A stretch of DNA of 64,000 nucleotides from an uncultured virus (IMG/VR IMGVR_UViG_3300035208_003515) (IMGVR_UViG_3300035208_003515); one strand, 5' to 3'. Shown: positions 1-64,000, counted from the first letter of the stretch. Translations and numbers: made by a program. Notes: generated by a model from the sequence alone, not told the origin.

Positions 1-304
1 GACTGGCATTTGGTTGCAGCAAATCACTGCATATTCGCTCCATAAGTCCGGCAACAGTCGTTTTTTCAGCTATTGCCTGGTCTTTGACGGCTATCCAGAG
101 GTCTAAACTTTTTTTGAAAATAATTTTATCACTTTTTTTGTTCGATTCCACTTCACCAATATTTTTTTGACTTTTATTTTGCTGTTTCTCTTTGATGTAA
201 TTTTCTGCACAGTAGACAATGTAATCGGCAGCGCCAACAAGTCCGATCCTCCTGGCCTCTGTTTCACACTGATTATACAGATTTATGTCGTTAAACCAAA
301 TCAT
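1..304 (-). CDS. Partial ORF running off the window edge, possible ribbon-helix-helix-like C-terminus
   Basis: Not in ORF track; ATG at 304 after AAGGGA, open to base 1 (MIWFNDINLYNQ...DLWIAVKDQAIAEKTTVAGLMERICSDLL). Confidence 0.55.
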   Translation of the reverse strand, partial: MIWFNDINLYNQCETEARRIGLVGAADYIVYCAENYIKEKQQNKSQKNIGEVESNKKSDKIIFKKSLDLWIAVKDQAIAEKTTVAGLMERICSDLLQPNAS

Positions 305-333
305 TCCCTTTAACATTGGTGCTCCCTATTCAA

Positions 334-579
334 TTATTTTCCGAAGGTTGTGAATATTCCATAGTTACCTGGTTCTAATTTAATAACTCTCCCTGTACCA
401 AACTGTTTCTTGTAAGCCTCAGCAGATTTCTGTGCTTCTCTTTTACTGGAGGTAGCACCGGCAAGTGAGTAGACCTTACCGCCGATCACTCTTTTTCCCG
501 ATATCTTCTTTCCCTTAACAGTTGTCACACTTCCGCCACTATGGAATACTATTTGCCCTCGTAGTGTTTTCGCTGTCAT
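334..579 (-). CDS. Small basic protein, paralog of 47926..48099
   Basis: KRVIGGKVYSLAGATSSKREAQKSAEAYKKQ pattern shared with 47926 ORF; AGGAG RBS; own promoter. Confidence 0.7.
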   Translation of the reverse strand: MTAKTLRGQIVFHSGGSVTTVKGKKISGKRVIGGKVYSLAGATSSKREAQKSAEAYKKQFGTGRVIKLEPGNYGIFTTFGK

Positions 580-608
580 TTCTAACTCCTATTCTTACGT
601 ATAGTTTA

Positions 609-637
609 ATAGTACACTATTCTATCTACCTTGTCAA
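609..637 (-). promoter_or_regulatory. sigma70 promoter (leftward)
   Basis: TTGACA-17-TACTAT on minus strand. Confidence 0.7.
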
Positions 638-705
638 GTAAAACTGTATATTTATTTTGTATCTGCAAATTCCAGCCTGTTTTATAAAGATTTCACCATA
701 AATAC

Positions 706-734
706 TTGACAACTTACCTTATATTATATATTAT
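706..734 (+). promoter_or_regulatory. sigma70 promoter (rightward)
   Basis: TTGACA-17-TATTAT, divergent from the 609-637 promoter. Confidence 0.75.
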
Positions 735-753
735 TTTAGTACAGAGGTAGCGT

Positions 754-948
754 ATGGATTACAAAGAACTTAAAGAGAAGGCTGAATCAGTCAGGGACGC
801 ACAGAACTCAAGGGCAAAGGAGAACTACCACTATGCCCGTAGCCTGGGATTCACCTCGGTAGAGGCCATGCTTATCCAGTACAAAAGCAAAGAAGAGATT
901 GACCGGTTGGCAGCAGAAAGGAATAAAGAGGTGAATGATGTCCCGTAG
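754..948 (+). CDS. Hypothetical protein
   Basis: GAGG RBS, directly after promoter. Confidence 0.7.
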   Translation: MDYKELKEKAESVRDAQNSRAKENYHYARSLGFTSVEAMLIQYKSKEEIDRLAAERNKEVNDVP

Positions 949-1342
949 GAGATGGATCAAGCTCTGGACACAAGAAGTCCTACACGGCACTACCCTCAAG
1001 GAATTAGAGCCGGATGAACGGGCAGTATGGTTTGAGCTACTGTGTGCTGCCGGAGATTCAGTGATACCAGGTATAGTGTGCGTGGCTGAAGATTGTGGGT
1101 TTACGGACGAACAGTTATGTAAGTTGTTAAAGGTTAACAGTAAACTTTTACAGCGTGGTTTACAGGTCTTAGAGCGGGTAGGCAAAATAAAGAGGAACGG
1201 CGCAAATATAATTGAGATATGCAATTTCGTAACATATCAAGGCAGTGATGAAGACCTCGAAAAACGCAGGGAGTATATGGCGAATTACATGAAGTCTTAC
1301 CGGAAAAAGCACAAAAGTGACCCTCCGGCAGATACAGAGTAA
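935..1342 (+). CDS. Phage replisome-organizer-like replication initiator, N-terminal domain only
   Basis: WIKLW...WFELLCAAG...IEICNFVTYQ then charged helix, typical of phage replisome organiser N-termini. Confidence 0.7.
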   Translation: MMSRRRWIKLWTQEVLHGTTLKELEPDERAVWFELLCAAGDSVIPGIVCVAEDCGFTDEQLCKLLKVNSKLLQRGLQVLERVGKIKRNGANIIEICNFVTYQGSDEDLEKRREYMANYMKSYRKKHKSDPPADTE

Positions 1343-1352
1343 ACTGTTTACG

Positions 1353-1455
1353 TTAACATTATTAACATTAGCAGACTTAACATTAACAGGGTTTACATTA
1401 ACGAGTAGAACAGAACAGACAAGATATAAGAATAGAGAAGATAAGAATAAAGAGT
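1353..1455 (+). repeat. Iteron-like repeats and purine-rich tract, candidate replication origin
   Basis: TT(A/T)ACATTA at 1353, 1362, 1377, 1392, then AGAACAG/ATAAGA repeats, directly after the initiator ORF. Confidence 0.55.
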
Positions 1456-1474
1456 TACAGCTACTAACGTAGCT

Positions 1475-1494
1475 GACGGCAAAAGCCGTCTTTT
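1475..1494 (+). terminator. Intrinsic terminator-like hairpin
   Basis: GACGGC-AAAA-GCCGTC-TTTT, preceded by hairpin CAGCTAC-TAAC-GTAGCTG. Confidence 0.5.
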
Positions 1495-1510
1495 GAAATG
1501 GTGTTAGCTT

Positions 1511-1912
1511 ATGAATAATAGAGTTAGATTTTCAGTACTGGCAAGAGATAATTATACCTGCATATATTGTGGCAGAAAGCCTCCTGCAGTAGCATTAGAA
1601 GTAGATCATGCCATCTCTCGTAGTAATAATGGGGATGATACTATAGATAATTATGTGACTTCTTGTGAAGAGTGCAATAGAGGAAAGAACAGTAAGAATT
1701 ACAACAAGGCATTTGACAGTTGGGATGAAGAGTTATTGTGTTTAGTCAGCAGGTTCAGGGAATATGAGAATCTATTAGAATCAATAAAACAACAAAGAGA
1801 TGTTGTGCATAAAAGAATAAGTGTTATGCTACAAGAATATCTACCTGGATACAAAATAGTAGATACTAAGACTGGCAAAGTATTAAGTGGTTTAAATGGA
1901 AGTAAACTATGA
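1511..1912 (+). CDS. HNH endonuclease
   Basis: RDNYTCIYCG...LEVDH...N...CEECNRGK. Confidence 0.9.
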   Translation: MNNRVRFSVLARDNYTCIYCGRKPPAVALEVDHAISRSNNGDDTIDNYVTSCEECNRGKNSKNYNKAFDSWDEELLCLVSRFREYENLLESIKQQRDVVHKRISVMLQEYLPGYKIVDTKTGKVLSGLNGSKL

Positions 1913-1936
1913 GCCATTTTTGCCAGGACAAATACA

Positions 1937-2725
1937 ATGCTTGAACTAACTAAACCCCTCGCCTTCCTTGATCTTGAAACTACCGGACTTAATATCATGG
2001 AAGATCGGATAGTGGAATTTGCCATTATGAAAGTCAATATAGATGGTAGCAAGGAATATTTAAGTGGCAGAGTAAATCCTGGTATTCCAATTACACCTGG
2101 AGCTACTGCTGTTCATCATATTACCAATAAAGACGTATCCAATTCTCCAAACTTCGCTGAGTATGCTGTAAAAATTGCAGGTATTTTAAATGACTGTGAT
2201 ATAGCAGGCTTCAATAACATCCGCTTTGACTTACCTCTATTGTGCGAGGAGTTTAAGCGGGCAAAAGTAGTTTTCACGTTAGAAGGTCGAAATATTATTG
2301 ACTGCCTATCCATTTACTATTTAAAAGAAAGACGCAACTTAGAGGCAGCGTATCTATTTTACTGTAACTCACAACTGCCGGTAGCCCATACTGCTGAGGG
2401 CGATACATCTATACTGGTGGATATTTTGGAAGCTCAACTTAACAAGTATCCTGATTTACCTAAAGATATGAAATTATTGGCTGCTTACTGCCATCAAATT
2501 CCTGATAACTTCATAGACAAAGAGGGCAAATTCATCAGCCTCAACGGTAAAGTGATCTGCAATTTTAGTGATAAACATAGAGGGCACGACATTGAGTACA
2601 TCCAAAAGAACGATCCTAACTTTTTACACTGGATTATGAGAGAAGGATTTTCACAAGAAGTAAAAGCACTCGTCAAAGAGTATTTACCCGTAACCATCAA
2701 GCAATTACCATTAGAGAAGAAATAG
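1937..2725 (+). CDS. DEDDh 3'-5' exonuclease (DnaQ/PolIII-epsilon-like)
   Basis: DLETTG, GFNNIRFD, HTAEGD motifs. Confidence 0.9.
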   Translation: MLELTKPLAFLDLETTGLNIMEDRIVEFAIMKVNIDGSKEYLSGRVNPGIPITPGATAVHHITNKDVSNSPNFAEYAVKIAGILNDCDIAGFNNIRFDLPLLCEEFKRAKVVFTLEGRNIIDCLSIYYLKERRNLEAAYLFYCNSQLPVAHTAEGDTSILVDILEAQLNKYPDLPKDMKLLAAYCHQIPDNFIDKEGKFISLNGKVICNFSDKHRGHDIEYIQKNDPNFLHWIMREGFSQEVKALVKEYLPVTIKQLPLEKK

Positions 2726-2751
2726 GCCGTTGCTATCAGGAGGATTTTAAA

Positions 2752-2886
2752 ATGCAACCTACTTATAAAGAACCAGAGTACAAAGTAAAGCCTACATGGA
2801 GTTTAGCCTGGGGCTTACTATGGAGGATGTGGGTACTCTGTATCCCTATCTATATTCTGGCAGCTATCTTTAATGCAGTGGGGTAA
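2752..2886 (+). CDS. Small membrane protein (44 aa)
   Basis: Not in ORF track; AGGAGG RBS; MQPTYKEPEYKVKPTWSLAWGLLWRMWVLCIPIYILAAIFNAVG. Confidence 0.6.
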   Translation: MQPTYKEPEYKVKPTWSLAWGLLWRMWVLCIPIYILAAIFNAVG

Positions 2887-3133
2887 GATGCCGACTTGCT
2901 ACAAGGGCGCTATCATTATCAGTGGGATAGAATGGGCAGAGCGTTCACAAGTATACTGCGCTCTGTTAAATCATTTTGAGGGGATGGTTAGATTAGATAG
3001 ATTTGATGTTATAGCAGAATGTGACCTGACAGAATGTGAGGTGGTTGCCATTATTAGTTTTTGTGATAGATATAAATATTTGGGCAAACTACAAATAACA
3101 GACTTAAATAGAAAGTGTGAGATAAACCCATGA
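2873..3133 (+). CDS. Hypothetical protein (start may be 2888)
   Basis: ORF track; ATGA overlap with next gene. Confidence 0.55.
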   Translation: MQWGKMPTCYKGAIIISGIEWAERSQVYCALLNHFEGMVRLDRFDVIAECDLTECEVVAIISFCDRYKYLGKLQITDLNRKCEINP

Positions 3134-3459
3134 AAGTAACCGAACAATACTTCCGCCCCCGCAACCGTGATCTACACTCCTGCCATATATGCAAAAAAGA
3201 AATAGACTTTAGAAAACTAATTCAATATAAATATCCAGGTGCAGATGCCTTAGTCTTTGCTCAGGTAGGCTTTATGAATGGAGAAGGTAATCCGGTATGC
3301 CTATGTCCTGAATGCCGACTGCTGGCCTATAAACGATTAGGGCAGAACATGGCTGAGGCCTCTTATTCTATTGCAGAGGCTGAAAATCTAAGAAAGCCCA
3401 AGAGTAGCAGTACCAATCCCATTAAAAAAGGTCGTGGCAGGCCAAGAAAAGGCTGTTAG
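3130..3459 (+). CDS. Cys4 zinc-binding protein with C-terminal AT-hook-like motif
   Basis: CHIC...CPEC and KKGRGRPRK. Confidence 0.6.
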   Translation: MKVTEQYFRPRNRDLHSCHICKKEIDFRKLIQYKYPGADALVFAQVGFMNGEGNPVCLCPECRLLAYKRLGQNMAEASYSIAEAENLRKPKSSSTNPIKKGRGRPRKGC

Positions 3460-3494
3460 GCGGCAAAAAAGCATGGTGTGGCGGTGGTCGGAGG

Positions 3495-4781
3495 TCAAGA
3501 ATAACGTCCATTAAACCAGTTGACTGTTACAATACAGGGGTCGCCCCGTAGTCTGTCTTTCAGGATGTGGAGTTCGCTCTGGTCGGGGTTTTCGCTGCGT
3601 GCCAGCATTATCAATAAATCCACACTCTCTTCGCCACCTTCTCTTAAATCCGTGATCTTAGGGTTGCGGTTTTCCCCAGTCCGATACTCAGATTCCCTGT
3701 TCATTTGGTGAAGCACGCACATAGGGATTCGGTATTCTTTGGGCATCCGGCTTAACTCTTCACTCAGGAAGTTATATCTATCATGTCCATCCTTTCCCTG
3801 CCGTTCCCGTATCAATCCGAGATAATCTATGAATACCATATCACAGCCGGTAGAATTTAACTGTTTTTCTACTAACCTGCGGATCGAATCAAGGGAGCGG
3901 TTGCCCTCTGCTATATAGAGATTGAGCTTCGATAGTTTTTCAATCGCTGCCAGTATTGATTTCCACTGTGGATCGGTGAACCCGTTATGCCGGATAAACC
4001 GCCCATCATCTAACTTCTCAGTATAAATACCTTTCAGGGCTATCGCCATCTCAGGTAGTCCTGTAATCCTGGCGATGTTCTTATTCGTTACCTGCTGTTG
4101 GAACATCTCCATTGAGAAAAATAACACCTGTTTTGTCTCCGCAATATGACACGCTTGTTGTAAAGCGAGTGTAGTTTTGCCTTTCCCTGTCCTTCCGGCG
4201 AGCATGACATATTCCCCGACTAAATACCCACTTTTTACTTCATCAAAGGGCTGTAAGCCTGTAGATATAGATTGCTGTTTATTTGCGTTTGTGTAAAATT
4301 CAAAGGCATTGACAGCTACTTTATCAGGGGTTAAAACAGATTCATCCTGTGTGCTGCTGATTAACCGTTTATTCAATTTAGTCAATTCATCTACTGCATC
4401 AGGGACAAGAAGATTTTTGTATCCCAATGTCTCTATTTGTCCGGCTGCTGATATAAGTCTGCGGTTAAAGGCGCACTTTTTAACAATATCGGCGTAGTAA
4501 TTCAAGTGGAGCGAAGTCGGAGTATTTGCTGTCAAGTGGAAAAGGTAGGCTGCGCCTCCTGCATCGTCAAGTTTGCCCATCCGTTGTAATTCGTGGGCTA
4601 CTGTAATCTGGTCTACCTGTCCTTTTGTAGCAAGCATGGCAGCAAATACGTGCTGGTTTTGCTCACTAAAAAAGTCTGATACCTCAATATCAACTGTACC
4701 TATGGCTTCACCATCAATAAGAAGTGATCCGAGAACGGAAGTTTCTGCATCCAAATCATACGGCGGTAATGCGTCTTTCAA
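3495..4781 (-). CDS. dnaB: Replicative DNA helicase, DnaB family
   Basis: LPPYDLDAETSVLGSLL N-domain; Walker A AGRTGKGKT; FSMEM; FIDYL; QMNRESE; DLREGG. Confidence 0.93.
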   Translation of the reverse strand: MKDALPPYDLDAETSVLGSLLIDGEAIGTVDIEVSDFFSEQNQHVFAAMLATKGQVDQITVAHELQRMGKLDDAGGAAYLFHLTANTPTSLHLNYYADIVKKCAFNRRLISAAGQIETLGYKNLLVPDAVDELTKLNKRLISSTQDESVLTPDKVAVNAFEFYTNANKQQSISTGLQPFDEVKSGYLVGEYVMLAGRTGKGKTTLALQQACHIAETKQVLFFSMEMFQQQVTNKNIARITGLPEMAIALKGIYTEKLDDGRFIRHNGFTDPQWKSILAAIEKLSKLNLYIAEGNRSLDSIRRLVEKQLNSTGCDMVFIDYLGLIRERQGKDGHDRYNFLSEELSRMPKEYRIPMCVLHQMNRESEYRTGENRNPKITDLREGGEESVDLLIMLARSENPDQSELHILKDRLRGDPCIVTVNWFNGRYS

Positions 4782-4782
4782 A

Positions 4783-5097
4783 TTAATACCTCTTCAACTG
4801 CTGCACCGGCGGCTTCTTTTCAGTAAGTTTCTTATCAAGTATAGCCTGTATATAGTTCAAGTGACTGCCATTCGGGTTTTTCGCTGCTGTTACCCATATC
4901 AATTCGAGCAAATATCCTGTATCTTTGTGGCAGCGTGTCCATAATCCGGCTATCCGGCCTCCAGTATTAAGTAAATCATCTGCTGGAGCGTGGGGATGCA
5001 GGCGTTTAAATGCCAAAGTTAAAAATCCTACTTTATCAGTAACCTCTTTGGAGAGGTTGATATAATTTACAAACGAGATGCAGTCGGTGAGTTCCAT
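4783..5097 (-). CDS. DnaD-like domain protein (possible helicase loader or initiator C-terminal half)
   Basis: NPNGSHLNYIQAIL resembles the YIxxIL motif of DnaD domains; directly upstream of dnaB. Confidence 0.5.
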   Translation of the reverse strand: MELTDCISFVNYINLSKEVTDKVGFLTLAFKRLHPHAPADDLLNTGGRIAGLWTRCHKDTGYLLELIWVTAAKNPNGSHLNYIQAILDKKLTEKKPPVQQLKRY

Positions 5098-5640
5098 TAC
5101 TTAATCCTCGGACATTTGGTTAGATGCCCATGTTCATCATCCACACAGTCAGGATGAGTACACCATTCCCATAGGTAATCATCATCACCCTGCGTAGTCT
5201 CCTCGTTTTCATAGTATTTGCAGAAGGGAAGCTCAAATTTACCACTACCGCAAGGTGCGTTAATCTCAATTTTAATAATGTGTGGCATAGCCCTCTCCTA
5301 TTTAAGATTTGGTGAGTCCTTCGTTCCATAAACCAAAATCATGCCATCTTTTTCGTCAATGCTAACACTACGGTAGCCTTCCCTTAGTATGATTGCTACT
5401 ACTTCAGCAATATAGTCAATAGAATGGGAAGGCACAAATCCCCAACAATCCTGTCCTGGTTCTAATCCCCAATCGACTGAAGGTAATCTATCACCAAGTG
5501 GATGGTCACATTCAGTCATAATGTTATCATCGCAGGATGATCCGGTTGTAATGCCTTGTTTGCAGAATGAGCACAAAGACCAGTCAATTTCAGATACCAA
5601 TGCTAAATATATTTCACGCTGTTTTGCTTTCATACACGCC

Positions 5641-6021
5641 TCAATATAAATTCGATCCGCACTTTTCGCCTCCGAGTAGGTAGATTATTTGCACAACATT
5701 TCCTTTTTCGCAACTACCAGGATAGTGTAGGACAAAGTTTATCAAGTCTTTTCTTTCTACTGTCCCGTTGCCCCTCAATTTACTTTCTAAGATAAGATTC
5801 TGTATTTCTTTGACAGATATACCAGTGATTAATTCAACATCTCCATAAGAGAAGATATCTTCTGGCTCTGTTTTTGGGATATGGGTAGCTTTGTAGATGG
5901 CTTTAAAACAAGCGCCTTCAGTCTCCCCCATCTCAGAGGCAATATCTTTCATCTTCTTACCCTGGGATTTGAGGGAAAGTAAGAGGTTGATGCGTTCCGG
6001 TGTCCATTTTATTGTTGTCAC
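5641..6021 (-). CDS. Helix-turn-helix protein (GcrA/Myb-like N-terminus)
   Basis: WTPERINLLLSLKSQGKKMKDIASEMG. Confidence 0.55.
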   Translation of the reverse strand: MTTIKWTPERINLLLSLKSQGKKMKDIASEMGETEGACFKAIYKATHIPKTEPEDIFSYGDVELITGISVKEIQNLILESKLRGNGTVERKDLINFVLHYPGSCEKGNVVQIIYLLGGEKCGSNLY

Positions 6022-6524
6022 TGGAATAATAATCCTTTGATACGTTTAAATATTGATATATGAGCAGCCTTGCCCTTTTCAGTAAATATACGCTTTTTAT
6101 CTTTTGTGCCACCTGCCCAGAAGTTCCTACCATAATCCTTGCCCCAAAATAAATACCCCATCTTTTCGTAAAACCCAGTAGGATCGGTGAAGTTATCCCT
6201 TTGTGCTTTTGATAAATGCCCTATAGGTTCGTTCTTGACACGGATAGTATTAGGCATACACACTTCCATTAGCATCTTACCAATCCCTTCACTACGGTAA
6301 TCTTTATCTACAACTATATTCCACAATGTTAATCTCCCAATACGAACACCCACTATTTGTTCATCTACTAAAGCAACGTATACAGAACCACGATTTACCT
6401 CAGTGTTGACCTGCATTTTATTAACGAAACCAAACCCTTCAGCAGATAGGTTATTATCAAGGCAATTTACCACAGCATCAAAATCACTGGCTGTAGCCTT
6501 GCGTAATTTAACATCATGTTTCAT
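6018..6524 (-). CDS. GNAT-family acetyltransferase
   Basis: VVDKDYRSEGIGKML acetyl-CoA motif; FYEKMGY. Confidence 0.8.
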   Translation of the reverse strand: MKHDVKLRKATASDFDAVVNCLDNNLSAEGFGFVNKMQVNTEVNRGSVYVALVDEQIVGVRIGRLTLWNIVVDKDYRSEGIGKMLMEVCMPNTIRVKNEPIGHLSKAQRDNFTDPTGFYEKMGYLFWGKDYGRNFWAGGTKDKKRIFTEKGKAAHISIFKRIKGLLFQ

Positions 6525-7149
6525 AACTAATCTACCGGATCAGGAGAATGAAGTCCCTCTAAAGGATAGAGATACAGGGGATGCCATTGACTCAGACACG
6601 AATGACAATAGGCATTTTCATTTACTCCTGTAGTCCCTCCACATACCGGACACCTCACAAAAAGAGCTTTTAAGGGGGCGATCTTAGAATAATCAAAGTG
6701 CGCCATCTCGGTAGTCTTTTCCTCATGTAAATGCTTCCACATTGCCATCACACAAAGATAAGATAAATTCATCTGGTCTACCGTAGGAACTTCGGAACTT
6801 GGGCACACCCTCAGTACGGCCTTTTCGCTCACTGTCCACTTATGGTAGATTCTTTCAGCAGTCTGTTGCATCTTTACTCTCCTGTATTATATTTCCGTCC
6901 TCATCTACTAAAACGTCACAATGTTTGCAATAGAGTCCATCTACTATCCCCTCATCAAACTGGACAAAATCATCGTCTTTGCACTTTGGGCACTTAATTT
7001 TCGGTGTTTTCATCAAAATCCCCCTTAAAACGCTTAAATTTAGGCATGTCATTGTTTTTAGGTAGTTCACCATACTCCATGATAAAAAATGCCCAGAAAA
7101 GGCTTAGAAGGGCTGTTTTGGCACGGATTATAACAGGCCGGATGTCCAT

Positions 7150-7395
7150 TTATAACCCTCCGTGGAACTTTTCATGGCAGGATCGGCAGATTAAACAGCA
7201 ATTTTCCTCTGTGGATTGCCCTCCACGAGATTTAAACAACTTATGGTGGAGGCTCAAACCAAAAACATCAGGCCATTTTCCACATTCCATGCACAGTCCC
7301 CCATGCTCTTCAAGAAGTTTAGCTCGCAGGTCGGATTCAAGTCGTTTTTCAGCAGCTTTTTTCTTAGATATTTTACGGATGGGGGAGTGCTTCAT
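7150..7395 (-). CDS. Small HNH endonuclease
   Basis: CMECG...LHHK...N...CRSCHEKFH; start moved to 7395 (ATGA overlap with upstream ORF). Confidence 0.8.
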   Translation of the reverse strand: MKHSPIRKISKKKAAEKRLESDLRAKLLEEHGGLCMECGKWPDVFGLSLHHKLFKSRGGQSTEENCCLICRSCHEKFHGGL

Positions 7396-10300
7396 GGCCT
7401 TTTCAATTCCATCATTGCTTTGAGTATTGAGTTTGCGCCAAACTCCCATAGATCACGTTCGCTCATGTCCTTTGGCCGATCCTCAAAATACTTTACGAAC
7501 TTAGGCCAGGATTCAGGTCGCCACTTGATATCTGTGATTTCGATAGTATCCCTTTCGTCATATCCTTGCGCCACATACTTGAATTTCCCTTTGGCATCAC
7601 GAATACAGCCATCCATATCGCCAGTTTCTACACCATCCGGTATTATCCTCATTTCAATTCCTCCAATTCCTTGAGCATTAACCGTATTTTGAAATACAAC
7701 GGAGACTCTTTGTGCGAGTGGATAAAGTCTTTGAGATATTCCAGCAGCCGCTTTTGGGCTTCAACTTGGGAGATATAAGAATACATTGTTTGACAGTAAC
7801 AGTTATTCTCAAAATCATACCCGTGGTCTCTCTCGTATTTCAGGTCAGTAGTACAACCTATGCACGGATTGACCAGCTTCCAATCTACCTTTTTGTTACC
7901 AGTAACAATATGGTCTGTCATGGCTTCACCTCTCCAATTTTATCTCGCTTTTCTAAAGCAGATTTTAGAAGCATTTGTATTTGATCTAACCTGATCTCCA
8001 GGTTTCTTTCTTGATTGCGAAGTTTCTCAATACGAAGATTTAATTTATCCCTATCTTCTTGATTCATAGCCCCACACTCCTCTTGCGTTCCTGCCAACAG
8101 ACAGGGCACTCTCTTGCTATCGCATCAGGCGGGTCGTGGGGGAATTTACTACCTGCCCACTCTACCCACTCTGCATTTACAGCAGCAGTGGTCAGGTCAC
8201 GTTGGGCAGTCAAGCCAAATATAGTTTCCTCGCATGGCTCTGCATTGGCAATCGCCTTTTGATATTCCTCCGGCGTAAGCAATCTATCGCTCATCTGTAG
8301 CCTCCCGTAGTTTCGTTTTACTCCAAGCAATTCCACGAGTAAGCCTGTTGATTTCTTCTTTGTCGGTACTCTCTGAAATTCTGGCCTTAAACTCTTTGAT
8401 TTCCTTTGCCCATATAATCAAATCATAGCCCTCCGTAGAAGGCTCATGCTCATGTTCGCTCATCTGTAACCTCCTTAATTCCTAACTGTTTCAACATAGA
8501 ATTGAGACAGTCTTTCGATACAGCGTCCATCCCTCCTTCAAGTAATCTACCCGATCCATCAGATAATTGTCGCAATAATTCTACTTGCCCTTCATAGTGA
8601 CCATTTTCATAGTCCGATTGCCGGATATTATCGCTGTGGTACTGTCTCGCTTCATACCAAGGTTTCATTTTATGTAGCCTCCTTCTTGATCTGCTGCCAC
8701 TCATCAGCACTTATAGTATTCTTAAATTTGAAACAACCTCCGCCTAAATCTTCAACGAAGGCCTTGTCTATCTTCTCTATCCACCACTTATCACGGGCAG
8801 CGATGGCTTTTTGTTTTGACTTAGATTTAGATATTGCATGTTGCCATTGTTTAAGCAATATTCTTGTAGTTTCGTCACGTTGGGCTTGGGCTATTTTTCT
8901 ATAGTCCTGCAAATAACCACAATCTTTATCAGATTTGGCATCCTCACAGTCTACCAAACGGCAAAGGTTACATATTTTCTCTCGGCTTAAAAGTCCTTCA
9001 CTCATTTTACTCACTCTCCTTGAAAAAACTACAAATATCCTTACACCACGGAACAGTTATTATTGTTGGCAACGCTTTACACGCACCATACCCGCTGTCT
9101 ATAAATCCATAGAATTTACAGTCTTGGCATGATTGCTTTAATAATGTTTCACAGTCGCACAAATCGGCGTTCATACAACTTATTGGCTTCTGTTTCATTT
9201 CTCCTCCTTCCATTTGGCATAGCAGATTGGACACAAATACTTGTGTGCTGGATATTCTAGCCTTGTTGAGCCATCAAGAGATGAATCGTTATATACCGAA
9301 ATCGGATGCTCAGTGCAAGCCCCATCCAAGTATTCTGCATCTGCATTGTGCATGGCTGAGGCCCCATCTTCAAATATTCCATGTTTTTCGTTTGGATATT
9401 TACGCCCATGTTGGGCAACATCAATTATCTTTTCAGGATATGGATTCTGTGGTCGCCATTCTTTATCTGCCATCAAATCATCCTGTTTTGCTTGCCAGTT
9501 ACCCTGTTCTGCTATTTCGCCATCAAAATTATTTGCCATCTTGTATCTCTTTGAGCATCTGAATTATTTTATCTCTTAAATCAATAGGATGGCCTTGCCA
9601 TGCCCTCAACTCTTCCAATATTTCCTTTTTACCAGCGTTCTTACCGGCTCGGAATGCACTATTGACTGCGGATGCTCTTGTAAAGTCCATTATTTCTCAC
9701 TATCCCTTGTGGTTTTCAATTCTTGGAGCATATCATAGAAATTCATGCCTGGTTTCCAGTTGATTTCTAACCAAGTTAATAGTTTATCCTGTGCATTGTC
9801 GCATTTTATCTGATCCCAGGGGTTATCATCCTTAACCCTCCACGCTAATCTGGTCATTTCGTATTCCTGACAGCGTTACTTGCCATCATAATTGAGTTGA
9901 AATCAGACTGTGGCATAGTGCGCTTCCGGCGGGTCTTATATTCAACCATATCTTTTAAAGGGACTATGTATAAGACTGTATGGTTGAAATCGTTGAGCAC
10001 CATGTCTTTATACTTGACTACTTCTGAACACTCTATGTCAAAGGGATAGGGATAAACTAACTTCCAACCACGGGGGTTTCCTTGATCTGTTTCTTTGTAG
10101 TCGATCCATATTCGTATTTTACCCTTTGCAGGATTTCCTTGTTTATCAAGGACACGGTGGCGGGCTATTCCGCACATTGGATTTGACCGGTCTCCGAGCC
10201 ATAAGGGTTGGCGCAAATGTAGTTCTCTCATTTTGCCCTCCTAAAACAGTAGTTCTCCAGGCTCCGTTACAGAGCAATTAAGTCTGCCATCTTCACAGTT

Positions 10301-11798
10301 AGGGTTGGTACAGACTATCCAACTTATGACGTGACCTTCGGCATCTTTGATTTCTATGGGGTTTTTAAAATCTGAGGCTATCCCCATGAATACTGATTGA
10401 AGTAATTTACCACACTTAGGGCACTTCATTTCAATGCACTCCTTAACCACTCAATAGTGGCATCTACAATATCCTGTGGTAATACACTCCCGTGTTCAGA
10501 AGCAAGTAAATCGCAGACACATTTTACTGCAACTTGGCGCTCAATACTTGCATCTTTAGGATTCTTTGGTGCAGGCTGGCTTAATTCTGCCATTTTATCC
10601 ATTGTTAAGTCGTAGCAGCGGTCAAAGTCTTTGACGTATGTAGTAACTTCGTTTCCTTTTTGGAATGTATCCATAATGAGTCTCACTGCTACTCCAGGTT
10701 GCAACAATCCCCACTTGGCTTCTAACCGTTCCCCGATCTTAAAATCCTCACCGGACTTAGTAATTATCACCTTGTATTTCTTGGTTTTGCCACCGGATGC
10801 CCACTCGTCATCCTCTACACGGTCTATTACTGCTATTATCTCGTTATTCTGCATCTTACCTGCCTTCGGCCTTTGCTATCACCTTTAATCTGCTTTCTCT
10901 TTCAGTACAAGATGTACAGTTCTCGTGTTGTGGATTAAGACGGACGCACAGTTCACAAATCAATGTATCTGCCTCTTTAAGTGCCTCATACATATCAGGA
11001 GCAGCAGCAGCCAATTTTGCGTTAGATATCAGTACATCCTCTTTTGTGCGGTCACCATTGTCAGTATTCCCTGATTGGAAGCCAGCATAAAAGATGTTAG
11101 TGCCTTTTCTGTTAAGCGCATAAACTGTTGCACTGTCAGATTTCCATTCACTTTTCGTGTATTCCATTTTTCACCTCACAAAACTTATTTGATCTGTATG
11201 CATCATCCATTCGTTGGCTGCTCGTCTAACATCTAAAATAGGGGCTTTTACTGAGAAGTAGGCTACTCTATGTCCGTTCCTGGTCTGCAAGGAAAGAATA
11301 TCATCCCTGATCTGTACCAGTTTTAATCCGGCCTTGTGATGCTGTGGTTGGAGTGCTCCATCTAAAATTGCCTGTCTCATTTCTTAATCTCCATTCCACA
11401 GTATTCGCAGAATGAATTGATTGGCGCTTGCTCCTTGCCGCATTTCAGGCAAGTAGGGTAGTTTTTAAGCTCAGTGCCATCTTTCCAACAGAACCTGACT
11501 TCTGCATCTCCACTTATGTGGCGGCATGTTGGGCAGTATTTCATTTTGCCTCCCTCTCCTTCTTATCCTGAGCAGATTTATAGCCCTGACACTTGGCAAC
11601 ATTCTCAGGATCGGGTGATTTTATTACCTTGCACTTGACTTCATCGTGTGTGGCAAACTGTAGGTCATTGAGTACCATATCAGTTGCCCGTTCATCATCC
11701 AACTCAAACCCATCTGCTACCCACACTTTGTCTACCGTGATTTCGACTGTCCATTTAAACTTTGCCATTTTGCATCCTCCTACTATCTTAGTAACTAA

Positions 11799-11827
11799 AC
11801 TATAATGACTTACTAACCACTTGTCAA
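11799..11827 (-). promoter_or_regulatory. sigma70 promoter (leftward)
   Basis: TTGACA-17-TATAGT on minus strand, upstream of GGAGG-ATG at 11768. Confidence 0.75.
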
Positions 11828-11857
11828 GTTTGTATCTATGGTAATCGTAAAAATGTA

Positions 11858-13465
11858 CTATTGTAAAGATATTTCCGTTGACTGTAGTAAAGATTTTGGA
11901 GTTAAAGTTTCTTTCTGTAATATGCTTATATCCAGTGCAGTAGAGGTATATTGCTTTAATAAATCCGATCCCTTTACAGGATAGTCAGAGTACATACGCT
12001 TAACTTCGTTCAAAACCACCGCCCGTTCCGACATTTCAAGTTCACCCAGTTTATCCAATTTGTGATTTTTTAGAGCATTGCCGATTGTAACCGGCGCTAA
12101 CCTGGTCATTGTATAATCTGCGGCCTCTGGATTTGCTTCGATTTGGGATTTTAGCCAGTCGTAGGTTAAAGCGAAAGCGCCTTTGCCTTCTTTGCCTTGA
12201 ATACAACCTATGCCTGAGCTTACTATAAAGGCCGGTGCTGTCATATTTAATCGCCAATCCCCCATTTTATCTGAGGTTTGGACAGGGATTTCACGGGAAA
12301 ACTTCAATCCGTCCACTTCGATTGATAAAAGGGCATCTTCAGCGTGGTTGGAGATTACAAAATTAGCGACCTGTAGTTTAGTTTGATCTTGTACCCAGCA
12401 GTACCAGGGGAGATTGTAGAGCTTGCCCTCTTTGGTATCATCCCCATTGCCGAAGGTTTCAATGAGTTTACCGGTGAGGCCGACTAAAATGCGTTTGATT
12501 ACCTCCCGCTCAAATCCCTTCAAATATTGCTTCCACTCAAAAAGCCTTTCAACGTGCTCACGCAGCGGGTAGACTAAATCCCCATCAGGTTTCCAGTACC
12601 AGGCATCGGTAATCTTGAAGCGACCTTCGCCGTTATCGTAAAGTTCCCGAATGTGAGCGTTGGTCAGGTAATCAGGGCGTTCGCCTACGGGTGTGTAGTC
12701 TATGGTTTGGCTTTCACTGTCTTTATGGGTATAGATGACTGAGTTGAAGTTTCTTTCAACATCTACTACCCCTCTACAGAAGCCATAAGGTACTTTGGAA
12801 GGGGAGTAGAATTTATCACTCTTAAACCACGTCCCATATCGGGTGTCTATTAAATTCGCTGTGTGGTAGGAGAAGGCAGAGTTTACATCATAATCGTAGG
12901 TCTCGAAGTGCCCTCGTTGATGCGCCTCCATCCAACCACCATGTAGACATTTATGAGCATAGTATTGTGCTTCTGGAGGAATATCAATAGGTTTCGGAAG
13001 GTCTAAAGTAGTTAAAATCTCTTTCTGGTAGGCCGCTATGGGGCTTGACAGTGTAGCCGGATGAAGCTCAAGGCGTGATAGCACATCATAAACCCGTTGT
13101 CCTATCTCTTGGGCTTTACGGGCAGCATCCATAGAGTCAACTTCAAAGGGAAGTGAGGGATCGTATTGTGAAATATCCGAAAACTCCGCTGATTTTCCGA
13201 GTTTTATTGACAAGTAGCGGTGTCTCACGAAAAATATTGTGTAGTTATTGACAAACAACGATCCCGACTTCCAAAACTTCTGTAACTGATCTTCTGGGAC
13301 TTTCAACAGAAAACATAGGCGTGCCATTGCCCAATCCAGGTTGTAGAAAACTCTCAAAGTTTCAGGGCGGTCTTTAAGTAAAAATTCCAGATAATCTTGA
13401 TCTTCAAATGTGCCATCAGAGCAGGTCAAGATTTGACCTTGCAGGTGGAATCCGAGCACTCGCAT
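11858..13465 (-). CDS. Divergent family B DNA polymerase
   Basis: Motif A YDYDVNSAF, motif B-like KRILVGLTGK, motif C-like SIEVDG, upstream GGWME; exonuclease acidic residues not evident. Confidence 0.75.
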   Translation of the reverse strand: MRVLGFHLQGQILTCSDGTFEDQDYLEFLLKDRPETLRVFYNLDWAMARLCFLLKVPEDQLQKFWKSGSLFVNNYTIFFVRHRYLSIKLGKSAEFSDISQYDPSLPFEVDSMDAARKAQEIGQRVYDVLSRLELHPATLSSPIAAYQKEILTTLDLPKPIDIPPEAQYYAHKCLHGGWMEAHQRGHFETYDYDVNSAFSYHTANLIDTRYGTWFKSDKFYSPSKVPYGFCRGVVDVERNFNSVIYTHKDSESQTIDYTPVGERPDYLTNAHIRELYDNGEGRFKITDAWYWKPDGDLVYPLREHVERLFEWKQYLKGFEREVIKRILVGLTGKLIETFGNGDDTKEGKLYNLPWYCWVQDQTKLQVANFVISNHAEDALLSIEVDGLKFSREIPVQTSDKMGDWRLNMTAPAFIVSSGIGCIQGKEGKGAFALTYDWLKSQIEANPEAADYTMTRLAPVTIGNALKNHKLDKLGELEMSERAVVLNEVKRMYSDYPVKGSDLLKQYTSTALDISILQKETLTPKSLLQSTEISLQ

Positions 13466-13486
13466 CCGTGCCTCCTTATTTTCTGT

Positions 13487-14629
13487 TTAATTTGGCGTGA
13501 TAAGCAGTTTATAGCAAGGCAACAAGTTATTAGCGACAACCATTTTCTCGCTATTCATAATAATCCTGAAGTGTGCTATCCAGTAATCTCTATGAGTCCC
13601 AGTCTTTGCATGGCATGACCTACATAGAGTGATAAGGTTCTGTGGGTCGCAGTTGCGTTTATTATAATCAATGTGGTGGACACATAACTTAAGCGTACTG
13701 CTACATGAGTAGCAACAGTTACCATCTCTGCTTTTAATAGACTTCTTTAGCCATCTGTTGAAATCAGGTGTATAGTATTGGGCATCCCTACCGCCTCGCC
13801 AACATGGATTATTTGCCCCTGATCTTTTTTCATGGAATCCAGGCTTCCTCCACATTTGTTTACTAGATTTGCTCAGTTTTAGTTTGGTATCAGCAGAAAC
13901 TATTCTGCCTTTACAAGCCTGTCCTACTTTAAGTTTATGTTCGGTAGAAAGTTTTCGGCCTGTAAGCGCTTGGCTAATTTTTTGTCTACTTTCAATAGTG
14001 CGATGGCTACCTTTGTTGTTTTCTTGCATCTCTATTAGCTTCTCTAAAGACTTTGCGGAAAGTGGTTTTCCTTTTTTGCCTAAGCTTATTTTGAGTCTAG
14101 CTTCGGCAGTATGGCATACCCCTTTCTTGGCTATACTTATCTGCATCCGTTTCTTTGGAGTTCTATTTGCCTCAGCTATTTTCGCTTTGTGTTCAGCAGA
14201 GAGTGACACACCTTTATGTGCTTGGCTCATTTTCAGTCTAAATTCAGGTGTTCTACGTAATGCCACGTGATTTGCTCTACGTTTAGCGGTAAAAGGTACT
14301 CCTTTATGGTTCTGACTGAGTTTCAATTTAGTTTCAGCAGTATGAGGATGCCCAGGCTTTCCTGTCTTTGATAGACTTATCTTTAGTTTAGTTTCAATGG
14401 AATGGTGTGTACCTCTCCTCGCTTCCTGTGCCTTTCTTAGTGCAGCCATTGAATTTTCAGAAGCTGGTTTACCTTTTTGGGCTTGGCTCATATGGAGTTT
14501 GGCTTCATCCGAAAGCGACTTACCTTTCTTTGCTAAACTTATCTTCAACTTAGTTTCAGCAGAACGTGGTATGCCAATCTTCGATTGGCTAATGTGTAAT
14601 CTGTGCTCAGCAGATAGTATTCTCTTCAA
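13487..14629 (-). CDS. Homing endonuclease with many NUMOD3 repeats and C-terminal HNH
   Basis: Repeated (H/R)(S/T)xETKLK(I/L)S units; RDGNCCYSC...VHHIDYNKRNCDPQNLITLCRSCH. Confidence 0.9.
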   Translation of the reverse strand: MKRILSAEHRLHISQSKIGIPRSAETKLKISLAKKGKSLSDEAKLHMSQAQKGKPASENSMAALRKAQEARRGTHHSIETKLKISLSKTGKPGHPHTAETKLKLSQNHKGVPFTAKRRANHVALRRTPEFRLKMSQAHKGVSLSAEHKAKIAEANRTPKKRMQISIAKKGVCHTAEARLKISLGKKGKPLSAKSLEKLIEMQENNKGSHRTIESRQKISQALTGRKLSTEHKLKVGQACKGRIVSADTKLKLSKSSKQMWRKPGFHEKRSGANNPCWRGGRDAQYYTPDFNRWLKKSIKSRDGNCCYSCSSTLKLCVHHIDYNKRNCDPQNLITLCRSCHAKTGTHRDYWIAHFRIIMNSEKMVVANNLLPCYKLLITPN

Positions 14630-14640
14630 TTAATATCCTA

Positions 14641-17600
14641 TTAATCTGGTCTATGTGGTATATTGCGAGGCATTACAGTAGGCTTAATGCCACGAGAATA
14701 GCTACCGCCTAGCGAAGCTCTGACCCTAGCTAATTTTAGGAGCCTCCGAGCCAAAGAATTATCGGTCTCCCTCTTTCCCCGAATCCCTACACTTTGCTCA
14801 ATTTGGAGCATATCAAATGCGCTTCGCTTACTCCGATGCTTTTCACTGTAGTAACTGCCGATTAGATAGGCTATCCTGCGGTCATTCCACCCCGCTTCTT
14901 TGAGACTTTTAACCCTGCGTATTCTGTTACGAATCATGTCCTGGAAATTTGAAGCGTTGAAATTCAAATCCTGTTGCGTTCCGTCTATGGCTACAGCCTT
15001 GTCAAAGTCCTCTATCTCACGGGGAATGAAACCTGATCGGCGTAGGATGTCCTTTTCTTTCGGAGTGAGTGCGCCCATTATTTAATCATCCAACTAAATC
15101 CGATTTTAAATCCAGTCTTAGCTAGCATTGTATCTACTACAGCAGTAAAAAGTGGGCTATCCTTAATACCGTAAACACAAAAGAAATGAGGCAGTATTTG
15201 GTTAGCTGGCATTTTGGTTTCGGAAATACGGGAAACCCAATGGTCAACCAACTCATCAAATGTCCATAGTGTGAACGGATACTTTAAATAGTGTTTTCTT
15301 TGCCTCATTTCACCCTCGCCAGTTTAAAGTCCTCTTCATCCGCTTCTTTAAGTAGATAACCAATGAACTTTTCTACCTCTGGTACTGTAACCTCCCCTAC
15401 TCCAAGTATATTCTCAAAGTTGGGCAGGGTTAGATACTGGTCTATAATTTCCTTTGGAAGAGGCAGCCGGTCATTATCAGCAAGGAATTGTGAGATATCT
15501 TTAATAGCCACTTCACCTATAAATTCCATTACTGAAGTACGTCCTGTGGTTTTATCACGGATGATGGAGTGGAGAGTTCTTAATTCTACTTCGGTCATTA
15601 GAATTTACCTATACCTGGTATAGTAATCGAATGTCCCTGAGACTTCATAATCATAATATACACGAAATATAAAGCTATCGCTGCTAATATTATACTAAAT
15701 ATGATGCCCTTCTGCTTGTACCACGGCGGCTTTACCTTTGGCTCAGGCTCCTCAATAACAGGCTTCGACCTTTTAGTAAATGTAGGTACGTTGGGATTTA
15801 CTGGCTCTTCTACCGGCGCAGGATAAATATTCTGCGGTTGTGAATATTGTTGCTGGACATACGACTGTGAAGATTGCTGGTAGTTTTGTATAAGGAACTG
15901 GTAGGGATTAGGTTGAGTCTGGGGATTCCAGTTCACAAGTTCAGGAAAAGCAGTTAAGACTTTATTCGTCATATTTACTAACCATATGGTAGTCTCATAT
16001 AGTTCAAACATCTGCTTCTGATAATCAATGGCAGTGGTCTTTTTCGGTTGGAGCTGTTCCTGTGGCTCTTCTGTGGGCATCTGCATACTCATAAACTCTA
16101 CTCACTTCTTATTGATGAGCTTTTCAATTCGCTCTAAATGGTATCCTATGAAAAAGTATAGTGAAAAAATCAATGCTAAAAGTGCCCAGTCGTGCATGTT
16201 AAAAATCATCCATAACTCAGCAGCTATTGCCAGTAACACGATTGATACTATTAGTGGTATGTACTTCATTCTGTCACCTCGTCATAAATTTCTTTAACTT
16301 CAACCACAGTCCACCAAAGCTACCCTTAATTTTTTCCTGCAACTTAGGATTACGCTTATAGGCTGTGTAAAAGACTACTCCTAAGACAACTAAGACAGGG
16401 ATAGATATATACCAGAAATATACGGCAGCATATACTACGGCTGCACAGGCCATAATTATAATAGCAGGACGGTTATTTTCTTTTTGCTCAGTCATCACAA
16501 ACATCCTCACATTCCCATGCCTTGACCTGTTCAAGCAGGCCGATTACTTCTAAACCGTTAAGCCCTGCTACTTTCCATGCGATTTTACCATCGTGATCCT
16601 GTGTAATAACTAATATACCATCTACATTGGCCTTGTCTTTGATAACATCGTTCAATAGAGAATTGATTTCATTTTGTCCTAATAGATCGCTAACTGTGAT
16701 CTTCTTGGATTTGGGGAGTTTAAAGACACGCTGCTTCATGCAAATACCTCCGTCAATTTTTTCTCAATCTCAGGCCAGGTCTCAGCACCTTCAATAATAA
16801 TCTGTGTAGGATAGAGATCAGAGGGTCGATAGTGTACTACATAGCCCTTCTTTTCTATCGCTGACTTTATTTTAGCATAGTCAAGGCCAGCGACATTGCG
16901 CTCTAACTCTATGTTAAGGATTAACAACATGGCGATCTCACAATGTTATAACATAGTGGCAACCAGCATCTAATTTGTAATCATTGTAGAAAGTAATAGT
17001 GATATAAGTCGTGTTGCCAACGTGGTTCAATTGTTGTGTGTATAGGGTCTGGTCTAAAATGATAAGTCTGCCTTTTGTTGAATGAGACGTACAGGCAAGG
17101 TTAGAGCACACACATATAAATAACGCTACTATTCCAAGATATATAAGTATATCAAATAAAATGTCTGTTTTTATCCCTTTTACCATTTTATCCTCCAATG
17201 TGCATTATTCGTTGTCCTTATAGCGAATATAAGCAACGTGGTATCTCCGATATTAGAACTTCCCTGTTCCGATACTAAAAGATATGCAAGATAGTAAGAA
17301 AACAAACAAGTAGACAGACAGTGAAATTCTATTAATAGTCGAATACATTGCAGAGTATTCGGGGAATTTGCGGAATGTGATGATTACGCCACTTACAAAG
17401 CCTAATGCTGCAAGTACAATAGGGATAAGATTAACTTGCTCATTACTAAATATGATCTGCCCAATAATACTTGATAGAAATACGGTAGTGAACCCTGCCA
17501 AGCCATTAAAGAATCCAACAAATAAAAATCCTCCAATCCCCAATTTGTCATTTCCATCGTCTGCTATATTGTGCATTGTATAGTTCCTCCTGTTTTGCGC

Positions 17601-18524
17601 TCTGACTTTATATCAAGGATGAGCAACATTCAACAATTCCTGCCTTTCCTTCGATTCAATGTAGTCTGCCGTTACAGCTATTAAGATACCAAAATCCTCT
17701 GGCATATGTGAGAAGAATAAACCAAATTTAGGGTCAATCTTTCTTGCTCGTGCGATAATAATAGGAACATCCTGTTCTGTTAATTTCATAAATCCCTCCT
17801 AATTGTCTTTTCTGCTTTTATATCAAGGATTAACAGCATGGCGCATACCTTTCCAATTTTGCAACAATGCGTTCTTTATTTCTAAGCCAGTTCCTTATTT
17901 GATTTACTGAGATATGGGAGTACCACCTGGAAATCTGGTCAATGCTCATACCGCTATCATAACATACTAAGACATTTTGGATTATGTCACTTTTAAAGAT
18001 CAACCCTTTTTCTTTCGGCTTCAACTCATGTATGCAATCATTGAAAGGGCAATTTATGGTACAGTAAGATTGAGTAAAAGTCCCATTCCTTTCTGACAAA
18101 TAGGTGGTTACTTCTTGGCATCCCTTATGTTGTATATAGCCATTGATTGTAGCTTCACAACATCCTTCTACCATTAATGGCCTCCTTAACTAAATATTAG
18201 CGGTTCACCCAGAGCAGAAAGCAACTCCATGTCTTTAGCCAACATGACAAGCTGTTTCTTATCGTAGTCATCGTCCCAGTTTTCTACGAGTTCCAGTATC
18301 CGCTTAGACAGTATTCCACAGGTATTAGAATCAATTTCACCTTCACAATCACTGTGATCTAAGAACGGAATGATGGGGTCTTTGAAACTATCCCAGGATT
18401 TATTACCACCAAAGCCCTGCATTTCACATAAACGGATACCGATGTCATTTGCCAAGCGGTCACGCATCCTATTGAAACCACTGTATGACCAATGTGCATT
18501 TGAGCCTATGAAATCTAATCCCAC
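14641..18524 (-). other. Second array of small hypothetical ORFs, several with TM helices
   Basis: 14641-15078, 15078-15308, 15305-15598, 15598-16092, 16274-16534, 16488-16739, 16736-16930, 17253-17576, 17613-17789 (not in track), 17830-18174, 18186-18524. Confidence 0.7.
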
Positions 18525-18540
18525 ATTGCCTCCTTTTTTA

Positions 18541-18833
18541 CTTTAACTACTGAATAGTCCGGAGATATTACACCGCTGGATACACAAGCTCGCTCCGAGG
18601 GCTGAGTCGCTGGCTTTTAAGTCCCCGCAGAGACTACAGATTGGTTACTGCACCCCAGATGTGGCTGCCTCTATCTCGTAGAGCCTGCAAACTCGCTTTT
18701 CACTATTCTGCCGAAACAGAGTCCGAAATAGCCGTGAAGCCTACGGATTCTTTTCGCTACTCAGGTCTGCCACAGGATACGCCGTCTTGCCAACACCAGT
18801 TACTCTTTACTCCGGCCTATTCAGTTGTTAAAG
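18541..18833 (-). ncRNA. Unassigned ~290-nt structured RNA or 5' leader
   Basis: 24-bp terminal stem with 2 mismatches (CTTTAACAACTGAATAGGCCGGAG / CTCCGGACTATTCAGTAGTTAAAG); internal UUCG- and GAGA-containing hairpins; GC-richer than flanks; directly downstream of a promoter. Confidence 0.7.
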
Positions 18834-18850
18834 TTCCTTACTTACTAAGT

Positions 18851-18879
18851 ATAATAAACTAATTATCTGTGTTTGTCAA
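18851..18879 (-). promoter_or_regulatory. sigma70 promoter driving the structured RNA and leftward operon
   Basis: TTGACA-17-TATTAT on minus strand. Confidence 0.75.
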
Positions 18880-18891
18880 GTATCTATCAAT

Positions 18892-18925
18892 AACTATTGA
18901 CACATAATTAAGGTTTAGTTATTAT
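18892..18925 (+). promoter_or_regulatory. sigma70 promoter with AACTA-TTGAC motif
   Basis: AACTA-TTGACA-17-TATTAT. Confidence 0.75.
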
Positions 18926-18951
18926 AAAATCACAATTAATAGGAGTACATA

Positions 18952-19125
18952 ATGGGAGCAATAGAAAAGCGTGGTAGTATTATACTCTGTACCTGTCAAT
19001 TAGACAGATGCAAGCACCAGTGGGCATCCCGCAGGAAGGTAGATGGTGAACCAGAGAAGCCCATCGTCTGCCCTAAATGCCATAGCCCTTACTGGTATAT
19101 AGAGAAAAAAGAGGTGAAAGAATGA
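18952..19125 (+). CDS. Small zinc-ribbon protein (57 aa)
   Basis: Not in ORF track; AGGAG RBS; C..CKHQW...PIVCPKCHSPYW. Confidence 0.7.
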   Translation: MGAIEKRGSIILCTCQLDRCKHQWASRRKVDGEPEKPIVCPKCHSPYWYIEKKEVKE

Positions 19126-19418
19126 AAACTATTGAAATTACCTTGATGGATGCCAAGATACGTATATTGCGGATAGAGACTGCGGGGGTATTTATGCTGA
19201 TGATGTGCGTGATTATGGTAATTATGCTCAAAGTCGCTCCACTCGAAGGCATTATGCTGATACTTATTGGCATAGCGATAGGGGTTATGGCACTAACTGC
19301 CGTGTCAATCATGGGGATTTCAGTGTTCTGTAAGTCGGAGATCAAAGAACTAAATATATGGAATTGGCCGATCAAAAAATACGTACTCAAAGTGGAGGCT
19401 AAAGATGGCAAAGACTAA
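19122..19418 (+). CDS. Two-TM membrane protein
   Basis: Two hydrophobic segments. Confidence 0.65.
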   Translation: MKTIEITLMDAKIRILRIETAGVFMLMMCVIMVIMLKVAPLEGIMLILIGIAIGVMALTAVSIMGISVFCKSEIKELNIWNWPIKKYVLKVEAKDGKD

Positions 19419-19785
19419 TAAAGAGATTTTAGACGAAATGGATACAAAGTCTGCAAGGGAACATGAAGAGTGGATAAGGAAAGTCACAAAGCACGAAATT
19501 AAATGGATGGCAATTCGGTTTTTAATTGGCGTAGCCAATGGTATATTTTGTGGTGGTATTGTAGCACTGCTCACTATCATACTCATTAACACATATGTTG
19601 AGATAGCGAAGATACTCGGTGCAACCAATTGGCTATTGGTAAGTGTGCTTGTTGTAGGATTGCTTTGCATAGCCAAACTGATGATTCTTTATTTCGGAAG
19701 CAAATTTCAACTCATCAACTATGATGCTAAAACACCATTATTCATAGATAAAGTAGACAAAAAAACGGAGGCTAAAGATGAATAA
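19405..19785 (+). CDS. Two-TM membrane protein
   Basis: Two hydrophobic segments; GGAGG RBS. Confidence 0.65.
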   Translation: MAKTNKEILDEMDTKSAREHEEWIRKVTKHEIKWMAIRFLIGVANGIFCGGIVALLTIILINTYVEIAKILGATNWLLVSVLVVGLLCIAKLMILYFGSKFQLINYDAKTPLFIDKVDKKTEAKDE

Positions 19786-20602
19786 ACTCTGGTTACTACT
19801 CTTAATTCCTTTACTTCTCACTGGTTTTGCCTGTGTAGGAAATGATGACACGGCAGCGGCAGATTCACTTGCTTCAAAGTTGGCTGCAATGCAGGCTACC
19901 ATACTTCAACATACGGCGGTCATCGATTCCTTAAAATCCGACATAAATCAAAAGGCCTCCAAATCTGAGATAGATGATCTCAATAGAAAAATAAACAATC
20001 TACCCCAGGGTGGCACTTCCTCTGATGTCTACACAAAGGCACAGGTCAATGAGGAAATAAACAAGGCTATTAAGGCACTAAAAGAAGACACTGACCAGTC
20101 GTGGATAAAGAAGACCACAACTACTACGACCACTACAACTGGTACTATATCTGATTATGCTAAACTCATGGATTCAGACGGTGAACTTGAACTATGGTTA
20201 GAGTGGACAGACCCAGACCGTGACGATATAAGGTTCTCTTCTAATTCGGTAGATTTCCAGGTCGCAGTTAAAAATAAGAGTGATAGCACCTGTAAATATA
20301 CAATAGAAATGCGGTTCACTCCTGATGTGGAAGTAGCAGTAAGTTCTTTATCTACGGATGCTACTCAGATACCCAACCCTAACGGTAGCCCTTCTACTAT
20401 CACCGAAAGACCGGATATGGGCACATGGACTATGGAAGGGGCAAGATATCCAGATGGGAGCAAGAGTGCGATTACTCTTGTCTCAGCAGAAGGTAGAATA
20501 TCCCGCAATGCCATAGATAAATATACCATCACCTTGAGACTATCAGAGGGAACACAGAAAGCATACTGGTCAAGAAAATTCTACATTGCAGAAATAGACT
20601 AA
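19778..20602 (+). CDS. Putative lipoprotein with coiled coil and Thr linker
   Basis: Signal peptide with lipobox-like GFA-C; poly-Thr; beta-rich C-terminus. Confidence 0.7.
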   Translation: MNKLWLLLLIPLLLTGFACVGNDDTAAADSLASKLAAMQATILQHTAVIDSLKSDINQKASKSEIDDLNRKINNLPQGGTSSDVYTKAQVNEEINKAIKALKEDTDQSWIKKTTTTTTTTTGTISDYAKLMDSDGELELWLEWTDPDRDDIRFSSNSVDFQVAVKNKSDSTCKYTIEMRFTPDVEVAVSSLSTDATQIPNPNGSPSTITERPDMGTWTMEGARYPDGSKSAITLVSAEGRISRNAIDKYTITLRLSEGTQKAYWSRKFYIAEID

Positions 20603-20689
20603 ATTGCCCCGTCAACTCAAGAATAAATACAAGTGGTATATAAGACAGATACTCGTCTACTCTTGTATGCCATTTAGAAAATTTATAAA

Positions 20690-21610
20690 TTGGATACTAT
20701 GGAAATAAAAACCTGTTCTAAATGTAATCAAGAGCTGCCGGTGGAGGCCTTTCGTAAGAAGAAAGGTTGCAAATACGGAGTTGCTGCTGTTTGCAAATCT
20801 TGTCTTAATGCTGTGGTAAATGAATGTCATTATGGGGAAGGGATTACAAAAGTCTGTAGTACCTGTAAACAAGAATTACCATTAGAGCAGTTCAGTAGGC
20901 ATATCCGCATGAAAGATGGCGTTAGGGCACGATGTAAAGGGTGTGAGGCTAAACGTAGTGCTGTTTATGACAAAACAAAGCAAGGGAAATCTCGTTTTGA
21001 GCGCTTTAGAAAAACAGAAAAGGCAGAAGCTATAAGGCAGCGTTATCAAGGTAGCCCAAAGCAAAAAGCGTGTAAAAAGAGACACGAAAAAACTCCTAAA
21101 TGCAAAGCTACAAGGGATGCATACAGGGCTTCACCAGAAGGTGCTGCTAAAACTAAAGCCACAAATCAGAAGCATAAGAAAACTGAAAGACACAGGATTA
21201 CTACACACCTTTATAATCAAAAACGCAGTAAAATAGCGGGTGTCCGGTTAGATGCAGCCATACGAAGTGGCATATGGTTAGGGTTAAAAGGTAAAAAGAA
21301 TGGGCGTAAATGGGAATCACTCGCAGGGTATACTCTTAAAGAATTAATGGATCATATCGAGAACTTATTCCAACCAGGGATGACTTGGGATAATTATGGA
21401 ACGTGGCATCTCGATCACGTGATCCCAAGAGTGGCATTTTTCTATACAGAGGCCGAGGACAATGATTTCAAGCGATGTTGGGCGTTAGATAACCTACAAC
21501 CGTTATGGTGGCAGGATAATTGTAGGAAGCATTCTAAAATCATTAAACCATTCCAACCTACACTTGATTTACTGTTTAAGAGCAAACATTCACTTGACAA
21601 GATTAACTAA
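20690..21610 (+). CDS. Free-standing HNH homing endonuclease with tandem Cys4 zinc fingers
   Basis: KTCSKC..CKSC, KVCSTC..CKGC; GMTWDNYGTWHLDHVIP...NLQPLWWQDN. Confidence 0.88.
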   Translation: MDTMEIKTCSKCNQELPVEAFRKKKGCKYGVAAVCKSCLNAVVNECHYGEGITKVCSTCKQELPLEQFSRHIRMKDGVRARCKGCEAKRSAVYDKTKQGKSRFERFRKTEKAEAIRQRYQGSPKQKACKKRHEKTPKCKATRDAYRASPEGAAKTKATNQKHKKTERHRITTHLYNQKRSKIAGVRLDAAIRSGIWLGLKGKKNGRKWESLAGYTLKELMDHIENLFQPGMTWDNYGTWHLDHVIPRVAFFYTEAEDNDFKRCWALDNLQPLWWQDNCRKHSKIIKPFQPTLDLLFKSKHSLDKIN

Positions 21611-21682
21611 AGTATGCAATGCTAAGATATTGACCTCACTTCAAATGAAAAGGCATTGTTTTGATGCCAGGTAACTTTTAAG

Positions 21683-22352
21683 ATGGTTCTTGATGGTAGA
21701 GATGCCCCCATCCAGGCAACTGGAATGGTGAACCCTGTAAACTCGGTGAACCCTAAACCTTTTAGGCATGGGAATACCGAACCAAGCATGAGAGATAATC
21801 TCAAGGCGTGCGTAGAGAACGGACACAGGGCATCCAATTTGGATGAAGGTACGTTCCGAACCAAAGCGAAAACTTTGGAACAGCACAGAAATGATGCTGT
21901 CACCTGTAAAGGTAGTAACATTTTTGATCGTTTCAACCATAGTCGGGATCATCGGCTTCGCCCTTATGGTGGGCTTCATTGCCTCCATGAACACCAGCGG
22001 CATGACCACGATGGACATCCTGGTGCTGGGCTTCATCCCGACCCTTTTCTTGATCGCCATCCTCTACGGGGTAAAGAAAAACTGCCCACAATTTCAGCAA
22101 TGAGATTGCACAAACAATCCGTAAATTCGGTGAACCCTAAACTCTATGAGCAAGGGAATACCGAGCCAAGCATGAATCTTAGATTCAAGGCGTGTGTAGA
22201 GAACGTACACGGATCATCCCAAGTGGATGAAGATTCGTTCCGAACTGCGAAGAAATTTGCAGAACCAACCAGAAATGAGTTGGTCGCCTGTTAATCAGGT
22301 GTAACAAATTTGAGTCCGTATGATTACTGGCGGTCGCAGCGGCGGCATCTAA
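21683..22352 (+). CDS. Intron-split 66-aa two-helix membrane protein, putative major coat protein (exons 21683-21697, 21927-22072, 22313-22352)
   Basis: Splicing at the P1/P10-defined sites gives one open frame: MVLDGIVSTIVGIIGFALMVGFIASMNTSGMTTMDILVLGFIPTLFLIAILYGVVRMITGGRSGGI*; C-ending codon bias; strong 3' hairpin. Confidence 0.82.
21698..21926 (+). mobile_element. Group I intron 1 (229 nt, ORF-less)
   Basis: P1 exon GGU with IGS GCC (U-G at splice site); P10 GAU/AUC; P2 GCAA loop; P3 CCCUGU/ACAGGG; P4 UCGGU/ACCGA; P7 GAACG/CGUUC; P8 CAUCCA/UGGAUG; P9 hairpins; terminal G at 21926. Confidence 0.88.
22073..22312 (+). mobile_element. Group I intron 2 (240 nt, ORF-less), paralog of intron 1
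   Basis: P1 exon GGGU with IGS GCCC; P10 ACU/AGU; P2 CAAUUUCA-GCAA-UGAGAUUG; P3 AUCCGU/ACGGAU; P7 GAACG/CGUUC; terminal G at 22312. Confidence 0.88.
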
Positions 22353-22360
22353 GCCGTTTC

Positions 22361-22400
22361 AGGGGAGAGGCCTCAATAAAAGGGGCTTCTCCCCTACTTT
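22361..22400 (+). terminator. Strong hairpin after the spliced gene (terminator or mRNA stabiliser)
   Basis: AGGGGAGAGGCCTC / GGGGCTTCTCCCCT 14-bp stem, then ACTTTT. Confidence 0.7.
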
Positions 22401-22418
22401 TAAAAAATAGGAGGCTTA

Positions 22419-22553
22419 ATGGAGAAACAATTTAAGACTTATACAGGAGCAGAAAACTTCTGGGCTAAAATGCGGAAGTCAGGATATAATGCTCGTGTTG
22501 TGACACAGAAAGGCAAATGGACAGTCATTTATACTAAACCAAGAAAGAAATAA
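22419..22553 (+). CDS. Small basic protein (44 aa)
   Basis: Not in track; AGGAGG RBS; MEKQFKTYTGAENFWAKMRKSGYNARVVTQKGKWTVIYTKPRKK. Confidence 0.75.
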   Translation: MEKQFKTYTGAENFWAKMRKSGYNARVVTQKGKWTVIYTKPRKK

Positions 22554-22565
22554 CAGGAGGACAAA

Positions 22566-22670
22566 ATGAAGTTTCAGGGAATAAAGATAAGCAAAGTGAA
22601 AAAGTACAAGGGTGTTACCCTTAAAGGCGGTAAAAAGAAAAAGGCCGACCTTATCAAAATAAAACTATAG
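22566..22670 (+). CDS. Lys-rich peptide (34 aa)
   Basis: Not in track; AGGAGG RBS; MKFQGIKISKVKKYKGVTLKGGKKKKADLIKIKL. Confidence 0.7.
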   Translation: MKFQGIKISKVKKYKGVTLKGGKKKKADLIKIKL

Positions 22671-22680
22671 GAGATTAGTT

Positions 22681-22803
22681 ATGGCGAAAAAGAAAGACGC
22701 ATTAGGTAAGATACTGGACTTTAAAGCTGTGAGACTTCATGGCTTAAAGAAAAAGAAGGCAGTAAAGACACCTAAACAGACTAAAATACACTTTGCATTT
22801 TAA
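22681..22803 (+). CDS. Lys-rich peptide (40 aa)
   Basis: Not in track; AGGAG RBS; MAKKKDALGKILDFKAVRLHGLKKKKAVKTPKQTKIHFAF. Confidence 0.7.
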   Translation: MAKKKDALGKILDFKAVRLHGLKKKKAVKTPKQTKIHFAF

Positions 22804-22813
22804 GGAGCAGAAT

Positions 22814-22972
22814 ATGGCTAAGAAAGTGGTCAGCATTAAATATAATGAAGGCCCGTTCACTTATAGGGCTGATGCTGTTAAAGTGCAGAGGCAATATAAA
22901 TTGCGTGGTCACAAGGCAGTAATTGTTAAATTAGCAAAGGGATACCGTGTTGCTGTCACTAAGTATAAATAG
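22814..22972 (+). CDS. Small basic protein (52 aa)
   Basis: Not in track; AAGGAG RBS; GPFTYRADAVKVQRQYKLRGHKAVIVKLAKGYRV. Confidence 0.75.
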   Translation: MAKKVVSIKYNEGPFTYRADAVKVQRQYKLRGHKAVIVKLAKGYRVAVTKYK

Positions 22973-22981
22973 AGGTGTGCG

Positions 22982-23431
22982 ATGGCCTTTAATTTAAAGA
23001 GATCAGCAGGGGAACTCTATAATAAGGGTGTATTAAAAGCCCGTGAATTAAGGGATGAGGATCAGGTTAAAAAGGGCTTAAAGGTTGCTGTTGTAGTAGA
23101 AAGGGCAGATGGTAAACGTCTCTTAATTAATACCTATGGGGTACGAGGACATGTACAAATAGATGATTTTGAAGAAGAAAGGGTCAAGAACTTCTTAGGT
23201 CATAATCTGGGGCAAATCCGTACTGCACTGAAAGCAGGGAAAAAATGGGTTGATAATAAAGAGAGGATAACCTTTGACTTTTCCACTCCGGCTAAAGCAC
23301 CATCAATGAAAACACCATCAATTAAACTTCCGAAAAAGCGTAAGAGTGCGCCGGTCAGACGGATAGTCACGCCACGATCTCACAAGCAGGGATTTTATTC
23401 AATAACAGAAGGCAGGTGGGTAGATTGGTAA
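22982..23431 (+). CDS. Basic hypothetical protein
   Basis: GAGGTG RBS; K/R-rich C-terminus. Confidence 0.7.
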   Translation: MAFNLKRSAGELYNKGVLKARELRDEDQVKKGLKVAVVVERADGKRLLINTYGVRGHVQIDDFEEERVKNFLGHNLGQIRTALKAGKKWVDNKERITFDFSTPAKAPSMKTPSIKLPKKRKSAPVRRIVTPRSHKQGFYSITEGRWVDW

Positions 23432-23649
23432 AATGGTATCATCCTGGTGTTCAGATGAACTGGCATCACTCTGATCTAAGAGAGGTAAGACGAAGGAACG
23501 CTCTACGAGCGCATAAAGGTGATCTCTTAGCTACAGCACGGGCACTTCAACAGTTAGCTAATGTTACTAATGTAGGAGTAGTAGAGAAAGCGGCACGCCA
23601 GGATGCGGTACATTTCTTTGCGAAATATCATTCTAAGAAGGGGAGATAA
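23416..23649 (+). CDS. Basic hypothetical protein
   Basis: ORF track; R/K/H-rich. Confidence 0.65.
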   Translation: MGRLVKWYHPGVQMNWHHSDLREVRRRNALRAHKGDLLATARALQQLANVTNVGVVEKAARQDAVHFFAKYHSKKGR

Positions 23650-23654
23650 CTGAT

Positions 23655-26600
23655 TTGAGATTGAAAGTATTTAAGCCTGTGATGCAGGTTTTGTTTGTTA
23701 TAGTGCTTCTACTATCAGAAGCATCAGTTTTTTTTACACCGTATAAAGTAGATGCTGCTCCCATAGTAGAGGGAAACACAGTCAGGATATCACTGAATGA
23801 TGCCTATATTGAAGCTACTCCGGCTACTCTTACATCTTCGGGGTGGGTAGATGTTACATTCTGGACACGATACTATGAAGGGCCGGTGGATGTAGTTTAC
23901 GGGTTTAATGGGTTGGATAATGTCAAAGCTGTCAATCCCCAGGTGTGGGAAAGCTATGTCCATAATAAAACACGTCAAGTTCCTGCCGTTCTAACAGGAA
24001 CATTCAAACCGGATAAAGTTATCTCAACTAATACGGCAGCACTTCGACCATTGAAGGCTGATACGGATTTGAGCCTTAATTCTAAATACACAGAGATTAC
24101 ATATGAGCAAACTGATCCAATCATAGCAAAAGCAGAACGTCAGACTATTAAATTAGCCTATGATACCTATGATTCAAAAACGGGCACGTATTCTTATAAA
24201 TACAATGGGCAGGTTGCTGAAAACTATACAGAAACTTACGTTGACTGGAATCCTAAATCACAGCCAGTCACTAATACTTTATCTCATGCAGGAGCAAATA
24301 AATGGGACGTAGCTCAATATAAATCAGTCGCAAAGAACGAAGTGCAGAAGGCAAGGGTATGGATTGACATACCTTTCAACGGCACTAATGTAGTTTCAGG
24401 CAAATATAACATCGGCATAAAACCGTCTAATTTAACACTTCAACAGGCAAAGGATCAGAGCAAATTATGGTTACTTGACCCCTGGTATAACGCAAGTTGG
24501 TTGTATCGCAAAGCTATAGTTATTGGTCAAACAGACGACTTGGGGCCTGGTATTTATTATCAAGTTAAATTGCTAATTGGAAAATCAAATGGCGCAGATT
24601 TAGAGGACTTTGATTGTGAGAATCATTGCGAGGAGGATTTCGATGACCTGAGATTCACTAAAGACGATGGGACAACCTTACTTGACTACTGGATAGAATC
24701 TTCAGGTGCATCTGGTACATCTTATCTGGCTACTGTATGGGTGGAAGCTGAAATGGAAGATGCCGCAGCAGATACTACGATATATGTTTATTATGGTAAT
24801 GTAGGGGCACCAGCAGCCAGCAGCGGCGCAAATACTTTCATTAAATTTGATGACATTGGGCGTGGCAATGATGGCGATGCTGTAGGGGGTAGCTGGACAA
24901 ATGTGAATAATGTGGAGATAGATACTGCAATATATTGGCCTGGTGCTGGCTCGTCTCGGTCAGGAAGGTGGGCTGGGACAGTTTCAGATGCACGGGTAGC
25001 GCAGTTGTCATCATCTACTATCGCAATACAATTCAGGATGCAAAAGACTGATGCGGCGGGCCCTGTGGTGTGGCATGGTGACGGCGTTACCACAATGTAT
25101 CCGGTGTTCAGGGCTACTGAGGGTTGGGAATACTACGATGGGGTGGGGTACACCAATGTTGAGACCCTGTCTCATAGTACGTGGTATCTATTCGAGTACA
25201 GGAATTTTGACTACGATGCTAACACTTTTGACATGGTTCGGGATGGTGTGGTTAAAAAAGTGGGAGCCGATATGGCGGCATCCGCATTGGGGGCTAATAG
25301 TATACGCCCATACCAGTTAAGCGGGTCTGGTGATTTTTATATAGACAATCTCATCGTCCGCAAATGGACTGCCAATGAACCTGTTTTCTCAAGCGCAGGC
25401 GTAGAAGAGGGATTCCCTACATGTGCCTTAACAGGCACAATAACTACGGCTACAGATGCAGATATAATAACAGGTGGGGAAACCATTATCTTAACATTAA
25501 CAGGTGATACGTGGGTAGCCGCAGGTGCAACTTTCAATGCAATAAGAGATGATATTATTGCAGGTATGGATTCAGCACAAAGTGAGGCAAATGGTTGGGA
25601 TGCAGAATATAAAGCTAACGCAGCAGCATATGTGGCGGATGTAGTAAGAACAAATGATACTGTAGTTACGGTTACAATGTCAGCGTTAGCAACTTATTCA
25701 GTAACAGCATCCGAAACTATTACAGTTACAGTTCCGGCAGCAGCATTAACGTTAGGAGCTGATGTCGTAGCCTCTCCCACTTTTACCATTACAAAGGTGT
25801 TACCATTAGTTTCAACACAGGCAACATCAGTAATTACTACAACCTCTGCATTGGGGAACGGAACTATCACAGATTTAAACGGCGGCGGTAATGCAACTGT
25901 TAGGGGATTTGAGTATGATGTTGATACAGGCGCACCTTATGCACATGAAGTACATGATAATGGTTCTTACGGTGTAGGAGCCTATACCAAAACAATGTCG
26001 GGCTTAACGTCAGGAGAGCTTTACTATAATAGGGCATATGCTACATCTCCCCTCGGAACTGGATACGGAACAGAGGTAACTTTTCTTACCTTGCCATCCG
26101 ATCCTGCTTCTATAACAGCAACGGTAGTCAGTGATTCTGAAATAGACTTAACCTGGCCTGCTGTTGTTTGCGGTGCTGGTACAGTTGTTAATTATTATGT
26201 AAGAGCGAATCTCGGCTCTGCGCCGACATTTAGCGGAGCAGGCGGGACAACAATTTATGATAGTACACTTCTGGCCTATAATCACACTCCACTTGGATCG
26301 GGTGAACACTGGTATTATAGGATGTGGGTTAGGATTACTGACGGAGGGTTAGAACAGTATTCGACAAACTTTGCCGCAGATGATGGTACAGTATTTATTG
26401 CTCCGACAGTCACTACAGGTATATGTTCAGGATCAGGGACTACGTGGGCGTTATTAAATGGGAACGTGACTGCAACGGGTATACCTACAACTGTGACACA
26501 AACAGGCTTTGAGTATGGGTTGACTACAGCGTATGGAACGCTATCTCCCATGAATGTAGGTTCTTTTGGTGCAGGAGCATTTTTTTCAAATCTAACAGGA

Positions 26601-28520
26601 TTATCTCCATCTACTGTTTATCATTATCGTGCAATGGCAACTAATGGAGCATGGGGGTATGGATCAGATGCTATCTTTGCAACCAAAGGCTCACCGGCTA
26701 TTACGACCTACTTTAATACTGGCAGTGATTCTTGTATGCCGATCTATGGCACTACCGTAGCTGCCCAAACATTCACAACATCAGCAACTACACAATATTC
26801 AGTTACATCTGTACGATTAGAGATGCTGAGAGTTCTAACACCTGGTACTGTTACTGTTTCGGTGAGGCGTGCTTCCGGTGGTGTCCCAACAGGTGTTGAT
26901 TTAACCAGTGGAACGATAAATGGGGATAGTTTAAGCACATCTCCACAGTGGTATGACATTCAAATGACTACAGAAACGTCTCTTGAATTAAATTCATCAT
27001 ATGCTATTGTAGTTAGTGCAGCCAGTGGAGATGCTGCTAATTATGTTTGCTGGAGATATGCTTCAGCCGGAGGCTATGCGGGGGGAAATGGAGCAACATC
27101 AACAGATGGCGGAATCACATGGTCAACTTCCCCTGCTGAGTTTGCAGGGTTAGGTGCTTCCCTTTCGAGTGCTCCGTATGATGATGATGCGTGGGTTGCT
27201 CCAACTAATATATATGTAGATGATTCTGTTTATGCATCCGTAACGGCAGCTACTTTTGATACTAATGATTATACTGAAGTTCTGAATGCGTCCACTTTTG
27301 GGTTTGCGATACCATCTTCTGCAACTATTACAGGTATAAAGGTAGAAGTTGACCGTTACTGCGGTGCTGGCGCAGCTAAAGATGGTGTAATCCAGTTGAC
27401 TAAAGATGGTGCTGCAAGGGTAGGAGCAAGTGCAGCCACGGCTACGGCATGGCCTGCTACGTCTACTACAGTCTCTTATGGAGGGGCTGCTGATTTATGG
27501 GGTACTACATGGACTCCAGCGGAAGTAAACACTGCAACTTTTGGTGTGCATATTGCTGCACAAGCCACAGGTGATGATACAGATGTTTATGTAGATTTCG
27601 TCAGGATAACGGTCTATTATTCGTATGATTACATGTTTGAGATATGGGGTAATCAGTCTCTTGAAATCCAGGATGCTAAAGTATTTCAATCATATAAAGA
27701 TACAGGAGATTGGTTAGTTGCAGTCAGGTACGTAAATATTTATGCTCCGTACTATGACACTTACGATGTGAAAAAGTATTTCACTCTCCAGTTAGTAGAT
27801 TCTCTTGGAAATGTTAAAGCCTCAACTGTAATGCCCGCATGGGGCAATAGGGTAGGTTCAATATATCTTTCAGCAACAACTGTGGCATCTTTGACTTACG
27901 GTGGCAGTTATAGGGTACGTATTCAAGGGACTTTTACGGGCACACCATATTCTGAGTATGCGCTTGCATCTACAGATTGGATGGGGGACGATCTTGTTAA
28001 TCTGGATTCATGGGTTATTACCTCCGCCTCGGTTTTGGGGACATATTATTCAACTACAATGACTACCTATATTGCTGAAAGAGGTGAGGTCTTAAACTCC
28101 ACGGGATCGGGGATATTCTCATCTGGTATAGCAGGGCTTTCTACTGTCCGGCCTGCCATCTTTCAGACCTATACAATACCTTCAGCTTACACACCAGGGA
28201 CTATTACTCAAGCAGGAAGATTGGGGATACCAGCATGGCAAACTAATATCGGTACTACGGGAACAGTGATGCTTACACGGTTAGGGAATATAGTTGGGGT
28301 AGGTGGTGATATAATAGCAGTAATAGCGTTTTTGATTATGATATTTATTTTAGCAGCGTTGGCTTTCCCTGCCGGACATACTACGGCTGCATTGGGTCTA
28401 TCTCTTCCAATGTTAGGTGCAGCTATATGGTTCGGTATGGACTTACTCTATATAGGAGTGCTTGCTTTAATAGCGGCGTTCCTGTTTATCAAAAACTTCT
28501 GGATTGATAAAGGTAACTGA
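23655..28520 (+). CDS. 1621-aa membrane-anchored surface protein (DUF2341-like + FN3/Ig-like repeats), putative spike/adhesin
   Basis: Signal peptide; WYNASWLYRKAI...DFDDLRFTKDDGTTLLDYWIE (DUF2341-like); L.P.T.YHYRA.ATN FN3 signature; C-terminal TMs; many N-x-S/T sequons. Confidence 0.8.
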   Translation: MRLKVFKPVMQVLFVIVLLLSEASVFFTPYKVDAAPIVEGNTVRISLNDAYIEATPATLTSSGWVDVTFWTRYYEGPVDVVYGFNGLDNVKAVNPQVWESYVHNKTRQVPAVLTGTFKPDKVISTNTAALRPLKADTDLSLNSKYTEITYEQTDPIIAKAERQTIKLAYDTYDSKTGTYSYKYNGQVAENYTETYVDWNPKSQPVTNTLSHAGANKWDVAQYKSVAKNEVQKARVWIDIPFNGTNVVSGKYNIGIKPSNLTLQQAKDQSKLWLLDPWYNASWLYRKAIVIGQTDDLGPGIYYQVKLLIGKSNGADLEDFDCENHCEEDFDDLRFTKDDGTTLLDYWIESSGASGTSYLATVWVEAEMEDAAADTTIYVYYGNVGAPAASSGANTFIKFDDIGRGNDGDAVGGSWTNVNNVEIDTAIYWPGAGSSRSGRWAGTVSDARVAQLSSSTIAIQFRMQKTDAAGPVVWHGDGVTTMYPVFRATEGWEYYDGVGYTNVETLSHSTWYLFEYRNFDYDANTFDMVRDGVVKKVGADMAASALGANSIRPYQLSGSGDFYIDNLIVRKWTANEPVFSSAGVEEGFPTCALTGTITTATDADIITGGETIILTLTGDTWVAAGATFNAIRDDIIAGMDSAQSEANGWDAEYKANAAAYVADVVRTNDTVVTVTMSALATYSVTASETITVTVPAAALTLGADVVASPTFTITKVLPLVSTQATSVITTTSALGNGTITDLNGGGNATVRGFEYDVDTGAPYAHEVHDNGSYGVGAYTKTMSGLTSGELYYNRAYATSPLGTGYGTEVTFLTLPSDPASITATVVSDSEIDLTWPAVVCGAGTVVNYYVRANLGSAPTFSGAGGTTIYDSTLLAYNHTPLGSGEHWYYRMWVRITDGGLEQYSTNFAADDGTVFIAPTVTTGICSGSGTTWALLNGNVTATGIPTTVTQTGFEYGLTTAYGTLSPMNVGSFGAGAFFSNLTGLSPSTVYHYRAMATNGAWGYGSDAIFATKGSPAITTYFNTGSDSCMPIYGTTVAAQTFTTSATTQYSVTSVRLEMLRVLTPGTVTVSVRRASGGVPTGVDLTSGTINGDSLSTSPQWYDIQMTTETSLELNSSYAIVVSAASGDAANYVCWRYASAGGYAGGNGATSTDGGITWSTSPAEFAGLGASLSSAPYDDDAWVAPTNIYVDDSVYASVTAATFDTNDYTEVLNASTFGFAIPSSATITGIKVEVDRYCGAGAAKDGVIQLTKDGAARVGASAATATAWPATSTTVSYGGAADLWGTTWTPAEVNTATFGVHIAAQATGDDTDVYVDFVRITVYYSYDYMFEIWGNQSLEIQDAKVFQSYKDTGDWLVAVRYVNIYAPYYDTYDVKKYFTLQLVDSLGNVKASTVMPAWGNRVGSIYLSATTVASLTYGGSYRVRIQGTFTGTPYSEYALASTDWMGDDLVNLDSWVITSASVLGTYYSTTMTTYIAERGEVLNSTGSGIFSSGIAGLSTVRPAIFQTYTIPSAYTPGTITQAGRLGIPAWQTNIGTTGTVMLTRLGNIVGVGGDIIAVIAFLIMIFILAALAFPAGHTTAALGLSLPMLGAAIWFGMDLLYIGVLALIAAFLFIKNFWIDKGN

Positions 28521-30382
28521 TGCGAAGGTTTATATTTGCGGTTTTATTGGCAATAGTGACAGTAGTGTCGTCAAGTGTACCTGCCTATGCCGCAACGGAG
28601 ACTATAACTGTCAATGGTGAGGGTACGCATACAAGCGGGTCATATGTGGGCGGAACAGGGGACTGGCAAAACATCACAACTAATGAAAGTCCGCCGACTA
28701 CGTATCTGTCAAATACAACTCCTATTAGTTCTACTACTATCTATCACGACTATGCGTTCAGTGATATGGTAGCTACTCCTACTTTGGTTAATAGTGTTAC
28801 GATCACTGGTGTGTTACAGAGAGTACAAGCAGCCACGCTCACGTTTTATTATTGGGATGGGGGTACGTATTACAACAGTCCATCGCTATCTGCGACTGGT
28901 GGATGGGACACGCTAACATACACATGGAATACTAATCCAGCCACAGGCGTTGCATGGACAAAGGCAAATATAGACGCAGCTCAATTCGGAGTAAAGGCTG
29001 CAACAGGTTCCTCACCTTTTGCAATGGGCTATTACTTATCTTATATGAAAGTAGACATTGATTATACTGCCGTCTCCGCCCCTTCCGTTACTACCTCATC
29101 TGCATCCTCTATTGCTGCAACCTCTGCAACAATGAATGGAGAGGTTACAGATGACGGCGGTGGAACCATAGATTACTACGGCTTTGTATGGGATACTTCA
29201 GATAAAGGCGATGGTGGTAATGTTGATCCGTCTACTCCCCCTGGTACGTGGTCAAATGGGTGGAAATCAGCAGTTGGAGATTATGGGGAAAATACATTCG
29301 ATCATTCTACAGGTGCAACTTTAATCAAAGGCACAACATATTATTATCGTGCAGCAGCACATAATGCAACAGGGTGGGAATATGGGAGTGCTGTTTCGTT
29401 CACTACGATAGGCGATCCTACAATCTCTACGTTAGCAGCTACGGATGTAGCCTCAACTACAGCCCGTATCAACTCAAATGTAACCTTTGATGGCAATGTT
29501 CTAACAGGTGAACCTTGTACAATAAGATTTGTATATATAGCAGGAACAGGATATGCAGATTATGCCGCTATCGTAGCAGGAGCGGAAACTACGGTAGATG
29601 TAGCAGGGACATGGATTACAGGGCAATCTCCCTATGCCGATATTACAGCGTTAGCTGTGTCAACAACCTATTCTTATGCGGTGAGAATAGTCAACTCCAC
29701 GGCTACATATGCTTATGGATCAGTAATGACCTTTACCACTGAGTCAGGCGTTTATACCCCGACTAATTTTACAGCCGTCCCTACAGCTTCTACAGTATCG
29801 TTACTATGGGTCAAAGGAGTAGGCGCACAGTATACCTTAGTTAAATACTCGGATGCTACTTATCCCCCTACTACGGCTGATGGAATTTCAGCGTATCTTG
29901 GCACGGGTAACTCTGAAACATTGACTGGCTTAACCCCAGGTACGACTTATTACTTTTCTGCATGGGGGTTGACTGCGGGTGTATATTCAGGAACAGCGAT
30001 TACAGCGCTTGCTACGACTTTAGCGTATGATACCGCCACTTCGACTGGAACAATAGAAGCCCCTCCATCTAACTCGTGGTGGAATCAAACCCCTTCAACT
30101 ACCAATGTAGGCTCTATCCCTATGGTTAGTGGGCTTGTACAGGCAAACGCTACGGCTTATGCTATACCAGAATCTTCACTATGGTACTTTTTATGGTCTT
30201 TATTCAGTGTAGGTATGGGTGTGTTTGTTTACGGGAGAGGTGGAAATAAACTTCCTTTAGGTTTGGGGGCAACTGCTTTGATGTTTTCTCTTGGTGCGGT
30301 ATTAGGTTTGGTTATGTTATGGATAATGGTAATATTTGCTTTAATAGGGGCAGGTTTTGCCTTATGGGGAGATAGGCGATGA
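28520..30382 (+). CDS. 620-aa membrane-anchored FN3-repeat surface protein
   Basis: Signal peptide (AYA cleavage); LTGLTPGTTYYFSAW; Thr-rich; C-terminal TMs. Confidence 0.8.
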   Translation: MRRFIFAVLLAIVTVVSSSVPAYAATETITVNGEGTHTSGSYVGGTGDWQNITTNESPPTTYLSNTTPISSTTIYHDYAFSDMVATPTLVNSVTITGVLQRVQAATLTFYYWDGGTYYNSPSLSATGGWDTLTYTWNTNPATGVAWTKANIDAAQFGVKAATGSSPFAMGYYLSYMKVDIDYTAVSAPSVTTSSASSIAATSATMNGEVTDDGGGTIDYYGFVWDTSDKGDGGNVDPSTPPGTWSNGWKSAVGDYGENTFDHSTGATLIKGTTYYYRAAAHNATGWEYGSAVSFTTIGDPTISTLAATDVASTTARINSNVTFDGNVLTGEPCTIRFVYIAGTGYADYAAIVAGAETTVDVAGTWITGQSPYADITALAVSTTYSYAVRIVNSTATYAYGSVMTFTTESGVYTPTNFTAVPTASTVSLLWVKGVGAQYTLVKYSDATYPPTTADGISAYLGTGNSETLTGLTPGTTYYFSAWGLTAGVYSGTAITALATTLAYDTATSTGTIEAPPSNSWWNQTPSTTNVGSIPMVSGLVQANATAYAIPESSLWYFLWSLFSVGMGVFVYGRGGNKLPLGLGATALMFSLGAVLGLVMLWIMVIFALIGAGFALWGDRR

Positions 30383-30756
30383 GCAGTCGATTATGGATCG
30401 GAATGTTAATGTTCTATGTCCTAGCTATTGTCATCTGTAATGTCATAGAAGGCGCTCAAATGACTACAGGTGTCAATACAGACATGACTTCAATGGTACA
30501 GCACTCACAGACAAAATCCACTGACACGGCAGGGAATGTAGCTGACTTCTGGACAGTAGGCGCAAGCACACTCTCTACTATAGGTAAGGTTATAACATTT
30601 GATTACACGATGTTTAAAGATGTGAATAATCTTGACCCAGTAACAGGATTACCTATGGCTAATGATTTTGCCATATTCAGATATTTATTAATTGCTATTG
30701 GTGTAGTAATGGTAGTTGAGTTAGTGATAGTATTAAGGCAGGTGATAAGTAAATAA
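30379..30756 (+). CDS. Two-TM membrane protein
   Basis: N- and C-terminal hydrophobic helices. Confidence 0.7.
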   Translation: MSSRLWIGMLMFYVLAIVICNVIEGAQMTTGVNTDMTSMVQHSQTKSTDTAGNVADFWTVGASTLSTIGKVITFDYTMFKDVNNLDPVTGLPMANDFAIFRYLLIAIGVVMVVELVIVLRQVISK

Positions 30757-31028
30757 TGGGGAAGTTTGGACGTATAATGTTTGACCTCTTAATACTTGGG
30801 ATAACCCTCCCCATAGTAATAGGGACATATGACTTATTTACCCATCCCCGTACTGCCGGAGTAGGGACTGGTGGGATTTTAGTGGAGATGGTAGGTGTAG
30901 GCACGGCAGGGTTGGCATTGACCGACCAGACGCTCGCTTTAGTAGGCGCTATACCGTGGGCATTACCGTTATTTGTTCTGATTTGGACTATAATTGACAT
31001 TGCAAGGCCGGAGCAGCCAAAACTATGA
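30756..31028 (+). CDS. Two-helix membrane protein, possible minor coat paralog of the spliced gene
   Basis: LTDQTLALVGAIPWALPLFVL aligns by eye with MTTMDILVLGFIPTLFLIAIL. Confidence 0.6.
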   Translation: MGKFGRIMFDLLILGITLPIVIGTYDLFTHPRTAGVGTGGILVEMVGVGTAGLALTDQTLALVGAIPWALPLFVLIWTIIDIARPEQPKL

Positions 31029-34000
31029 GTGACATATTGAAGTCGGCTAAATCAGACGTGACAGTTGATGTTGCCCAATTAGAGAGAAGGAGGCAGGAAT
31101 TAAGCCGTCCTGACACTTATCAAGAGCCTGTACGTGATACAGGCGCAATTCAGCGAAGTGAGCAATTCAAAGAGGACAACGTACAGCTAAAGAATGGTGA
31201 GTGGATCAATAAATCCGTCTATGAAAAGTTAAGCAAAGAGGAACAGGATATCCTTATGGAGAGGGGTGTAAGTGGGTACAATGCGTATTTAGTAGACCAG
31301 GCAGATAAACAGGCAAAAGAAGCCTATGAAAAAGCACTGGCTGAGTATAACAAAGAGAAAGCTAAGTTTGAATCTGAAAACATTAAACTCAGCACGGGTG
31401 AATGGGTAACAAAAGAGAATTATAATAGCCTCCCGTCATATTTGCAACCTGAACTTGATAAAAGGGGCGTGTCTGGATTCAATACCCTTTTAAATAATCC
31501 GACTGAGTTAAACCAAATACATCAGACATACCTTAACACTGTTAAACAAGCAGAAATTAAAAATGTTAGATTACAGATACAAGAAGCTCAAAATCAGGTC
31601 AACCAGTGGCAGGTTATTGTAAACAGGAATCCTAATGATCTGAGGGCGCAAAGGACATTAGCGGATGCTATAGTACAGCGTGATAACTTGCAGTCACAAC
31701 TCAATTACATGCTTGAGCCTCCCAATCCCAAAACACTACCGAAAGTCACTGATAAGACTTCCACCACTCCAACTACTCCGGTGTTGATACCAAAAGTCGT
31801 CTTACCGTTGAATGCCACACTTGCAGAGAAGATTGCCTATAACATGGCTTTAGAAGGTTACGGGACAGGGGAGACCGTTAAAAAGGAAGGATATAGTGGG
31901 GAGAAAGTATTAGCCCAACAGCAGGCGCAGGCTATTCAATTAGCACAGATACAGGCCGGTATTTCTCCGACTATATTTGCTGAAGGGTCAGCCACTAAGT
32001 CTATTTCACAAGTTCCTGGTACTGAATATGTACAGTTAGATAATGGGTTATTAATTGCAAAAGAAGCCTTAGAGCAACTTCCAGAGGGTGTAAGGGAAGC
32101 GATTAAAGAACAGGTAGAGGGTAAAGAGACCTTTGTATTAACAAAGGATACTGGTGATAAACAATTTATAAGCCAGTCTGACCTTGCTAAATTAACAGAA
32201 AAAGAGCAGTTGGTTTTGCTGGGGAAAGATATCACAGAGATTGCAGCAGAGACTCGTCCTGGTGTTATCAGCGAAACACTCTATGATGATAAAGGCAATT
32301 TGCTATCTGAGATGTCTTTGACTTCTGTTGTACAGTCGTTAAGAGCGCAGGGTTATTCTGATATGCAAATAGCTCAGTACATTGCTAAACAGAAAGGTGA
32401 AACAGTACCAAAACCAACAGTATTTGATAGTGACGAAAAATGGAGTATATATTTAGCAAATCAAGGGCTTGATAATAAACCTTCATCTATTGCTGTTGCA
32501 AGATTATCGGAAGTTTTAGTACATGCTACTCCACTTACTACGTTGGATTCTATTCCTTCAGAGGCTCAGTCATGGCTTAGAGACACATTGGGGCTGTCGT
32601 TGCCTTCACCCGCTGAATTAAGGGAATACCAAGAGATACAAAAACTAAATCCTAATTGGAATAAAGTTGGTAATGTAGACGTATCCCCTGATGTCATGTC
32701 AGCAATGGCAAAAGCTGAATACCAAGCCAAAGATATGTTATTACTTTTAGGTATCGAAACTACTCCGCCTCCAGATATAAAAGTGCAAGGTGAAAGTTCA
32801 CCTGAGTATGCCAGATGGGCTGCATTGCAGGGCATAAAAGCTGTAGCTGTAGCATTATCATTTGGTGGTAGTGCTGCTGGTAATGTCGCTCTGAATAGTA
32901 CTGGGAGAATTTTGATGCCATTAGCTTTCGGTGCTGACACAGCAGTTAATTGGGACAAAATGGATACGACAGGCAAAGCCGTATCGTCTGCATTTGTGGG
33001 ATTAATGGCATTAGGAGCGGTTGGCCCTATCAAAGAAATAGTAAAAGGGATGGCTGGCAATAGGATCAGTTTACCTAAAACTGGGATGCTTCGCCCTGAA
33101 TATCAAAATACAGGTACTAAAATTGTCGCTGCTATGGATAATGTCAGGTCTAAGACTATTGAAAATGTAAAAGCTGTAGCAGGGGATGAATTAGCTGTGA
33201 AGTTTGAAAGTGCAAGTGATGATTTAGTGAAGGCGATAGAAACTAAAAATGAAGTGCAAATCAAGCAAGCAGGTAATGAATTGAAGCAGGTAGTTAAAGA
33301 TATAAAGGCTGTTGATACAACAAATTCAATGTCTACAGCCGATTATATGACTGAAGTAGATAGAATTGCGAATAAGGCAGCAAGTAAGCCATTAGAAGCG
33401 GTGCAAGAGGTACAAAGTACGACTAATGAAGTTATAAAAGAGATTCCTAAAGCATACGATATACTTGATGATGCAGGGAAGGTTGCAGATGAGACATGGA
33501 ATAAACCCGTAGTATCTCGCATTGATGAATTAATGCAACAGGACAAATATTATAACCCTCGTGTTAGTGTATTCGAAGATGGAAATATACCCCGCAAAGG
33601 AAACCCTAATACTGCACTAAATAGTTTAGGTAGTGATGTAGAGAGCTATGTGCGCTATACGCTGGCGGATAGTGGTATTAGCATGGCGGAGATAAGTAAA
33701 TTAGAAATTAACTTTATCAAAGAAGAAGGGTTTGGAGGAAAGATAATTAAAGTAGAGATAAGTCCAATAGGATTAGAGGAAGATAAAATAGCAACTTTAG
33801 TTGCTCAAAGGGGAGTAAGGATTGATCCATATGACGAAAGGATATGGATTGAACTAAGACAACCAGAGATAGAACCTAAAGGGTATGCTCCTTCTTTAGA
33901 GGAGAATTTACCCCCGCCTGAATCTTTAGAAAGACCAGAGTGGCAAGGGAAAGGTGGTGGAGCAACAAGTGGTAAACCTCCTGAACCTACTACCGTAGAG

Positions 34001-35236
34001 ACAAGAACCATTAAGTATAAAGCGATTGATCCTAAAACTGGAGAAAGCCTTACTGTAGCTAAAGAAGTGCCAGTCGAAAGAAAACCAGAGGTGGCTGTAA
34101 AAGAAAGGATAGATGTGGATACAATACTTGAAGATATACAAAAAGAAAAACTGACACCTGAAGAAAAGGCAAAATTAAAGGAATTAATTAAAGAAAAAGA
34201 AATACCAAAAGATGAAGCAAAGCAACTACGTAAATTGGCTGAAAAGATAGCTAAAGGTGAAACTGAGTTCACAGAAGAAGAATTACAGTTACAAGCCAAT
34301 TTTAGTAAGGAATTAGAAGAGATATTATCTTCGATTAGATTTATTAAACCTAAAGGTGCAGCTATTTTAGAAGCAAAAGAGATAAAGCCTACGACCCCTA
34401 AAGAATTCAAAGTAGGGAAAACTAAACCAGTAGAGGTTGCAACAAGTACAATAGTTACCGAACCTTCAATATCTCCGGCAACTCGTGCTTCTTATCTTGC
34501 AGTAGCAAAACCATCTCCTATCCCGTTTGAATATGCCACGCCTGCACCTGCACCTGCACCTGCACCTGCACCTGCACCTGCGCCAGCACCTGCGCCTGCA
34601 CCTGCACCTGCGCCAGCACCTGCGCCAGCACCTGCACCTGCACCAGCACCTGCGCCAGCACCTGCACCTGCACCAGCACCTGCGCCAGCACCTGCACCTG
34701 CACCAGCACCAGCACCTGCACCTGCGCCAGCACCTGCACCTGCACCTGCACCTGCGCCAGCACCTGCACCTGCGCCAGCACCTGCACCTGCGCCATTCCA
34801 AATGATTACTCTTAAAATACCCCCTCTTGAAAAACCGCCTACGAAGACACCCCCAATTATAATAATAAAAACACCAAAGGGTGATAAAGAATTAACCCAA
34901 GAACAAAGGGATAGCGCAATTGCATGGAAGCAAGGATTTATATATATCATGCTCTATGCTCCGTGGGGTCAGGGAGATGTTATATATTCACGCAAGCCAT
35001 TACCAGGAGTAAAATACTATAAGGGCGTAGGATCAGCAGCAGCATCAATTATTTCCAAGTATGGAGATATCCCCGTCCATATAAAAAGAGACATGGGTAT
35101 AGTCGATATCAATATATACAGAACAGCCAATAAACGTAAACCAAAGATACAATTTAAGCCGGACAGTAAACAAAAGACCAAATACTCAGGTGTAGTCACA
35201 AGTCAAATAAATACATCAAAAGGCGGTGAATTATGA
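31025..35236 (+). CDS. 1403-aa protein with internal repeats, central hydrophobic segments and a (PA)42 tract
   Basis: Repeated N(V/I)xLxxGEW unit; hydrophobic stretch near the middle; Pro-Ala repeat; basic C-terminal domain. Confidence 0.75.
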   Translation: MSDILKSAKSDVTVDVAQLERRRQELSRPDTYQEPVRDTGAIQRSEQFKEDNVQLKNGEWINKSVYEKLSKEEQDILMERGVSGYNAYLVDQADKQAKEAYEKALAEYNKEKAKFESENIKLSTGEWVTKENYNSLPSYLQPELDKRGVSGFNTLLNNPTELNQIHQTYLNTVKQAEIKNVRLQIQEAQNQVNQWQVIVNRNPNDLRAQRTLADAIVQRDNLQSQLNYMLEPPNPKTLPKVTDKTSTTPTTPVLIPKVVLPLNATLAEKIAYNMALEGYGTGETVKKEGYSGEKVLAQQQAQAIQLAQIQAGISPTIFAEGSATKSISQVPGTEYVQLDNGLLIAKEALEQLPEGVREAIKEQVEGKETFVLTKDTGDKQFISQSDLAKLTEKEQLVLLGKDITEIAAETRPGVISETLYDDKGNLLSEMSLTSVVQSLRAQGYSDMQIAQYIAKQKGETVPKPTVFDSDEKWSIYLANQGLDNKPSSIAVARLSEVLVHATPLTTLDSIPSEAQSWLRDTLGLSLPSPAELREYQEIQKLNPNWNKVGNVDVSPDVMSAMAKAEYQAKDMLLLLGIETTPPPDIKVQGESSPEYARWAALQGIKAVAVALSFGGSAAGNVALNSTGRILMPLAFGADTAVNWDKMDTTGKAVSSAFVGLMALGAVGPIKEIVKGMAGNRISLPKTGMLRPEYQNTGTKIVAAMDNVRSKTIENVKAVAGDELAVKFESASDDLVKAIETKNEVQIKQAGNELKQVVKDIKAVDTTNSMSTADYMTEVDRIANKAASKPLEAVQEVQSTTNEVIKEIPKAYDILDDAGKVADETWNKPVVSRIDELMQQDKYYNPRVSVFEDGNIPRKGNPNTALNSLGSDVESYVRYTLADSGISMAEISKLEINFIKEEGFGGKIIKVEISPIGLEEDKIATLVAQRGVRIDPYDERIWIELRQPEIEPKGYAPSLEENLPPPESLERPEWQGKGGGATSGKPPEPTTVETRTIKYKAIDPKTGESLTVAKEVPVERKPEVAVKERIDVDTILEDIQKEKLTPEEKAKLKELIKEKEIPKDEAKQLRKLAEKIAKGETEFTEEELQLQANFSKELEEILSSIRFIKPKGAAILEAKEIKPTTPKEFKVGKTKPVEVATSTIVTEPSISPATRASYLAVAKPSPIPFEYATPAPAPAPAPAPAPAPAPAPAPAPAPAPAPAPAPAPAPAPAPAPAPAPAPAPAPAPAPAPAPAPAPAPAPAPAPAPAPAPAPAPAPFQMITLKIPPLEKPPTKTPPIIIIKTPKGDKELTQEQRDSAIAWKQGFIYIMLYAPWGQGDVIYSRKPLPGVKYYKGVGSAAASIISKYGDIPVHIKRDMGIVDINIYRTANKRKPKIQFKPDSKQKTKYSGVVTSQINTSKGGEL
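34541..34795 (+). repeat. Coding tandem repeat CC(T/A)GC(A/G), 85 codons = (Pro-Ala)42-Pro
   Basis: Directly visible 6-bp repeat with synonymous variation. Confidence 0.95.
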
Positions 35237-35610
35237 AAAAAAGGCTCGAAGATTTACTGGCATGGTGCAAAAGTAAAGATATAAAAGTCACTTTTGTAGA
35301 CTCACGTACCTTGAAGGACTATGCGGGCATGAATCCAGCCATTGCTAAGAAGATGGGCTTTACTAACATTGAGAAGAACGAGATTTTGATTGATGTAGAG
35401 CTACCAGAGGATACCCAGTTTAAAAACCTGATACATGAGCTTATTGAACAGGAATTGATGCGAGATGGAGATTCTTACTGGGAAGCACATAAAAAATCTT
35501 TAGCTGCGGAAAAGTGGGCTATAGGGAAGGTTAAGAAGTTCGTGGTAAAACGGAAGGGCAAAGCTCCGCTAAAGAGTGTCAGAATAAACGTCAGCAGGAG
35601 AGGCAAATGA
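35233..35610 (+). CDS. Hypothetical protein with zincin-like HExxE motif
   Basis: LIHELIE...YWEAH. Confidence 0.5.
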   Translation: MKKRLEDLLAWCKSKDIKVTFVDSRTLKDYAGMNPAIAKKMGFTNIEKNEILIDVELPEDTQFKNLIHELIEQELMRDGDSYWEAHKKSLAAEKWAIGKVKKFVVKRKGKAPLKSVRINVSRRGK

Positions 35611-35798
35611 TATATATTGATACTCGTGATACTTTGAAACAAGCGAGAAAAGTAGCAGCATCATTGAAAAAGAAGCATCCTGAATCTCGGCCTGTCATTA
35701 AAAAGGAAAGAGGTGAGCCTACAGTATGGACAGGGCTTAAATTTGTCCCTTCAATGTTTGAAAGTAAAAAGTATGTCTATAATATCTACGATAGGTAA
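35607..35798 (+). CDS. Small basic protein
   Basis: TLKQARKVAASLKKKHP resembles the other small basic paralogs. Confidence 0.6.
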   Translation: MIYIDTRDTLKQARKVAASLKKKHPESRPVIKKERGEPTVWTGLKFVPSMFESKKYVYNIYDR

Positions 35799-35801
35799 CT
35801 T

Positions 35802-37115
35802 ATGAAACAGCTTCTGTTCGTTCTATTTGCGTTTATAGTGGTATTTGCCTCTTGTCTCCCTCTAATTGAACCGGCCACTATGTCCGACCAGTCAGGGACA
35901 CTGGATATATCTAAGACAATTACACTGGCTGGTGATATAGTTATGATCCCAGGAGCTACCGTGGATGGAGTGGATATCTCTACCATCGGAGGTGCATCTC
36001 ACGCTCAAGGGACAGACACTACACTTGGAATACAGACAGCAGATGCTAACTGGGGTGGATTTGATATTACCAATGTAGGCCTCGTAGATGGAGTAGATAT
36101 CTCAGCCTCAGTCCATGCACAGAATACTGACTGGACACTATTAAATGCCACCGGAGGCGTAAACCTAATTCATAACGGCTATATAGCCAGCGACTTGAGG
36201 ACGGATAGATGGTCACTCAATGATGATAATACATTGTTCGGCGTTGATGTGGCAGGGGGTTTGGGTGGACTGACCGGTGATATGAACACTGCCTATGGTA
36301 CTCAAGCTATGTATAGTATCACTTCAGGAGATGCAAACACAGCCGTAGGGTGGAGATCACAGAGAGGACTTACAGATGGTGATTTCAATACAGCAATAGG
36401 GGAGCAGTCACTTACAGCACTAACTACAGGACATGGCAATACGGCTGTAGGAGTATCTACACTTGCTTCAGTAACTACCACAGGTTATAACACAGGTGTT
36501 GGTGCAGACGTATTATGGAATGCTACCAGCGCATATAACACAGGGGTAGGGGCTTTTTCCGGCGCAGCCGTAGTAGATGGCGGCTACAATACCTATTTGG
36601 GTTACGATGCTGGAAACGATAATGTCAGTGGTGACAATAACGTAGCCATAGGCGCACATGCAGGCCACACTAACACCGGATCAGGCAATGTATTCTTAGG
36701 TTATAAAGCAGGAGAAGATAGTGGAGCGGTCAGTAACACACTTTGGATTGATAATTCAGACGATACCACTCCCCTAATCTATGGGGATTTTTCGACTGAT
36801 AAAGTCACAATCAATAATACTCTGGTAGTAAATGGTTCATTTAACTATGGTGCAGATGCAGAGGCCTCTGATGCCTATGTGGTTACAATTACAGGGATAA
36901 CAGCCTACACTATAGGGCTTCCGGTATATTTCAAGGCAAACACGGCTAACACAGGGGCGTGTACTCTAAATATCAATTCATTAGGGGCAATATCATTGAA
37001 ATCAAAAGGTGGGTCGTCTGATCCTGAGAATAATTATATAATAGCTAATGAAATAGTACATTGTGTCTACGATGGCACTAATTTTCAAATAATAAATCCT
37101 GATGCGGAGCCTTAA
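35802..37115 (+). CDS. Fibre/adhesin-like protein with Gly-Asn-Thr-Ala repeats, possible lipoprotein
   Basis: N-terminal FAS-C; ~14-aa NTA(V/I)G repeats typical of beta-helical fibres; FKANTANTGACTLNIN C-terminal module. Confidence 0.7.
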   Translation: MKQLLFVLFAFIVVFASCLPLIEPATMSDQSGTLDISKTITLAGDIVMIPGATVDGVDISTIGGASHAQGTDTTLGIQTADANWGGFDITNVGLVDGVDISASVHAQNTDWTLLNATGGVNLIHNGYIASDLRTDRWSLNDDNTLFGVDVAGGLGGLTGDMNTAYGTQAMYSITSGDANTAVGWRSQRGLTDGDFNTAIGEQSLTALTTGHGNTAVGVSTLASVTTTGYNTGVGADVLWNATSAYNTGVGAFSGAAVVDGGYNTYLGYDAGNDNVSGDNNVAIGAHAGHTNTGSGNVFLGYKAGEDSGAVSNTLWIDNSDDTTPLIYGDFSTDKVTINNTLVVNGSFNYGADAEASDAYVVTITGITAYTIGLPVYFKANTANTGACTLNINSLGAISLKSKGGSSDPENNYIIANEIVHCVYDGTNFQIINPDAEP

Positions 37116-37117
37116 AA

Positions 37118-37474
37118 ATGACAAACTTTTATGCGGTATATCTATTTATAATAATATCTATTGTCCTCTTAGCTATGGGGCTTTACTTTAAAAGGGGATG
37201 GCTTCTACTCCTGGCAGCGTTGGGATGGCTATTCTCTTCTTTCTATTGTTTTACCACGGCAACAGCAACTACCCAGTATATTTACTTGTTTGGGGTCTTC
37301 TGCTTGGTGTTTGCCATAGTTTGTGTAATTATGTCGATGGGAGTTAATAAAAAGCCCAAAGAGCCGCCTCCGGCTGAAATAAGCCACTCTGATCATTTAT
37401 ACAATGAAGTAGAAAGAGTACGTAAATTAAGGGGCAAGCATTCACTTCAAAATAAGAAGGGGTTATTCGATTGA
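37118..37474 (+). CDS. Three-TM membrane protein
   Basis: Three hydrophobic segments. Confidence 0.7.
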   Translation: MTNFYAVYLFIIISIVLLAMGLYFKRGWLLLLAALGWLFSSFYCFTTATATTQYIYLFGVFCLVFAIVCVIMSMGVNKKPKEPPPAEISHSDHLYNEVERVRKLRGKHSLQNKKGLFD

Positions 37475-37773
37475 GAAATCCATTTCGGCGTGAATATTTC
37501 TATGTTGTCACCAAGTCCAAAGATGGGCGTGTGGTCGTGTGGATGAAAGAAAATTGGAAGACGGAGAGTGAAGCTAATCAGGCAGCGTTCAATGCTATCA
37601 AGGGACGCTTCTTTTTGGTAGTCAAAAAACCTTTTAAGGATACGGCTCGTGTAACTCAGGAAATGAAGTCAGCCCATCTCGAAGAGTCGGGCGATCTTGA
37701 TAGCTCAATACAGAGGGCAGTACACGATCCTAAACGATTTAAGTTTGAGGATAAAAAAGATGATGGACTATAA
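37471..37773 (+). CDS. Hypothetical protein
   Basis: ORF track; overlaps upstream stop. Confidence 0.6.
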   Translation: MRNPFRREYFYVVTKSKDGRVVVWMKENWKTESEANQAAFNAIKGRFFLVVKKPFKDTARVTQEMKSAHLEESGDLDSSIQRAVHDPKRFKFEDKKDDGL

Positions 37774-37925
37774 AACCTTAGAGCATATTGATAAGAATTT
37801 AAACGCAAAGCATTATGGTAAACACTGGGCATTATGTGGATCATTAGCCTTAGATACTTCTCAGTTGACCGAAATAAAAGAAAAAGTCACATGTCCTTAT
37901 TGCCGTGGCCTATTAGACAAACAAT

Positions 37926-37959
37926 AACTATTGATTAAAAGTAAATCAATACGTATAAT
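37926..37959 (+). promoter_or_regulatory. sigma70 promoter with AACTA-TTGA motif, ahead of the HNH gene
   Basis: AACTA-TTGATT-17-TATAAT. Confidence 0.65.
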
Positions 37960-37981
37960 AAGATACAATGCTTAATAAGAA

Positions 37982-38788
37982 ATGAAAACGTGCGCAAGAT
38001 GTAAGCAACTGTTGCCGTCAGATGCATTTGGTAAAGTTAGTAGTAGCAAGGATGGTTTATCGTGGTCGTGTAAAGGGTGTATAAAGGAACGGTTAGAAGA
38101 GCGTATTAAATCAGGCAGATATGGTGCTGCTGCTATTGTATACGCACAAACGCATATAAGTAGGGTCTGTACTAAATGCCATCGTGATTTACCTTTGAGT
38201 TCATTCTATAAAGATAGTAGGTTAAAGTCAGGATTATACTCATACTGTAAAGAATGCATGGCTAAAGCATCCGCTGATTATAGGAGAACTCCACGAGGGA
38301 AAGCATCAGCAGTTGCTATATCTCTACGATATCAGAAGACAGATAGAGGAAAAGAAATGGTGGAGAATTGGAAAAACTCAGATATTGGGAAAGCTTCTGC
38401 TAAAAAGAGAGATCATAAGTTCCGTCAGTCTAAGAAAGGGATAGCTGCACGTAAGAAGAGAGTCAAAACAGAGAAATATAAAGCAATGATGAGACGGTAT
38501 ATGCTATCTGATAAAGGCAGAGCAAAGATAGCGAGGGATCGTCACAAGCGCAGGAGTAAAACAAGATCATTGCTGGCAACACTTACTGCTGAAGAGTGGA
38601 ATAGTATCAAGGGTAGATATAAAAATAGGTGTGTTTATTGTGGTGAGAAGAAATCTTTAACAATGGATCACATCATTCCACTTAGCAAAGGTGGGACGCA
38701 TACTAAAGATAATGTTGTTCCAGCATGTGTTAGCTGTAATTCAATTAAAGGTAATAGGCCAGTTTTATTACAGTTGCTTGTGATATAA
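37982..38788 (+). CDS. HNH endonuclease with tandem Cys4 zinc fingers
   Basis: KTCARC, RVCTKC repeats; CVYCG...TMDHIIPLSKGG..DNVVPACVSCNSIK. Confidence 0.9.
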   Translation: MKTCARCKQLLPSDAFGKVSSSKDGLSWSCKGCIKERLEERIKSGRYGAAAIVYAQTHISRVCTKCHRDLPLSSFYKDSRLKSGLYSYCKECMAKASADYRRTPRGKASAVAISLRYQKTDRGKEMVENWKNSDIGKASAKKRDHKFRQSKKGIAARKKRVKTEKYKAMMRRYMLSDKGRAKIARDRHKRRSKTRSLLATLTAEEWNSIKGRYKNRCVYCGEKKSLTMDHIIPLSKGGTHTKDNVVPACVSCNSIKGNRPVLLQLLVI

Positions 38789-38822
38789 TAATATAGATTA
38801 GATAATAGGAGTCAATAAATAA

Positions 38823-39557
38823 ATGTTTAACATCCTGAAAGCAGAGATGCCAGGGATACCAGAATATTTCAATGCTACTACAATCTTAGGACTTCCCGTG
38901 GCAACTTTCGCAGTGGTACTCTTTATATCACTGATAGTTCTTGGTGCTTTAGGATTCTTTTGGTGGGATAGATACAAACTAAACAAGAATAAACAATCAA
39001 CACATAATCGGGTAGTGGTTGTTATTATGAGCGAAGGTGGTGGACGTGTACGCCGTGAACTATGTGAAGTCTATAAAATGGAAGCCAAGAAAATAGAGAC
39101 ACGTAGCAGGGCGACCTTCATGGCTTCGGCCTACGTCAAGCCAGTACATGGAAGCATGGACGCATATTATTGTTTGCCCGAACACGACTACTTAGATGCT
39201 TGGCCTATTAATGCAAGGCCAGCACAGCAGGTCATACTACAGACATATTATTTCAAAGAAAATGATCCTTGCCCTCAAATGCCACACGACCCAAGCTCTT
39301 GGGACACGGAAAGGTATGTAAGGATAACCTCTGCCATCGCTAAACTTGCCAAAGATGAGAGTAATTTGCAAGTGTTGGTATCAGAAATGTCTGGTGTGTG
39401 GCAGAATATAGCTGACTTTGTAAAGAAGTTGAGTTTAATTCAGATACTCTTATATATGGTAGGAGCTGACATACTTTTAGATTTATTCAATGCGTTTATG
39501 GGTTTTCAAAGCAGTAATGGAATATCACAGTTAGTTAAGTTCTTAGTAGGCAAATAG
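38823..39557 (+). CDS. Membrane protein (N- and C-terminal TMs) in the ATPase gene block
   Basis: Hydrophobicity; AGGAG RBS. Confidence 0.7.
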   Translation: MFNILKAEMPGIPEYFNATTILGLPVATFAVVLFISLIVLGALGFFWWDRYKLNKNKQSTHNRVVVVIMSEGGGRVRRELCEVYKMEAKKIETRSRATFMASAYVKPVHGSMDAYYCLPEHDYLDAWPINARPAQQVILQTYYFKENDPCPQMPHDPSSWDTERYVRITSAIAKLAKDESNLQVLVSEMSGVWQNIADFVKKLSLIQILLYMVGADILLDLFNAFMGFQSSNGISQLVKFLVGK

Positions 39558-39559
39558 AA

Positions 39560-40102
39560 ATGAGAGAGCCACCAAAGAATCCTTTTAAAGAAGCAGAAGA
39601 GACTGAGCAGGAAGAGATGGCTTTGCCCAAAATCCCTGAACGGATAGCTACACCTGTTATGGCTTCCGAACTACCCAAAGTAGAAAAAGAGACAGTTAAG
39701 GGTAATGGGCATAACCCTGATGCTGATGAACAGGCACTCCAAGATAAGAAAGAGGAAGAACAGCAGAAAAAGGAAGAGGAGGAAGAGCTTGAGCGGATGC
39801 GGGAAGAGGCCGAAAACTCTAAAATCCCAGGCTCAGGCTACCTCTTTAATGTCAAGAAAAAACACCTTCCTGAAGCCACTCGCTTGAATGAAAGGGAAAT
39901 ATTTACCTTTGGGGTAGGCGCAGTACAGGATGCTGTGCTTGACCTTAATCGCAAGGAATCCGTGTTTGACATATTTGCTGCCAATATCTTCCGACTTAAA
40001 ATCTCAGCCGGTGGCAAAGGCCGTGAAGAAAATATCGCTGTCCGGCAGGTAGACGCTGAGGAAAAAGCCAATGCACGTAACGGAGCTATGAATGGCCTAT
40101 AA
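39560..40102 (+). CDS. Acidic hypothetical protein upstream of the ATPase
   Basis: Glu-rich N-half; overlaps ATPase start. Confidence 0.65.
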   Translation: MREPPKNPFKEAEETEQEEMALPKIPERIATPVMASELPKVEKETVKGNGHNPDADEQALQDKKEEEQQKKEEEEELERMREEAENSKIPGSGYLFNVKKKHLPEATRLNEREIFTFGVGAVQDAVLDLNRKESVFDIFAANIFRLKISAGGKGREENIAVRQVDAEEKANARNGAMNGL

Positions 40103-41105
40103 AATCCCTGAAGTGGTCATAATCCCCGACTCCAATTCTAAGAAGCTGTACGGGATTGAGCCTGTTATCATTACGAGAGAAGATATGACCTCAATATCAG
40201 GCTGGTATAAACTCGCAGTCAACCATGATATGTTCCTGAATGAAAGAGAGTTTAAAAACCGTGATACCTTTATGAAATACTGGATGATCTCAATGGGTAT
40301 GACAGAATATCCATTTATGATCTTCTATGGTAATGAAGGTGGTGGGAAGTCAATGGGGATGGCGGTTACGGCGCATCGTCTTATAAAATACTTTGGTAGG
40401 AAACCTACGCTGGACTTCACTCCACCGGAGGGCGAATACTACAGACCTTTTAATTCAGTCATAGTAAGGGAACAAGCTATAGAAGTCCTGCAAAAGATGG
40501 GCGATCCTGAAGGCAAAATCCCCAGGTATCAGGCTGAAATAGCGGAATTAAAGAAAACCCCTCCATTCTTCAACTTCTACGATGAGGACTTTGTAGAACG
40601 AATTAAGAACGAACTTGACCGGCTGCAAAGGACTGAAAAAGAACTCACCGCAAAGGGTGAGCAAGTCCCACAGGAAGAGTTTGAGAAATTAGTCATTTAT
40701 AATGCCGTGTTTGCTTTAGATGAAGGTGACTCATACGGTGATATCCAGGCACAGACTAATTTAATTAAACTGATCGGTAGGATAGCCCGCAGACGTAGGC
40801 ACACCCACACTACTATATTAATGGCCTATGTTGATTTAAAAGACATACCGGAGAGGATTATCTTAAATAGGGCTACACATCAAGTAATGTGTGCTAAGAA
40901 CTGGGTATATGACGGATACTGTTCTTATAGAGTGACAGACGTAAGACAGGGCGGAAGTGGCGAGTCTAAGTTCATGCATTTAAAGCCTCAAGACTGTACT
41001 CACCTTTGGAATAGTCATAACTTAGTATCAATCAGTCACGATGTTGAAATAAAGTTTGGCAATAAGGGAGCAAAGAAAAAGAAAGTCTCCGTGGAGGAAA
41101 AGTAA
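40092..41105 (+). CDS. P-loop ATPase, Zot/FtsK-HerA-like morphogenesis or packaging type
   Basis: Walker A GNEGGGKS; Walker B FALDEG; RRH arginine-finger-like motif, then hydrophobic strand and DIPERI. Confidence 0.75.
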   Translation: MAYKIPEVVIIPDSNSKKLYGIEPVIITREDMTSISGWYKLAVNHDMFLNEREFKNRDTFMKYWMISMGMTEYPFMIFYGNEGGGKSMGMAVTAHRLIKYFGRKPTLDFTPPEGEYYRPFNSVIVREQAIEVLQKMGDPEGKIPRYQAEIAELKKTPPFFNFYDEDFVERIKNELDRLQRTEKELTAKGEQVPQEEFEKLVIYNAVFALDEGDSYGDIQAQTNLIKLIGRIARRRRHTHTTILMAYVDLKDIPERIILNRATHQVMCAKNWVYDGYCSYRVTDVRQGGSGESKFMHLKPQDCTHLWNSHNLVSISHDVEIKFGNKGAKKKKVSVEEK

Positions 41106-41106
41106 A

Positions 41107-41367
41107 ATGGGATTTTTCGATAGGATAAGTGGCGGAGGGCAAATACCCGTCCACGAAAAAGTAACCAATGTACAGATCACTCCTATAGGCGTAGAGAAAG
41201 TAGAGAAATCTTTAGCTAATGGTTTGGAGTTTGACGTTTTAGTATCTATTAAAAAGTGTCAGCCATGCTCAGTAGATGAAGTAGCCCGTGACCTTAATAG
41301 ACCGGAGAATAAGATACGGTATGTCATGCGTTGCCTAAAAAACAAAGGATGGATACAAACTTTATGA
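41107..41367 (+). CDS. Winged-helix DNA-binding protein
   Basis: SVDEVARDLNRPENKIRYVMRCLKNKGWI; start chosen at 41107 after GGAGG. Confidence 0.7.
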   Translation: MGFFDRISGGGQIPVHEKVTNVQITPIGVEKVEKSLANGLEFDVLVSIKKCQPCSVDEVARDLNRPENKIRYVMRCLKNKGWIQTL

Positions 41368-41478
41368 AAGCGTTTCTTGGCGGATTTGCTACTTTTCTTG
41401 GATACCTGTGTACCTTTGTAATTGGAGTAGGCGTAGGCTTCTTACTCTGTCTATTGGCTAAAATTTAGGAGGATCAAA

Positions 41479-42582
41479 ATGGGAAAGAATATAGCGAAGG
41501 ATTTTGAAAGAATGTGGAAAGTGGCAAATGATAAGGCTATTGATGCTGTCTTATCAGCAGCAGATGATGAAGATATGAAAGATCGTAAACTAATAGACTG
41601 TCGAATTGCAGATCAAAGGGCACAGTATCTTAAAATGATGTTTGATATGTACAATCCTTCACAATCTACTAACTTCAGTATATAAGATGAAAAAGCACTG
41701 GAAAACAATCTTAATATGGATAGGTGGGATAACTCTTGGTGGAGTCATATCTTACTTTATGGGCTTGGCTGTGCAAAGTATTTTGAAGCAACAGAAGGTA
41801 TCTTATACACTTGACATCGGTAACAACTGGTGGCTGGTATCAGCGATATTTATACTGATGTTCGGGCTTGTTGTAGCCGGATTCTTTTTGGGACGGAAAC
41901 TTGAAAATCATTAAAGCCATCTGTGCGTTTATCGACTGGTTATTGATTTTTCACGGCTATGACCTGTATGGTAACTATGAGCGAAAAGGATTTCCCGTAG
42001 CATCCTTTAAATGCAAGTACTGTGGAGATTTTTATAAGTCTATACTAAGGAATGATACCTGTAGTAAACTAAGATGTTTCGTAGGCTACAGAGCGAGGTA
42101 AAGAAATGGAGTTCGTGTCAACCTGTTATTCAATCCAAACCATAGAGGAGCTATGTAAAATCCTTGTTGCAAAAAAACACGCCCGTCTTTTACATGATAG
42201 TTCTAAGTATCTAAAGACACCGGACGGACGTATTGACCATCCTGGTAATAAATTTAATGTTAAACAGTATGAAGTAGAGGCGCACAACCATTACGAAGCC
42301 AACTATCAGGTATTCGTGGGCAAATCATTTGAAGCCATAGATGTATCTGTACGCTTCTGGTATGACAAGAGAATAGACAAAGCCGGAGTCAAGATCAGCA
42401 GGGCAGGGCTTAATCTTATACTTAAATCTATGACTGTAGTGGGGCTTCTCCGACAATTGAATTTAAAGGTCACTAATAATGGGACGGATGAGGTTAATCT
42501 TGACCTTGTAAAAGACGTACTTACACAGGCTATTAAACTAAAATCAGCAGTTGATTCTAAGATTGAAATTGTAACTGAATAG
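41479..42582 (+). other. Four small hypothetical ORFs (41479-41685, 41642-41914, 41901-42101, 42106-42582)
   Basis: ORF track; contiguous with RBS. Confidence 0.6.
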
Positions 42583-42584
42583 CT

Positions 42585-44156
42585 ATGAAGTGGATCGCTC
42601 CTACAATTCTATCCCTTTCAATCGGTTTAGCTATTTTATTTCGTGTTGTGTTGCCGTGGGCACAGGTCTTTGGTGGTAGTGTCCTTTTAAACACACCTGA
42701 TGCCTATATTATGGTAAGGTATGCAGACTGCTGGCCTGATATCCCATCTTATGATTACTTTATGGACTTTCCACAAGGTTCTAACGTCTTAATTACAGTA
42801 TGGCCTTCAGCTATTGCTATGTTTGCCCGAATCATCGGTGTGAGTAATATGATCTCGGCTGCGGTTTTACCTCCTATCCTTTTCCTATTTACGTTAATTC
42901 CAGTCTATATAATAGGCCGTACTCTTTTTAATAAGTGGGTAGGTGTAGGCGCTGTGGCGATTTTTTGTCTATTACCAGGGGAGATTCTAAACCGGACAAT
43001 GCTTGGCGCTGCGGATTATCACGCATGGGAGATATTCTTAGTCTCTAATATAATGATGCTGGTCATTATCGCTGCCGAGAATTATAAGCGTCCTATAGAC
43101 CTATTCTTTTACTCTGTCGGAGCTATCGGGTTGTGGGTTCTCTACTGGTATTCATGGGTTGGTTCGGTATGGTTATTATTCGTCCTGGGAGTTTGCTTGA
43201 CAATATGGGTTGTCCTGAATACTCGTAAACCTGTGCTTCTCGGGATGTATATGCTTGGTGGACTTGGGATGCTGGCAGGTGCGCTTTTAATCTCACCTGA
43301 AAGAACGAAGTTTTATGCCCTGCAATTCCTCAATATTTTTACCGTCAACCTTTCTAACGTAGTGACTGAGGAATTTCCGGTGTTCTTTTCGTACGGAAAG
43401 TTCGACCTTAATACAATCTGGTTGTACTTCGGGATTACCTTTTATATCGTCTTGATAGGGTTGGGATGGCTGGTTTACCGTTACTTAAAAGAGAGGAAGC
43501 CGGTTGACCTTGTATTCTTGATATGGACGATAGTTTCGCTGGCTATGATGATAGCGAGGCGCAGGTTTGATTATTACTTTGCTATCAATGCTGCCATTAT
43601 CACTTCGTTCGTTCTTGTCTCAGTAGCGCAGTACCTAAGTATAAACAAAGCTACAATAGTTAAGATAGGAGTGGTGGTTGCACTCGCTGTCTGTCTACCA
43701 TTGATACGGGCTGATATCTATATTTCAACAGCAGATACCTATATGCCAAAAGACTGGCAAAATGCCACACAATATCTTAAAGAGGAAAGCGACTACAAAA
43801 CTTACGTAAAAGGCGGTGAATACAAGTTTGGTGTGTTTTCATGGTGGGACTATGGATACTGGATTATTAAAGAGTCCCATTTGCCCACATATTGTCAAGG
43901 ATCAGAGCGGGACTTAGAGGGTAGTATATTGGTATCGACAGAGCCAGAAAAGGCCGTGGCGAGCCTTAGAGCGCTGAAAATGCGGTTCGTGGTAGTGGAC
44001 ACGGATATGCTAAAAGACAAGTGGTATCCAATTTCAAAAGGGAGGGTAGTTGAAAAGGAGAAGACGCTGGTATATAAATTGTGCAATTCAGAAGCAGTGG
44101 AAGGGTTTAAAATGGTTTACGAATCAGGTCAAGTTAAAGTTTACGAGGTAAAATGA
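42585..44156 (+). CDS. aglB: Oligosaccharyltransferase, STT3/AglB/PglB family
   Basis: Multi-TM; TPDAY, ADYH, VVTEE, RRF, WWDYG and DxxMxxxK (DTDMLKDK) motifs. Confidence 0.92.
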   Translation: MKWIAPTILSLSIGLAILFRVVLPWAQVFGGSVLLNTPDAYIMVRYADCWPDIPSYDYFMDFPQGSNVLITVWPSAIAMFARIIGVSNMISAAVLPPILFLFTLIPVYIIGRTLFNKWVGVGAVAIFCLLPGEILNRTMLGAADYHAWEIFLVSNIMMLVIIAAENYKRPIDLFFYSVGAIGLWVLYWYSWVGSVWLLFVLGVCLTIWVVLNTRKPVLLGMYMLGGLGMLAGALLISPERTKFYALQFLNIFTVNLSNVVTEEFPVFFSYGKFDLNTIWLYFGITFYIVLIGLGWLVYRYLKERKPVDLVFLIWTIVSLAMMIARRRFDYYFAINAAIITSFVLVSVAQYLSINKATIVKIGVVVALAVCLPLIRADIYISTADTYMPKDWQNATQYLKEESDYKTYVKGGEYKFGVFSWWDYGYWIIKESHLPTYCQGSERDLEGSILVSTEPEKAVASLRALKMRFVVVDTDMLKDKWYPISKGRVVEKEKTLVYKLCNSEAVEGFKMVYESGQVKVYEVK

Positions 44157-44308
44157 AACACAAGCTTGTATGTCTTAGATGTGGCAAGGAATGGGAGTCA
44201 GAAGATAAGTTTGTTGACCGTTGCCCTTGCTGCAAAAGCTATAAATATGATACTCCACCAGAGTCAAATTATATTCATATAGTAAGGATAAAGAAAAATG
44301 AAGTGTGA
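44153..44308 (+). CDS. Small zinc-ribbon protein (51 aa)
   Basis: Not in track; CLRCGKEW...RCPCCKSY; similar pattern to the 18952 ORF. Confidence 0.6.
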   Translation: MKHKLVCLRCGKEWESEDKFVDRCPCCKSYKYDTPPESNYIHIVRIKKNEV

Positions 44309-44486
44309 AAAATGTGGCAGGGACAACCTATCCGAACGTGAATTAGAGGTACATTTGAAATATTATCATATGCAAGATAATAACCAGCAGCGGATTAGCG
44401 CCGGTGTATGTCCTGATTGCCGTGGGGATTTATGGCATGAAAGCGGCTGTATTTCCTGCCATTCCTGCGGGTATAGTAAGTGTTAG
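44298..44486 (+). CDS. Small double zinc-finger protein
   Basis: CEKC..H...H plus CPDC...GCISCHSCGYSKC. Confidence 0.7.
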   Translation: MKCEKCGRDNLSERELEVHLKYYHMQDNNQQRISAGVCPDCRGDLWHESGCISCHSCGYSKC

Positions 44487-44495
44487 GAGAGTAAA

Positions 44496-45167
44496 ATGAT
44501 AGCAGCAGTAATTCCAGCCTACAATTCAGAAAAGCATATAATGGATATAGTCAAGAAAACCTCTGCATTTGTTGATATAGTCATAGTAGTAGACAATAAT
44601 TCGCATGATAAAACAGCCAGGTTAGCGGAATGTGTAGGTGCTATGGTAATACATGAATATATCCAGGGTGCAGGTGCAGCTACTAATCGAGGTATGCAGA
44701 TAGCGAAAGCGATGGGGGCAGACATAGTAGTGACCTTAGATGCGGATGGTCAACATAATCCAATGGATATTCCACGGGTAGTAGAACCTGTCTTGAGAAA
44801 TGATGCTGATGTGGTATTCGGGTCACGTTTCAAGAATCAGAATGTAATCCCATATTATCGTAGGTTTGGGATTAAAGTAATTACGTTATGCTGTAATTTG
44901 TACTCAAAGGAGTGGCTAACGGATGCTCAGTGCGGGCTAAGGGCTTTCAGTAAATTCGCACTAAAGGCTTTTAATATAGAAGAGCATGGGTACGGTGTTA
45001 TGATAGAAGAGGTAATGAAAGCCAAGAAGCTCTATTTAAGAATAAGTGAAGTACCTGTGCAATGCTTCTATCACGGGTTAAAAAATGACTCACATATGAA
45101 TCCGGTTAAACAGGGGATTTTAACTTTACTCTGTATTTTGAAATGGCGACTTAAATTAATGATTTGA
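44496..45167 (+). CDS. GT2 glycosyltransferase (polyprenol-phosphate sugar synthase-like)
   Basis: IPAYN, VVDNNSHDKT, LDADGQH, GSRF, TDAQCGLRAF. Confidence 0.9.
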   Translation: MIAAVIPAYNSEKHIMDIVKKTSAFVDIVIVVDNNSHDKTARLAECVGAMVIHEYIQGAGAATNRGMQIAKAMGADIVVTLDADGQHNPMDIPRVVEPVLRNDADVVFGSRFKNQNVIPYYRRFGIKVITLCCNLYSKEWLTDAQCGLRAFSKFALKAFNIEEHGYGVMIEEVMKAKKLYLRISEVPVQCFYHGLKNDSHMNPVKQGILTLLCILKWRLKLMI

Positions 45168-45177
45168 GGAGTGAGAT

Positions 45178-45504
45178 ATGACTGAAAGACCAAGTTGTAA
45201 GAATTGCGAAGAGGCACTGGTTAAGATTAAACACGGCTACCACTGTCCCAACTGTCATTCTCTTTATACAAAAGAACTGAAGATGGTATGGGATGGTGCG
45301 AAAATGAGCAGGGTCATAGTATTGAAGGTATGTAAATATTCAGGGTGTGGGAAAGAATTGGTACAAAAGCCAAATGAGCACCCTGCGGTTTTCAAAAAGC
45401 GGGTCTATTGTGATACCAGGTGCGCTATCGCCGGTCAAAGGGAAGCAAAACACTGGAGGCATGACGGATGGCTCACTATGCCGTCAAAGGACAAGGATTT
45501 ATAA
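45178..45504 (+). CDS. Cys-rich zinc-binding protein
   Basis: Several CxxC motifs. Confidence 0.6.
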   Translation: MTERPSCKNCEEALVKIKHGYHCPNCHSLYTKELKMVWDGAKMSRVIVLKVCKYSGCGKELVQKPNEHPAVFKKRVYCDTRCAIAGQREAKHWRHDGWLTMPSKDKDL

Positions 45505-45536
45505 CTATTGACTAATTATAAATAAGTAAGTAAGAT
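45503..45536 (+). promoter_or_regulatory. sigma70 promoter with AACTA-TTGAC motif (near-leaderless mRNA)
   Basis: AACTA-TTGACT-17-TAAGAT; ATG at 45546. Confidence 0.7.
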
Positions 45537-45545
45537 AGTAGAACG

Positions 45546-45908
45546 ATGTTTAAGCAGCGCAAAATTGGCATATTCTTAGGGATGGCGAAGACTATTATTG
45601 GGAATATCTCGCCCTATGCCGGATACTTGACACTGGCATTGGTGGGGATAATGAGCTTTTACAATACCATCTATCCGTTGTTTAGTAGTTGGGGGATTGA
45701 GATATCGTTTTGGGTATTCTGTGCTGTGCTTGTTTTAATCATATTTATAGTGGCAGTATTGGAGTATGTGTTTATGATGCCCTCATATTATGAAGCAGGC
45801 AATAGGCAGGCGTGGGATGCAGGCGGGCCATTACAAGACAAGATCACTCAGATGGAAAAAGATATTAGCGAAATAAAGAGACTGATAAAAGATGGGCAAA
45901 GAAATTAA
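45546..45908 (+). CDS. Two-TM membrane protein with C-terminal coiled coil
   Basis: Hydrophobicity. Confidence 0.65.
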   Translation: MFKQRKIGIFLGMAKTIIGNISPYAGYLTLALVGIMSFYNTIYPLFSSWGIEISFWVFCAVLVLIIFIVAVLEYVFMMPSYYEAGNRQAWDAGGPLQDKITQMEKDISEIKRLIKDGQRN

Positions 45909-46386
45909 ACTCCGTGGATTTGAACATTCCGACCTTGAAACCTATCGTGGATGGGTAAACGACACTAAAATCGGTGCTTTAATAGGCCGGTCAAAACCTG
46001 TTACTCAGCAGGAACATGAGCAGTGGTATTCAGATTTAATGACAAACAGGGATGCCTTAGTGTTTGCTATTGAAGTAAATTCCCAATATATAGGTAATGT
46101 ATGGCTATGGGATATTGATTGGTTGAATAGAAAAGCTGAAGTCAGAATCTTGATAGGTGAAAGGCATGGACTTGGATTCGGCACTGAGGCGCTTGAATTA
46201 ATCACAAAACACGCCTTCGATAAACTGAACCTTAACCGGCTTTATGCTTATGTGTTCACTCATAATAAACGGGCAAAAGGCGCATTTGAACAGGCACGTT
46301 TCCAGGTTGAATGGACTTTAAAGAGTGAGCGGTTTATTGATGGGGGATATGTAGATACATTAATAATGGCGAGGTTAAAGGAATGA
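45892..46386 (+). CDS. GNAT N-acetyltransferase (RimL/PseH-like)
   Basis: HGLGFGTEAL...LNLNRLYAYVFTHNKRA. Confidence 0.85.
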   Translation: MGKEIKLRGFEHSDLETYRGWVNDTKIGALIGRSKPVTQQEHEQWYSDLMTNRDALVFAIEVNSQYIGNVWLWDIDWLNRKAEVRILIGERHGLGFGTEALELITKHAFDKLNLNRLYAYVFTHNKRAKGAFEQARFQVEWTLKSERFIDGGYVDTLIMARLKE

Positions 46387-46787
46387 GTAAACGATATTGG
46401 CATAAATTACAGGATTCTACTATCAAGCGGTTGGTCAAGAATAAAGTAACGATTCAAGAATGTATGAAGCGATATAAGCAGCCTGATTGGTGCGAGTATC
46501 CTAATGCTCTTGAAGGTGTAATGGGATGTTGGTCACTTATGGACTCAATGGACTTGAGACACAAGATATCATTGGAATACTGTGCAAGTTGTGAATGTTG
46601 CAAAGGGATTACTCAAAAAGAACACAAGCACAAAGGTGATAGTATTGTATGTCCATTCTGTGGTCATAAAGTGTGGTGGAACAACAAACTACACTCTACT
46701 TGTGGTCACGTTTATAGTCAGAAGGAAGATAATATGCATACGCCAAGTCGCTTTGTTACGTATTTTCATCCTGCTAAAAGGAATTAA
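46383..46787 (+). CDS. Cys-rich hypothetical protein
   Basis: ORF track. Confidence 0.6.
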   Translation: MSKRYWHKLQDSTIKRLVKNKVTIQECMKRYKQPDWCEYPNALEGVMGCWSLMDSMDLRHKISLEYCASCECCKGITQKEHKHKGDSIVCPFCGHKVWWNNKLHSTCGHVYSQKEDNMHTPSRFVTYFHPAKRN

Positions 46788-46790
46788 GTA

Positions 46791-47696
46791 ATGGAATTTG
46801 ACAGAGAGGCCATAAAAGACAACTTAAAGCTCTACGATTTCCCCATCAATGTCATAGTAGAGACAAGCTCATATTGTAATTTAGAATGTTCTATCTGCCC
46901 TAATCCCTTTATGAAGCGGAAAAAGGGTAATATGGACTTTGAAGTATTCAAGAAAATAGTAGATGAAGTTGCAGAGCGACCTGAAACTACTTTATGGCTG
47001 GCATTACTGGGTGAACCTTTAATGAATGCCGACCAGTTGATAGATATGGTCTACTATGCCAAAAGAATAGGCTTAAAAGATGTCCGGCTGAATACCAATG
47101 GGTTACTTTTAACAGAGAGGATTTCCTCTGAATTAGTAGATGCTGGATTGGATTATGTCTTGGTATCAGTAGATGCCTTCGAACCTTCAACCTATAAAAA
47201 GATACGGGTAGGTGGGGATTTATGGAAACTGGAAGCAAATGTTGAAAACCTAATTATGATCCGGTATGAGAATAAATCACAATTAAAGGTAGTGGTGCAG
47301 TTTATTGTAATGGAAGAGAATGAAGAGGAAGTGGAGCTTTTCAAGGACTTCTGGTTAGAAACCGGAGCAATCGTCAAAATCCGCCCGAAGCTCAGTTGGG
47401 GAAATACAATCGAGGCCAAGAACCTCAACCTTGAGCAGAAAGATAGGACATATCCCTGCCCCTGGTTAGCAAGGACAGTATCTATTCAGTGGACAGGAAG
47501 ATTAGCACAATGTGATTTTGATTATGAGGGCGTTTATTCTCCAGGTGATATAAGAACACAGTCTATTAAAGAGATATGGGATGGTGAAATATTAAAACGC
47601 AGACAAAAGCACGTTGCGGGGGATTTTACACATCCTTTATGCGCTACTTGCAAAGACTGGCAGGTGGGGCTGGCACAGTATTTTGGAGTTAAATGA
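46791..47696 (+). CDS. Radical SAM protein with SPASM/twitch domain
   Basis: CNLECSIC; GEPL; C-terminal CPW...C...CATC. Confidence 0.9.
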   Translation: MEFDREAIKDNLKLYDFPINVIVETSSYCNLECSICPNPFMKRKKGNMDFEVFKKIVDEVAERPETTLWLALLGEPLMNADQLIDMVYYAKRIGLKDVRLNTNGLLLTERISSELVDAGLDYVLVSVDAFEPSTYKKIRVGGDLWKLEANVENLIMIRYENKSQLKVVVQFIVMEENEEEVELFKDFWLETGAIVKIRPKLSWGNTIEAKNLNLEQKDRTYPCPWLARTVSIQWTGRLAQCDFDYEGVYSPGDIRTQSIKEIWDGEILKRRQKHVAGDFTHPLCATCKDWQVGLAQYFGVK

Positions 47697-47725
47697 TTGA
47701 CAAATAGGCTTTGTGTCTATAATAT
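47697..47725 (+). promoter_or_regulatory. sigma70 promoter of an inserted two-gene cassette
   Basis: TTGACA followed by overlapping TATAAT/TAATAT. Confidence 0.6.
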
Positions 47726-47749
47726 AGATAGTAAATAGGAGTGAATGGC

Positions 47750-47917
47750 ATGGACATGTTTCGTGCGGATAACTTAGCAGCAGCTAAAGGAATAGCCAAA
47801 GTAGAGGGCAAGCGGTTAGGAAAGAGGTTGCAGGTCTATCATCCCCGTGGCACAAAGACTTGGTGGGTATGCACAGCAAAGAGATGGAAGGCCAGCGGCT
47901 TGAAATTTGATAAGTAG
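47750..47917 (+). CDS. Small basic protein (55 aa)
   Basis: Not in track; AGGAG RBS; MDMFRADNLAAAKGIAKVEGKRLGKRLQVYHPRGTKTWWV... Confidence 0.65.
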   Translation: MDMFRADNLAAAKGIAKVEGKRLGKRLQVYHPRGTKTWWVCTAKRWKASGLKFDK

Positions 47918-47925
47918 GAAGTAGC

Positions 47926-48099
47926 ATGAGCATATTCAATAAAGTCATCAATGGCAAGACATATCATTTTCGTGGAATAGTCAAGACAAGGCAAGAGGCA
48001 AAGGATAGATGCAAAAAGATTAGGGAATCAGGATATGAAGCAATTGTCCGTGAGTCGCTTGCCAAGAGTCAACCAGGTTATATAATCTGGGGAAGATGA
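47926..48099 (+). CDS. Small basic protein (57 aa), paralog of 334..579
   Basis: Not in track; KVINGKTYHFRGIVKTRQEAKDRCKKIRESGYEAIVRE. Confidence 0.7.
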   Translation: MSIFNKVINGKTYHFRGIVKTRQEAKDRCKKIRESGYEAIVRESLAKSQPGYIIWGR

Positions 48100-48180
48100 C
48101 TAACTACCAGCAGATTCGTCAGGGCTTTCTGATTGCAACAGAAAGAGCAAAGAGGACTGGAAACAGCGATTAGACGAATA

Positions 48181-48212
48181 AGCCCCGACCTTAATTGGAA
48201 GGGGCTATTTTT
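48181..48212 (+). terminator. Intrinsic terminator closing the cassette
   Basis: AGCCCC...GGGGCT then ATTTTT. Confidence 0.6.
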
Positions 48213-48214
48213 AT

Positions 48215-48248
48215 AACTATTGACTAAACACTACTTAATAAGTAACAT
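48215..48248 (+). promoter_or_regulatory. sigma70 promoter with AACTA-TTGAC motif (near-leaderless mRNA)
   Basis: AACTA-TTGACT-17-TAACAT; ATG at 48257. Confidence 0.7.
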
Positions 48249-48256
48249 AAGTAGAT

Positions 48257-49180
48257 ATGAAGATAAAAGAGCTTGATTTTCCCCGCATGGTTGTCCTATC
48301 AGTAACCTATCGCTGCAATTCAAAGTGCCCCTCTTGCCCCTATGTACAGAGTAAAATCCGACAGAGTTACAAAGACACACCCTTCATGCCTCCAGGAGTA
48401 TTTAAAAAGATAGCGGATGAATGTGGTAAATATCATTCAGTCATAAGATTAACAGGTGGTGGTGAACCTCTCTTACATCCACAGATGGTAGAATTAATTG
48501 AATATGCCAAAGATAAAGGCGCAAAGATCGGGTTGATAACTAACGGGTCACTTCTAAACCTTTTTAAAGTACACCGATTGTTAAATTGTGATATTGATGC
48601 AATCGAAATTTCCGCAGATGCAGCAGATAAAGAGACATATTCTAAGATAAGAGTGGGATTAGACTTTGACCGACTACTTACTAATGTAAAGCTACTGATG
48701 CATTGGCGTAACCAGTTAGAAGCTGAAACAAAGGTAATCGTCAGCATCGTCAATCAGAAGGGAGTAGATGTAGAAAACGCAGTCAAATTCTGGGACAAAA
48801 TAGTAGACAAGGTGCAGGTCAGGAAATACTTAACCTGGAATATAGGGGATGCTGAAAAGTCCGGTGATCCTGAACCACTGATGAAAGACAGAGAGCCTTG
48901 CCCCTATCCTTTTGAAAGATTAAATTTCGACAGCAGGGGGAAAGCAGTGCTCTGTTCATTTGACATAGCAGGGGAAACAGACTTCGGTAACGTAAAGGAA
49001 CAGTCTATTCAAAGTATATGGAAAGGCGCAAAACTTACTCTGTTGCGTAAACTTTTACTTGCAGGTAAATATGAGAAAATAGACATATGCAAAAAGTGTC
49101 CTGATTGGAGATATAGGTCTTGGAATTATAACTATTGGAAGATCATTGAAGATGCGGAAAGGAAGCGGATAAGTGGGTAA
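48257..49180 (+). CDS. Radical SAM protein with SPASM/twitch domain
   Basis: CNSKCPSC; GGGEPLLHP; CPYPF...C...CKKC. Confidence 0.9.
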   Translation: MKIKELDFPRMVVLSVTYRCNSKCPSCPYVQSKIRQSYKDTPFMPPGVFKKIADECGKYHSVIRLTGGGEPLLHPQMVELIEYAKDKGAKIGLITNGSLLNLFKVHRLLNCDIDAIEISADAADKETYSKIRVGLDFDRLLTNVKLLMHWRNQLEAETKVIVSIVNQKGVDVENAVKFWDKIVDKVQVRKYLTWNIGDAEKSGDPEPLMKDREPCPYPFERLNFDSRGKAVLCSFDIAGETDFGNVKEQSIQSIWKGAKLTLLRKLLLAGKYEKIDICKKCPDWRYRSWNYNYWKIIEDAERKRISG

Positions 49181-49868
49181 AACAGCCGTAGTTTTGCAAC
49201 CCTCGTATCTCCCGTGGAGCGGCTATATGGCTCAGATGGATCAATCAGATGTATTTGTGATATACGATCTTGCCCAATTTGACTCACACGGCTGGAGAAA
49301 TCGTAACCGCATTAAAACAGCACAAGGTACACAATGGTTGACAGTCCCTACTTTTAAAAGCACCTTCCAGACAATCAAAGACGTATTGATAGACAATAGT
49401 GATAACTGGGCAACAAAGCATTTGAAAAGCATCAAACAAAACTACTCACGCTCCAAGTATTATGAAATGTATATCCCTATATTTGAAGATGTCTATTCTA
49501 AACAGTGGAAATACCTCTTAGACTTAGACATGGCGTTTATTCTGAAGATCAAAGACGTACTCAGTATCAATGCAGAAGTAAAATACTCCAGTGATTTAAA
49601 CCCAGAGGGCAACCGGATTACCAAACTAATAGACATATGTATTAAAATAGGAGCTACAGAGTTCCTTGAAGGCCATGCCGGAAAGGGTTATCTACAGGGA
49701 GAAGGTGAGCAGCTATTTAAAGATAATGGTATCAAATTGACATATCAGGACTACAACCATCCCGTATATCCTCAGTTATATGGGGAATTTGTATCTCACT
49801 TGTCGGTGATTGACCTATTATTCAACTGTGGAAAGGAAAGTTTGAATATTATAAGGAAGGGAGCATGA
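49173..49868 (+). CDS. wbqC: WbqC-family protein
   Basis: QPSYLPWSGY...NRNRIKT...WLTVP...YPQLYGEFVSHLSVIDLLFN. Confidence 0.88.
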   Translation: MGKTAVVLQPSYLPWSGYMAQMDQSDVFVIYDLAQFDSHGWRNRNRIKTAQGTQWLTVPTFKSTFQTIKDVLIDNSDNWATKHLKSIKQNYSRSKYYEMYIPIFEDVYSKQWKYLLDLDMAFILKIKDVLSINAEVKYSSDLNPEGNRITKLIDICIKIGATEFLEGHAGKGYLQGEGEQLFKDNGIKLTYQDYNHPVYPQLYGEFVSHLSVIDLLFNCGKESLNIIRKGA

Positions 49869-50878
49869 AAACACTCTTAGTTACCGGTGGCTGCGGCTTT
49901 ATCGGCAGCAACTTTGTACGCCGTATCATCAAAGAATACGATTATAAAGTTATAGTGTTGGATGCTTTAACTTATGCCGGATGTATGGACAATTTGCCAC
50001 GTGACCCACGGGTGCAATTCGTATTCGGAAATGTCTGCAACGCCGAGCTTGTCAATAAGTTGATTACTCAGGTTGACGCTGTAATCCACTTCGCCGCCGA
50101 ATCGCATGTCACCCGATCAATCTTCGACAACCTTTTATTCTTTGAAACAGATGTCTTAGGGACACAGGCCGTAGCCAATGCAGTAGCAGAACATGGCAAA
50201 CACATAGAACGGTTCATACATATATCAACTTCCGAGGTTTACGGGTCAGCGCATGGGGATTATATGAGTGAAACCGATCCACTTGAACCCGCCTCACCTT
50301 ATGCAGCAGCCAAAGCAGGAGCAGATAGATTAGTCTACTCATACTGGAATACCTATGATATACCAGCAGTCATACTTAGACCTTTTAATAATATGGGAGC
50401 TTTCCAGCACCTTGAGAAGCTCATTCCGAGATTTATCACGTCCTGTATCTTGAATGAGCCTTTGAATATTCATGGTGACGGATCGGCAAGCCGTGACTGG
50501 GTATATGTAGATGATACCTGTAGAGCCGTAGATTTAGCTTTACACTGTGATTTAAAAAAGGTCAAAGGTGAGGTCATAAACATAGGTACAGGCCGGAGCA
50601 TCGACATTCTAACTATCGCTAAAATGGTCATCAAAATGATGGGCAAATCAGAAAAACTCATCCACTACATAGAGGACAGGCCAGGGCAGGTCATAAGGCA
50701 TACATCCTCTACTGATAAATCATTAAAACTCTTAAACTGGAAAGCAGAAGTTAAATTTGAAGATGGTTTAGAGCGTACAATAGCATGGTATAAAGATAAT
50801 CAACAGTGGTGGGAACGGATGATTTGGATGCGGTCTATCCCTATCGTTACAAAGGACGGTAAGAAGGTGACGCATTGA
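49865..50878 (+). CDS. rmlB: NDP-sugar 4,6-dehydratase (RmlB-like SDR)
   Basis: GGCGFIG; DALTYAG; HFAAESHV; YAAAK. Confidence 0.88.
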   Translation: MKTLLVTGGCGFIGSNFVRRIIKEYDYKVIVLDALTYAGCMDNLPRDPRVQFVFGNVCNAELVNKLITQVDAVIHFAAESHVTRSIFDNLLFFETDVLGTQAVANAVAEHGKHIERFIHISTSEVYGSAHGDYMSETDPLEPASPYAAAKAGADRLVYSYWNTYDIPAVILRPFNNMGAFQHLEKLIPRFITSCILNEPLNIHGDGSASRDWVYVDDTCRAVDLALHCDLKKVKGEVINIGTGRSIDILTIAKMVIKMMGKSEKLIHYIEDRPGQVIRHTSSTDKSLKLLNWKAEVKFEDGLERTIAWYKDNQQWWERMIWMRSIPIVTKDGKKVTH

Positions 50879-51978
50879 AGGTTGAGTTTTTCAAGCACAA
50901 TCTGAACCAAGATGATATAAACAGCGCAGTAGAAGTATTGCGTAATCCTATTTTAACTACAGGACAATGGACAGCAGACTTTGAAGATAAATTCTCTAAA
51001 TATATGGGATGTAAATATACAGTCGGCGTGACTTCGTGTACCGCTGCCCTGCATTTATCATTATTAGCCTATGGAATAGGCCGTGGAGACGAAGTAATCA
51101 CAACACCGATGACCTTTATAGCTACAGCAAATTCAATTTTAATGGCAGGCGCAAAACCTGTGTTTGTTGATGTAGAGCCGGAGACGGGCAACATTGATGT
51201 AAACCTGATTGAAAACGCCATTACCTCAAAGACTAAAGCCATAATACCTGTACATTTATACGGGCAACTTTGTGATATGGTTAAACTACGCAAAATCGCA
51301 GACAAGTATCATCTCTTTATCGTAGAAGATTGCGCTCATGCAGTAGAATCAGAGAGAGACGGTGTACGGCCTGGACAGCTTGGGGAAACGGCGTGCTTTA
51401 GCTTCTACCCTACGAAGGCGTTGAGCAGCGGCGAGGGTGGAGCAATTTGCACAAATTCTAATCTGATAGCGGATAATCTTAAAATCTTACGCTCTCATGG
51501 TATGAGTGCAGATGCCGGTGAAAGATATTCTAAAAGATATAAACACTGGGACATGGAAGTCCTCGGCTGGAAATATAATATGGATAATATTCAGGCTGCG
51601 CTCTTAATTAACCAAATAGATCGGCTTGAGATAAATTGGTGGGAACGGGAAGTGATAAGTGGGATATATGAGGATGCACTTAAAGGTGTTGTGGGATTTA
51701 CAAAGGTCATAGGCAAATCCGGCAGGCACTTATTTACTATATGGGTAGAAAACAGGGATGAAGTCTTAGGTAAACTACAGGATGCAGGGATCGGCGTAGC
51801 CGTAAACTACAGGGCAATCCATTTATTATCCTATTATCGTAAAAGGTATGGTTATAAAGAAGGTAAATTCACTGTAGCAGAGAGGATAGGCAACCAGACA
51901 ATCTCACTTCCTTTATATCCTAAGTTGACTGATACGGAAGTGGAATATGTTATTAAAACCGTAAAGGCGTGCGTGTGA
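50875..51978 (+). CDS. DegT/DnrJ/EryC1/StrS sugar aminotransferase
   Basis: EDCAH; SFYPTK; GEGG; SLPLYP. Confidence 0.92.
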   Translation: MKVEFFKHNLNQDDINSAVEVLRNPILTTGQWTADFEDKFSKYMGCKYTVGVTSCTAALHLSLLAYGIGRGDEVITTPMTFIATANSILMAGAKPVFVDVEPETGNIDVNLIENAITSKTKAIIPVHLYGQLCDMVKLRKIADKYHLFIVEDCAHAVESERDGVRPGQLGETACFSFYPTKALSSGEGGAICTNSNLIADNLKILRSHGMSADAGERYSKRYKHWDMEVLGWKYNMDNIQAALLINQIDRLEINWWEREVISGIYEDALKGVVGFTKVIGKSGRHLFTIWVENRDEVLGKLQDAGIGVAVNYRAIHLLSYYRKRYGYKEGKFTVAERIGNQTISLPLYPKLTDTEVEYVIKTVKACV

Positions 51979-52763
51979 TAGTTCCCGACTACCTCTTATC
52001 CCAAATTGCCGCTGCTGAATCTGATTCATGCTGGCGTGTACGTCGGTCAACTCCTATGAAAACACTTAGGAAGTCCGTTGCCGGATGCCAATACCCGTTT
52101 ACTGTTTTAAATAAGCTATTAGACGTAAAGACAGCCAAGATACTTGAAATAGGTAGTGGTAATGGGTTTTCCTTATGCCATGGTCTTTTACAGGGGTTAG
52201 ATATTACCGGCATAGAACCAGGGGCACAGGGATTTGACGGTAGGTATTTACGGGCAGTCGAATTATTGAAGATCAATGGAGTGGATGAAAAACGCCTCAT
52301 AAACGCAAACGCAGAGGTTTTACCATTTGAAGATAATACCTTTGATGCTGTATTCAGTGTAGCAGTCTTAGAACACGTCAATGATGTGAAAAAAGCTATG
52401 AGTGAATCGCTGCGGGTACTGAAACCCAACGGCGTGCTGTGGGCAAACGTACCAAATTACAGCAGTTTCTATGAAGGTCACTATAACTTACCGTGGATAC
52501 CAAATATGAGCAAAGAAAACGCTAAGAGATACGTTGGATTATTCGGGCGTGACCCTGATTTTATAGACGGATTGAATTTCCTCAATCCCAAGATGTTTAA
52601 GGGTACTATCTATCTATACGGGTACGGACTTTTAAACTACGTATTTGTAGCTTGTAATCGTTTGATGGAAGTGCCTGTATTAAAATATCCAGCTAAATTA
52701 TGTGTGAAGGTACTTGAATGGTTGGGGATGGCTATTATATTTGATGTGGTGGTCAGGAAATGA
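51969..52763 (+). CDS. Class I SAM-dependent methyltransferase
   Basis: LEIGSGNG; LPFEDNTFD; VLEHV; LKPNG. Confidence 0.88.
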   Translation: MRVIVPDYLLSQIAAAESDSCWRVRRSTPMKTLRKSVAGCQYPFTVLNKLLDVKTAKILEIGSGNGFSLCHGLLQGLDITGIEPGAQGFDGRYLRAVELLKINGVDEKRLINANAEVLPFEDNTFDAVFSVAVLEHVNDVKKAMSESLRVLKPNGVLWANVPNYSSFYEGHYNLPWIPNMSKENAKRYVGLFGRDPDFIDGLNFLNPKMFKGTIYLYGYGLLNYVFVACNRLMEVPVLKYPAKLCVKVLEWLGMAIIFDVVVRK

Positions 52764-53920
52764 GAGTTTTATTCATCGATCCCCTCAACACACAGAATAA
52801 CTTTTATATATACGCTAAATACCTTCGTCAGTATGGCATGGATGCTGAAGTGGTCATGGGGAAGTCAATCGTCCCTCAAGATTCACTACCCAACTGGCAT
52901 GACAGTGAAACTTACGACTGGATACATTATTTTGATTTGCCCTACTTCGTGCCTTTTAAGAATCCGGTCAAGTATTTAATTCAGACTAAGAGACTGATTG
53001 ATTTTGCTCGACAGTTTGACCTTATAGTATGCTCAGGGCTTGCCCCTATATGGATGAGGTGGACAGGTAAACCGTTTATTTTCTTTTCTTATGGGGCTGA
53101 CTTAGACCAGGTTGCCTTAAAAGGATGGTCAGGGATACCCACACAGAAAGTTACTCCGTTTCAGCGAATTATCTATTTCATTCTAAAACATCATTTAGTC
53201 GGATCGCTACGGAAGGCAAAGGCTACGGTGCTTGCGCCACACCAAATACCCACGGCTGAAAAGGTGGGATTAAAGAACCTTGTATTCTTACCTCATATCA
53301 TAGATATAGATACCTTCAAACCTTTAGAGAATGGGGAATGGTTAAGGGATGAATTAAAGTGTGATTTTATCGTCTTTCATCCACCACGGCAGGCATGGCT
53401 TGACCGGACAGTAACCGACTGCAAGGGTAATGACAAAGTATTCAGGGCATTCCGCAGGTTCACCCAAATCTATAAAGGCAAAGCGAAGTTAATCGTCATA
53501 GAAAAAGGATGGGACTTGGAAGATAGCAAGCGGCTTGTTAGGCAATTAGGAATAGCGGATAGTGTTTACTGGTTAGATTCTGTCCCTAAGAAAGAGATGT
53601 GCAGGTTATACAATGCTTCTGATGTGGTATTAGATCAGTTTGTAGTTGGGGTTTTAGCTCTGGTAGCCATTGAAGCGATGGCTTGTGGTACTCCGGCTAT
53701 GACCTACGTATCTCAGGCTACAGAAGATAATCTCTATCCCGTAATGCCACCAATAATTAACGTCCATTCAGAAGATGAAATATTACATAACCTGTGTGTA
53801 CTGGCAAGGGATAGTGAATTAAGGAATAGTCTCGGTAAGCAGGGTAGGAAGTGGATAGAGATGTATTGCAGTCCTGAAAAGGCAGTACCAAAGCATATAG
53901 AGTTCTTGCATAACTATTGA
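52760..53920 (+). CDS. GT4 (GT-B) glycosyltransferase
   Basis: EAMACGTP; YNASDVVLDQF. Confidence 0.85.
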   Translation: MRVLFIDPLNTQNNFYIYAKYLRQYGMDAEVVMGKSIVPQDSLPNWHDSETYDWIHYFDLPYFVPFKNPVKYLIQTKRLIDFARQFDLIVCSGLAPIWMRWTGKPFIFFSYGADLDQVALKGWSGIPTQKVTPFQRIIYFILKHHLVGSLRKAKATVLAPHQIPTAEKVGLKNLVFLPHIIDIDTFKPLENGEWLRDELKCDFIVFHPPRQAWLDRTVTDCKGNDKVFRAFRRFTQIYKGKAKLIVIEKGWDLEDSKRLVRQLGIADSVYWLDSVPKKEMCRLYNASDVVLDQFVVGVLALVAIEAMACGTPAMTYVSQATEDNLYPVMPPIINVHSEDEILHNLCVLARDSELRNSLGKQGRKWIEMYCSPEKAVPKHIEFLHNY

Positions 53921-53945
53921 CATACCACTGATTAGTTATTATAAT
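53912..53945 (+). promoter_or_regulatory. Consensus sigma70 promoter with AACTA motif
   Basis: AACTA-TTGACA-17-TATAAT. Confidence 0.85.
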
Positions 53946-53979
53946 TAATTCAATTAAGTAAAGAAAGAGGAGATAGATA

Positions 53980-55455
53980 ATGGATGCAAATGTAAAGGTT
54001 ATCACACAGAAAGATTTTGAGAGCAAGTGGCAAGTTGAAGGTTGGAGCTTATTACATATCGGCCCTACATTTAATTGGAGAGTTGAGTGGGATGAGTGGG
54101 CAAGTATCCGTGATTTGATACAGAATGCGCTTGATGAGTCAGAGTCTTTTGTAGTTACCCAGACCGGAACTGACCTTATTATCAGCGACAAAGGCAGAGG
54201 TCTATCTGTCCGTGACTTATTTTTAGGAGCGCAGAAGCCTAAAGAGTCACATATGCGTGGCAAATTTGGTGAGGGTTTGAAGGTTGCTGCATTATCATTG
54301 CTACGTTCCGATTATATGGTATCTATGCAAACAGTTGGCAAAGATGTTGTGTTCTGCATGTTTAATCAGGATATCGACAATGAATCTATAGGTACGTTGT
54401 CGGCACTGTGGCGCAACAATGAAATTGCCGAAGGCACTCAGGTCGTTATTCATGGGTATGACTATTCAAAACCTACTTACGAAGATAGGTTTACACAAAC
54501 GGCTAACATGGATGTGCTACATAAATCAAAATCTCATATAACAAAACCTGTGCAGCGTTACAATATCATCTATAAAGCGCAGAAGGGTAAGGCTGCTGTC
54601 TTTGCCCGTAATATATTTATGAAAGAAATTGAAGGTCAATGGTCGTATGATTTATGGGATTTTGAACTAAGTCCTGATCGCCATGCCCCACGCTATGATT
54701 TCCAATTATGGCAATGTGTCTCTCGTCTTTGGCAGACAGTAACGGATGAAAGTTTGATGGTGGACTTTTTTAAGGCAGTCCGTGATAACCAAGCAAAATA
54801 CCTAAAATTCGATCTTGATATGTCTATACATGATTGGAATATGACCCCTGACAATGTACCATATATTCATGTTATGGAGTCTAATGCTGAAAAATGGAAT
54901 CGTGCCTTTATAAAAGTGTTTGGAGAAAGTAGTGTTTTGCGTACCGGCCCTTATGAAAATCAAATGGAAGCATTGGGACATACAAGTGTAGCCTTGCCTC
55001 AAGGTATTACTGATGCAATGAAAAGAACCTTGCGGAATGATGAGGAGTTAATTAAATCAGTTAGAGATAAGACTACTGAGGTAGAGGTTATAGACGACAG
55101 CAAGTTAGATACACGCCAACTATTAATACTTAACTCTGCAAGGGAGCTGAATGAAGGACTGACTAAACACGTATCTGGATTGTTTGCCTCGCATTTGCCG
55201 TTGGTTGATGGTAGTCCCATTGAGGCGCTCTATCATATTCCCACAGAACAGGTATTATTTACGCCTGCTATACTTTCATCTTGGAGTGAAATGTTTAAGG
55301 CGTTTGTGCATGAATTAGGACATTGTTATAGTGGTGCTGCAGATTGCACTTATGGGCACACATTTGGTATGACAACAGTAGCAGCCGAGTTGGCAGTTTA
55401 TATAGCGTCACATCCTAACTATTACCAGCGATACAACAGTGTGATAAAAAAGTAG
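53980..55455 (+). CDS. GHKL ATPase fused to a C-terminal HExxH domain
   Basis: RDLIQNALDE, ISDKGRG, GKFGEGLK; VHELGH near C-terminus. Confidence 0.8.
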   Translation: MDANVKVITQKDFESKWQVEGWSLLHIGPTFNWRVEWDEWASIRDLIQNALDESESFVVTQTGTDLIISDKGRGLSVRDLFLGAQKPKESHMRGKFGEGLKVAALSLLRSDYMVSMQTVGKDVVFCMFNQDIDNESIGTLSALWRNNEIAEGTQVVIHGYDYSKPTYEDRFTQTANMDVLHKSKSHITKPVQRYNIIYKAQKGKAAVFARNIFMKEIEGQWSYDLWDFELSPDRHAPRYDFQLWQCVSRLWQTVTDESLMVDFFKAVRDNQAKYLKFDLDMSIHDWNMTPDNVPYIHVMESNAEKWNRAFIKVFGESSVLRTGPYENQMEALGHTSVALPQGITDAMKRTLRNDEELIKSVRDKTTEVEVIDDSKLDTRQLLILNSARELNEGLTKHVSGLFASHLPLVDGSPIEALYHIPTEQVLFTPAILSSWSEMFKAFVHELGHCYSGAADCTYGHTFGMTTVAAELAVYIASHPNYYQRYNSVIKK

Positions 55456-55472
55456 TATTCGAGTAGATTAAC

Positions 55473-56237
55473 ATGAGTGGTTACGTTGACAACTTTAGTT
55501 ATGAGTGGGCAAAGCACAACCGCACCCAAGTAATAGATATAGAAGATGCCATCAAAACCTTCTTTGAAAAGACTGAATTATCGGTAGATGAAATAAAAGG
55601 TAAAAGAGTATTGGATGCCGGATGTGGAGCAGGACGTTTTACTCAAGTAGTAGCCATGATGGGAGCAAAAGAAGTAGTAGGTGTTGACCTATCAGAATCA
55701 GTTATAGCTGCTCAGGAAAATACTAAACAATTCAAGAATGTACGGATAGTACGTGGTGATTTGACTGATTTACACGATGTTGGAATGTTTGACGTGATCT
55801 TTTCGATAGGAGTTTTACACCACACACCCAATACAAAACAGGCGTTTGATTCACTCGTTAGATTATTAAAACCAGGTGGAATTATGGCAATCTGGGTATA
55901 TTCAAATGAAGGCTGGAAGGCACGAGCGTTTAACTTTGTCTCAGGAATACACCGGCTATACACTACGAAAATGAATCGAAACTTGCTCTATTCAATCTGC
56001 AAACTGGCAGTACCTTTTTACTATTTACATAGGATACCAATTATAGGGCTTTTTACCATTGCTTTATTTCCAAGTTCACTTCATCCAAAGGCCGAATGGC
56101 GAGTTCTTGATACTTTTGATTGGTATTCACCCAAATATCAGTGGAAACATTCTTATAAAGAAGTAGTTGGATGGTTTAAGGGATTTAAGGACATAAGGAA
56201 ACTCGGTTTTCCAGTAGCGGTTAGGGGAGTTAAATGA
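55473..56237 (+). CDS. Class I SAM-dependent methyltransferase
   Basis: LDAGCGAGRF; SIGVLHH; paralog of 61459..62226. Confidence 0.9.
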   Translation: MSGYVDNFSYEWAKHNRTQVIDIEDAIKTFFEKTELSVDEIKGKRVLDAGCGAGRFTQVVAMMGAKEVVGVDLSESVIAAQENTKQFKNVRIVRGDLTDLHDVGMFDVIFSIGVLHHTPNTKQAFDSLVRLLKPGGIMAIWVYSNEGWKARAFNFVSGIHRLYTTKMNRNLLYSICKLAVPFYYLHRIPIIGLFTIALFPSSLHPKAEWRVLDTFDWYSPKYQWKHSYKEVVGWFKGFKDIRKLGFPVAVRGVK

Positions 56238-56406
56238 AGTTGCTCAAATGGTATATCAGATGGATAGATGCGCACCCATTCTGGTCAGTTGCCATTGCTA
56301 TGTTGCCGTTCATGCCATTTTTTATTGTATATTGGTGTAAATATCATGGCACAGATGAATATAATGATATCAATACATGGAAATATTGGATAGGGGCAGG
56401 CGTTAA

Positions 56407-58323
56407 ATGAAGAATATTGACCGTTACGCTGCCGTATCCGGATACATCCTTATCTTTGCCTCAATCATTGTCTTGAAAGTAAGGGACTTTCACCCTATCT
56501 ATATGGTTGCAGCAGTCATTGGCCTACTGGCAATCACGGTTTACTTATTATGCAGGGATAGGCTATTTGTCGATGAGAAGTTAGATATTGTGGTCAAGGC
56601 TTTATGGAGTCTGCTGAAGGATAGATTAACAGCAATCCACAAATCGAATGGGTATGGGTGGTTTGGCATCTTTGTAGCATTATCTTACCTTATAATTGCG
56701 CTGGTTATCTTCCTGATGTGCCCCGATCAATATGAAAAGCCTTTACCTTATTATATATTCGTTGCTGTGGCAGTTGGGATACTATTTTATCTGTCAGTCT
56801 ATGAAAGTAAAAGAGTGAGGATTTACGCTATCTTGGTGTTGGCCTGTGTAATAGGGTTGATGCATATATGGACTGAGACTTTGATGTTTTCAGGATTGAT
56901 AGGGATTGATCCCTGGTCACACATGAGGATGGTTACTCAGGAACTTAAAGATGTAAAAGACTGGACGTACTTGGGTGGATATTACTCAGCCGTCCATTTT
57001 TACTTGAAGTGGGCTATGGATTTGGGGTTGGATTACCGGATGGCTGCGCTAATATTCTTGGGTAGTGTCCAGATGGTAGGCAATATCGTCTTTTCATTCT
57101 TACTTGGTAAAGAGTTATTCAATATCAAGGTAGGCGTAGTCGCTGCGCTCATGCTTTCCTGTGCAAACTGGAACATAACCTTTGGGGAGTGGATCATCCC
57201 GAATAGCATTGGAGCGACTTTTGCACTGGCTACGGCCTATCTCATGATTAAACAGTACAAGCATCACTGGACAATCTTTATAATCGGGGCGATTTTAGCG
57301 GTAAGCTACTTCTCCCACATGATAATTATGGTATGGGTGACAGGGACAATTATTTGTTTTACAGTGTTTCCTATCATATTTACACCGGATAAAAGCATAA
57401 AGCAAGTCTTAATTATGCTGGCGAAGCTAAGTGTTGTCCCAGTGATATTGATAGGGTTGGTGATAGCGTGGTTGATGTTTACTACAAATGGCCCAGGACT
57501 CTATGATACGGCAGTATCAACTAACTTCAATCCAGCATTTGGGATGACCTACGCAATAGGCAAAGCCCCTCTCTATGAAGGTCAACCTGTGGCTGTAGTG
57601 GTACAGGATAGTTTAAAGATATTTGACGAAATGTTTGTCAATTCAATAGGGTTTTTGTCTTTTATAGGGATAGCATTGATAGGGGTTTTAATGATGCTGA
57701 GGCGCAGCCGCTTCAATATTACCTTCTCTATCTTGTGTGTGACGGTGTTAGCGATAGGCTTTTTCCCACCTCTGTTCGGGTTTTCACTGGTTGAAATGCG
57801 CTGGTGGTATCTTGCTCAGTGTTTGATGGCAGTGCCTCTGGGTGCTGCACTGGTTTATTTAACACAGGGTAAACGCTATGCAGTGTTGATAATGAGTGTA
57901 CTGGTAATGGCAGTCGTGTTTTTTAACATTATCGGGCTTATGAGTAACAATACGCAGCGTGCCTTATCCCCAAATCAAATCGTCCGATATGGATTGACAG
58001 ATAAAGAGATGGCAGGATTGATTGTTGCCACAAGCTATAACCCAAATAAAATAGGATCGGACACCTATTATCTCTCGTATGTAGTCAGTGATATAAAACG
58101 CCTATCAAGGGCAGAATGGATAGAAGATCACATATTTAAAGGTGACTTCAGAGATTGTGAAGCGGATGTGCTTTTAATAAGGGATTCACTCTACCGTGAA
58201 CCATTCGGATATGGTGGAGGGACAATTTACCGTCTAAACTTCAATCCGGCTGACATAGCAGCGAAGCAGGGATACCGGTTAGTCTATTCAAATGGTGATA
58301 TTCAGTGCTTAATACGGAGGTAA
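56407..58323 (+). CDS. Polytopic membrane protein, GT-C-like
   Basis: Many TM helices; DPWSH luminal acidic motif; [18 protein letters not shown] resembles the OST segment IGRTLFNKWVGVGAVAIF. Confidence 0.6.
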
Positions 58324-58324
58324 T

Positions 58325-58606
58325 GTGATGAAATATAGAAAGAAGCCAATAGTGGTTGATGCAGATATCTATCGTGCAGGAATGGAAGATGGTTTTCTGT
58401 TAGAATCATATCTACCCATAACCCCGACTCCAATGATGCGAGCTATTAGTAAGATTGTGCTTGAAGGGCAAGTTGCATTTCCTTATATAAACACTCTTGA
58501 AGGTCGTCATTTCATAAGTCGTGGTGATTATATCATTATAGGTGTGCAAGGTGAACGATATCCCTGTAAGCCCGATATTTTCGAAGCAACTTATGAAAAG
58601 GTATAG
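58325..58606 (+). CDS. Conserved phage protein ([16 protein letters not shown] family)
   Basis: KYRKKPIVV...[25 protein letters not shown]. Confidence 0.75.
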
Positions 58607-58609
58607 TCT

Positions 58610-59656
58610 ATGAAAATAGCTATTCTTGTAGCTGGTCTACCCCCTCTCTATAATGGTGGGACTGAAATAGCCACTGTAGAATTAGCTAAGTGCGCCTCTA
58701 AGAAACACGAGGTACACATAATAGCAGGAACAACACAGGATGGGGAGTATAAAATCAACGGCTTAAACATCCACACAGTTAAAACAGTCAAGGCACACTA
58801 CTTAGATGCCATACATTTCGTTCCAGGGGCTTTAAAAACGATGTTAAAGATAAAGCCTGATGTAATCCATGCCCAGGGTACTAAAATGGCACTGGCGGCC
58901 TTTGTAGCGTCAAAAATGACACGAATCCCGTATATACTCTATGGCAGAGGTGAGATTTATACAAAATGGTTTGGGAAAGACTTTATGACCTGGCTTTTAG
59001 TGAATGGGGCAGATCGTGTAATCGCTCAAACACAACATATGGCAAAAGCCTTTGAAAATTACACTGATAAAGAGATCGAAGTCATACCTAACGGAATAGA
59101 TGCAGGGCGATTTCAGTTTGACAGGTGGGCGAAGTCCTCTCATTTAAAGGTAGCTGTCACAGTTGGAAGGGCAAGGCCGGAGAAAAACCTTGCCTGCTTT
59201 GTAGATGCCATGAAATATCTTGAAAAAGAACTGAAGTTCGATCATGCTATGGGTGTTATTGTTGGTGATGGTGAGCAAATCCCTGAATTAAAGAAGAGAG
59301 CGGAAGGTTCAAATATAAGGTTCATGGAAGCAGTAGACAATTCTGAAGTGCCCATGATTCTTAAAAGCGCCGATGTACTTGTGAATACCAGTCTTTCAGA
59401 GGGTTTTCCGATGGCTATTTTAGAGGCAATGGCAGCCGGTTTACCTGTTGTAGCATCAAGGGTAACGGGAATACCTGAGATAGTAGGCAATTTAATTAAC
59501 GGAATAGTAGTTGAGTCTGATGATTATAAGGCTACAGCGTTGGCAATTCATCAGATTTTCACTAAAACCATCATGGCTGACCTATTCAAAAGGAATAATC
59601 AGGCGAAAGCTAAGTTGTATAATTGGGATAGTGTAGTGGAAAGGCTTTATAGATGA
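58610..59656 (+). CDS. GT4 glycosyltransferase
   Basis: GGTE; IPNGID; EKN; SEGFPMAILEAMAAGLPVVAS. Confidence 0.92.
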   Translation: MKIAILVAGLPPLYNGGTEIATVELAKCASKKHEVHIIAGTTQDGEYKINGLNIHTVKTVKAHYLDAIHFVPGALKTMLKIKPDVIHAQGTKMALAAFVASKMTRIPYILYGRGEIYTKWFGKDFMTWLLVNGADRVIAQTQHMAKAFENYTDKEIEVIPNGIDAGRFQFDRWAKSSHLKVAVTVGRARPEKNLACFVDAMKYLEKELKFDHAMGVIVGDGEQIPELKKRAEGSNIRFMEAVDNSEVPMILKSADVLVNTSLSEGFPMAILEAMAAGLPVVASRVTGIPEIVGNLINGIVVESDDYKATALAIHQIFTKTIMADLFKRNNQAKAKLYNWDSVVERLYR

Positions 59657-61462
59657 GCGATATTAAGCAGAAGCGCAAACGAAAGCGAATATTCATTATA
59701 GTTGGGTTGGCTCTATTTGCATGTGGGGCAGCAGTTGGTGGATATTTCTATTATCAGCACCAACAAGAGAACAAAATACCTGAAATTCCTCTAAGTGAAG
59801 CTGTGCTGTTATCTAAGGCGCATGTATTTAGTGATATGAAGATAGGCGATAGTCAGATTACTTTAACAGTGGCATCAGGATTTACTGATTGGGATTCAAT
59901 AGCTACCGTAGATACTGATAAAAAGTCTGTCAATTTAAATACAAATAGTAAGGTTACTGTTGATGTAGGTAGTCTATCGTTAAATGACTTGCAGGATATA
60001 GGCTTTGTTGCACCGAAATCATATACTCACAACAGCCAATCAGAAGGTTTTAATTGGGGTTCACTTCCTGGTATTGTATTACCACTATTGTTTCTTGGTT
60101 GGTGGGTTTATATGGCTGTTGTTCTTCTCTGACATAATAGCAGGTGGATTTAATAAGTATAAGAAGGATAAAACATCCATATTGTTCTCTGATATTGGTG
60201 GATTGTTAGATGCCAAAGAAAAACTGTTAGAGGCTTCACGGTTTATAACAGACAAGTCTTATTTCCTTAACGTAGGGGCAAAAGTCCCACGTGGAATATT
60301 ATTAACCGGTGCGCCAGGAGTAGGTAAGACTATGCTTGCACGGGCAATGGCTACTGAGGCGGGTATAGGATTCTATTATGCTTCAGGAACAGAGTTTCAT
60401 AGCTATTTTGTGGCGATGGCATCAAGGCGTGTCAAAAAGCTATTCAGATTGGCAAAACAGCATCCAAGTATTGTGTTTATTGACGAGTTTGATTCGATAG
60501 GTATGGCTCGTAGTTTCAGAGGAACGGATATGTCTACTGATAACGAACATACTCTTAATCAGCTACTTGCTGAAATGGATGGGTTTAAAAAAGATACTCA
60601 GGTTATCGTTATTGCAGCTACTAACCATCCCGAAGTGCTTGACCCTGCATTGTTAAGGCCAGGTAGATTCGATAGGCAGATAACCATATCGTTACCTACA
60701 CTTGCTGAAAGAAGTGAGATAATCAAGATACATCAGAAGGGCAAACCTATAGCAGACGATGTTGATATAGATGTTATAGCAAGGCAAACAGGCGGTTTAA
60801 GTGGTGCTGATTTGGCAGGAATGATGAATGAGGCAGCGTTGATAGCTGGACGACAGTGTAAAGATAAGATCAATATGGTTGATATCTCCAATGCCATAGA
60901 CAATGTTACTGCTGGGAGTGAGCGTAAAGCACTTGTATTGACTGATGTTGATAAAAAGGTACTTGCTTATCATGAATCAGGCCATGCGCTTGTAGCCTCA
61001 ATGTTCCCTGAGTGCGGGAAGGTACAGCGGATATCTATTTTGCCTCACGGAATGGCAGGTGGATTCACACGATTATCAGAAGATAAAGAGAAGTTGGTAA
61101 TCACAAAGAAAATAGCAATGGAGAATATTTCAATATTGTTTGCCGGACGTGTTGCAGAGGAAGCAGTTACAGGTGATCTAAGTAGTGGCGCACAAAACGA
61201 CATAATGAAAGCCAACCAAATAGCTACTGAAATGGTCGCTCATTATGGGATGGGAGCAAAGTTCGGACTGAGATATTATGATACATCGAGCAAAGAAGCT
61301 AATCCTATTATTAATGAAGATATAAAAAGCATCTTGGATGATTGCTACGTGACAGCAAAACAGGTTATCGAAGGCAACCAGGACAAGTTAAATAAGCTGG
61401 CAAGCAAACTCATTGAAGTGGAAGCCTTAAATGCTGATGAAGTAGAGGATTTGTTGAAATGA
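59653..61462 (+). CDS. ftsH: FtsH AAA+ zinc metalloprotease split by a +1 frameshift near 60091
   Basis: N-terminal TM/extracellular ORF 59653-60132; second frame has GAPGVGKT, FIDEFD, LLRPGRFDR, HESGH. Confidence 0.88.
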
Positions 61463-62226
61463 CCTTAAAAGAACGTACTGCTGCAAGTTTTGGCTTTGAA
61501 TGGGCAAAGTTCAATGATATATTTGCTGAATATGAAGCCAATTTCCTCAGTTATATCGCTCCCATAGATAAAGACTTTTTCAAAGGTAAATTAGTCTTAG
61601 ATGCTGGATGTGGCGCTGGTAGACACTCGTACTTTGCAGCCAAATATGGGGCAAGTGTTGTAGCAATTGATCTCAGTGAAAAGTCAGTTCAGTCAGCCAG
61701 AGATAATCTAAGTGATATGGATGCTCATGTTATACAGAGTGATATCTGCACTTTTGAACACCACAGGAAATTTGACTACATCTTTTCAATAGGAGTGCTT
61801 CATCACCTTCCCGATCCGCAGGCCGGATTTAATCATTTAGTCACACTTTTAAAAGAAGGTGGCACTATATCAATATGGGTTTACAGTAAAGAGGACAATT
61901 GGCTGGCAATTAATTTCTATGAGCCTATAAGGAAGATCACAACCAGGTTGCCACATAAACTACTCTACTATTTATCTTATATTCCTGCTTTAATAGTGGA
62001 GATATGTAATAGGTTGAAGCTTCCAATCTTCAGTTATTACATCAAGTTCCCTTTTAAGACGAAATTGAATGATGCCTTTGATGTGTTTTCAGCACCGTCA
62101 GCAAGGTATTATTCGCTTGGGGATATTTACGATTGGCTTTTACAGGCTGGCTTGCGGGATTGCCACCCCCATTATCGTGTATTAGATGGAGTAATTAAAG
62201 GAATCATAGGGATGGGTAGAAAGTAA
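61459..62226 (+). CDS. Class I SAM-dependent methyltransferase
   Basis: LDAGCGAGRH; SIGVLHH. Confidence 0.9.
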   Translation: MTLKERTAASFGFEWAKFNDIFAEYEANFLSYIAPIDKDFFKGKLVLDAGCGAGRHSYFAAKYGASVVAIDLSEKSVQSARDNLSDMDAHVIQSDICTFEHHRKFDYIFSIGVLHHLPDPQAGFNHLVTLLKEGGTISIWVYSKEDNWLAINFYEPIRKITTRLPHKLLYYLSYIPALIVEICNRLKLPIFSYYIKFPFKTKLNDAFDVFSAPSARYYSLGDIYDWLLQAGLRDCHPHYRVLDGVIKGIIGMGRK

Positions 62227-62264
62227 CTAAAACCTTTGCCGTAGTAAACAAAATTTATCACTAA

Positions 62265-62299
62265 AACTATTGACAGTGACATATAACACATGGTATGCT
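62265..62299 (+). promoter_or_regulatory. Promoter of the tRNA operon
   Basis: AACTA-TTGACA-18-TATGCT with extended -10 TG. Confidence 0.75.
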
Positions 62300-62308
62300 A
62301 CTAAAACA

Positions 62309-62449
62309 ATGCTCAAGCAAATAGGTACACAAACATCAACAAGTGAACGCCTTACTAAAACGGCGGTTAGATTTGCATTGCCATCTTATTTACACAATAT
62401 TGATATATCACAGGATTGGCAATCGAATTTGAGGGTTTGTAAAGTCTAA
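62309..62449 (+). CDS. Putative attenuator leader peptide (46 aa)
   Basis: ATG a few nt after predicted TSS; MLKQIGTQTSTSERLTKTAVRFALPSYLHNIDISQDWQSNLRVCKV*; 3' end overlaps antiterminator strand. Confidence 0.6.
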   Translation: MLKQIGTQTSTSERLTKTAVRFALPSYLHNIDISQDWQSNLRVCKV

Positions 62450-62479
62450 GTACAAAGACTAAGTAATAAGGATAACATG

Positions 62480-62511
62480 AACCCTCAAGGATAAAACCAA
62501 GAGGGTTTTTT
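62480..62511 (+). terminator. Conditional terminator upstream of the tRNA array
   Basis: AACCCTC-AAGG-ATAAAA-CCAA-GAGGGTT-TTTT; 5' arm can alternatively pair with TTGAGGGTT at 62429-62437. Confidence 0.75.
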
Positions 62512-62536
62512 AGTGGACTTTAATAATTGAATATGT

Positions 62537-62610
62537 GGCTGTGTCAGCTAATGGCAGGCTAGAAGTTTTTCACACTTCCAATCAGAGTTCGATCCTCTGT
62601 ACAGCCACCA
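62537..62610 (+). tRNA. tRNA-Glu(TTC)
   Basis: Cloverleaf; anticodon arm GAAGT-TTTTCAC-ACTTC; CCA. Confidence 0.85.
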
Positions 62611-62611
62611 C

Positions 62612-62686
62612 GGTCTATTGGTGTAGCGGTTTGCATGTTTGCTTGTCAAGCAATTGGTGATGGTTCAACTCCCTCATAGACCGCCA
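62612..62686 (+). tRNA. tRNA-Asp(GTC)
   Basis: Loop TTGTCAA; GCCA end. Confidence 0.85.
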
Positions 62687-62711
62687 AAGAACTTTAATAA
62701 TTTTATATTGT

Positions 62712-62801
62712 GGAGAGTTGGCAGAATATGGTAATTGCGGCGGTTTGCTAAACCGTTGACCCTAAAAAGTCACACTGGTTCAAATCCAGTACTCTCCGCC
62801 A
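62712..62801 (+). tRNA. tRNA-Ser(GCT)
   Basis: Loop TTGCTAA; long variable arm; GCCA. Confidence 0.9.
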
Positions 62802-62805
62802 ATGT

Positions 62806-62882
62806 GGTGGGAATAGTGTTAGTGATTAGCACGAGTGGTTGTGACCCACTTAGGACTGGTTTGAGTCCAGTTTCTCACCCCA
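62806..62882 (+). tRNA. tRNA-His(GTG)
   Basis: Loop TTGTGAC; G-1:C73; CCA. Confidence 0.88.
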
Positions 62883-62886
62883 AAAT

Positions 62887-62963
62887 GGGGCTGTAGCTCA
62901 ATTTGGGAGAGCGACTCGTTTGCACCGAGTAGGTTGGAGGTTCAATTCCTCTCAGTTCCACCA
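62887..62963 (+). tRNA. tRNA-Ala(TGC)
   Basis: G3:U70; loop TTTGCAC. Confidence 0.92.
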
Positions 62964-62964
62964 T

Positions 62965-63042
62965 GCCAGCGTAGCTCAGTCTGGTAGAGCGGTTGTTTTG
63001 TAAACAACGGGTCGCAGGTTCAAATCCATGCCGTTGGCTCCA
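62965..63042 (+). tRNA. tRNA-Thr(TGT)
   Basis: Loop TTTGTAA; CCA. Confidence 0.9.
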
Positions 63043-63098
63043 AAGTATTTTTGCGTTAGTAGCGTGAATATAGCACCTTAATATATGAATAGTTGTTT

Positions 63099-63175
63099 GC
63101 AAGAGTAGCTCAATTGGATAGAGTACGTGCTTGCCAAGTACGAGGTTGCGAGTTCGATGCTCGTCTCTTGCTCCA
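63099..63175 (+). tRNA. tRNA-Gly(GCC)
   Basis: Loop TTGCCAA; U73. Confidence 0.9.
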
Positions 63176-63176
63176 T

Positions 63177-63251
63177 TGAGGGTTCGTCTATAGGAAGGAC
63201 ACTGTGTGGCCGCACAGTAACGGTAGGTTCGAGTCCTATCACCCTCAGCCA
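63177..63251 (+). tRNA. tRNA-like gene, Gln-type body with aberrant anticodon loop
   Basis: Acceptor TGAGGGT/ACCCTCA-GCCA; normal T arm; anticodon stem CTGTG/CACAG closes a 6-nt loop TGGCCG. Confidence 0.7.
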
Positions 63252-63252
63252 T

Positions 63253-63327
63253 ACTTCGGTAGTTCAATGGTAGAACACCTCCCTGTTAAGGAGATAGTTG
63301 AAGGTTCGAGTCCTTCCTGAAGTGCCA
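63253..63327 (+). tRNA. tRNA-Asn(GTT)
   Basis: Loop CTGTTAA; GCCA. Confidence 0.9.
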
Positions 63328-63328
63328 T

Positions 63329-63404
63329 ACTCTCATCGTCTAGTGGTTCAGGATATCACCCTCTCACGGTGAGGACATCGGTTCAAATCCGATTGGGAGT
63401 ACCA
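63329..63404 (+). tRNA. tRNA-Glu(CTC)
   Basis: Loop CTCTCAC. Confidence 0.9.
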
Positions 63405-63417
63405 TATTTGTCTTCAT

Positions 63418-63492
63418 AGGTCAGTCGTTCAGCGGCTAGGACATTTGCCTCCAAAGCAAAATACGAGGGTTCGAGTCCTTCTTGACCTGCCA
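63418..63492 (+). tRNA. tRNA-Trp(CCA)
   Basis: Loop CTCCAAA; GCCA. Confidence 0.9.
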
Positions 63493-63498
63493 AAATAC

Positions 63499-63573
63499 GC
63501 AATCGTAACTCAATGGCAGAGTGCCTGCCTTTTAAGCAGTACGTTGTGGGTTCGACTCCCACCGATTGCACCA
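63499..63573 (+). tRNA. tRNA-Lys(TTT)
   Basis: Loop CTTTTAA. Confidence 0.9.
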
Positions 63574-63574
63574 A

Positions 63575-63650
63575 CGAAGCGAAGTTCAATTGGCAGAACA
63601 TCGGTCTCTTAAACCGAAAGGTATGGGTTCAACTCCCATCGCTTCGACCA
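63575..63650 (+). tRNA. tRNA-Lys(CTT)
   Basis: Loop CTCTTAA. Confidence 0.88.
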
Positions 63651-63651
63651 T

Positions 63652-63726
63652 CAGAGCGAAGTGTTTATGGCAGCACACGTGCCCTGGGAGCACGAAGAGA
63701 GTGTTCGAATCACTCCGCTTTGACCA
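63652..63726 (+). tRNA. tRNA-Pro(TGG)
   Basis: C1:G72, A73; loop CCTGGGA (C33). Confidence 0.85.
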
Positions 63727-63728
63727 AT

Positions 63729-63804
63729 GCCTCTTAAGTGTTTACGGATTACACATCTGCCCTCCAAGCAGAGGTAGAGGGTTCAAGTCCCTCAAGAGGC
63801 TCCA
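63729..63804 (+). tRNA. tRNA-Gly(TCC)
   Basis: Loop CCTCCAA (C33); U73. Confidence 0.85.
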
Positions 63805-63805
63805 A

Positions 63806-63882
63806 AGGCGAGTAGCCCAATTGGCCGTGGCAACCGGCTTAGAACCGGAAATATGCGAGTTCGAATCTCGCCTCGCCTACCA
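63806..63882 (+). tRNA. tRNA-Leu(TAG) with short variable loop
   Basis: Loop CTTAGAA; variable region only AATAT; A73. Confidence 0.75.
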
Positions 63883-63883
63883 T

Positions 63884-63958
63884 ACAGTCGTGGCTTGATA
63901 GGGAAGCAACTCTTTTACACGGAGTGATATGCAGGTTCGAATCCTGCCGACTGTACCA
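63884..63958 (+). tRNA. tRNA-Val(TAC)
   Basis: Loop TTTACAC; ACCA. Confidence 0.88.
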
Positions 63959-63982
63959 AAAGTATATAAACCATTGTGTTGT

Positions 63983-64000
63983 GCTTGGGTAGCTCAGTCT
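63983..64000 (+). tRNA. 5' part of a further tRNA, cut by the window edge
   Basis: GCTTGGG-TAGCTCAGTCT acceptor/D-arm start. Confidence 0.6.

Follow-up and report, generated by a model that had tools for sequence, protein, structure and literature searches.

How does a phage that carries a long array of tRNA genes control their transcription? We know of little on the timing and dosage of tRNA gene expression in phages; in recent work phage tRNAs are reportedly regarded as substitutes for those tRNAs of the host that defence nucleases have destroyed. The question is raised by a locus of an uncultured virus (IMG/VR IMGVR_UViG_3300035208_003515), of which a stretch of 64,000 nucleotides, from here on called the window, was analysed. 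In this window 310 nt separate a methyltransferase gene from the first tRNA gene. The original prediction had placed in this gap a leader-peptide attenuator as a candidate sensor for a shortage of any tRNA. We asked how much of this holds and what else the 310 nt could be.

By gene content the window is phage-like: among the encoded proteins are a helicase of the DnaB type, an exonuclease subunit of a DNA polymerase, HNH, NUMOD3 and endonuclease VII proteins, a protein of the virion or tail spike and an FtsH-like protease, and on the + strand the window carries a long block with glycosyltransferase, methyltransferase and radical-SAM genes. Groundwater, landfill and aquatic sequencing runs contain DNA near-identical to the window; RNA runs were not found among the sequencing runs listed as containing the stretch.

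Predicted promoter, frame and terminator in front of the tRNA genes

The elements from which the attenuator had been deduced are all there (Table 1): a promoter-like sequence, an ORF of 46 codons with all 20 amino acids and 35 different codons, a U-tailed terminator-like hairpin, the tRNA genes (at least 17 had been claimed; ARAGORN counts 17, all on the + strand, of which Rfam scores 16) and a perfect 9-nt complement between the last codons of the ORF and the hairpin, which turned out to be part of a longer helix. Table 1 also contains four exact ACTAAAAC repeats around the promoter, which the original prediction had overlooked.

Table 1. Features between the methyltransferase gene and the end of the window (positions counted from the first letter of the window; functional names are those of the predicted function)
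Feature	Position	Strand	Description
ACTAAAAC repeat 1	62226..62233	+	Overlaps last base of methyltransferase stop; ~80 nt upstream of predicted start site
ACTAAAAC repeat 2	62260..62267	+	Ends 2 nt before −35 hexamer
Sigma-70-type promoter	62270..62299	+	TTGACA (62270-62275), 18-nt spacer, TATGCT; consensus match only
ACTAAAAC repeat 3	62300..62307	+	Right after −10 hexamer, over predicted start site (~62306)
46-codon frame	62309..62449	+	MLKQIGTQTSTSERLTKTAVRFALPSYLHNIDISQDWQSNLRVCKV*; ATG 62309, TAA 62447-62449; start context AAAACAATG
ACAAAC, part of anti-antiterminator	62329..62334	+	Pairs with GTTTGT (62435-62440) in the predicted ribosome-free fold
ACTAAAAC repeat 4	62354..62361	+	Within frame, codons 16-18 (L15-T-K-T)
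20-bp hairpin inside frame	62367..62432	+	Arms 62367-62387 with 62412-62432
Antiterminator 5' strand	62428..62440	+	Last codons of frame
Small 5-bp hairpin	62443..62460	+	Spans stop codon, within antiterminator loop
Mini-frame, 5 codons	62468..62494	+	AAGGA (62468-62472), 4 nt, ATG AAC CCT CAA GGA TAA; read from sequence
Antiterminator 3' strand	62477..62489	+	Overlaps terminator 5' arm
Intrinsic-terminator-like hairpin and T6	62479..62511	+	10 pairs, internal loop, −12.9 kcal/mol, predicted
Spacer motif ACTTTAATAATTGAATAT	62517..62534	+	Ends 2 nt before first tRNA
17 tRNA genes	62537..63958	+	ARAGORN; an 18th starts at window end

The putative promoter agrees with the consensus in 10 of 12 positions and has an extended −10 element (TG one base before the −10 hexamer, TGgTATGCT). 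It is the top scorer among six promoter-like sites in 61000-64000, the total number of which is at chance (5.7 expected). Since strong promoters of the same type also precede other genes of the window (e.g. at 53917, 12/12), use of host sigma-70 by the phage is plausible. From the promoter geometry transcription would start at about 62306, which leaves some 3 nt ahead of the start codon of the 46-codon frame. TGCTC at 62310, which resembles a boxA antitermination site, was judged by eye to be too weak.

As in attenuators of the trp/his type, a short frame lies between promoter and terminator; clustered regulatory codons for one sensed amino acid are missing from it. The commonest residue of the peptide, T, makes up 6 of 46 residues, and there is no run of a single residue. 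From the window composition all 20 amino acids are expected in 46 codons with P = 0.033; of 13144 real protein windows of 46 residues, 191 contain them all, as does one of 62 six-frame ATG ORFs of 40-52 codons. For at least 35 different codons in 46 the value is P = 0.035, in agreement with the caveat attached to the original prediction that this number is only modestly above chance. When the 310-nt region was shuffled 5000 times, 257 of the products contained an ATG ORF of at least 46 codons. The proposal that the leader samples the whole code relies on this amino-acid completeness, which as a property is only modestly unusual (P ~0.015-0.03).

Is the frame translated? Its ATG has no Shine-Dalgarno sequence, the duplex with the anti-Shine-Dalgarno sequence amounting to −2.8 kcal/mol as compared to −7 to −12 kcal/mol for many genes of the window, and the predicted 5' leader of the frame is 2-4 nt long. 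In E. coli, leaderless initiation with a leader of 2-4 nt is poor. The ORF listing places the frame within a 59-codon frame starting with TTG (62270-62449). The codon-usage score of 3.9 lies between those of genes (9.5 ± 7.2) and of spurious ORFs (−2.5 ± 6.9). A word-index search yielded no homologue of the peptide, PHROG contained no match, and the best Pfam match (E 0.064) was below its cut-off. With phmmer one match was obtained among 1.84 billion representatives, a 2503-residue repeat protein with 30% identity, which is not a leader.

The arms of the predicted terminator (62479-62490 with 62497-62508) are followed by, and overlap with, the six T residues at 62506-62511. The hairpin was missed by a simple terminator rule because its stem is interrupted, and it was recovered by a scan for hairpins plus T runs. 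It ends 25 nt upstream of tRNA-Glu, directly before the genes that it would regulate, and within these 25 nt there is no canonical promoter.

Predicted alternative folds and the modelled effect of a ribosome

The 9-nt sequence TTGAGGGTT (62429-62437) is complementary, without a mismatch, to AACCCTCAA (62480-62488) in the 5' arm of the terminator; when G-U pairs are included, the antiterminator helix comprises 13 bp. A perfect 9-nt complement was found in 5 of 5000 shuffles. The duplex between the upstream leader and the terminator 5' arm has a calculated energy of −16.5 kcal/mol, which was matched by 8 of 2000 dinucleotide shuffles and reached by 26 of 5000 real 165-nt pieces of the window. 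The stop codon of the frame is located 7 nt downstream of the antiterminator 5' strand. The whole leader is more stable than 199 of 200 shuffles (z = −2.27). These elements, their alternative pairings and the statistics that go with them are observations made on the DNA itself.

Terminator and antiterminator are mutually exclusive. For the whole leader the calculated energies are −44.1 and −42.1 kcal/mol, respectively, so that forcing the antiterminator costs only 2 kcal/mol. Without a ribosome, the predicted fold sequesters 62428-62432 and 62435-62440 and in silico acts as an anti-antiterminator: the 20-bp hairpin takes up with its 3' end five nucleotides of the antiterminator 5' strand (62428-62432), and ACAAAC pairs with the adjoining GTTTGT. 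The upstream pairing that would hold the antiterminator strand when there is no translation is thus present in the calculated structure. The 20-bp hairpin may double as a pause hairpin.

The effect of translation was modelled by masking a ribosome footprint of 28 nt at each codon and calculating the folding equilibrium. The terminator formed with a probability of 0.86 when no ribosome was present and of 1.0 when the P-site was at codons 37-46; a ribosome at the stop codon covered the antiterminator 5' strand in these calculations. With the P-site at codons 3-6 the antiterminator reached 0.68-0.73, and at codons 16-36 mostly 0.3-0.84, dropping to 0.14-0.18 at codon 20 and codons 30-32. In the model, masking of the footprint yields a three-state logic like that of the trp leader without any tuning, and the modelled switch is partial at equilibrium.

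From these results the following mechanism can be envisaged, in which the start site, the translation of the frame, the termination and the switch itself are steps that we infer. The 310 nt would be the transcriptional leader of the tRNA array, and the promoter at 62270 would start an RNA of about 205 nt that ends at the intrinsic terminator, 25 nt before tRNA-Glu. In the absence of a ribosome, the two upstream pairings would hold the antiterminator 5' strand and transcription would stop. It would also stop when a ribosome reaches the last ten codons or the stop codon, as the antiterminator strand is then covered. A ribosome delayed earlier in the frame would break the upstream pairings and set the strand free; the antiterminator would form and RNA polymerase could continue into the tRNA genes. 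Slow decoding of many kinds could open the leader, because every amino acid occurs in the frame and none in a run.

We consider it plausible, and likelier than any of the other readings below, without going so far as to call it probable, that the leader is a ribosome-mediated attenuator of the tRNA array. What speaks for the attenuator of the original prediction are the exclusive folds and the masking by a ribosome at the stop codon, both in silico; what speaks against it are the missing Shine-Dalgarno sequence and a peptide that has no homologue. The element is short and self-contained (~300 nt) and can therefore be tested directly in vitro.

Other readings of the 310 nt

A promoter followed after about 200 nt by a terminator is also what a small RNA gene usually looks like. 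The region could be an independent small unit without any link to the control of the tRNA genes, its product being either a protein of 46 residues or a small RNA with a length of about 205 nt. In that case the same terminator would close the upstream operon on the + strand, for which the finding is of interest that there is no terminator from the methyltransferase stop to 62479; and the strong structure of the leader would belong to the small RNA. The tRNAs would then be made by leaky read-through or from motifs in the spacers. A candidate for such a motif is the 18-nt ACTTTAATAATTGAATAT, of which two more copies (62691-62708 and 63075-63092) are found just upstream of tRNA genes, so that the three copies precede tRNA-Glu, tRNA-Ser and tRNA-Gly, ending 2-6 nt before them. 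By its sequence ACTTTAATAATTGAATAT might serve as a promoter or as a signal for processing, the AATAAT or TAATAT within it being potential −10 elements. However, the motif has no −35 partner, it is not enriched before other genes, and its 10-nt core has four exact copies in the window, two of which are in the array. The small unit also leaves unexplained why the leader contains the antiterminator complementarity and why the frame ends right after the antiterminator strand; moreover, the peptide belongs to no family and 62227-62536 gave no Rfam match at E up to 1. We regard this explanation as unlikely, albeit one to be reckoned with.

The ACTAAAAC repeats suggest, as judged from their sequence and position, an operator for a protein, which could be a rival of the RNA switch or an additional control beside it. 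The window contains nine copies of ACTAAAAC (both strands, 128 kb) where 3.05 are expected, and four of them are in 62226-62361, i.e. within 136 nt and all on the + strand. No other dispersed 8-mer of the window has four copies inside 150 nt. The four sites are at about −80, beside the −35 hexamer, over the start site and at about +49, and repeat 3, over the predicted start site, has the classic position for a repressor. If a DNA-binding regulator of the phage or the host acted mainly via this operator, the frame would be incidental and the terminator would set a baseline.

There is a precedent for such a control. According to the report on the trn operon of Anabaena sp. PCC 7120, this long tRNA array, which is induced by impaired translation, has a pair of 9-nt direct repeats covering the −10 box and the start site; transplanting the repeats conferred translational-stress control, and a labile repressor was proposed (PMC8421152). 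The Anabaena signature TGTWNWWNWNNWGTANYNWA is, however, missing from the leader: allowing up to one mismatch, no match was found in 62200-62540, and elsewhere in the window there are four where 5.5 are expected. The spacings between the ACTAAAAC repeats are irregular (34, 40 and 54 nt), a candidate for the regulator is lacking, and the statistics of the RNA switch are left unexplained. An operator and attenuation do not exclude each other and could act together. That it is the main control, with an incidental frame, appears to us rather improbable.

The switch could also be real and be set by something other than ribosomes on the 46-codon frame, namely by an RNA-binding protein, a small RNA, a tRNA, or by ribosomes on the mini-frame, which would block the hairpin. 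The mini-frame (ATG 62477, SD-like AAGGA) sits on the 5' arm of the terminator, where it overlaps 62479-62488; its initiation context is better than that of the long frame, and its Shine-Dalgarno sequence and ATG are unpaired in the predicted fold. As for a tRNA, TTGAGGGTT matches the 5' acceptor strand of an odd tRNA of the array at 63176-63185. Against this, a Shine-Dalgarno sequence plus ATG in a given stretch of 30 nt is not rare, and neither the T-box nor another family of Rfam 15 matched 62227-62536. We hold another trigger of this kind for very improbable.

That an ordinary promoter, a leaky terminator and an accidental frame and complementarity happen to stand together is hardly credible: frame length, amino-acid completeness and codon number are each moderately rare and were chosen after the sequence had been read, but the complementarity (~0.004), the placement of the stop, the stability of the fold and the fitting logic of the footprint would all have to coincide.

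Relatives of the leader and comparison with known systems

Relatives of the leader were sought in several ways. Exact patterns of the terminator, the anticodon arm of tRNA-Glu and a spacer had no match in IMG/VR, and a pattern of the odd tRNA had none in GTDB genomes. No close relative of FtsH or of DnaB was found in IMG/VR; in GTDB genomes 16 loci with FtsH relatives (30-41% identical) were found, without an array and with one lone tRNA in one locus. The methyltransferase has relatives in one IMG/VR locus and 68 metagenome loci (57-79% identity), which have glycosylation genes in common with the window. The 10 closest of these loci contain no tRNAs, and blastn of the leader against all 69 gave a best E of 0.42. 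FtsH, the leader and the tRNAs are all absent from the methyltransferase relatives, so synteny ends at the methyltransferase stop. In IMG/VR, JGI metagenomes and GTDB genomes no leader-bearing relative with a readable, diverged sequence was found.

Contigs of three sequencing runs (X2, X3 and X4) do not differ from the window over those parts of the leader that they cover. A contig of 1409 nt from a fourth run (X5), spanning 61618-63023, has 117 differences and 10 gaps. All 10 indels and the 29 differences listed fall in 61655-62168, which is within the methyltransferase gene, and the share of words that the run has in common with the window, 0.42, equals the share of 62227-64000. From the positions of the listed differences and indels and from the word share it follows that the leader should be near-identical in this run. 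In X5 the leader and the array probably form a module nearly identical to that of the window, attached to a neighbour that has diverged.

Is the layout found before other tRNA arrays? A neutral pattern for two adjacent tRNAs retrieved 80 loci from IMG/VR, among them 37 arrays of at least eight tRNAs; smaller arrays were left out. Duplicates and heads that had fewer than 600 nt upstream were dropped, and 25 heads were left. The array heads show no enrichment of frames that contain 19 or more amino acids: such frames were found at four of the 25, as compared to three of 25 reverse complements, three of 21 downstream regions and five of 125 random regions. The layout of an ORF plus a terminator was present at two of the 25 heads, in none of the 25 reverse complements, in none of the 21 downstream regions and in two of the 125 random ones; both positive heads belong to one family. 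Of the 10 tRNA blocks in KVP40, T5, Aeh1, phage G and GAP32, one has a short frame with a hairpin after it. The layout is not general among phage tRNA arrays.

Expansion of the family, which has a 33-codon frame, led to 112 relatives, 80 of which were kept. In 79 loci there is a frame of 32-33 codons that starts with AAAACAATG and has no clear Shine-Dalgarno sequence. The 42 distinct peptides contain 20 amino acids in four, 19 in 26 and 18 in 12 cases, and are conserved with 70-100% identity. Same-strand tRNAs follow downstream in 77 of the 79 loci, the other two having no room for them, and in 70 a tRNA is also found upstream of the element. The terminator is 98.3% paired and the antiterminator 91.2%, as compared to 50.5-65.8% when the partners are slid against each other; the frame carries the antiterminator strand in its final third. 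The promoter box of the family, TATAAATA, resembles the T4 late promoter. The layout is real, and it is conserved in at least one other lineage.

With the leader of the window this family shares the AAAACAATG start lacking a clear Shine-Dalgarno sequence, the 18-20 amino acids, the strong terminator and the same-strand tRNAs. It differs in that the frame is shorter and that the array begins 175-667 nt after the stop rather than 87 nt as in the window. A homology via the shared strings ATTGGCA, TTGAGGGT and AAACCAA was considered and was rejected by nhmmer: two profiles of the family gave no match in the window at 62.2-62.6 kb, and the best E elsewhere was 0.39. The family supports the leader of the window only by analogy, not by homology.

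It is conceivable, though we have our doubts, that unrelated phage lineages have independently set an amino-acid-complete test frame with a terminator/antiterminator switch before their tRNA arrays, perhaps layered on the ACTAAAAC operator, by which slow decoding turns on the phage's own tRNAs. If this were true, starvation, a codon mismatch with the host and anticodon nucleases of the host would be the triggers, and opening of the array on demand by the state of translation would add a feedback loop to the picture in which phage tRNAs replace those of the host.

Comparable systems are the leader-peptide attenuators of the amino-acid operons (trpL, hisL, thrL, leuL and pheL). The proposed attenuator is like them in that it has a short frame near the promoter, overlapping pairings for anti-antiterminator, antiterminator and terminator, a stop codon positioned such that the terminating ribosome covers the antiterminator strand, and a terminator directly before the genes. 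It is unlike them in that tRNA genes are downstream, all 20 amino acids are in the frame without a run of codons for any one of them, and a Shine-Dalgarno sequence is lacking. The leaders of erm, cat and ABC-F genes are antibiotic-responsive attenuators of resistance genes; there, too, a ribosome that stalls on a short leader frame opens a terminator or a start site farther downstream, but the stall depends on a specific drug and peptide, the frames have Shine-Dalgarno sequences, and the proteins controlled confer resistance.

The Anabaena trn operon is comparable in that it is an array of extra tRNAs with one sigma-70-type promoter and short direct repeats over the start site, with additional copies farther upstream; the ACTAAAAC repeats differ from those of Anabaena in sequence and spacing. 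The words 'leader', 'attenuat' and 'terminator' are absent from the main text of that report (PMC8421152).

The uORF of whiB7 in mycobacteria is reported to be an attenuator with a terminator and a general sensor of translational stalling; it is enriched in alanine and controls a transcription factor (PMC10274678). Common to both would be a uORF plus terminator that senses stalling in general rather than a single amino acid, which for the window is a prediction. The frame of the window differs in that it is not enriched in any residue, that its output is phage tRNA genes and that the two sequences are unrelated. In the literature searched, no such control of tRNA genes by a leader was found. 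Both attenuation by ribosomes and sensors of stalling in general, of which the whiB7 uORF is one, are already known; their use before tRNA genes would, if true, be new and would extend ribosome-mediated attenuation from the supply of amino acids to the supply of tRNAs.

Repeats and spacer motifs around the leader and the tRNA genes

The promoter of the leader and its predicted start site are flanked by direct repeats of ACTAAAAC, present in four exact copies between 62226 and 62361. In the whole window this is the only dispersed 8-mer that forms a four-copy cluster, and the repeat is a candidate operator. Further downstream, a spacer motif of 18 nt recurs three times as ACTTTAATAATTGAATAT or a variant of it, and the copies end 2-6 nt before tRNA-Glu, tRNA-Ser and tRNA-Gly, respectively; the motif could be a processing signal, or else a promoter with just a -10 element. 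The 5' acceptor strand of the tRNA of unknown type, TTGAGGGTTC, is complementary to the 5' arm of the terminator (62479-62488), on which a mini-frame is also found (see table). The Rfam tRNA model gave no score for this tRNA at E up to 1.

Features in the window and in the non-homologous 33-codon family of IMG/VR
Feature	Position	Strand	Remarks
18-nt spacer motif	62517-62534, 62691-62708, 63075-63092		ACTTTAATAATTGAATAT and variants
tRNA of unknown type	63177-63251		ARAGORN; four-base anticodon (ggcc)
Mini-frame MNPQG	62468-62494		5 codons; AAGGA Shine-Dalgarno-like motif; on terminator 5' arm
FtsH-like AAA protease	60005-61462		Peptidase_M41 + AAA; phrog_30773, E 6e-121
20-kb gene block	42106-62226	+	
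33-codon-family frame, locus L140	974-1072	-	
33-codon-family frame, locus L142	3547-3645	-	

Upstream genes and a possible mosaic junction

In the 20-kb block lie genes for glycosyltransferases, SAM methyltransferases, radical-SAM/SPASM proteins, a DegT aminotransferase, a dehydratase, WbqC and an STT3/AglB-like oligosaccharyltransferase; the block is partially syntenic with three metagenome contigs (L003, L008 and L010). The gene for the FtsH-like protease is absent from the syntenic glycosylation clusters of relatives such as L003; the nearest genomic relatives of the protease (38-41% identity) come from Polyangiaceae MAGs.

Over 61618-64000, a diverged relative in sequencing run X5 differs by 117 letters and 10 indels. 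Among the differences listed, all fall within the methyltransferase gene, and one letter differs in 63096-64000, which suggests a mosaic junction near the 3' end of that gene.

Elsewhere in the window, coding sequence within an ORF of 1403 residues is repeated in tandem over a long stretch (34541-34790) with a period of 6 nt; 8-mers of the GCACCTGC type recur there as many as 11 times within 150 nt. Near the replication genes, TTAACATT occurs three times in 25 nt (1353-1385) between two plus-strand ORFs and may be an iteron or an operator. On the minus strand at 11858-14629, an ORF weakly matching DNA polymerase adjoins an ORF for a NUMOD3/HNH homing endonuclease, so that a homing element may have interrupted the polymerase gene.

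Leader-like frames before tRNAs in other phages

A widespread phage family in IMG/VR (L140, L142 and L229-L308, alignment A4) has kept a frame of 32-33 codons with 18-20 different amino acids, in front of arrays with as many as 14 tRNAs; antiterminator and terminator are conserved, and a TATAAATA box is present. In Vibrio phage KVP40 (L075) an ATG frame of 37 codons with 19 different amino acids lies on the reverse strand about 129 nt ahead of a Pro-Pro-Arg tRNA block, and is followed by a hairpin (-15.1 kcal/mol) and a T-run ending 76 nt before the tRNAs.
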